This document shows positions 1 through 28,285 of a stretch of 28,285 nucleotides of DNA, piece after piece; position 1 is the stretch's first letter; each line of letters starts with the position of its first letter. This DNA comes from Candidatus Aminicenantes bacterium (GTDB lineage Bacteria > Acidobacteriota > Aminicenantia > Aminicenantales > Aminicenantaceae). The stretch lies in the NCBI GenBank assembly GCA_013139435.1, contig WTAW01000061.1, positions 1 to 28,285 of the forward strand. Reading direction: 5' to 3'. Position numbers and translations under genes: made by a program. The notes under the pieces are model-generated. The model saw nothing but the letters and a program-made list of their open reading frames with translations. It was not told where the DNA came from and searched no databases.

Positions 1-599
1 AGACGCTCCATTAGCTGCTGAAGGTATTTATGTCCATGGATTTGGTCGCCCGCAATTTGTTTTGCAGCGAAGATCACTCTGTCCAGACACCGGATTTTCT
101 CCTCTTTTTTATATGTCTGGATAGTCCCAGGCAAAATGATATTTTTCTCGTATCGGCACTGTTGTAGGCTCTGAAGTATAACCTCACCGAGATCATTTTT
201 TGGCAGAAATCGCTCATCGGGGACGATCAGAAGACTTTTATCCTTTTCCACTTTCTCTCGCGCATACTCGAGGGCCAAAAGGGCATCTCTATCTACCAGA
301 GCGCTCTCTTTTACGGCGAATTGCGCTATCGGTATTTCGATGTTGAAAACTAACCAGGCCAACCTTTCATTGTCTAGAATATCTGTCTCACGGGAGAATG
401 TTTTTGGGCGCTCTGCGTGCTTTTTTTCGAGGATACGCTGGTCCTGGTAGGGTTTGTGTTGAGCCAGGAATGAGCAGGAGGGCGGACAGTGGATCTCCTT
501 TTCTCTCAGTTGGCCGCAGCACAGGCTGCATATGGATTGACCCAGAGCAGGGCAGTGCCTTTTTCCCTTCCTTTTGTTACATTTCACACACTTAGCCAT
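1..599 (-). CDS. Hypothetical protein with Cys-rich N-terminal putative zinc-binding domain (3' end runs off the window)
   Basis: Hand translation from ATG at 599 is open to base 1: MAKCVKCNKRKGKRHCPALGQSICSLCCGQLREKEIHCPPSCSFLAQHKPY...LQQLMER. There are 8 Cys in the first 42 aa. It is absent from the ORF track because it has no stop in the window. Confidence 0.75.
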   Translation of the reverse strand, partial: MAKCVKCNKRKGKRHCPALGQSICSLCCGQLREKEIHCPPSCSFLAQHKPYQDQRILEKKHAERPKTFSRETDILDNERLAWLVFNIEIPIAQFAVKESALVDRDALLALEYAREKVEKDKSLLIVPDERFLPKNDLGEVILQSLQQCRYEKNIILPGTIQTYKKEEKIRCLDRVIFAAKQIAGDQIHGHKYLQQLMER

Positions 600-608
600 T
601 TCTGGCTT

Positions 609-637
609 ATCATAATACAGGCATGACTTAAATGCAA
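609..637 (-). promoter_or_regulatory. Sigma70-type promoter for the Cys-rich gene
   Basis: TTGCAT (637-632), 17 nt, TATGAT (614-609) on the minus strand; ATG follows 9 nt after the -10 box. Confidence 0.55.
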
Positions 638-692
638 AACCAGTGGAAACGCACAAAGTCGGGGAAAAAGATGATATCCGAAGGAGTAGGAG

Positions 693-1445
693 TCAATCAT
701 GCGTTCTCTTCAGGAGAAATGTATCAGTTGTCAGAGTTTTTATTTTTCGACGACCGAGCAAACCTTTGAGTGCTTTCTGCGCAGCCTTTTTCTCCGCTTC
801 TTTTTTGGAATTTCCTTTGGCCTTCGCCAAGAGTTTGTTTTCTGCGAAGACTTTCACAACGAAACTCCTTTTATGGTAGGGTCCTTCTATGGTGACAGTT
901 TTATAGATGGGCGCTGTAGCATTCTTCTTCTGGAGATACTCTTGAAGAGCTGATTTGTAGTTATTCACAAAGAATTTCTTTATGTTGATCCTTTTAAACA
1001 GAGACCTCAGGAACTTGAAAACAAAATCTCTGGCAGGCTCAATCCCCCCATCGAGATAGATGGCAGCGATGACAGCTTCGTAAACTCCCGCAAGAATAGT
1101 TTTTTTCTTTCTCCCTCCGCTCTTGTCTTCCCCCTTACCTAGACGAATACACATGTCGAATTTGACTTTCCTGGCGAAGTAATCTAAAGCAGTTGTGCTT
1201 GCTGCTGCCGATTTGAGCTTTGAAAGCTCCCCCTCTGAAAGCTCAGGATAAGCGCTACAGAGGAAATCTGCAATGATCAGGCCTAGGACAGAATCCCCCA
1301 AGAATTCAAGTACCTCGTTGTCCGAGATGTCCTCTTGTTGATTTTCATAGGCATAGGAGCTATGTGTCAGTGCCTGGAGCAACAGATTTTGGTTTTTAAA
1401 TTGATATCCTATTTTCTTTTCACATTGGGCGATGTTTAGCTTCAT
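693..1445 (-). CDS. rnc: Ribonuclease III
   Basis: QALTHSSY, NEVLEFLGDSVL signature, C-terminal dsRBD (NYKSALQEYLQ...GPYHKRSF...KKEAEKKAA). Confidence 0.97.
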   Translation of the reverse strand: MKLNIAQCEKKIGYQFKNQNLLLQALTHSSYAYENQQEDISDNEVLEFLGDSVLGLIIADFLCSAYPELSEGELSKLKSAAASTTALDYFARKVKFDMCIRLGKGEDKSGGRKKKTILAGVYEAVIAAIYLDGGIEPARDFVFKFLRSLFKRINIKKFFVNNYKSALQEYLQKKNATAPIYKTVTIEGPYHKRSFVVKVFAENKLLAKAKGNSKKEAEKKAAQKALKGLLGRRKIKTLTTDTFLLKRTHD

Positions 1446-1463
1446 GTATCTTCCTTTACAATT

Positions 1464-2747
1464 TTACTCGTCAAATGGATAAACTACGTTTCCCTTAACG
1501 ATCGTTTTTACGGGGTATCCCCTCAGTTTCCATCTGTCAAAGGGACAATTCCGGCTCTTTGATTCGAATGTATTGACATCCACGATGATATCTTTGTTCA
1601 GGTCAAGAAGGGTGAGATCGCCATCTGTTCCGGCAGCGATCCTTCCTTTGTTTTTGAGCCCTAGAATCCGAGCTGGGTTGAGCGAGATCATCTCGATAAA
1701 TCTTGATAGTGTAATCGTTTGTGTGTGGACAAAGCGATCGAGGATCAGAGAAACAGCCGTTTCCATGCCGATAACACCGAAAGGCGCTTGGTCGAATTCC
1801 ACAGCCTTTTCATCCGGTGTGTGAGGGGCATGGTCTGTGGCGATAACATCGATGATGCCATCTCTCATAGCCTTGACCATTGCCTTGACGTCTGATCGGC
1901 TTCTCAAGGGAGGCTTCATTTTAAGATTGGTGTCATAATTTTTGAGAGATGCATCCTCTAATAGGAGATGATGTGGTGTCACTTCGGCTGTGACCTTGAT
2001 TTTTTTTCTCTTGGCATTCCTGATGAGTGCTGCAGCTCCCATAACACTGAGGTGTGCGATGTGGATGGGTACATCGGTCTTTTCGGAAAGGAGGATGTTG
2101 CGAGAGACCATGATCTCTTCCGAGGAGGAGGGGATTCCTTTTAAGTCAAGACGGTATGAATAGCGTCCCTCATGCATGACGCCATCGCGGCTCAGCGCTT
2201 TGTCTTCACAATGGTCGATGATCAGAGTGCCTATAAGCTTGGAATATTCGAGGGCCCGGCGCATGACCTCACTGTTAAATACAGGTTGACCATCGTCAGA
2301 AAACGCTATGGCACCGGCCTTGGTTAGATCCGCCATATCGGTAAGCTCTTCACCTTTAAGCCCTTTTGTGACTGCCGCGATGGGAAAGACGTTCACCGCC
2401 GCATTTTTTTGTGCCTCGGAAACAATGAAATCAGTCACGCCCAGGTTATCATTCACAGGAGAAGTGTTCGGCATGCAGGCGATGGACGTAAAACCTCCCT
2501 TAGCTGCTGCACGGGTACCTGTGCGGATCGTTTCTTTGTTTTCCTGTCCCGGTTCTCGGAGGTGGACATGCATGTCGATAAATCCAGGGGCGACAACAAG
2601 GTCTGTCGCATCGATGGATTTTTGAGCTTTTGTATTTATGTTTTTGTTTATTTCTGAAATTATTCCATTATCGATGAGGACGTCCAGCTGGTCGTCTGTC
2701 TGGCTAGCAGGGTCGACAACTCTACCGTTCTTAATCAATATCTTCAC
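1464..2747 (-). CDS. pyrC: Dihydroorotase (long class I type)
   Basis: PGFIDMHVHLREPG, MPNT, FSDDG, DHCED, HIAHLS, KMKPPLR, ATDHAPH; metal ligands present; follows pyrR. Confidence 0.95.
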   Translation of the reverse strand: MKILIKNGRVVDPASQTDDQLDVLIDNGIISEINKNINTKAQKSIDATDLVVAPGFIDMHVHLREPGQENKETIRTGTRAAAKGGFTSIACMPNTSPVNDNLGVTDFIVSEAQKNAAVNVFPIAAVTKGLKGEELTDMADLTKAGAIAFSDDGQPVFNSEVMRRALEYSKLIGTLIIDHCEDKALSRDGVMHEGRYSYRLDLKGIPSSSEEIMVSRNILLSEKTDVPIHIAHLSVMGAAALIRNAKRKKIKVTAEVTPHHLLLEDASLKNYDTNLKMKPPLRSRSDVKAMVKAMRDGIIDVIATDHAPHTPDEKAVEFDQAPFGVIGMETAVSLILDRFVHTQTITLSRFIEMISLNPARILGLKNKGRIAAGTDGDLTLLDLNKDIIVDVNTFESKSRNCPFDRWKLRGYPVKTIVKGNVVYPFDE

Positions 2748-2777
2748 GTTCTTTTCCTCAAGTCTAATCCCTCCCGC

Positions 2778-3332
2778 CTATTTGATCCCTCCTGGTTCTG
2801 TGATGAGGACTTCGTCTGTTTCATCGATCTCTTTAAAATGGACTTGTACGATCTCTCTCTTGGATGTGGGAAGGACTTTTCCCACATAATCCGCACGTAT
2901 GGGAAGCTCTCTGTGTCCTCGATCGATGAGGATAAGGAGCTGGATCGTTTTGGGTCTTCCCATGTCGATTAGACTGTCCATGGCTGCTCGGATTGTCCTC
3001 CCAGTGAAAAGCACATCGTCGACGAGAAGAATATCTTTTTTTGCAACAGAGAAGTCTATCTCTGTCTTTTTGATCATATGCTGGCCTTCCAATTCTGAGA
3101 AGTCATCTCGATAGAGAGTGATATCCAGAACGCCGATAGGAACGTCGACCCCCTCCTGGGTTTTGATGAGGTTGTTCACCCTTTTTGCAAGGTGGACACC
3201 CCTGGTTCTGATTCCGATGATCACCAAGTTTTTTAAATTCCGGTTCCGTTCAGTGATCTCCGTTGTCATGCGTTGGATGGATCTTTTAATTTTTCGGGCG
3301 TCCATGACCCTGGCTTTTATTTTTTCTTCCAT
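2778..3332 (-). CDS. pyrR: Bifunctional pyrimidine regulator / uracil phosphoribosyltransferase PyrR
   Basis: GIRTRGV, LDITLYRDD, LVDDVLFTGRTIRAA (PRPP motif), LIDRGHRELPIRADYVGK. Confidence 0.96.
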   Translation of the reverse strand: MEEKIKARVMDARKIKRSIQRMTTEITERNRNLKNLVIIGIRTRGVHLAKRVNNLIKTQEGVDVPIGVLDITLYRDDFSELEGQHMIKKTEIDFSVAKKDILLVDDVLFTGRTIRAAMDSLIDMGRPKTIQLLILIDRGHRELPIRADYVGKVLPTSKREIVQVHFKEIDETDEVLITEPGGIK

Positions 3333-3478
3333 GAAGCAACTCCTGGTTTGGTGATACCCTATAACTCAGCGAATCTTTGATTTGACCGCATCATGTGAGG
3401 GGTGTTTGCTTAAAAAAATGCAATATTTCCGGCAAAATGTCAATAACCTATCCTATGAGACGGGGTGAGTTTCTTTTG

Positions 3479-3527
3479 ATGTAGGGTCGGTTCCCCGAAC
3501 GGACCGTTTGGGAAACGGTCCCTACAT
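3479..3527. repeat. GTAG-type REP-like palindrome doublet
   Basis: ATGTAGGG...CCCTACAT termini. Two overlapping units: GTAG+GGTCGGTTC-CCC-GAACGGACC on + (1 mismatch) and GTAG+GGACCGTTT-CCC-AAACGGTCC on - (perfect 9-bp stem). Confidence 0.6.
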
Positions 3528-3574
3528 TCAAACCGGAAAGAGTCCTTCTGTCTGCATGTTTGCAAAAATCACCC

Positions 3575-4495
3575 TTAACGAGAAGAGAAGAAAACCTCCG
3601 CAATTTTGATATCCTTTTGGATCTGATGAGACAGTGCCTTGGGTGAATCGAAATTAATCTCATCACGGATCTTCTTCAGGAAGCGAATGTGGATTTTTTT
3701 ACCGTAAAGGTCTGCGTCGAAATTCATGATATAGGTTTCAATATTTCTGTCTTTGTGTTGGAACGTCGGACATATGCCGATATTGGTGAGGGATGGATAA
3801 TTTTTTCCGTCAAGGAGAACCTCGGAAAGGAATACGCCCTCCGGTGTGATCTCGTTTGGGGTCTGGATGTTGGCCGTAGGAAATCCGAGCGTTTTCCCTC
3901 TCGACTTCCCTTTGATGACCTCACCCTCGATCTCGTAGAACCTGCCGAGGAGGGTCGCTGCTTTTTCGATCTCTCCTTCTATGAGGAAATCGCGGATAAT
4001 GCTGCTGCTCACAACTAATCCACGCACACTAACAGGAGGGATGGACCGCACATAAAAATCGAGTTTCCGCGCGAGGTGAGTGAGCGTATCGGTGCATCCT
4101 TCCCTGTTCCTGCCGAAACAGAAGTTCTCTCCGACGATAATCTCTTGGGCTCTAAGGGGTTTGAGGACAATATTCTCTATAAAATCTTGAGCGGTCCGGC
4201 TGGCTAGGTTTTTGTCGAAGTCCAGTATGAGAGCTGTATGAATGGGGAAGCGGCCTATTTCCCTTAGCCGTTGATCCATGGATTGCAGCATGTGTATCTG
4301 CCCTTTGCCAATGATTTTCTTAGGATGTGGCGAAAAGGTCATAACCACAGGGAGAAAGCCCTTCTGTTTGGCTTCATCAGTCAGAATTTGCAAAATTTTC
4401 TGATGCCCCAAGTGGACACCATCAAAATTCCCGATGGCGACAGATGTTTTTTTTGGAAAAGACGGAAAATTTGCGATGCCCTTTATGATTTGCAT
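3575..4495 (-). CDS. ribF: Bifunctional riboflavin kinase / FAD synthetase
   Basis: AIGNFDGVHLGHQ, TFSPHP, VGENFCFG, VSSSIIR, GRTLGFPTAN-like GKTLGFPTAN, PTF, ETYIMNF. Confidence 0.96.
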   Translation of the reverse strand: MQIIKGIANFPSFPKKTSVAIGNFDGVHLGHQKILQILTDEAKQKGFLPVVMTFSPHPKKIIGKGQIHMLQSMDQRLREIGRFPIHTALILDFDKNLASRTAQDFIENIVLKPLRAQEIIVGENFCFGRNREGCTDTLTHLARKLDFYVRSIPPVSVRGLVVSSSIIRDFLIEGEIEKAATLLGRFYEIEGEVIKGKSRGKTLGFPTANIQTPNEITPEGVFLSEVLLDGKNYPSLTNIGICPTFQHKDRNIETYIMNFDADLYGKKIHIRFLKKIRDEINFDSPKALSHQIQKDIKIAEVFFSSR

Positions 4496-4499
4496 GGAT

Positions 4500-4835
4500 C
4501 TATAAGGTTATGACCTTTGCCTTTTCCATGTATGCTATTCTGAGTTGGTGAAGACATTGGTCTAAGAAGATCTCCTCATCGGATCTTAAATTGCCTTTCG
4601 TTTTTTCTTTGAGCATGTCGAGCAGATCTATCAGACGCTGTGTGAGCTTGAGGTTTTCCTCTGTGTTCTTGGCTTCAGGGTCCTCTGTTTCCCCTAGCTC
4701 GATCAAGGCCTGGGTGAAAAAAGGGAGGACTAAAGAGCTGAAATCCAGTGGCGGCAAGATCTTTTTGTCCTTTTTCTCTTTTTCCTTTTTTTCTTTTGAT
4801 TTGGGGCTTTCTTTTTTCTTGTTTTTTTCGGCCAT
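4500..4835 (-). CDS. DUF1844 family protein
   Basis: FSSLV...ALIELG...P...IDLLDMLKEKTKGNL..DE..FL...L..LRIAY pattern; Lys-rich N-terminus. Confidence 0.8.
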   Translation of the reverse strand: MAEKNKKKESPKSKEKKEKEKKDKKILPPLDFSSLVLPFFTQALIELGETEDPEAKNTEENLKLTQRLIDLLDMLKEKTKGNLRSDEEIFLDQCLHQLRIAYMEKAKVITL

Positions 4836-4964
4836 CTTCTCTCCTAACTCTCAAGATTATTTGATCGAAGGGTTGGGATTGAAATTTATTACAGTTTCAG
4901 ATAATTTGGTTACGTTGGAGAAAAATTCTACAACAAATCCGATATAAATTCAAGGAAGCTCAAA

Positions 4965-5753
4965 ATGGAAGAGGCAAAGCTTGCAGGCCAAAAATTCGAA
5001 CAATTGATCAAGATCCTGGATACCCTTCGGGGAGAGAATGGGTGTCCATGGGATAAAGAGCAGGATGAGCAGTCCATATCCAATTATTTCCTGGAAGAGG
5101 TTTATGAGACCCTTGATGCCATTCTTTCTGGAAATACGCCCTCTGTCGCCGAAGAACTGGGAGATGTCTTGATGGAGATTGTCTTTTTAGCGAGGATTTA
5201 CAAAGAAAAAAAGGCATTCACGATGTCAGACGTTGTGGAGAACATCAATCAGAAGATGATCCGTCGACATCCCCACGTTTTTGGCGGCAAGACGATCACC
5301 TCTTCTTCAAAGGTCTTGGATGATTGGAATCAAGGAAAACAGAGGGAGAAGAAAAGGCAGTCTTTGTTTGATGGGATCGTCAAGATGGCTCCTGCTCTCC
5401 ATTCGGCCTATCAGATCGGACTACGCGTGTCTTCCTATGGTTTTGATTGGAAAAATCCATCAGATGCTCTGGAAAAAGTCAAAGAGGAGATCTCTGAGTT
5501 GGAGAGAGCCTTGGAAATAGGGGATAAGGAACACATATTCCAAGAGATGGGTGATGTTTTTTTTGCTCTGACGAATGTCTCACGCCAGTTGGGTGTCAAT
5601 CCTGAGATTGCTATGAAGAAGGCCAATGAAAAATTCATGCTGAGGTTTGAGTCTCTTGAAAAAACTTTGGTTGAGAGAGGAAAAAGCCTCAGTCAGACCA
5701 CTCTCGAAGAGATGGACGAGATTTGGGAACAGATCAAAGATCGAGAGTCATGA
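4965..5753 (+). CDS. mazG: Nucleoside triphosphate pyrophosphohydrolase MazG (tandem-domain)
   Basis: LRGENGCPWDKEQ, EEVYE, EELGD, IRRHPHVF, GFDW, KVKEE, EMGD. Confidence 0.95.
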   Translation: MEEAKLAGQKFEQLIKILDTLRGENGCPWDKEQDEQSISNYFLEEVYETLDAILSGNTPSVAEELGDVLMEIVFLARIYKEKKAFTMSDVVENINQKMIRRHPHVFGGKTITSSSKVLDDWNQGKQREKKRQSLFDGIVKMAPALHSAYQIGLRVSSYGFDWKNPSDALEKVKEEISELERALEIGDKEHIFQEMGDVFFALTNVSRQLGVNPEIAMKKANEKFMLRFESLEKTLVERGKSLSQTTLEEMDEIWEQIKDRES

Positions 5754-5769
5754 AACGAACCTCTCCGTT

Positions 5770-6901
5770 TTAGGAATCAGGCCTATCCCGTTGGAGAAGG
5801 CTGGCTTTGATAAATTCATCTAAGTCTCCGTCCAAGACTTTGTCCACGTTGCCTGTTTCTACGTTCGTTCTGACGTCTTTGATCATGCGGTAAGGATGGA
5901 GCACATAAGACCGGATCTGATTTCCCCAGGCGATCTCACCCTTTGCGTCTTCCAGTTTTTCGAGCTTTTCGCGCTTTCGTTTCTTTTCCAGTTCATAGAG
6001 ACGGGATTTGAGCACTTTCATAGCACTGGCCTTATTTTTGTGTTGAGATCTTTCATTCTGGCACTGGACAACAATTCTAGTGGGCATATGAGTGATCCTC
6101 ACGGCTGAATCCGTGACATTTACGTGTTGGCCGCCACGGCCGGATGCTCTGTAAGTGTCGATGCGCAAGTCTTCAGGATTTATTTCGATCTCGATATCTT
6201 CTTCAATCTCTGGATATGTAAAGACCGCTGCAAATGAGGTGTGGCGTCTTTTGTTGGCATCGAAGGGCGAGATCCTGACCAATCGATGAACGCCTGATTC
6301 TTGGCTCAGGTTTCCGTAGACATAATCGCCCTTGATGCGGAGTGTCGCACTTTTCAGCCCTGCTTCCTCTCCAGGTTGGCTGTCCAATAATTCTGTTTTG
6401 TATCCCTTCCTTTCTGCGTACCTGATATACATCCGCAGGAGCATCTGGGCCCAATCTTGAGATTCGGTCCCTCCTGCACCTGGATGGATGGTGAGAATAG
6501 CATTACGAGAATCGTCGGGATCCGTAAATAGGGCTTGGAGTTCTGTCTGCTCCAATTCATTTTCAAACGATATGATTGTTTGTTTGAGGTCCTCCTGGAT
6601 GTTTTCCCCCTCTTCGACCAGTTCGAGCAGGACCTCGAGTTCTTCCTTCTTTTCGATCACTGAAGAACGCGCTTGGATATCTCGTTCCAATCGCTTCTTT
6701 TTTTGCTGGAGGAATAAAGATTTTTGTTGGTCGCTCCAGATATCGGGTTTGGTAAGTTCTTGATTTACCGCTTCGAGCTCTTTTGATTTTTGACCCAGGT
6801 CAAAGAAAACCTCGTAATTCTTCGAATTTGGCAAGCAGTGTTTTGCTTCTTTCCTGGAGTTCGGAAAGGTTCTGTTCAGGGGAGAAATCGCTATCTTTCA
6901 T
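5770..6901 (-). CDS. prfB: Peptide chain release factor 2 (376 aa, via +1 programmed frameshift)
   Basis: ORF1 runs from ATG 6901 (MKDSDFSPEQ...ELRGFL, 33 aa, GAGG RBS) to CTT TGA C. The +1 frame continues DLGQKSKE... with GGTES, SGVHRLVRISPF (SPF anticodon motif), GGQ and WGNQIRSY. The track start at 6834 is an artefact. Confidence 0.96.
6799..6813 (-). promoter_or_regulatory. prfB programmed ribosomal frameshift site
   Basis: Minus strand GAGGT TTT CTT TGA C: internal SD 3 nt upstream of the canonical CUU-UGA-C slippery site. Confidence 0.93.
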
Positions 6902-8417
6902 TTCGCCTCTTTATGACGGCAAGAATAAGGAAAAAGACCGTCAAAGTCAAGCTGATATAGGGTAAAACATCACCGTGTTTTGTGTAAATTGTGTTTGGGT
7001 GCAGGGGAGTGATGGTGTCGTACAAAAACGTCCGAGTCATCAATTCAGATCGAGAGAGGATCCTCCCATAGGGATCGATGATACCGCTGACACCTGTTGT
7101 AGCCGCTCTGAGAAGATAACGCCGATTCTCCACTGCTCTGAGCACTGCCATGGCAAAATGCTGATAAGGGGCTGAGCTTCGTCCATACCAGCCATCATTG
7201 GTGATCGTGACCAGAAAGCTAGCTCCGTTTTTAGCAAATTTGCGGACAAGGTTTGGAAATATGATCTCGTAACAGATCGGGGAGCCGAATCTGATCCTTT
7301 CATGTTCATGGAGTGTAAACTGATCTCCTGGTGTGATATCGCCGATGGCGTGGGTTATGAGCGAGATGAATGCAAACACCTTTTTGTAGGGTGTGTATTC
7401 GCCGAAAGGAACGAGATGAATTTTGTGGTATTGACTTTGGGAGAGGTCTGGTTTCAGGCAGATCGCTGTGTTGTAGTATTTTGCATCTCCCCCTATCTCG
7501 GTCTTTTCGTTTGTTCCGAGAAGCAGTGTACATCCTGTGTCCTGAACAAATTGAAACAGCCTCTCCTTGAATTCCTGGTAAATACCGAGTGAGCATCCGA
7601 AACACAGCGGTACAGTAAACTCGGGCCAAATGATCAGATCGTTATTTTTCAGGCTGGCATCGAGACTCAGCTGCAAGTGTTGGTTGAAGAGGGATTCGAT
7701 CTCCTGGAAGGACAACTGTCCCCATTGTATGTCTGAAGAGACATTCCCCTGGATGACGGCTGCGGAGAAAGAATTTTCCTGAGCCGGAATATCTTTGATG
7801 CTCACAAACCCGCTCACGTGGATGAGAAAGACCAGTGCAAGAGTTGCAAAGAAGGGAGCCTTTTTGCCCGTTTTCATCGAGAGCACAAAAAGACTCTGGA
7901 AGAGCACAAGGATAAATGAGAGACCGTAGATGCCGGTTATCGAGGCCATCTGGATAAAGTAGAGATTCTTGTACTGGCCATAACCGAGAAGGCCCCACGG
8001 GAATCCCGTTAATATGTGTGTGATGATGAGCTCAAACGAGACCCACAGGAAGGGAGCGAGGAAGAAACTCAGGATAGGGAAGGACTTATGAATCTGAGTA
8101 AAGCATAGAGAAAATGCCGCCCACGTAAGTCCGAGTACACACATGAATCCCACATAGATGAGAAGGCTGATGGGGACAGAGAGGCCTCCATAATGGGAGG
8201 GAACAGCTGGGATCCAATACAGTAGTACGGCATAATACGAAAATCCGGCCATCCAACCGAGGAGGAATCCCCGTCCTGGATTTTTTTTTGAAAGTACAAG
8301 AAAAAGGGGGATGAGGGAGATCCAGGAGAAAAAAGCCAGATTAAACTTGGGAAAGGCCAGGGCCGTGATCGCGCCGCTTAATACCACCCAAAGAACATCC
8401 CTAGTTTTGATTGTCAT
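6891..8417 (-). CDS. lnt: Apolipoprotein N-acyltransferase
   Basis: Multi-TM N-terminus, TGFPW, IIWPE, YHKIHLVPFGEY, ICYE (E-K-C triad), ITNDGW, RAVEN. Start revised to ATG 8417 (MTIKTRD); overlaps the prfB start. Confidence 0.95.
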   Translation of the reverse strand: MTIKTRDVLWVVLSGAITALAFPKFNLAFFSWISLIPLFLVLSKKNPGRGFLLGWMAGFSYYAVLLYWIPAVPSHYGGLSVPISLLIYVGFMCVLGLTWAAFSLCFTQIHKSFPILSFFLAPFLWVSFELIITHILTGFPWGLLGYGQYKNLYFIQMASITGIYGLSFILVLFQSLFVLSMKTGKKAPFFATLALVFLIHVSGFVSIKDIPAQENSFSAAVIQGNVSSDIQWGQLSFQEIESLFNQHLQLSLDASLKNNDLIIWPEFTVPLCFGCSLGIYQEFKERLFQFVQDTGCTLLLGTNEKTEIGGDAKYYNTAICLKPDLSQSQYHKIHLVPFGEYTPYKKVFAFISLITHAIGDITPGDQFTLHEHERIRFGSPICYEIIFPNLVRKFAKNGASFLVTITNDGWYGRSSAPYQHFAMAVLRAVENRRYLLRAATTGVSGIIDPYGRILSRSELMTRTFLYDTITPLHPNTIYTKHGDVLPYISLTLTVFFLILAVIKRRNER

Positions 8418-8516
8418 GAATCCATCCCTTATAACTATAGCACGCGCTTTTTCTTCGGATCGCACGGCAGAAAAAGACAGGTGGTGTGGATCAAACGGAT
8501 TGAAGATACAAGCAAC

Positions 8517-9095
8517 TCAGCGGCGCCAAATAAAATAATCAGATTTTTGCTTTCCCTGAGTTTGTGCAACCTTTCCCAACTCTTCTTCAGCCTGGACCCT
8601 TGTCTCATAACCACCTACTCGAACCTTGTAGAGCGGGTTTCTTTCAGTCGGAGTCGGGTCGAAGACCTGGGTAGGAAAGCCCTGATCCTTCAATTCCTCT
8701 GCTATCGCATAGGCGGAATCCCTGTTCTTGAATGCTCCGATCTGAATGTAATAGCCGCTACTTCTTGGAATGGGGGCAGGTTTCGTTTTGGCTTCTACTT
8801 TCACTTTCTGATGGGATGCCAATTCTTCGCGAATTATGTCTTTGGGCTGTTCTGCTGGTTTCTCTGTTTCTGTCGATTTTTCCTCGGGCTCTTCAACCGG
8901 CTTTGGCTCTTCTTCGACAACACGTTCTGTTAGAGGTTCAGAAGCGAATTGGGTGGTATCCGCAATTTGAGCCTGCTTTTTACCTACGGACACACCCAGC
9001 AAAAAGATTACGACACCCAGTGCGAGAATTGCGATAAAGATCAAAACAAGTTGAGAGCTGGAGAGCTGAAGTTCTCTGTAATCTTTATTAGTCAT
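8517..9095 (-). CDS. Membrane-anchored SPOR domain protein (DedD/FtsN-like)
   Basis: Single TM segment, acidic Pro-rich linker, C-terminal YYIQIGAF...A...L...G...YKVRVGGY SPOR pattern. Confidence 0.85.
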   Translation of the reverse strand: MTNKDYRELQLSSSQLVLIFIAILALGVVIFLLGVSVGKKQAQIADTTQFASEPLTERVVEEEPKPVEEPEEKSTETEKPAEQPKDIIREELASHQKVKVEAKTKPAPIPRSSGYYIQIGAFKNRDSAYAIAEELKDQGFPTQVFDPTPTERNPLYKVRVGGYETRVQAEEELGKVAQTQGKQKSDYFIWRR

Positions 9096-9114
9096 TTTCC
9101 TGTCTTCTTAAATT

Positions 9115-9864
9115 TTACTTATTTTCTGGCATAAAAGCCTTTATCAAGTCAAGAGGGATGGGGAAAATAATCGTTGAATTTTTTTCGGTAGCCACCTCTG
9201 AAAGGGTTCCCAAAAATCTGAGTTGGAGAGCTTGAGGGTTTCCTGAGATAACATCCGCAGCCTTTCTGAGCTTGTCCGCAGCTTGAAATTCTCCCTCAGC
9301 ATGGATAACCTTGGCTCTTCTTTCTCGTTCTGCCTCTGCCTGTTTAGCGATGGCCCTGACCATATTGTCCGGTAGGTCGACGTGTTTCATTTCGACGAGT
9401 TGAACTTTGATCCCCCAAGGGTCGGTGTGTTTATCGATGATCTCTTGGAGATGCATGTTCAGTTGTTCTCTTCCTGAAAGAAGATCATCGAGCTCCACCT
9501 CACCTAAAACACTCCTGAGGGTTGTCTGGGCTAGCTGAGATGTGGCGAAAACAAAGTCTTGAACTTCCAGGACTGCATTTTGGGGCTCCATGACCCGGAA
9601 ATAGACCACGGCATTGACCTTGACCGATACGTTGTCCCTGGTGATGACATCCTGAGGCGGGATGTCCATGACCACGATCCGCAGACTGACTCTGACCATC
9701 CGGTCGATCGGGGGGAACACAAAGATCAGACCTGGCCCTTTAGGTTTGCTCAACACACGTCCAAGCCGGAAGATCACGCCTCTTTCATATTCTCTCAGGA
9801 TTTTGATCGAATTCAGGAGATAGAGCACGATAAGGGCGACGGCGATTACTGGAAAAGTTAACAT
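9115..9864 (-). CDS. SPFH/stomatin-like (slipin) family protein
   Basis: [62 protein letters not shown]; adjacent to nfeD. Confidence 0.93.
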
Positions 9865-9878
9865 TTTTGCCTCCTCAT

Positions 9879-9915
9879 AGGGGATCTTAGGAATTTTTTT
9901 AACTCCTAATCCCCT
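9879..9915. other. Intergenic hairpin between nfeD and the SPFH RBS
   Basis: AGGGGAT-CT-TAGGA-like arm pairs with TCCTAATCCCCT (bulged stem); lies just upstream of the GAGGAGG RBS on the minus strand. Confidence 0.4.
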
Positions 9916-9987
9916 TAGTTATTTCAAATTTATTTGTTCTTGCTTGTGTTTATACCATAAGACTGGATAAAGAGCTATCAGAAATGT

Positions 9988-11265
9988 CTACACTTTAGTG
10001 ACGTTGATTTTTAAATTCTCGAGGACCTCACTGACCTTCACTTTTGCCCCCTGCGGGATGTCTTGCTGGGCTTCTGCGTTCCAGATCTCCCCATGGACAA
10101 AGACCTTGCCTTCTGGATTGAGGTCGGTCCGGGCCACTCCGATTTTACCGACGAGACCTTCTTTACCCGTGAGGGCTTTTCTCATATGGACGCGTACGGC
10201 CAGTATGATCAGAAAGAGAAAGATCAGAGAAAGACCGAGGGCAACAGGGATGATGAACATAAGACTCGGGCGTAATTCAGGGATGGGAGCGTCGATGAGC
10301 ATGATAGATCCTATGACCATTGCCAATACTCCTCCTACAGATAAGATGCCATAGCTTTGAATTTTAAGCTCTAGGATAAACAGGCCTATGGAAAGCAGGA
10401 TTAAGATCAAACCCACATAATTGATGGGCAGAATCTGGAATGAAAAGATGGCAACAAGAAGGCATAATCCCCCGAGCACACCGGGAAGAATCGCTCCAGG
10501 ATTCGAGAACTCAAAATATAGTCCCAATAATCCAAGCATGAGAAGGATGTACGCCAGGTTCGGGTTTGAAATGGTCAGGAGGAACTTTTGTCTGGCTGTC
10601 ATGGGCAAGTCGACGATCTCTTCGTCTTGGAGATCCAAAATTATCTCTTCCCCATCGAATTTTTGAATCGTCTTGTTGTGGAAAAAATCGATGATCTCCT
10701 GTTCGTCCTTCGCGATCAAGTCGATAAGGCCCCCCTCTAATGCTTCTTTTTCTGTGTAGGAGAGACTTTCCCGGACAGCATCTTCGGCCATCTTTGCGTT
10801 CCGGCCTCTTTTTTCCGATATAGATTTGATGTATGAAGCCGCATCATGTGTGACCTTATCGGCCATGGTCTCGTCCATCTGCTGTCCAGTGATCGAAATG
10901 CCCACAGGATGGGCTGCACCCGTGTTGGTCCCTGGGGCCATAACAAAGAGATCACAGGCAACGCCTATAAAGAATCCTGCAGATGCAGCGCGAGCACCAC
11001 TGGGACTCACAAAGGCCACAACTGGGGTTTTGGTGCTCAGGATCTTTTCGATGATCTCTCTCATCGATGTGTCCAGACCGCCCGGTGTGTTGAGTGAGAT
11101 AATGATGAGGCTGGCATTCTCCCTGTCCGCTTTTTCGAGGGATTTCAAGATGTATTCTGAGGTGATGGGATGAATGGGAGCATTGACTGTGATTTTGATG
11201 ATAGATCCGTAGCCCAGAGTCGTCAGACACAGAATGAGAAGGACGGGGAAGAAGTATCTTTTCAC
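9988..11265 (-). CDS. nfeD: NfeD family membrane-bound ClpP-class serine protease (long form)
   Basis: LNTPGGL, RAASAG (Ser), GAAHPV, TM region with FEFSNPG, C-terminal OB fold GKVFVHGEIWNA. Start revised to GTG 11265 because the track's TTG at 11298 lies in a -35 box. Confidence 0.9.
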   Translation of the reverse strand: MKRYFFPVLLILCLTTLGYGSIIKITVNAPIHPITSEYILKSLEKADRENASLIIISLNTPGGLDTSMREIIEKILSTKTPVVAFVSPSGARAASAGFFIGVACDLFVMAPGTNTGAAHPVGISITGQQMDETMADKVTHDAASYIKSISEKRGRNAKMAEDAVRESLSYTEKEALEGGLIDLIAKDEQEIIDFFHNKTIQKFDGEEIILDLQDEEIVDLPMTARQKFLLTISNPNLAYILLMLGLLGLYFEFSNPGAILPGVLGGLCLLVAIFSFQILPINYVGLILILLSIGLFILELKIQSYGILSVGGVLAMVIGSIMLIDAPIPELRPSLMFIIPVALGLSLIFLFLIILAVRVHMRKALTGKEGLVGKIGVARTDLNPEGKVFVHGEIWNAEAQQDIPQGAKVKVSEVLENLKINVTKV

Positions 11266-11274
11266 CTTGATTTC

Positions 11275-11303
11275 ATTATAAATAGGCGCTCTGGCCAAGT
11301 CAA
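11275..11303 (-). promoter_or_regulatory. Near-consensus sigma70 promoter for nfeD
   Basis: TTGACT (11303-11298), 17 nt, TATAAT (11280-11275). Confidence 0.75.
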
Positions 11304-11376
11304 TGCTTTATATTGGAAATGCTCACCGTTTTCGATTATATCTTGAATGCGAGTATGGCATGGATTAGAATAAAAA

Positions 11377-13512
11377 TTGGCGATGAAAAGAAATGCGTGT
11401 TTAGTTTTTTTTCTCATAGTCTCTTTCTATGTGTTCAACCTTCATGCTGTGGATTCTGCTCCGTCCCTGGGAAAGAAAATCCAAGAGGCCGAGGAACATG
11501 ATGTGACTGTAACCCTTAAGCTCATCCAGGTTTATGTCACTGATAAGAAGGGGAATCCAGTAATGGATTTGGAAAAGGACGATTTTGAGCTCTATGACAA
11601 AGGCAAGTTAAAGACGATCACAGACTTTGAAAAACATGTCCTGACTGTGCCTGTTTTCGAGGCAACTAAAGAAGAAAAAAAAGATGAAACTGTACCTCTG
11701 GCAGATACTACTAAGTTGAATCGAAAGTTTTTTCTATTTTTTGATTTTGCGTTTAATACGACTCGCGGAGTCTTGGACTCAAAAAAGGCGGCCTTACATT
11801 TTATTGATGAGTATCTCCAGCCCACAGATGAAGTGGGACTCCTCTCTTTTTCTGCGGGGGAAGGCCTAGTCCTTCACGAAATTCTCACAACAGATCACCA
11901 TAAAGTCCGGGAAGTGGTTGAAGGTTTTGGGATAAAGAAGATCTTAGGCCGAGCTGAAAATTTGGAGAGGCAATACTGGCGACAAGTCATGGAACTGGAT
12001 GAGTTGAGAAAACAAGGCGCTGATCCGTTTGAAATGGCGATAAAGGAGCAGGAGAAGGAAGTCCTGGAAACTGCAAGGATCGAATTTCAATTCCAAATCT
12101 CGTCCTTTATAAAAACTGTCAAAGATCTGGCAAAAGCTTTGCGCTATCTTCCAGGGTACAAGCACATTATTCTGTTCTCTTCGGGGATTCCAAGGGTGGT
12201 GTTTGAGGGGACTCTTGTGAATACAACGGAAGTAAGGCAAAGAGATCGGTTTGAAGCTGGGACGTGGGGGAATTGGAAATTGCGCACAGATTATGAAAAC
12301 ATGAATAAAGAACTCGCCACTTCTAGCTGTGCGGTGCATACAGTGTATTCAGCGGGGAATCTACCCGGCCTCAATGAGGATATCGAAACCGATTATGCTG
12401 TCAAAGATGGCGGTATGATCAATGGACAATTATCAGGGATCGCTCCTTTGCAGTGGATATCTGAAGCCTCAGGGGGAAAACATTTCGGAAATATAAAGAA
12501 TTATGATTCGATCATGAAAGAGATCCAAAGCTTTACTGGTTCTTATTATGTTTTAGGCTATTATATAGACGAAAAATGGGATGGCAAGTACCGCAAACTC
12601 AAAGTCAAAGTTAAACGTAAGGGTTGTGAAGTGTTTGCTCAAGAAGGATATTTTAACCCGAAACCATTCTCCAAATACTCCAAACTCGAAAAACAGTGGC
12701 ACTTTTTAGAATTAGCTCTGATCGAGAATCCCAGGTTTCAGACGCCTCTTTCTTTGCCTTCCAATGCTCTTTCTTGTGAAGTTGATGGATTTCCATGTTT
12801 TCTCATGCTCTCAATAATACCCGCAGGGAATTTCGATGAGATCTTTGGTGAGAAAGTCGAGATCGTCAATCTGATCTTTAATGATCAGAACGATGTCGTC
12901 AGTTTAAAAAGAGTGGAAGTGGATTTGTCCAAATACCAGAAGGGCGATGTATACAATTACAGCGTTTCATATCTTCCCCCGGGGAAATACAGAGGCCGTG
13001 CTGTCATAAGAAATCTGGATACAGGGAAGGCAGCAATCGCTTCATCCGAAGCTATCATTCCAAACGATTTGGAGGAAGGGATCCGGTTGTATCCACCCCT
13101 ATTGATTATCCCTAAAACAAATTCAATTTATATCAATACCAGAGGTATTAAGAAAGAAGTGGGAGAGAAGGAATATTCCGCATTGTCAAGCATCTATCCC
13201 TTTGATGCTTTGAAATATTCACCCCTTGTGGGAGAACTCGAGAGAGGCATCCCTGAGCTTCTTGTGCTCGCTCGTGGTTATGTTTTAGACATGCCAGAGG
13301 GTGTTGTCAAGTTTTATACTCGACTTGTTTATGAACCAACTTGGGAAGAAGTTCCTATCCGTATCACCGTTAGAAAAACTGGGGGAGTATTCACATTCAC
13401 TGTTCCCACGGGTGATCTGCTTCCTGGGAGATATTATTTGTATCTGTTTGCTGAAGAGCAGGACACACATGCAAGAGCAAATGTGAATACAACATTTATG
13501 GTCAAACAATAA
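11377..13512 (+). CDS. Secreted VWA-domain protein, acidobacterial type
   Basis: Signal peptide; VYVTDKKGNPVMDLEKDDFELYD; FFLFFD; AALHFID; KHIILFSSG; SGGKHF; SYYVLGYY...YRKLKVKV; C-terminal beta-rich domains. Start may be ATG 11383. Confidence 0.8.
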   Translation: MAMKRNACLVFFLIVSFYVFNLHAVDSAPSLGKKIQEAEEHDVTVTLKLIQVYVTDKKGNPVMDLEKDDFELYDKGKLKTITDFEKHVLTVPVFEATKEEKKDETVPLADTTKLNRKFFLFFDFAFNTTRGVLDSKKAALHFIDEYLQPTDEVGLLSFSAGEGLVLHEILTTDHHKVREVVEGFGIKKILGRAENLERQYWRQVMELDELRKQGADPFEMAIKEQEKEVLETARIEFQFQISSFIKTVKDLAKALRYLPGYKHIILFSSGIPRVVFEGTLVNTTEVRQRDRFEAGTWGNWKLRTDYENMNKELATSSCAVHTVYSAGNLPGLNEDIETDYAVKDGGMINGQLSGIAPLQWISEASGGKHFGNIKNYDSIMKEIQSFTGSYYVLGYYIDEKWDGKYRKLKVKVKRKGCEVFAQEGYFNPKPFSKYSKLEKQWHFLELALIENPRFQTPLSLPSNALSCEVDGFPCFLMLSIIPAGNFDEIFGEKVEIVNLIFNDQNDVVSLKRVEVDLSKYQKGDVYNYSVSYLPPGKYRGRAVIRNLDTGKAAIASSEAIIPNDLEEGIRLYPPLLIIPKTNSIYINTRGIKKEVGEKEYSALSSIYPFDALKYSPLVGELERGIPELLVLARGYVLDMPEGVVKFYTRLVYEPTWEEVPIRITVRKTGGVFTFTVPTGDLLPGRYYLYLFAEEQDTHARANVNTTFMVKQ

Positions 13513-13617
13513 GAATCCTATCGCCATATTAAAGTCATTTTCCTTTATTAAATATAACCAAGTATTCCAAGTTGTTTTCTAACAAAAAAACCTGTTATAT
13601 TTTCAAACTGAGAATTT

Positions 13618-14295
13618 TCAATCTTTCTTTCTGTTATGCTTAAGGAATTGTAGTCCTTTACTCGATATAAAATAGCAAATTTCTCCAAATTCACCACATT
13701 CAGTCTCTTCAATAAAACCTAAATGTTCAAGTTCATTAAGAATAATTTGCAGGTCTGACATTTCCTTTATAAATTTTTGAATGTACAAAGCCTCTATATT
13801 ACTTAATTTTTCAGTTTTATTTGAAATATTAGCTAGAATTTCTAGAATAAAGAGCACTTCTTCTTTTGGTTCCAAATTTTTTAGCGATATCTTTAAGTGA
13901 CTCAATACTTCATTTTCACTTCTTAATGTTTCATTAATTTTAATAATGCGATTTGTTTTATCCCTAAGCTCATCTAGAAGCTTTATGAATCTTTTGTTAT
14001 CAGCAAGGATTTCTTTAATATTTTTGTCAGATAGTTCATTTTTTAATTGGTCTGCTAATTTTTTGTTCTTTTCATTTAAGGAGTAGACTAGGATAAAGAG
14101 TATAAGAATCAAAGTTAACAAACCTATCTCAACTTGAAATAGGAAATCAGCTATTTTTTTTGTTGATTCCCAAAGATTTAGGTTAGATGTAACAGATTTT
14201 ATAATAGCACTTACTAAACATACTCCAATTACTCCAAAAAACCACTTAGACAAATTTATTATTTTGTTTTTTGTTTCTTTTTCCTGAGTTTCCAT
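13618..14295 (-). CDS. Hypothetical membrane protein (2 TM, coiled coil, possible winged-helix C-terminus)
   Basis: 225-aa ORF, very AT-rich, with AAGGGT RBS. Two hydrophobic segments, heptad-rich middle, C-terminal LNELEHLGFI...YFISSKG..FL. Confidence 0.7.
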   Translation of the reverse strand: METQEKETKNKIINLSKWFFGVIGVCLVSAIIKSVTSNLNLWESTKKIADFLFQVEIGLLTLILILFILVYSLNEKNKKLADQLKNELSDKNIKEILADNKRFIKLLDELRDKTNRIIKINETLRSENEVLSHLKISLKNLEPKEEVLFILEILANISNKTEKLSNIEALYIQKFIKEMSDLQIILNELEHLGFIEETECGEFGEICYFISSKGLQFLKHNRKKD

Positions 14296-14313
14296 AATTT
14301 ACCCTTTAATCAA

Positions 14314-14343
14314 CTTATATCACACAGCAAAAATGGAAGTCAA
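14314..14343 (-). promoter_or_regulatory. Possible promoter for the 225-aa orphan
   Basis: TTGACT (14343-14338), 18 nt, TATAAG (14319-14314), with a TG extension. Confidence 0.45.
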
Positions 14344-14365
14344 TCAGCTGCCACCACCTCTCTTC

Positions 14366-14400
14366 AGCCAGGACTTTTTAGCTCCTGGCTTTTTTATTTT
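14366..14400 (+). terminator. Rho-independent terminator-like hairpin
   Basis: AGCCAGGA, 9-nt loop, TCCTGGCT, followed by TTTTTATTTT. Confidence 0.6.
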
Positions 14401-14456
14401 CCAGGGGTAAGGACAGCTTTGGTGGAAATGGTCGGAAACCAATTATATTATCATAT

Positions 14457-15026
14457 ATGGAAGAGGTAAGGTTTCCCCTGGCAGTATGTTGGTTTCCACA
14501 GAAGACGCTAAAAAACTCTGTATTATATCCGTAGAAACAGAACATTGCTCAAACAGCAAACATCAAAGTACCAGAAAGTTTCAGGGAAAGACTGGAAATA
14601 TTAGGATTTGCTTGAGTGCAGGTGGTACTTGAAGAGAAGCTAGTTGATCTTGAAGTTGAAGAGGAGATGTGGAATGAGAATGTTGAAAAGATGATTGATG
14701 TGGTAGACAGCTTAAAAGACTTTGAAAAGAAATTTAAAAAAGCTAATGACAAAACTAGAAAGCTCATGATAAAGTTGATGACAAAGAAAATCATAGCTAA
14801 TTTTTACAAGGGAGACCTACCTAAAAAGGTTTTACCACAACATAACAGAATGCAATTGCATTTTGTTTGGTGTGATGAATTTCAAATACTTTTTGATGTT
14901 GGAATAGTGAAAAAAACTGAAGAATGGAACAATACCCAAAAGAAAAAATACACACTCACAAAACCAAAAAAGACTAAATTATCTAGCGAAAAAGCAGAGC
15001 TTGACTTTTTATTTTCAATAAGTTAA
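14457..15026 (+). pseudogene. Interrupted ORF, possibly a C-terminal remnant of a large serine recombinase
   Basis: One frame from ATG 14457 is broken by in-frame TAG (14532) and TGA (14613), then runs into the track's 136-aa ORF. The coiled-coil segment followed by FEKKFKKANDKTRKLMIKLMTKKII resembles recombinase C-termini by eye only. Confidence 0.35.
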
Positions 15027-15051
15027 ATATTATAGGGAAAAGGAGATTCGG

Positions 15052-15321
15052 ATGATCAAGAATGATATTGCCCTCGCCATCGAAGATAGATCTGAATTCA
15101 GCAGGGCTAAATCATTACTCATTGTTGAAACGATTCTGGCGTCTTTGAAAGATGCCCTAATCAACGATGAGAAGATAGAGATCAGAGGGTTTGCCAGCTT
15201 AAAAGTTGTGGATAAAAAGACTGGATATGGACGGGATATCCGGAGGAAAAAACAAATCAAAATAAAAAGGGGGAAACGGATCAAATTTAGACCCGGTCAA
15301 GATCTCAAAAACCTCACCTAA
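15052..15321 (+). CDS. HU/IHF family DNA-binding protein (divergent arm)
   Basis: MIK.DI, KIEIRGF, K.KTG.GR, I..GKRIKFRPG; AAGGAG RBS; GRNP replaced by GRDI. Confidence 0.88.
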   Translation: MIKNDIALAIEDRSEFSRAKSLLIVETILASLKDALINDEKIEIRGFASLKVVDKKTGYGRDIRRKKQIKIKRGKRIKFRPGQDLKNLT

Positions 15322-15416
15322 CTTGTGTAATCCTGGAACTCCAACACTCCATTCTTTAATATCTCTCGTCAATTTTTTTCAATATGTCTTTGACCTTTCC
15401 TTTTGGAGGGATGCCA

Positions 15417-16370
15417 ATGACTAAATACAAGATTAAACCCCTTGCCCCAGATAAAGTGAAAACCTATTCCCTCAAGTCGAGAAAGAGCAAGGTCGATACC
15501 CACACATTTGCCAAAGTTCTTTCCGGGGATGAAACGATTGCTACCTTCATTGATAGCTTTCCCGATATTTTAGCCGGAAAGGATTTTAAAAGCTTCATAA
15601 AGAGAGCAAAAAAAGCAAAAGAAGGGAATAAACCCATTATCTTTGCCCTGGGCGCACATGTGATAAAGGTGGGTCTGAATCCTCTGATCATCGATCTGAT
15701 GAAATCGGGGTGGATAAGCGCTCTGGCTCTCAACGGAGCTGGAATCATACATGACTTTGAAATCGCATTTGCAGGACATACCTCCGAGGATGTGGCCGCC
15801 CAGATCAAGGACGGGCAGTTTGGAATGGCCAGGGAGACAGGAGAGCACTTAAACAAAGCGATAGCTAAGGGATCGAAGAAAAATTTGGGATTGGGTGAGG
15901 CCGTCGGAGCGATGATCTCTTCCTCCGATTTTCCTCATAAAGACCTCAGCCTTTTGTCTTGTGCTTATGACCTCAACATTCCTGTGACCGTTCATGTCGC
16001 TCTAGGAACGGATATCATCCATTTTCACCCCGACGTCAACGGGGCCGCTATCGGTAAAATTTCCCTCAATGATTTTTTTCTGTTTTGTTCCCTTGTTGAA
16101 AGATTGAATGGGGGAGGGGTGTATGTGAATGTCGGGTCCGCAGTCGTTTTGCCCGAAGTCTTCCTCAAGGCCGTGTCTTTCGTCAGGAACAGGGGCAGTG
16201 TTCTTAAAAACTTTTCCACGGCTGTTTTTGATTTTAATCTCCATTACCGTCCCTACGAAAATGTTGTACGAAGACCTTTGATGAATAAGAAGGACGGATT
16301 TTACTTCATCGGACACCATGAGATTATGATCCCACTCCTTGCCGCTTCCTTAAAATCAACTTCCATATAG
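15417..16370 (+). CDS. Conserved hypothetical protein, GSU2086-like (deoxyhypusine synthase-like fold)
   Basis: LGAHVIKVGL, NGAGIIHDFEIA..G.TSEDV, HVALGTDIIH.HP, GSAVVLPEVFLKA. Start revised to ATG 15417 (GGAGG 7 nt upstream). Confidence 0.65.
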   Translation: MTKYKIKPLAPDKVKTYSLKSRKSKVDTHTFAKVLSGDETIATFIDSFPDILAGKDFKSFIKRAKKAKEGNKPIIFALGAHVIKVGLNPLIIDLMKSGWISALALNGAGIIHDFEIAFAGHTSEDVAAQIKDGQFGMARETGEHLNKAIAKGSKKNLGLGEAVGAMISSSDFPHKDLSLLSCAYDLNIPVTVHVALGTDIIHFHPDVNGAAIGKISLNDFFLFCSLVERLNGGGVYVNVGSAVVLPEVFLKAVSFVRNRGSVLKNFSTAVFDFNLHYRPYENVVRRPLMNKKDGFYFIGHHEIMIPLLAASLKSTSI

Positions 16371-16976
16371 GAGTTGATAATCCATCATAAGATTTCGGAA
16401 GACGATCTCTGTCTGCTCTATCGTGTTTTGGATTCTTCCAGAAGTGTCGATGCGGTAATCGGCGAACTGGGCCTTTTTCTCTGGGTCCATCTGACTTTGG
16501 AATTTTTTTAGTGCGTCTTTGTGACTGATTTGATCGCGCTCCATCAAACGCGTTATTTGTATCTCTTTTTTGCAAAACGCGATGATGATCCTATCAAAAA
16601 AATCGGCAAAACCCGCCTCGATCGTCAGGGCCGCTTCGGATACAAATATCTTATAATCGCCCTCTTTCCTAAGTGTATAGATGATTTCCTTTTTCTTTTC
16701 GAATACGAGGGGATGAATGATGTTATTGAGGAATAGCCGTTCTTTGTCATCAGAAAATACGAGCTCCCCCAATTTCGAACGGTTGATCGTCCTGTCGGGA
16801 TTGAGGATTTCTTGTCCAAAATGGGCAACGACCGCTTCCCATGCAGGGTTCTCGGGATCCATGAACTCGCGAGCGACGAGATCAGCATGGTGAATGTAAC
16901 ACCCTAGCTCTTCAAGGACTTCTGCAATTACACTCTTACCCGAAGCAATTCCCCCTGTTAGAGCGACAGTGAGCAT
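16356..16976 (-). CDS. coaE: Dephospho-CoA kinase
   Basis: VALTGGIASGKS P-loop, AD..AR, INRSKLGELVF, IIHP, RLMERD, QMD, IDTSG. Confidence 0.95.
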   Translation of the reverse strand: MLTVALTGGIASGKSVIAEVLEELGCYIHHADLVAREFMDPENPAWEAVVAHFGQEILNPDRTINRSKLGELVFSDDKERLFLNNIIHPLVFEKKKEIIYTLRKEGDYKIFVSEAALTIEAGFADFFDRIIIAFCKKEIQITRLMERDQISHKDALKKFQSQMDPEKKAQFADYRIDTSGRIQNTIEQTEIVFRNLMMDYQLLYGS

Positions 16977-17024
16977 ATCGAAGGCGTGTCTCGGGCAGGA
17001 TGCGGGATTACCGTTATGATCGAC

Positions 17025-17426
17025 CTATTTCTTTTCGTCCTCAAACTGGAAGTCTTCATCAAAACTGAGGGCGATACCCTGCTTTTTCCCCTCCTTGTCG
17101 AGCTTTTGGAGCCGGACTGTGAGCCCACCAAGACGGAGCTTGGTTTTTTCCCCTCCTGTGACTTTGCTGGGAATTTCAACCACAAGATTAAGCTTGGAGC
17201 CAACGGTAATACCAGATTCCAGAGAAAAGTAGGCCCCCCCGGAGCTTATGTTTTCGAGTATTGTCTCTTCCTTAAATTTTGATCCTTGTGGGAGAGTCCC
17301 CTCAACGATGGCTGACAGAGGAAGTTCAAAACGCCATTCTTGGCGTCGGTCGGCATTTCGGTCTATACGAGGAAGGATGGTTTTTGATTTTTTTTCATCG
17401 TTTGATTTTTTTGATTCTTTTTTCAT
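17025..17426 (-). CDS. Single-domain PilZ protein with intact c-di-GMP motifs (PilZ-1)
   Basis: RQEWR (RxxxR) and NISSGG (D/NxSxxG). Start revised to ATG 17426 (GAGGA RBS), which removes the overlap with the LuxR gene. Confidence 0.85.
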   Translation of the reverse strand: MKKESKKSNDEKKSKTILPRIDRNADRRQEWRFELPLSAIVEGTLPQGSKFKEETILENISSGGAYFSLESGITVGSKLNLVVEIPSKVTGGEKTKLRLGGLTVRLQKLDKEGKKQGIALSFDEDFQFEDEKK

Positions 17427-17448
17427 TGTTCCTCTACTCCCCAATGGT

Positions 17449-18138
17449 TTAAAAGAGTGCAGAATTAATAGCGTATAGTGCCAACTGAAGACGGCTGTGT
17501 GTGTCAAGTTTTGCATAAATACTTTTGATGTGGGATCTTACAGTGTTCTTGCTGATAAACATTGCTGAGGCGATCTCATCATTGCTTTTGCCCTGGCCGA
17601 TGAGTCTAAGAACCTGAAATTCAGTGGGAGTGAGCTGGTCGAGTGTTTTTTCTTTGAGATCACGTCCTACCACAGAAATGATTCGGTCCATTATGCTGCT
17701 CATCTTATCTCTTGGCAACCATATTTCGTCCTTGTTGATGATCCGGATGGCTTCGGGAAGTTGGTTGGCTGGGTCGTTCAGGTCGAAGTACCCTCGTACG
17801 CCCACATTCATGAGGCTCACGACCTCTTCATGAGAAGGGATGTTTCCCAGGAGCATAAGCTGTGATTTCTTGTCGTCTTCTGAAATATCCCTGATGGCTT
17901 TGCAGATCTCTCGGATATTGGGTAATGGTTCAGAATTTGCAAAAAGGACGATGTTTGGGCGGAGTGTTTTTATGGATTCCAAAAACGACTCGATCGTGCT
18001 TTTTTCAATATTCACAACTTCCAGTTCTTTATCCGCATCGATCGCTTTTAAAATTCCCGAGAGTATCAGGTCAGAAATGCAATAGATCAGAACACTGATT
18101 TTTTTAGAATCTGATGCTTGAGATTTCTTATTATTCAT
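17449..18138 (-). CDS. LuxR/NarL-family regulator with atypical receiver domain (VpsT/CsgD-like)
   Basis: C-terminal HTH LTPTEFQVLRLIGQGKSNDEIA..MFISKNTVRSHIKSIYAKL. The receiver lacks the acidic pair (VLIYCI) and the phospho-Asp (IVLFAN). DEIWLPR follows. Confidence 0.9.
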   Translation of the reverse strand: MNNKKSQASDSKKISVLIYCISDLILSGILKAIDADKELEVVNIEKSTIESFLESIKTLRPNIVLFANSEPLPNIREICKAIRDISEDDKKSQLMLLGNIPSHEEVVSLMNVGVRGYFDLNDPANQLPEAIRIINKDEIWLPRDKMSSIMDRIISVVGRDLKEKTLDQLTPTEFQVLRLIGQGKSNDEIASAMFISKNTVRSHIKSIYAKLDTHSRLQLALYAINSALF

Positions 18139-18196
18139 TGCTATCTCTTCTTTTTCCCCCTTTAGACGTATTCATTCACCTTTCATTTTTGAGGAT

Positions 18197-18225
18197 ATGT
18201 TATAAGAACAAAATTTTTATGTCAA
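18197..18225 (-). promoter_or_regulatory. Sigma70-type promoter for the LuxR-PilZ1-coaE unit
   Basis: TTGACA (18225-18220), 17 nt, TAACAT (18202-18197). Confidence 0.6.
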
Positions 18226-18247
18226 GAACCTTCAGTGCCTGTTTGTA

Positions 18248-18260
18248 TGAATAGTCCAGG
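18248..18260 (+). repeat. Degenerate copy of the TGAATAATCCAGG repeat (copy A)
   Basis: TGAATAGTCCAGG, 1 mismatch to the core. Confidence 0.45.
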
Positions 18261-18325
18261 ATAGATGAGTATTGACATAATACAAATGAAGAGGGGAGAA
18301 AACGAAACAGGCCGGATCAACGGAC

Positions 18326-18700
18326 CTATGAGGTGTTTTGGATCTTATAGGATCGGTCTAAACGGATGATGACGAGCTGTTTTTTCCGACTGTCTGTCTC
18401 TGTTTGAACAAAGACAACTTCACCGGATATCAAAAGGTTGAGATGAGACTCGAGTATCAATGTTTTGGGAATCTGCAAACACAGGTTGATTCTTGTGCCG
18501 ATGGTCACTTTGACTTTGAGCCAAAAGGAGGCTTCCTGAGAGCTTATGGATGATATCTTTGTCCGTTCTTCGAATTCTTCTCCTTTAGCGTTAGCCCCTG
18601 AAACAAGTGCTGGCACTGAGAGCTCAAAGTAACGTTCCTGCTTTTGTACGGTTGTTTTATTAGGTACAGATGCCTTATCGAGAGTTCTTGTCAAGTCCAT
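18326..18700 (-). CDS. Degenerate PilZ-like protein (PilZ-2)
   Basis: Aligns by eye to PilZ-1 (FEL..PALV.G....G..F.E.T...ISS...F.L..V..G), but RxxxR becomes KQERY and NxSxxG becomes SISSQE. Confidence 0.75.
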   Translation of the reverse strand: MDLTRTLDKASVPNKTTVQKQERYFELSVPALVSGANAKGEEFEERTKISSISSQEASFWLKVKVTIGTRINLCLQIPKTLILESHLNLLISGEVVFVQTETDSRKKQLVIIRLDRSYKIQNTS

Positions 18701-18846
18701 TTCACGCCCATTGTGTCAGACATCCTATGCACAATCAATCGCTTCTAAGGATGATTTCCAGGGTGATTTTTTGTTCCCCTTTCTCATCGGAAGAGGTTAA
18801 ATCTATGGCTAATCTGAATTTTTCACAAAAATTGTCAAACACTTCC

Positions 18847-18932
18847 TAACCTGGATTATTCACGAGTTGAGTGGTAGGTCGGGTCGGTTGCTGCAGCGGT
18901 GAGGAGGTGGCCCATGAAGTTTGGGCGAGAGG
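18847..18932. repeat. Partial/decayed MITE-like copy (copy B)
   Basis: TAACCTGGATTATTCACGAGTTGAG (18847-18871) is the exact reverse complement of 21433-21457. It also shares GGTTGCTGCA-N13-GGCCCATGAAG with that element. Confidence 0.75.
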
Positions 18933-18935
18933 GTG

Positions 18936-19295
18936 TTATTTTTGCGAGTCGATAATATATTTACTCGAAAACTTGAGTGATACGCGTTGTTTTGAGCTTT
19001 TGCCTTTTAAGACTTCTACAAAGATGACTTTCCCTTTGATGACGAGCTTGAGATCCTTTCTGTCTGCTAACTTAGGTGGAAGGTCTATGATGAGTTTGAG
19101 CTCGCTTCCCAAAGCCACAGGATTTGTCAACCAAAAGGATGAGCCATGATGGCTTATATAAGATAAAACCGTCTTCTCTTTGAAGTCTTTCCCCGATTCT
19201 TCCTGGCCCTCGATCAGAGTTGGAAGAGATAGATTGAATCCCTGTTCTTTTAGGGCGGTGTTAACATTGAAATTATCTGATGATTCGTATGACAT
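18936..19295 (-). CDS. Degenerate PilZ-like protein (PilZ-3)
   Basis: FNLSLPTLIEG..ESG..FKEKT....IS..G..FWL...V..GS.L.L.I.LP aligns to PilZ-1/2; c-di-GMP motifs absent. Start revised to ATG 19295. Confidence 0.75.
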   Translation of the reverse strand: MSYESSDNFNVNTALKEQGFNLSLPTLIEGQEESGKDFKEKTVLSYISHHGSSFWLTNPVALGSELKLIIDLPPKLADRKDLKLVIKGKVIFVEVLKGKSSKQRVSLKFSSKYIIDSQK

Positions 19296-19746
19296 AAGCG
19301 CTTCCTTTTCCAATTTTTTATGCCAAAGTTAAAATGCCACAGCTCCTGTAACATGGTCAATCACCCTTTTGGATGAAATTAGGGGTGAATTTCCTTCTGT
19401 CGTTTTATCACCTCGTTTCACCCCTGGAAATGAGAAAGATATTACCCGTATCATCTTTGTGGGAAATGGATCGTTTCCTTTTGTTTCGACCGCATCAATT
19501 TTTTGTGTTTGTGCTGTGGCCTCATCAAATTTTAAGTGAACCTTCCGAAGTTCTCTATGTGATTGACTCCAAAGGATTTATGCAGGAAATCAATAATATG
19601 ACCACTATATATAGCCTATATTAGGAGTGCTGTATACAATATATTGCACTTGAAACTCTTTTAGTAACAACGATCCGTTAGATAAAAAATCACGATTTTG
19701 CCATATCACCCCTCAGTGCTGACGGGCACTTGAGATTGGCGCTTTC

Positions 19747-19775
19747 TTGACAAAATTGGGGACTGCGGCTAGAAT
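19747..19775 (+). promoter_or_regulatory. Sigma70 promoter for proS
   Basis: TTGACA, 17 nt, TAGAAT; 30 nt upstream of the GTG start. Confidence 0.7.
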
Positions 19776-19805
19776 GACCAAGAATTTTGGCCACGGGAGA
19801 TTGAA

Positions 19806-21260
19806 GTGAAAAAAGAAGATCGATTCGTTAAGCAAATTACGCCCAAAAGTGTTGATTTTTCAAAATGGTATGGTGAGATCATTCGCAAAGCTGAACTCGC
19901 AGACTATGCTCCCATGAAGGGGATGATGATCATCCGGCCTTATGGGTATGCTATTTGGGAAAATCTGAAGGCCCAATTGGATAAGAGGATCAAGGATTCG
20001 GGCCACTCTAATGCGTATTTTCCACTGTTTATACCCGAGTCTCTTCTCGCAAAAGAAACGGAACATCTTGAGGGATTCTCTCCTGAAGTAGCTTGGGTGA
20101 CTCATGGTGGCCAAGAAGAATTGGAAGAGCGTCTGGCTGTACGCCCCACTTCTGAAGCGATCATTGGCAGCATGTATTCCAAATGGATCAAGTCCTGGCG
20201 TGACTTGCCTTTGTTGATCAATCAATGGGCGAATATCGTCCGCTGGGAAAAGGTCACACGACCCTTTTTGAGGACGACTGAGTTTTTATGGCAAGAGGGC
20301 CACACCGTGCATGAGACATCAGAGGAAGCTCAGGAAGAAACACTGATGATCCTAGCGATGTATAAAGAGTTTGTGGAGTCCGAGTTGGCTATCCCAGTGA
20401 TTTCAGGGATTAAATCAGAACGCGAAAAATTCGCTGGGGCACTGGCCACCTATGCCATCGAAGCGTTGATGTCTGATGGCAAAGCCCTTCAAATGGGGAC
20501 ATCCCACAATTTGGGCCAGCACTTTTCAAAAGTTTTTAATATCCGGTATGAGGACAGGAACCAGAATATCCAGTATGCATGGCAGACATCGTGGGGCATG
20601 TCCACACGACTGATCGGAGCACTGATCATGGCTCATGGAGATGACTCTGGATTGAGATTGCCCCCTAGGATCGCTCCGATCCAGGCTGTCATTGTGCCCA
20701 TTTCCCTGGGAAACTGGAAGGATGAGGTACTCCCTGTTGCTGTGAAGATCCAGAGTGAATTGCATGAAATGGGTCTGCGCGTGGAGCTCGATCAAAGGGA
20801 GGAATTCACTCCTGGGTGGAAATTTTCCGAGTGGGAGATGAGAGGAGTTCCTATAAGGATTGAGATCGGTCCTAGAGACGTTAAAGAGAACCAGGCTATT
20901 TGTGTGAGACGTGATAGCGGCAAAAAAGAACCTGTGCCGCTTGATGCTTTAGCAGTAAAGCTACCCGAGCTCCTGTCTGATATCCAAAAATCTTTGTATG
21001 CAAAGGCCCTGGAATTTCAGATGACCAACACTCATGATATCGAGAGCTACGAGGAGTTTAAAGCCACTCTTGAGGAACAACGAGGATTTCTCAGGACGTT
21101 CTGGTGCGGTAAAACGGCATGCGAAGAAAGGATCAAGGAAGAGACTATGGCCACGATACGAGTGATTCTCCTAGAAGAGGATAAATCAATAGGTGGAGAA
21201 AGATGCATTCTGTGCGGAGAAAAATCTGAACACCTGGCCTATTTCGCCCGTGCATACTAA
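19806..21260 (+). CDS. proS: Proline--tRNA ligase (eukaryote/archaea-like type, no INS editing domain)
   Basis: FSKWY, YGYAIWE, FPLFIP, RPTSE, NQWANIVRWE, RTTEFLWQEGHT, LQMGTSHNLGQHF, PGWKFSEWE, terminal FARAY. Confidence 0.97.
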   Translation: MKKEDRFVKQITPKSVDFSKWYGEIIRKAELADYAPMKGMMIIRPYGYAIWENLKAQLDKRIKDSGHSNAYFPLFIPESLLAKETEHLEGFSPEVAWVTHGGQEELEERLAVRPTSEAIIGSMYSKWIKSWRDLPLLINQWANIVRWEKVTRPFLRTTEFLWQEGHTVHETSEEAQEETLMILAMYKEFVESELAIPVISGIKSEREKFAGALATYAIEALMSDGKALQMGTSHNLGQHFSKVFNIRYEDRNQNIQYAWQTSWGMSTRLIGALIMAHGDDSGLRLPPRIAPIQAVIVPISLGNWKDEVLPVAVKIQSELHEMGLRVELDQREEFTPGWKFSEWEMRGVPIRIEIGPRDVKENQAICVRRDSGKKEPVPLDALAVKLPELLSDIQKSLYAKALEFQMTNTHDIESYEEFKATLEEQRGFLRTFWCGKTACEERIKEETMATIRVILLEEDKSIGGERCILCGEKSEHLAYFARAY

Positions 21261-21455
21261 ATCTGAATCATTCATAAAAACTGTCGATTTCCTTATAATT
21301 AAAACTCTTAATTCTTATAATCGACATTTTTTACCCTTCGGGCGAGCTGATCTCACCGCATCTACTTCGTTGCGACCCATTCGAAGTGGACGACCACGTC
21401 TTCATGGGCCGACGCCTAGCATATGCAGCAACCTCAACTCGTGAATAATCCAGGT
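21261..21455. mobile_element. MITE-like element (copies F and C), about 195 bp
   Basis: Imperfect terminal inverted repeats ATCTGAATCATTCA...TGAATAATCCAGGT (11/14), TAA on both flanks, two internal hairpins, no coding capacity. Confidence 0.6.
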
Positions 21456-21526
21456 TAATTAATTTTATAGATTTTGCCCTGTCTGTGGGACACACCTAAC
21501 ACCCTAAACTAAACTAGCAATATTGG

Positions 21527-21556
21527 TTGAGTGTATAGGCGCGGATGCAGTATAAT
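21527..21556 (+). promoter_or_regulatory. Possible sigma70 promoter for pcm-DUF192
   Basis: TTGAGT, 18 nt, TATAAT. Confidence 0.5.
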
Positions 21557-21632
21557 CAGTCCTTGAGTTGAATTTTCTGTTTTCAATAATATTGGAGTCA
21601 AATCGCGGAGAATGACCTCTGAAAAACCTTAG

Positions 21633-22274
21633 ATGAAAAAAGCAAAAAAAACTTACACGGAAGAACGGGAATCGATGGTGTCCACTCAGATCAAGTCCAG
21701 AGGAATAAAGGATGTGAACGTTCTTGAGGCCATGGAGAAAGTGCCACGCCACTTGTTTGTACCCGAGAATATGAGGAAGCTTGCATACAATGATGAACCT
21801 CTTCCGATCGGTAATGGCCAGACTATTTCTCAGCCTTATATCGTGGCCTACATGACTGAAGTCCTTCAGTTATCTGTCGAAGAAAAGGTCTTAGAGGTGG
21901 GGACCGGTTCTGGTTATCAAGCCGCTGTCCTAGCGGAAATCGCCAAGGAGGTATTCACTGTAGAGATCATTGATGGACTTTCGAAAAATGCACAGGAGGT
22001 GCTGCAGGAGGAAGGCTACACAAACATTCATTTCAGAGTCGGAGATGGATCGTACGGATGGGAAGAGAATGCCCCATACGATGCCATAATGGTGACTGCG
22101 GCTCCGTCCGAAGTGCCGAAAGCTCTGCAGGACCAGCTGAAAATTGGGGGAAGAATGATCGTTCCTGTAGGCGATGCCTTCCAGGAACTGGTCCTTATTG
22201 TCAGAGAAAAAAGAAAATTCAAAAAGAAAAAATTGTTGCCTGTCCGGTTTGTGCCACTCGTAAAGCCACATTAA
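21633..22274 (+). CDS. pcm: Protein-L-isoaspartate(D-aspartate) O-methyltransferase
   Basis: VPRHLFV, PLPIGNGQTISQPYIVA.M, VLEVGTGSGYQAAVLA, GDGSYGW...APYDAI.VTAA, VRFVPL. Confidence 0.96.
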   Translation: MKKAKKTYTEERESMVSTQIKSRGIKDVNVLEAMEKVPRHLFVPENMRKLAYNDEPLPIGNGQTISQPYIVAYMTEVLQLSVEEKVLEVGTGSGYQAAVLAEIAKEVFTVEIIDGLSKNAQEVLQEEGYTNIHFRVGDGSYGWEENAPYDAIMVTAAPSEVPKALQDQLKIGGRMIVPVGDAFQELVLIVREKRKFKKKKLLPVRFVPLVKPH

Positions 22275-22321
22275 TCCACCTGAATTGTGCCTTTAAGAAA
22301 AAAAATGGTGTGAGGTTAGAA

Positions 22322-22780
22322 ATGAAGAGGATATTTCCAGTTCTTCTGATAGCTCTTGCTGTGTGTTCTTTAGCAAGAACTCCGAGCGAGGATTATATCC
22401 AGGTTTTTTTCCCGAATGGAAAAATCATCACTGCTGAACTTGCGGCTTCGGATGCGGAGAGAGCCCGCGGACTTATGAACAGAGAGATAATCAATCCTGA
22501 TCAAGGAATGCTGTTTGTTTTCGATTACGAAGGGGTTCACTCGATGTGGATGAAAAATATGCTCATTCCCCTGGACTTTCTGTGGCTGGACAGGGAACAG
22601 CGAATTGTTCATATCGAAGAGAATGTTCCTCCCTGTGAAAGAGATCCGTGTCCGTCCTATGCGTCCAAGATCCCGGCGATGTACGTTTTAGAATTGAAAG
22701 CGGGAAGTATTAAGCAAAATGGGCTGAACCTGTATGATAAGATCGATTTTGTACTCAAGGAGATCGATCGCAAAACGTGA
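22322..22780 (+). CDS. DUF192 family exported protein
   Basis: Signal peptide MKRIFPVLLIALAVC; ERARGLM.R, GMLFVF, MWMKNM.IPLD..W, YVLEL.AG. The track's longer start at 22058 overlaps pcm and is rejected. Confidence 0.88.
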   Translation: MKRIFPVLLIALAVCSLARTPSEDYIQVFFPNGKIITAELAASDAERARGLMNREIINPDQGMLFVFDYEGVHSMWMKNMLIPLDFLWLDREQRIVHIEENVPPCERDPCPSYASKIPAMYVLELKAGSIKQNGLNLYDKIDFVLKEIDRKT

Positions 22781-22809
22781 AATATAAACCGCAAAAGTTC
22801 TTTAGATTA

Positions 22810-22954
22810 CCTGGATTATTCATAAACTATCGATTATGAGTGAAAATCGTATATGAAATGTAGCGCCTAAATGAATACTCTGAAAAAAACAATGTAACAT
22901 TCTGAAATTTGGTCTGTTAAAATGAGAATCGACATTTTTTATGAATAATTCAGG
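22810..22954. mobile_element. MITE-like element (copies D and E), 145 bp
   Basis: CCTGGATTATTCATAAA (22810-22826) and TTTATGAATAATTCAGG (22938-22954) are inverted repeats (16/17) with subterminal TCGATT/AATCGA; located between convergent genes. Confidence 0.6.
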
Positions 22955-24081
22955 AAAAGCAGTTTCCCCAGCGCTTTCGCTGCGTTTTGTGAGGCCTTCC
23001 GTTCACCCAAAGATCCTCTAATCTTCTGGAATTGCTCTTTCATGCGTGCTCTGGTCTGCTCTGACTGGAGGATATTTCTGGTTTCGTTCACAATATTGTC
23101 GGGTGTGAACCTTTTTTGGATCAATTCCGGGATAATTTTCGAGCCCGCAAGGATGTTGACGATACTGTACGTTCGTGTGCGTACAAAAGGAATCCCCAGA
23201 CTGTAGGTTAGAGGGGAAATCCGGTAGTATGCGATGAAAGGGACTCCGAGGAGTGCGGCTTCCAGGTTTGCCGTTCCACAAGAGGAAAGGATCAAATCAC
23301 TGTATGCCATCCCTTCCAAGCGGTCCTCTGTGAGGATATTAATGCGGGACTGGTCAGGCGGGAGAAAGCTCCTCAAGTATTCAACATCCAAATTCTCCGC
23401 CAGGGGAAGAACATGCTGGATTCCCCACTCCTCTTCGATCTTTTGAACTGCAGGGGTGAGTATTGGCATGTGGTAGTTGATCTCCGACTGTCTGCTTCCC
23501 GGGAGCAGACAGATCGTTTTTTTATCCGGAGAGAGATTATACTTCTGATAAAATTCCTCCCTGGAGAGCGATAAATTCATTCTCTCGAGAAGCGGATGCC
23601 CAACATATTCTGCTGGGATCCCGGCCTGTTGGTAGATCTTTGCCTCAAAGGGAAAGATCAACAGCATTTTATCCACATACTTTTTTATCGTTTTCAGCCT
23701 TCCTTTTCTCCATGCCCAGACTGTGGGACTTATGTAATAAAGCACTGGGATCCCAAGCTTTTTGAGCGATTTCACTAGACGGAGGTTAAAGTCTGGAGAA
23801 TCGATCAAAACAGCGGCCTCAGGTTTCCGCCGCTCCACTTCATGCTTGATGTTACTGAGAATTCTCTTCAATCGCGGAAGGTGAGAGAGGATTTCGAATA
23901 TACCCACATGCGAAAGGTCTTGAATGGAATAGAGAAGGCTGACCCCCTCCTCTTTCATTTGGTGTCCCCCGATCCCAAAAAATTCCGTCGATGGATTATT
24001 GTTTCTGAACTCTTTGATAAAACTGGCTCCGCATTTCTCTCCAGAATTTTCTCCGGCAACGATAAGAATGGAGTGTGTCAA
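22939..24081 (-). CDS. lpxB: Lipid-A-disaccharide synthase
   Basis: VAGENSG, IDSPDFNLRL, YYISPTVWAWR.GR, IFPFE, YVGHPL, LLPGSR.SE, GTA.LE.AL, NIL, PELIQ. Confidence 0.95.
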   Translation of the reverse strand: MTHSILIVAGENSGEKCGASFIKEFRNNNPSTEFFGIGGHQMKEEGVSLLYSIQDLSHVGIFEILSHLPRLKRILSNIKHEVERRKPEAAVLIDSPDFNLRLVKSLKKLGIPVLYYISPTVWAWRKGRLKTIKKYVDKMLLIFPFEAKIYQQAGIPAEYVGHPLLERMNLSLSREEFYQKYNLSPDKKTICLLPGSRQSEINYHMPILTPAVQKIEEEWGIQHVLPLAENLDVEYLRSFLPPDQSRINILTEDRLEGMAYSDLILSSCGTANLEAALLGVPFIAYYRISPLTYSLGIPFVRTRTYSIVNILAGSKIIPELIQKRFTPDNIVNETRNILQSEQTRARMKEQFQKIRGSLGERKASQNAAKALGKLLFLNYS

Positions 24082-24722
24082 TCCTTTTCTTCTTCCTGGC
24101 CGTAATAGACGATTTCAGGCATGTTGCTCGAGTCCATCCCATGAAAAAAGAGCCATTTATCATAAGAATCGCTGTCAAGATAGATTTTGAAGGAACTTTT
24201 ATCTGATGAGCTCACAACTCCGATGATTTGGGGATTGTCCACAGAGTTGAGAGCGCTGAAGGGAACGATGTAGATTTTTTGAATGGCTGCCGCACTCCCT
24301 CTTCCCGCTTGTCCGGCCCTTGATGAGCCTTCCTGGAGTGTCCTCCCTCTACGTCTTTGAGAAGTGCGCTCGAAAGGATTCTGGCGGGAGCGGCGAGCCT
24401 GTTGTGGCTGCGTCGTGGCACCCCGCTGATAAGGGAGAATAATGTTCCACTCTCCATGCGATGTCATCGGATCTCTGTACAGCCGGCGGAGGCATTTTTC
24501 TTCGATGAGCTCGTCGAGTGTGCTGGGAAAACTTCCTGGCTTTTTGAGCTGGAAGAGCCGGACCGCCTCTACATATTGATTTCCCCTAAAGATCAACTCT
24601 TCTTCTTTTTCCCGTTGGATCTGTGTCTGCCAGACAGGAACGGCTACAAGAAGCCCGATACTCAAGATCGAAACTGCAAATATGAGGATGAGCAGGGTGT
24701 AACCCTTTTGTCTCTCACTCAT
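24078..24722 (-). CDS. Type II secretion/type IV pilin-like minor pseudopilin
   Basis: Class III signal QKG|YTLLIL without Glu5; REKEEELIFRG.QY..A, LRRLYRDPMT. Start revised to ATG 24722. Confidence 0.8.
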   Translation of the reverse strand: MSERQKGYTLLILIFAVSILSIGLLVAVPVWQTQIQREKEEELIFRGNQYVEAVRLFQLKKPGSFPSTLDELIEEKCLRRLYRDPMTSHGEWNIILPYQRGATTQPQQARRSRQNPFERTSQRRRGRTLQEGSSRAGQAGRGSAAAIQKIYIVPFSALNSVDNPQIIGVVSSSDKSSFKIYLDSDSYDKWLFFHGMDSSNMPEIVYYGQEEEKD

Positions 24723-24757
24723 GTTGCACTCCCTTCTGCGAGCGAATGAATCGGTTC

Positions 24758-25159
24758 TCACCATGTGGAGTAAAGTGTCCCATCCAGGGATGTTTCATAA
24801 GAGCCTGATCTTACATCAGATATGCCTGGCTGAACTCCAGCGACCAGATCTTCCTCGGTGAGGACTTCCATGAATTCGAACCACGAATCCGTGGTCCTGG
24901 TGATGGGATCTACGGGAATTCTAAAGAGATAGCCGTCATCGACAAGCGTCTGTAGAGAGGCAGGATATTGGCCTTTATCTAAATAGTATTGACCGATGAG
25001 TTTTCTCATCAGAAAGAGGTCCTCTTTAAGCACAGCCTCTCTAGCTCTTTTTGTGGCATTTGTGTATTGGGGTAGCCCCAATCCCACGAGAATGCCGAGC
25101 AAAGCAAAAACAATCATCATTTCGATGAGAGTGAACCCTTTTTGTCTTTGATTTTTCAT
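24758..25159 (-). CDS. GspG-like pseudopilin
   Basis: QKG|FTLIEM prepilin motif; ARE.VLKEDL..MR..I.QY..DKG.YP.SL..LV, IPVDPIT, DVRSG. Confidence 0.88.
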   Translation of the reverse strand: MKNQRQKGFTLIEMMIVFALLGILVGLGLPQYTNATKRAREAVLKEDLFLMRKLIGQYYLDKGQYPASLQTLVDDGYLFRIPVDPITRTTDSWFEFMEVLTEEDLVAGVQPGISDVRSGSYETSLDGTLYSTW

Positions 25160-25190
25160 TCTTGAATATTCCTCATCTTAATTTAAGAGT

Positions 25191-25673
25191 CTACCAATCC
25201 TTGTATTTTGTCCCATCCAGAGCTGTTCCCGGGCTTTTTGTGAAGACGTCATAAATATTTTCGCCTCCCCAGATATCTGAATCATGATCATCCTGGTAGG
25301 ATCGGAGTCCCCAATCATAGGAGTTCGTCATCGGGTCTTTGGGAATACGCCGCAAGAATTTTACGATCTTAGTGACCTCTTGGCCGTCGACTTCCATTTT
25401 GGCCTCAACCCCCTCGACCAATGTTTCCAGGTCGGGAGGATATCCTTCTGTGTCTTCGTCGAATTCGAATGCCTTTTCATCCGCAAGCTTTTTGTAGGTA
25501 TCGATGGCCTCTCTCATCATCCTCAGGTTTCTTCTGAGCGTGGTTTCCCTTTCTCTTTTGACAGCCGTTTTGGCCAATGGCAAAACAGCGAGGGCCAGAA
25601 TGGACACTATGGTAAGAGTGACCAACATTTCAACCAGAGTAAATCCCTTTTTTCTAAAGGCTGATAGAATCAT
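25191..25673 (-). CDS. GspG-like pseudopilin
   Basis: KKG|FTLVEM prepilin motif; E..LRR.LR.MR.AID.YK, GYPPDLETLV.GV, FLRRIPKDPMT, DGTKYKDW. Confidence 0.88.
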   Translation of the reverse strand: MILSAFRKKGFTLVEMLVTLTIVSILALAVLPLAKTAVKRERETTLRRNLRMMREAIDTYKKLADEKAFEFDEDTEGYPPDLETLVEGVEAKMEVDGQEVTKIVKFLRRIPKDPMTNSYDWGLRSYQDDHDSDIWGGENIYDVFTKSPGTALDGTKYKDW

Positions 25674-25693
25674 TTTTGCCTGTAACTATTATA

Positions 25694-27886
25694 TCAAAAA
25701 CGATTTTTATTGTGACGACTGTGAGAAGAATGTTTCTTATATGGCTTGTCTGATTGGTATGGTTTATCTGATCTATATGGTTTGTCAGAACTGTCGTTAC
25801 TGCGTGAGTCCTGATCGAGAGCTTTTTTACTTAGACGAATTTTATTGTTTTCGTCGATGTTGATGACCTTAACCTGCAGTATTTGCCCCATTTTCAGAAC
25901 ATCTCTGACGTTCCTGATCCTTTGATGGGAGATCTCGGAAATGTGGAGGAGGCCGTCAGTTTTCGGCAGGATCTCGATGAATGCGCCGTAATCCTCGATG
26001 CGAACAACTTTTCCTGTGTAAGTCTTTCCGGATTCGGCTTCGACCGTTAGGTCTTGGATCATCTTTTTAGCTTTTTCGGCAGCTTCCATGTCAGTGGATG
26101 CGATGGTGATTTTTCCAGTGTCATCGATCTCGATCTTTGCCTTTGTCTCAGCAATGATCTTCTTAATGATCTTACCCGCAGGTCCGATCACATCTCCAAC
26201 TCTCTCTGGTTTTACGAAGATATTGATGATGCGTGGCGCATAGGGAGAAATATCGGGTCTTGGAGACGGCAAGACCTCCTTCATTTTTTCGAGGACTTTT
26301 AATCGCGCCTCACGCGCTTTGACAAGGCCTTCTCTGAGGATATCTGAAGAGATGGAGGGGATCTTTAAATCCATCTGGATAGCGGTGATCCCTTTCTCCG
26401 ATCCTGCGACCTTGAGGTCCATATCTCCAAAATGATCCTCCATACCTGCGATATCTGTGAGGATGGCGTAACGGTCATTTTCTTTGACGAGTCCTATGGA
26501 GATTCCAGCCACTATCATCGAGAGTGGAACGCCTGCGTCCATCAATGAGAGAACGCCTCCACAGACTGTAGCCATTGAGGATGAGCCGTTGGACTCGAGG
26601 ATATCGGAGACGATCCTGATTGTATATGGGAAATCTTCTTCTTTGGGAGTCGAATGAAGAATGGATTTTTCTGCCAGAGCGCCATGCCCGATCTCGCGTC
26701 TCCCTGGACCTCGGAGAAATGACACTTCGCCAACACTAAAAGGAGGGAAATTGTAGTGAAGCATGAACCTCTTTTCTCCTTCTTCTCCCAATCCATCTAT
26801 CCTTTGAACATCATCGAATGTTCCAAGCGTGACCGTAGCCAGGCATTGGGTTTCCCCGCGAGTAAACAGGGCAGAACCGTGTGTTCTGGGGAGGATCCCA
26901 ACTTCGGCAGTGATGGGCCTGATCGTATCAAATGTTCTCCCATCCACTCTTTTTTTGTCGTCCAGGATGAGCTTTCTGACCAATTTTTTTTGTATCTGGT
27001 AGTAGATTTCTTTCGTTTCTCTGATCTCGTCCTCATTCTCTTCGGGGATTCCTTCGAGAAGAGAGTCCAAAATATTGGAGATTTTTTCCTCTCTTTCCTG
27101 TTTTTTTTCTGTTTGTATGGCCTCTAAAAATGAGGCTTGTATTTCTGTTTGGATTTTTTCCAATCGGCTTTCGTCGATTTTTTTTGGGACAAATTCTCGT
27201 TTTTGAATGTTCAGTCGTTCTGCAAGGTCCTTTTGGGCCTGAATGATTCGAGCTATGACTTCTTGTGTGGCCTCACAAGCCTTGACAACAATTTCTTCGT
27301 CGAGTTCCTTGCATCCTGCTTCGATGACGACGATCCCTGCATCTGTTCCAACCACTGTCATGTTCAGGGGGCTTTCTTCCCGTTGACTTTTGGTTGGATT
27401 GATGACGAATTCATCGTTGATGTAGCCTACTTTTACAGCTCCAATGGGTGTCGTAAAGGGAATGTCGGAAAAATAGAGGGCGACCGAAGCCCCTATGAGC
27501 CCTAGGGTGTCGGGTTCATTCTCTATATCTGCAGAGAGGAGGAGTGCGATAATTTGAGTGTCAAAATAGTATCCCTCAGGAAATAGAGACCTTATAGGCC
27601 TGTCGATCAAACGACTGAGCAGGATCTCCCTTTCTGAGGGTCTTCCTTCACGCTTGAAGAAGCCGCCGGGAATCTTCCCTGCAGCATAGGTATTTTCTCG
27701 GTAGTCCACGATCAAAGGAAGGAAAGGCTTTGGTTCTTTCACATCTTTTTTTGATGTGGCTGAGACAAACATCACGGTGTCTCCGTATCTGATCAAAGCT
27801 GAGCCATCTGCTTGTGTGGCCACTTTATTGATATCGATCGATAGAGTACGGTTGCTGATTTCTAAATTGATTGTTTGGTAAGACAT
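25694..27886 (-). CDS. pnp: Polyribonucleotide nucleotidyltransferase
   Basis: IPGGFFKREG, RLIDRPIR, HGSALFTRGETQ, RREIGHG, ESNGSSSMA, EDHFGDMD.KVAG, KH and S1 domains. Confidence 0.98.
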   Translation of the reverse strand: MSYQTINLEISNRTLSIDINKVATQADGSALIRYGDTVMFVSATSKKDVKEPKPFLPLIVDYRENTYAAGKIPGGFFKREGRPSEREILLSRLIDRPIRSLFPEGYYFDTQIIALLLSADIENEPDTLGLIGASVALYFSDIPFTTPIGAVKVGYINDEFVINPTKSQREESPLNMTVVGTDAGIVVIEAGCKELDEEIVVKACEATQEVIARIIQAQKDLAERLNIQKREFVPKKIDESRLEKIQTEIQASFLEAIQTEKKQEREEKISNILDSLLEGIPEENEDEIRETKEIYYQIQKKLVRKLILDDKKRVDGRTFDTIRPITAEVGILPRTHGSALFTRGETQCLATVTLGTFDDVQRIDGLGEEGEKRFMLHYNFPPFSVGEVSFLRGPGRREIGHGALAEKSILHSTPKEEDFPYTIRIVSDILESNGSSSMATVCGGVLSLMDAGVPLSMIVAGISIGLVKENDRYAILTDIAGMEDHFGDMDLKVAGSEKGITAIQMDLKIPSISSDILREGLVKAREARLKVLEKMKEVLPSPRPDISPYAPRIINIFVKPERVGDVIGPAGKIIKKIIAETKAKIEIDDTGKITIASTDMEAAEKAKKMIQDLTVEAESGKTYTGKVVRIEDYGAFIEILPKTDGLLHISEISHQRIRNVRDVLKMGQILQVKVINIDENNKIRLSKKALDQDSRSNDSSDKPYRSDKPYQSDKPYKKHSSHSRHNKNRF
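25738..25791 (-). repeat. Three 18-bp tandem repeats in the pnp 3' end (SDKPY[R/Q/K] x3)
   Basis: + strand TATATGGCTTGTCTGATT / GGTATGGTTTATCTGATC / TATATGGTTTGTCAGAAC. Confidence 0.8.
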
Positions 27887-27907
27887 GTTGATTCCTTCGA
27901 CAAACTC

Positions 27908-28174
27908 CTATTTTCGGAGTTTGAGTTTTTTGATGAGATTTTCGTAACGTTTTACATCCTGTTTTTTCAAATATTCCAGAAGGCGTTTCCTCTGCCCCAC
28001 AAGTTTCATGAGTCCAGTTCGAGAATGGTAATCTTTTTTATGCATGGAAAAGTGTCCGGCTAAGTAATTGATTCTGTTTGTTATGAGCGCAACTTGAACT
28101 TCTGGCGAACCTGTATCTTTTGAATGAGTTCTGTTGTCTTTGACAATTATTTCTTTATCTTCTTTACTCTGCAC
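27908..28174 (-). CDS. rpsO: 30S ribosomal protein S15
   Basis: [17 protein letters not shown]...HKKD.HSR.GL.K.VG.R.RLL.YL; upstream of pnp; AAGGAG RBS. Confidence 0.97.
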
Positions 28175-28203
28175 TAGTATTTTCTCCTTGGAAATAATGT
28201 ATT

Positions 28204-28232
28204 ATGCTATCAGAAAAGTTGCTGATTGTAAA
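28204..28232 (-). promoter_or_regulatory. Possible promoter for rpsO-pnp
   Basis: TTTACA (28232-28227), 17 nt, TAGCAT (28209-28204); the spacer holds ATCAG-N8-CTGAT-like symmetry. Confidence 0.45.
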
Positions 28233-28246
28233 TAACTTAAATGTCC

Positions 28247-28260
28247 TGAATAATCCAGGT
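28247..28260 (+). repeat. Isolated copy of the repeat core (copy G)
   Basis: TGAATAATCCAGGT, identical to the ends at 21442-21455 and, reverse-complemented, at 18849-18862 and 22809-22822. Confidence 0.65.
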
Positions 28261-28285
28261 CATGTTGGTTTTGCAATAGCTCTGT

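Follow-up and report, generated by a model that had tools for sequence, protein, structure and literature searches.

A LuxR-PilZ module specific to Aminicenantales and a putative operator in front of c-di-GMP, pilus and polysaccharide genes

Hypothesis

We describe a regulatory module that is specific to the order Aminicenantales and passed on vertically, in which a LuxR/GerE-type regulator (hereafter LuxR) is encoded together with a canonical single-domain PilZ protein (PilZ-1) and two degenerate PilZ paralogues (PilZ-2 and PilZ-3). The members of the module together probably switch pilus, polysaccharide and c-di-GMP genes. A 39-bp element stands in front of such genes, and at the level of this putative regulon the tie to c-di-GMP signalling is real. 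The window referred to below is the whole stretch of 28,285 nt that was analysed.

In our proposal, LuxR would be a phosphorylation-independent regulator that dimerises via its helix alpha6 in the way of QstR and BrpT, not reading c-di-GMP itself, and it would activate the element-bearing promoters, that is, a biofilm-type regulon comparable to those of VpsT, BrpT and CsgD. PilZ-1 would be the c-di-GMP receptor and act on LuxR in trans; the likeliest way is that it binds the last helix, at the C-terminus of the LuxR HTH, and thereby hinders DNA binding, and c-di-GMP would loosen the pair, as it does in TssZ-HinK. PilZ-2 and PilZ-3 would be c-di-GMP-blind outputs of the regulon, whose target may be LuxR itself. 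The model as a whole, with LuxR as activator, PilZ-1 as sensor in trans and PilZ-2/3 as outputs, is tentative, and we hold it with slightly more doubt than confidence.

Results

The gene calls are real, and the genes, co-oriented as the first-pass annotation had it, are all encoded on the minus strand (Table 1). The order of the cluster is proS<>PilZ-3, PilZ-2, LuxR, PilZ-1, coaE. PilZ-1 begins 22 nt downstream of LuxR, and judging from the sequence the two make up a bicistron preceded by a strong sigma-70-type promoter, which is conserved across much of Aminicenantales and does not carry the 39-bp element. PilZ-2 and PilZ-3 each have a predicted promoter of their own. The start chosen for PilZ-3 is also that of its orthologues; an alternative TTG at 19313 would add six amino acids. 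GGDEF, EAL and histidine-kinase ATPase domains were searched for in the window and none was found, which agrees with the earlier statement that no kinase, GGDEF or EAL gene is present there; the genome has eight GGDEF matches outside the window.

Table 1. Positions in the window of the genes, motifs and promoter features discussed in the text
Feature	Position	Strand	Description
39-bp element before PilZ-3	19353..19391	-	TCACCCC-N12-GGGTGA inverted repeat, central TCATCC; 54.5 bits
PilZ-3	18936..19295	-	degenerate PilZ paralogue, 119 aa from ATG 19295
39-bp element before PilZ-2	18731..18769	-	46.7 bits; abuts -35-like TTGATT
PilZ-2	18326..18700	-	degenerate PilZ paralogue, 124 aa
LuxR-PilZ-1 promoter (predicted bicistron)	18197..18225	-	sigma-70-like, TTGACA-17-TAACAT
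LuxR	17449..18138	-	LuxR/GerE-type regulator, 229 aa
W140-L141-P142-R143 codons	17710..17721	-	proline variant of VpsT motif
PilZ-1	17025..17426	-	canonical single-domain PilZ, 133 aa
R28-x3-R32 of PilZ-1	17331-17345	-	RxxxR motif
N59-x-S61-x2-G64 of PilZ-1	17235-17252	-	N-x-S-x-x-G motif

The survey of synteny that had been suggested shows a cluster conserved throughout the order in the informative genomes. LuxR was found in 40 of 41 relatives from nine families, at 66-97% identity, and the full gene order is present in all 37 of the relatives' loci inspected whose contigs reach the flanks. In one genome of the family LuxR and the PilZ trio are apparently lost; since proS and coaE are missing there as well, we reject this loss and attribute the absence to an assembly gap. 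Beyond the order, LuxR was not found in 18 genomes of the other orders of the class, nor in 274 genomes from the rest of the phylum. In an exhaustive search for LuxR among 1.84 billion representatives the orthologue cluster reached 443 bits, followed at a distance by the next full-length protein with about 115 bits. The PilZ trio family behaves likewise: it is present in 30/30 Aminicenantales genomes and in 0/51 genomes of sister orders, and it occurs at this locus only, with two or three copies per genome.

PilZ-1, PilZ-2 and PilZ-3 are paralogues, so the claim that the three small proteins align with each other holds, both by BLASTP (29-34% identity, E 1e-17 to 1e-21) and by profile-profile comparison, where hhalign matches the orthologues of PilZ-2 or PilZ-3 to those of PilZ-1 with 99.7% probability (E ~1e-27). 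PilZ-1 exceeds the gathering score of the Pfam PilZ family PF07238 (27.7 bits against a cut-off of 22.5) and has a Lys-rich N-terminal tail. Among 35 orthologues R28, R32, S61 and G64 of its two motifs are invariant, and N59 is conserved in at least 90%. From its sequence, PilZ-1 is a canonical PilZ protein and the presumed c-di-GMP receptor. In PilZ-2 the RxxxR motif is replaced by K-R-E-R-x (K28/S32) and N-x-S-x-x-G by S-I-S-S-Q-E (S59..E64); in PilZ-3 positions 28 and 32 are both without Arg, so RxxxR is gone, and Y-I-S-H-x-G (Y59) stands in place of the second motif. Neither of the two proteins of the window has a match in Pfam or NCBIfam, and therefore their homology is shown by the profile comparison and by the fold; a weak Pfam PilZ match does occur in 4 of 26 PilZ-3 orthologues. 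The AlphaFold2 model of PilZ-2 (pLDDT 86) retrieves with Foldseek the PilZ domains of MotI, Alg44, BcsA, PlzD and MrkH, and the fold of PilZ-3 follows from its 34% identity to PilZ-2. Thus both are true PilZ beta-barrels devoid of the c-di-GMP motifs, and the description of one intact and two degenerate PilZ proteins is borne out by the Pfam match of PilZ-1 and, for the degenerate pair, by profile comparison, with the barrel modelled for PilZ-2 and deduced by homology for PilZ-3.

LuxR carries a GerE HTH (Pfam, 71.8 bits) and has no match to the Pfam receiver (Response_reg). In the AlphaFold2 model a (beta-alpha)5 fold (14-135) is followed by a long helix alpha6 (143-162) and by the HTH (171-228); residues 139-229 are nearly invariant over the nine families. 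Alignment with VraR and LiaR shows that all five key residues of the receiver are replaced: the acidic pair has become C20/I21, the phospho-Asp A67, the Thr G98 and the Lys L120, and no Asp is conserved in these columns among the orthologues. Hence the receiver is, as had been noted and as far as its sequence tells, a pseudo-receiver predicted to be non-phosphorylatable, and LuxR is not of the NarL/FixJ two-component type. With a receiver fold, an added alpha6 and a GerE HTH it has the architecture of VpsT-type regulators. VpsT itself ranks 13th among the Foldseek matches and second by phmmer among solved structures, with E 2e-14 over residues 113-226.

The WLPR motif was correctly read, and it is invariant in 32 orthologues. 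The motif of VpsT is W[F/L/M][T/S]R, while in V. cholerae QstR and V. vulnificus BrpT it takes the proline form WLPR (PMC6237807); the Pro of LuxR falls outside [T/S], and M150 of LuxR occupies the position of VpsT I141 and QstR L137, a hydrophobic dimer contact of alpha6, so that LuxR shows both features of the QstR/BrpT variant. QstR acts independently of c-di-GMP, its Pro129 to Thr change confers c-di-GMP dependence, and it was absent from the set recovered in a screen for c-di-GMP binders (PMC6237807); BrpT, also with WLPR, is likewise c-di-GMP-independent (PMC6237807, PMC13726011). By this analogy, whose precedents in Vibrio share no more than about 20% overall identity with LuxR, LuxR is probably not itself a c-di-GMP reader, and the idea of two independent c-di-GMP readers in the cluster, put forward in the first-pass annotation, is not supported. 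It should be added that the nearest outgroups of LuxR carry W-[VIL]-[ERQS]-R. The spacing of W and R may thus be structural, in which case WLPR would be uninformative on c-di-GMP, either way.

The predicted complex of PilZ-1 with LuxR has a score of 0.51 (median of three runs), against 0.00 in all three controls, and is to be read with the calibration of the tool in mind: of the solved complexes 58 of 80 attain the mark, and of the mismatched pairs 2 of 110, but at scores of 0.60 or less only 7 of those 80 do so, together with both passing mismatches. By this calibration, scores of such a size are wrong in more cases than they are right, except where the pair was likely beforehand, and our run moreover departs from it by its own alignments and an included ligand. 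The predicted interface joins residues 181-183 and 213-228 of LuxR to 30-37, 60-63, 85-97 and 122-128 of PilZ-1. The interface residues E30, F33, L35, I60, S61, P86 and L97 of PilZ-1 are identical in the three paralogues of the window, although many of them may belong to the core.

A search for repeats in the intergenic DNA of the window alone gave nothing convincing; it was the comparison of orthologous upstream regions that brought out the 39-bp element. Its consensus, TCACCC-N6-TCAYCC-N9-GATTGAC, lies directly against the -35 box. The promoters of PilZ-2 and PilZ-3 hold the two best copies of the genome. The best of all, before PilZ-3, abuts a -35-like TTGACC, and the element is found upstream of PilZ-3 in 27/27 loci; in the PilZ-2 promoter the -35 is followed by an extended -10-like TGACACAAT, which puts the predicted start a few nt from the ATG; the PilZ-2 transcript may be almost leaderless. 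A weight matrix built from relatives only gives 19 matches above 14 bits in this genome and none in the reversed-genome control, and the sites are mostly located some 20-170 nt upstream of start codons. Such matches, 2-15 per genome, occur in 30/30 Aminicenantales genomes; in sister orders there are 8 matches in 7 of 51 genomes (control, 1 match).

Besides PilZ-2 and PilZ-3 the element precedes about 17 genes in this genome. Here and in relatives, the genes that bear it include those for diguanylate cyclases, canonical PilZ proteins, PilC, pilins, polysaccharide export (Wzz-type and Wzx-type), PAS kinases and an ECF sigma factor, and in the case of PilC, coaD, a pilin and a GGDEF protein the element is kept in two other families of the order. 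Given that coaD and a ParA-like gene carry it too, the regulon is not purely one of "biofilm" genes. It also falls short of all c-di-GMP genes, since the genome's remaining PilZ and GGDEF genes showed no copy of the element within 1.5 kb upstream. The right arm of the element, GGGTGATTGA, may resemble the published CsgD box, but we made no use of this resemblance as evidence. The link between LuxR and the element is drawn from their joint occurrence and neighbouring positions and from the fact that HTH and element are invariant alike, and another order-specific factor could bind the element.

Discussion

If LuxR were a receptor of the VpsT type, with WLPR mediating dimerisation on c-di-GMP, the cluster would comprise two independent readers and two adaptors. 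The motif indeed aligns column for column with VpsT WLTR, and the neighbouring DE[IM]WL.R is similar; alpha6 is predicted, the receiver is degenerate as in VpsT, and W140 and R143, which correspond to residues of VpsT contacting c-di-GMP, are invariant. In our opinion this reading is nevertheless very unlikely, because of the Pro in third position, the c-di-GMP independence of QstR and BrpT with the same motif, the failure of the screen to recover QstR, and the other W-x-x-R residues of outgroups that are not known binders. A different doubt concerns contact between the proteins: LuxR and the PilZ proteins may be conserved neighbours, the PilZs acting on pilus, secretion or polysaccharide machines and LuxR controlling expression only. 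Characterised single-domain PilZ proteins mostly have non-transcriptional targets, PilC, pilins and polysaccharide genes of the regulon could supply PilZ targets here, PilZ-2 and PilZ-3 have element-bearing promoters of their own, and the complex prediction for PilZ-1 and LuxR is weak. On the other hand, a LuxR-PilZ-1 spacing of 13-110 nt has been retained across nine families, the trio family is confined to this locus, and the complex-prediction controls all stayed at zero; we consider the absence of contact fairly improbable.

It is somewhat easier to imagine, though still unlikely, that the element serves another DNA-binding factor or represents a promoter module that has spread, with LuxR regulating other genes. 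Binding of LuxR to the element is putative, and the promoter of LuxR itself is without it. However, the taxonomic limits of element and LuxR are sharp and coincide, and the two best copies are at the LuxR locus; the genes downstream of the element are functionally coherent and some keep it in other families, so that a regulon fits better than random spread. Nor does the 13-mer repeat of this genome flank the element. The model proposed above can be extended by supposing that PilZ-2 and PilZ-3 are LuxR-induced mimics of PilZ-1 which would compete for the HTH surface of LuxR, a decoy feedback that could make a hysteretic or bistable c-di-GMP switch; we regard this extension as quite improbable.

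Among known systems QstR and BrpT share with LuxR the WLPR at the start of alpha6, the hydrophobic dimer residue and the GerE-type HTH, and BrpT controls an exopolysaccharide locus, as here polysaccharide genes carry the element. They differ in being distant relatives from another phylum and in lacking the constant association with a PilZ gene plus two degenerate paralogues. VpsT of Vibrio cholerae (PDB 3KLN/3KLO) is alike in the degenerate receiver, the extra alpha6, the position of the motif, the type of HTH and the biofilm-type regulon, but has WLTR and needs c-di-GMP for dimerisation, whereas the Pro of LuxR makes direct c-di-GMP binding unlikely. In Pseudomonas aeruginosa TssZ (PA0012), also a single-domain canonical PilZ acting on a regulator with a GerE HTH, binds LuxR-type HinK and keeps it off the DNA, an association that c-di-GMP weakens (PMC10912698). 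It is the apo form of TssZ that blocks, and the interface predicted here likewise lies on the HTH domain. HinK, however, is LasR-type with an autoinducer-binding domain and no pseudo-receiver, the system lacks degenerate paralogues, and binding in our case is predicted only. The mrkHI bicistron of Klebsiella pneumoniae too combines a PilZ-domain protein and a LuxR-type regulator in the control of surface appendages (PMC3161979, PMC5344390), but MrkH is itself the DNA-binding activator and has two PilZ-like domains, and gene order and family relations differ.

The degenerate PilZ adaptor of Xanthomonas, named PilZ, binds FimX and PilB. It resembles PilZ-2 and PilZ-3 in having the fold and lacking the c-di-GMP motifs, and for this reason their role is presumably protein binding; it is not orthologous, and PilZ-2/3 have retained the N-terminal segment and diverged recently from a canonical PilZ paralogue of the same locus. 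Unlike in that comparison, no FimX- or PilB-type partner is encoded near them. Their action on pilus ATPases, as had been suggested, has found no evidence: among the window ORFs scanned with Pfam (six ORFs of at least 110 aa fell outside the scan) there is no PilB/PilT gene.

It had also been supposed that the arrangement is undescribed. We found no paper covering both Aminicenantes and c-di-GMP, and to that extent the supposition survives a literature search, but a PilZ adaptor on a LuxR-type regulator is already known from TssZ-HinK (PMC10912698). What is new is the 39-bp element, placed against the -35 box of promoters that serve diguanylate cyclase, PilZ, type IV pilus and polysaccharide genes. 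Aminicenantes are uncultured bacteria that abound in sediments, and the module offers a testable picture of how they may choose between surface-attached and free life, with a master regulator of the VpsT/CsgD/BrpT type, a defined putative operator and a regulon of pili, polysaccharide and c-di-GMP genes. It may further be a naturally occurring example of a "signal-blind" proline-variant regulator that has passed c-di-GMP sensing to a separate PilZ protein, with the degenerate paralogues as outputs of the regulon. Since all proteins of the module are small and soluble, they can be tested in E. coli, with no need to culture Aminicenantes.

As to expression, LuxR was not seen among metatranscriptome contigs. 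The sequences of PilZ-1, PilZ-2 and PilZ-3 do occur in RNA libraries, as metatranscriptome contigs that are silent on operon structure and level, and one of these contigs maps to 18374-18681, within PilZ-2.

Conservation of the cluster

The four co-oriented genes that the first-pass annotation had described are indeed present on the minus strand between proS and coaE (table), surrounded by housekeeping genes (HU, PCMT, LpxB, PNPase, release factor, Lnt, RibF, MazG). Our synteny survey, which that annotation had proposed, found the order proS<>PilZ-3, PilZ-2, LuxR, PilZ-1, coaE kept wherever the flanks were reached in 37 relatives' loci, certain lineages carrying just one of PilZ-2 and PilZ-3. 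LuxR occurs in 40 of 41 genomes of the order (nine families, 66-97% identity). Because proS and coaE are missing as well from the sole genome without it (1 of 41), we regard that locus as unassembled, and a genuine loss of LuxR is ruled out. Outside the order, LuxR was found in none of 18 genomes of the same class and none of 274 of the remaining phylum. Database names of its protein matches lead back to Candidatus Aminicenantes or Aminicenantales, and when 1.84 billion representatives were searched exhaustively with a profile, the orthologue cluster scored 443 bits, versus about 115 bits for the next full-length protein. The PilZ trio family was found in all 30 genomes searched within the order, with 2-3 copies each, nearly all at the cluster locus, and in none of 51 genomes of sister orders. 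The DNA recurs in metagenomes of marine sediment, cold seep and vent (18 studies).

Coordinates of the features discussed (window unless a contig or locus is named)
Feature	Location	Strand	Description
PilZ-3	18936-19295	-	degenerate PilZ paralogue
PilZ-2	18326-18700	-	degenerate PilZ paralogue
LuxR	17449-18138	-	GerE HTH regulator
PilZ-1	17025-17426	-	canonical PilZ
proS	19806-21260	+	divergent flank of the cluster
coaE	16356-16976	-	other flank
REC-GGDEF cyclase	element at C216:12428-12466		heads gene stretch G000:C216:8126-12466
Histidine kinase ATPase domain	C216:9918-10265		same strand, after REC-GGDEF
Second GGDEF gene	C216:8126-8599		same strand, after REC-GGDEF
Single-domain PilZ genes (G028)	L083:1188-1565, L084:95-502, L085:1219-1581		canonical, element-bearing, Pfam 45-50 bits
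coaD	G000:C54:4138-4701, L070:185-682		element-bearing
13-mer TGAATAATCCAGG	18248-18260 (+), 18850-18862 (-), 21442-21454, 22810-22822, 22942-22954, 28247-28259		dispersed repeat

A putative shared operator and its regulon

Comparison of orthologous upstream regions gave a finding that is new for this window, namely a shared putative operator and a regulon. A 39-bp element of the form TCACCC-N6-TCAYCC-N9-GATTGAC is conserved upstream of PilZ-3 in 27 of 27 loci, and also upstream of PilZ-2 wherever PilZ-2 has its own promoter. The PilZ-3 copy is an inverted repeat whose 3' end merges into a -35-like TTGAC. The place of the element beside the -35 box suits an activator. The LuxR-PilZ-1 bicistron lacks the element; its conserved promoter reads TTGACA-17-TAACAT. 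The invariance of the element parallels that of the LuxR HTH, and, judged from sequence, we lean slightly towards LuxR as its binder.

The PilZ-2 promoter (18700-18740, minus strand) reads TTGATT-17-(TG)ACACAAT, with the predicted start a few nucleotides before the ATG. No Shine-Dalgarno sequence is visible before PilZ-2, and its translation may start from an mRNA with almost no leader.

A weight matrix built from relatives' sequences only found 19 sites above 14 bits, 16 of them above 26 bits, in the window's own genome (G000, a MAG of 2.6 Mb, 83% complete), and none in the reversed-genome control; most lie about 20-170 nt before a start codon. One site heads a stretch with two GGDEF genes (table), which is likely a c-di-GMP-producing operon under the same control. 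The other element-bearing genes encode PilC/GspF and a pilin, a PAS histidine kinase, a PAS protein and an ECF sigma factor, as well as a TPR-CHAT protein, a ParA-like ATPase, CoaD, an SLT transglycosylase and several proteins without known function. In two other genera, one in the window's family and one in another family, the element stands upstream of the PilC, coaD and pilin orthologues, and also before genes for a GGDEF protein, a PAS kinase, Wzz/GNVR, a Wzx-type flippase, a receiver protein and three canonical PilZ proteins. The latter three belong to a genome of another family (G028), and therefore the PilZ content of the regulon varies by lineage. A stringent element pattern gave 2-15 matches per genome in all 30 genomes examined from the order, and in sister orders 8 matches in 7 of 51 genomes (control, 1 match); the element thus has the same sharp taxonomic boundary as LuxR and the PilZ trio.

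The window holds no GGDEF, EAL or kinase ATPase domain match, as had been noted from the sequence. Outside it, G000 has 8 GGDEF and 5 PilZ matches. No EAL domain was found in this incomplete genome, and c-di-GMP breakdown may fall to HD-GYP proteins or to genes left unassembled.

The element-bearing coaD (TIGR01510, pantetheine-phosphate adenylyltransferase, 204 bits) is found in G000 and in another genus of the window's family (L070), and across the order coaE immediately follows PilZ-1. Both genes point to a tie between the module and coenzyme A synthesis.

One credible receptor among three PilZ proteins

The three small proteins are paralogues, alignable as claimed (BLASTP 29-34% identity, E 1e-17 to 1e-21). 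PilZ-1 clears the Pfam PilZ threshold; PilZ-2 and PilZ-3 match nothing in Pfam or NCBIfam. Among 35 PilZ-1 orthologues R28, R32, S61 and G64 are invariant and N59 nearly so, while PilZ-2 orthologues carry K28, S32, S59 and E64, and those of PilZ-3 have Y59 and arginine at neither 28 nor 32. Indeed only PilZ-1 keeps RxxxR and NxSxxG. The degenerate PilZ-2 and PilZ-3 are each conserved as a separate orthologue group, and each family is clearly homologous to PilZ-1 (hhalign 99.7%, E ~1e-27). The AF2 model of PilZ-2, the structural check suggested earlier, is an all-beta barrel (pLDDT 86); among solved structures it best matches the PilZ domains of MotI/DgrA, Alg44, BcsA, PlzD and MrkH. Given the motifs, this homology and the PilZ-2 model, the trio is predicted to comprise one credible c-di-GMP receptor, PilZ-1, and two motif-less PilZ barrels.

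Is LuxR a second reader of c-di-GMP?

LuxR had been read as a VpsT-like c-di-GMP reader with a non-phosphorylatable receiver. The receiver part is borne out: the protein carries a GerE HTH and resembles NarL-family regulators over its full length, but it has no Pfam receiver match, and, aligned to VraR/LiaR, all five active-site residues are replaced (C20/I21, A67, G98, L120). Within the order, residues 139-229 hardly vary, E-I-W-L-P-R-D-K-M-S-S-I-M-D-R-I and the final helix among them. As to the ligand, W140-L-P-R143 does align with VpsT W131-L-T-R134, and the AF2 model (pLDDT 79) has the architecture of VpsT with its extra alpha6: a (beta-alpha)5 receiver fold followed by WLPR, a long helix 143-162 and the HTH. 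However, the binding motif of VpsT is W[F/L/M][T/S]R, and WLPR is the proline variant seen in V. cholerae QstR and V. vulnificus BrpT (PMC6237807). QstR is active at low c-di-GMP, dimerises without the signal and tolerates R130A, and Pro129 to Thr makes it c-di-GMP dependent (PMC6237807); BrpT is reportedly c-di-GMP-independent (PMC6237807; PMC13726011). The alpha6 hydrophobic contact, I141 in VpsT and L137 in QstR, is an invariant M150 in LuxR, and the nearest outgroups show W-[VIL]-[ERQS]-R, with receivers often degenerate. We therefore take LuxR to be a regulator that works without phosphorylation and is probably blind to c-di-GMP; direct binding of the ligand seems improbable.

Thus, of the earlier interpretation, the conservation, the one intact and two degenerate barrels and the c-di-GMP context stand, the last because the element precedes GGDEF and PilZ genes, whereas the second reader does not.

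A possible link between PilZ-1 and LuxR

The gap from LuxR to PilZ-1 is 13-110 nt throughout the order. Complex prediction with two c-di-GMP included scored 0.51 for the pair (median of three runs; best control 0.00), support that we grade as weak: 58 of 80 solved complexes passed the mark, as did 2 of 110 mismatched pairs, and passing scores up to 0.60 came from just 7 of those 80 and both mismatches. The predicted interface joins the last HTH helix (213-228) and 181-183 of LuxR to 30-37, 60-63, 85-97 and 122-128 of PilZ-1, taking in part of NxSxxG. A published precedent fits such a pair: the single-domain PilZ protein TssZ binds the LuxR-type regulator HinK and keeps it off DNA, a pairing that c-di-GMP loosens (PMC10912698). 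From model and analogy, a direct interaction is a tentative proposal, falling a little short of an even chance. The module would join two known themes: a biofilm regulator of the VpsT/BrpT/CsgD type, and a PilZ adaptor that targets a regulator of the LuxR type. The first-pass annotation knew of no description of this arrangement, and our literature search for Aminicenantes together with c-di-GMP found no paper joining both.

Expression and other features of the window

In one RNA-seq metatranscriptome a 308-nt contig covers 18374-18681, within the PilZ-2 coding region, with 2 mismatches; the neighbouring genes have none there. Of two more libraries catalogued as metatranscriptomic, one is just presumed to be RNA; they contain contigs that match coaE/PilZ-1 and the 5' portion of PilZ-3. 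None of the three libraries has a contig on LuxR. Contigs reveal neither transcript ends nor levels, so that in situ expression of the PilZ genes is no more than hinted at. In an RNA library one contig stops at 18703, near the PilZ-2 start.

Two adjacent small proteins with an N-terminal methylation (prepilin) motif (24758-25673, minus strand) adjoin lpxB and an unannotated 228-aa ORF; the 39-bp element was sought upstream of the pair and not found. A low-GC stretch at 13001-15000 (0.33-0.35, versus about 0.45 elsewhere) may be an acquired island. It holds ORFs 13618-14295 and 14616-15026, and a 711-aa ORF (11377-13512) adjoins it, all three without a Pfam match.

The 13-mer TGAATAATCCAGG, unrelated to the 39-bp element, has 6 window copies with at most one mismatch (0.05 expected). 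The 2.6-Mb genome contains 102 exact copies, and its reversed control 0. Immediately 3' of PilZ-2 and PilZ-3, two of the copies pad long intergenic gaps, and the 13-mer resembles intergenic repeats of the REP or MITE type.
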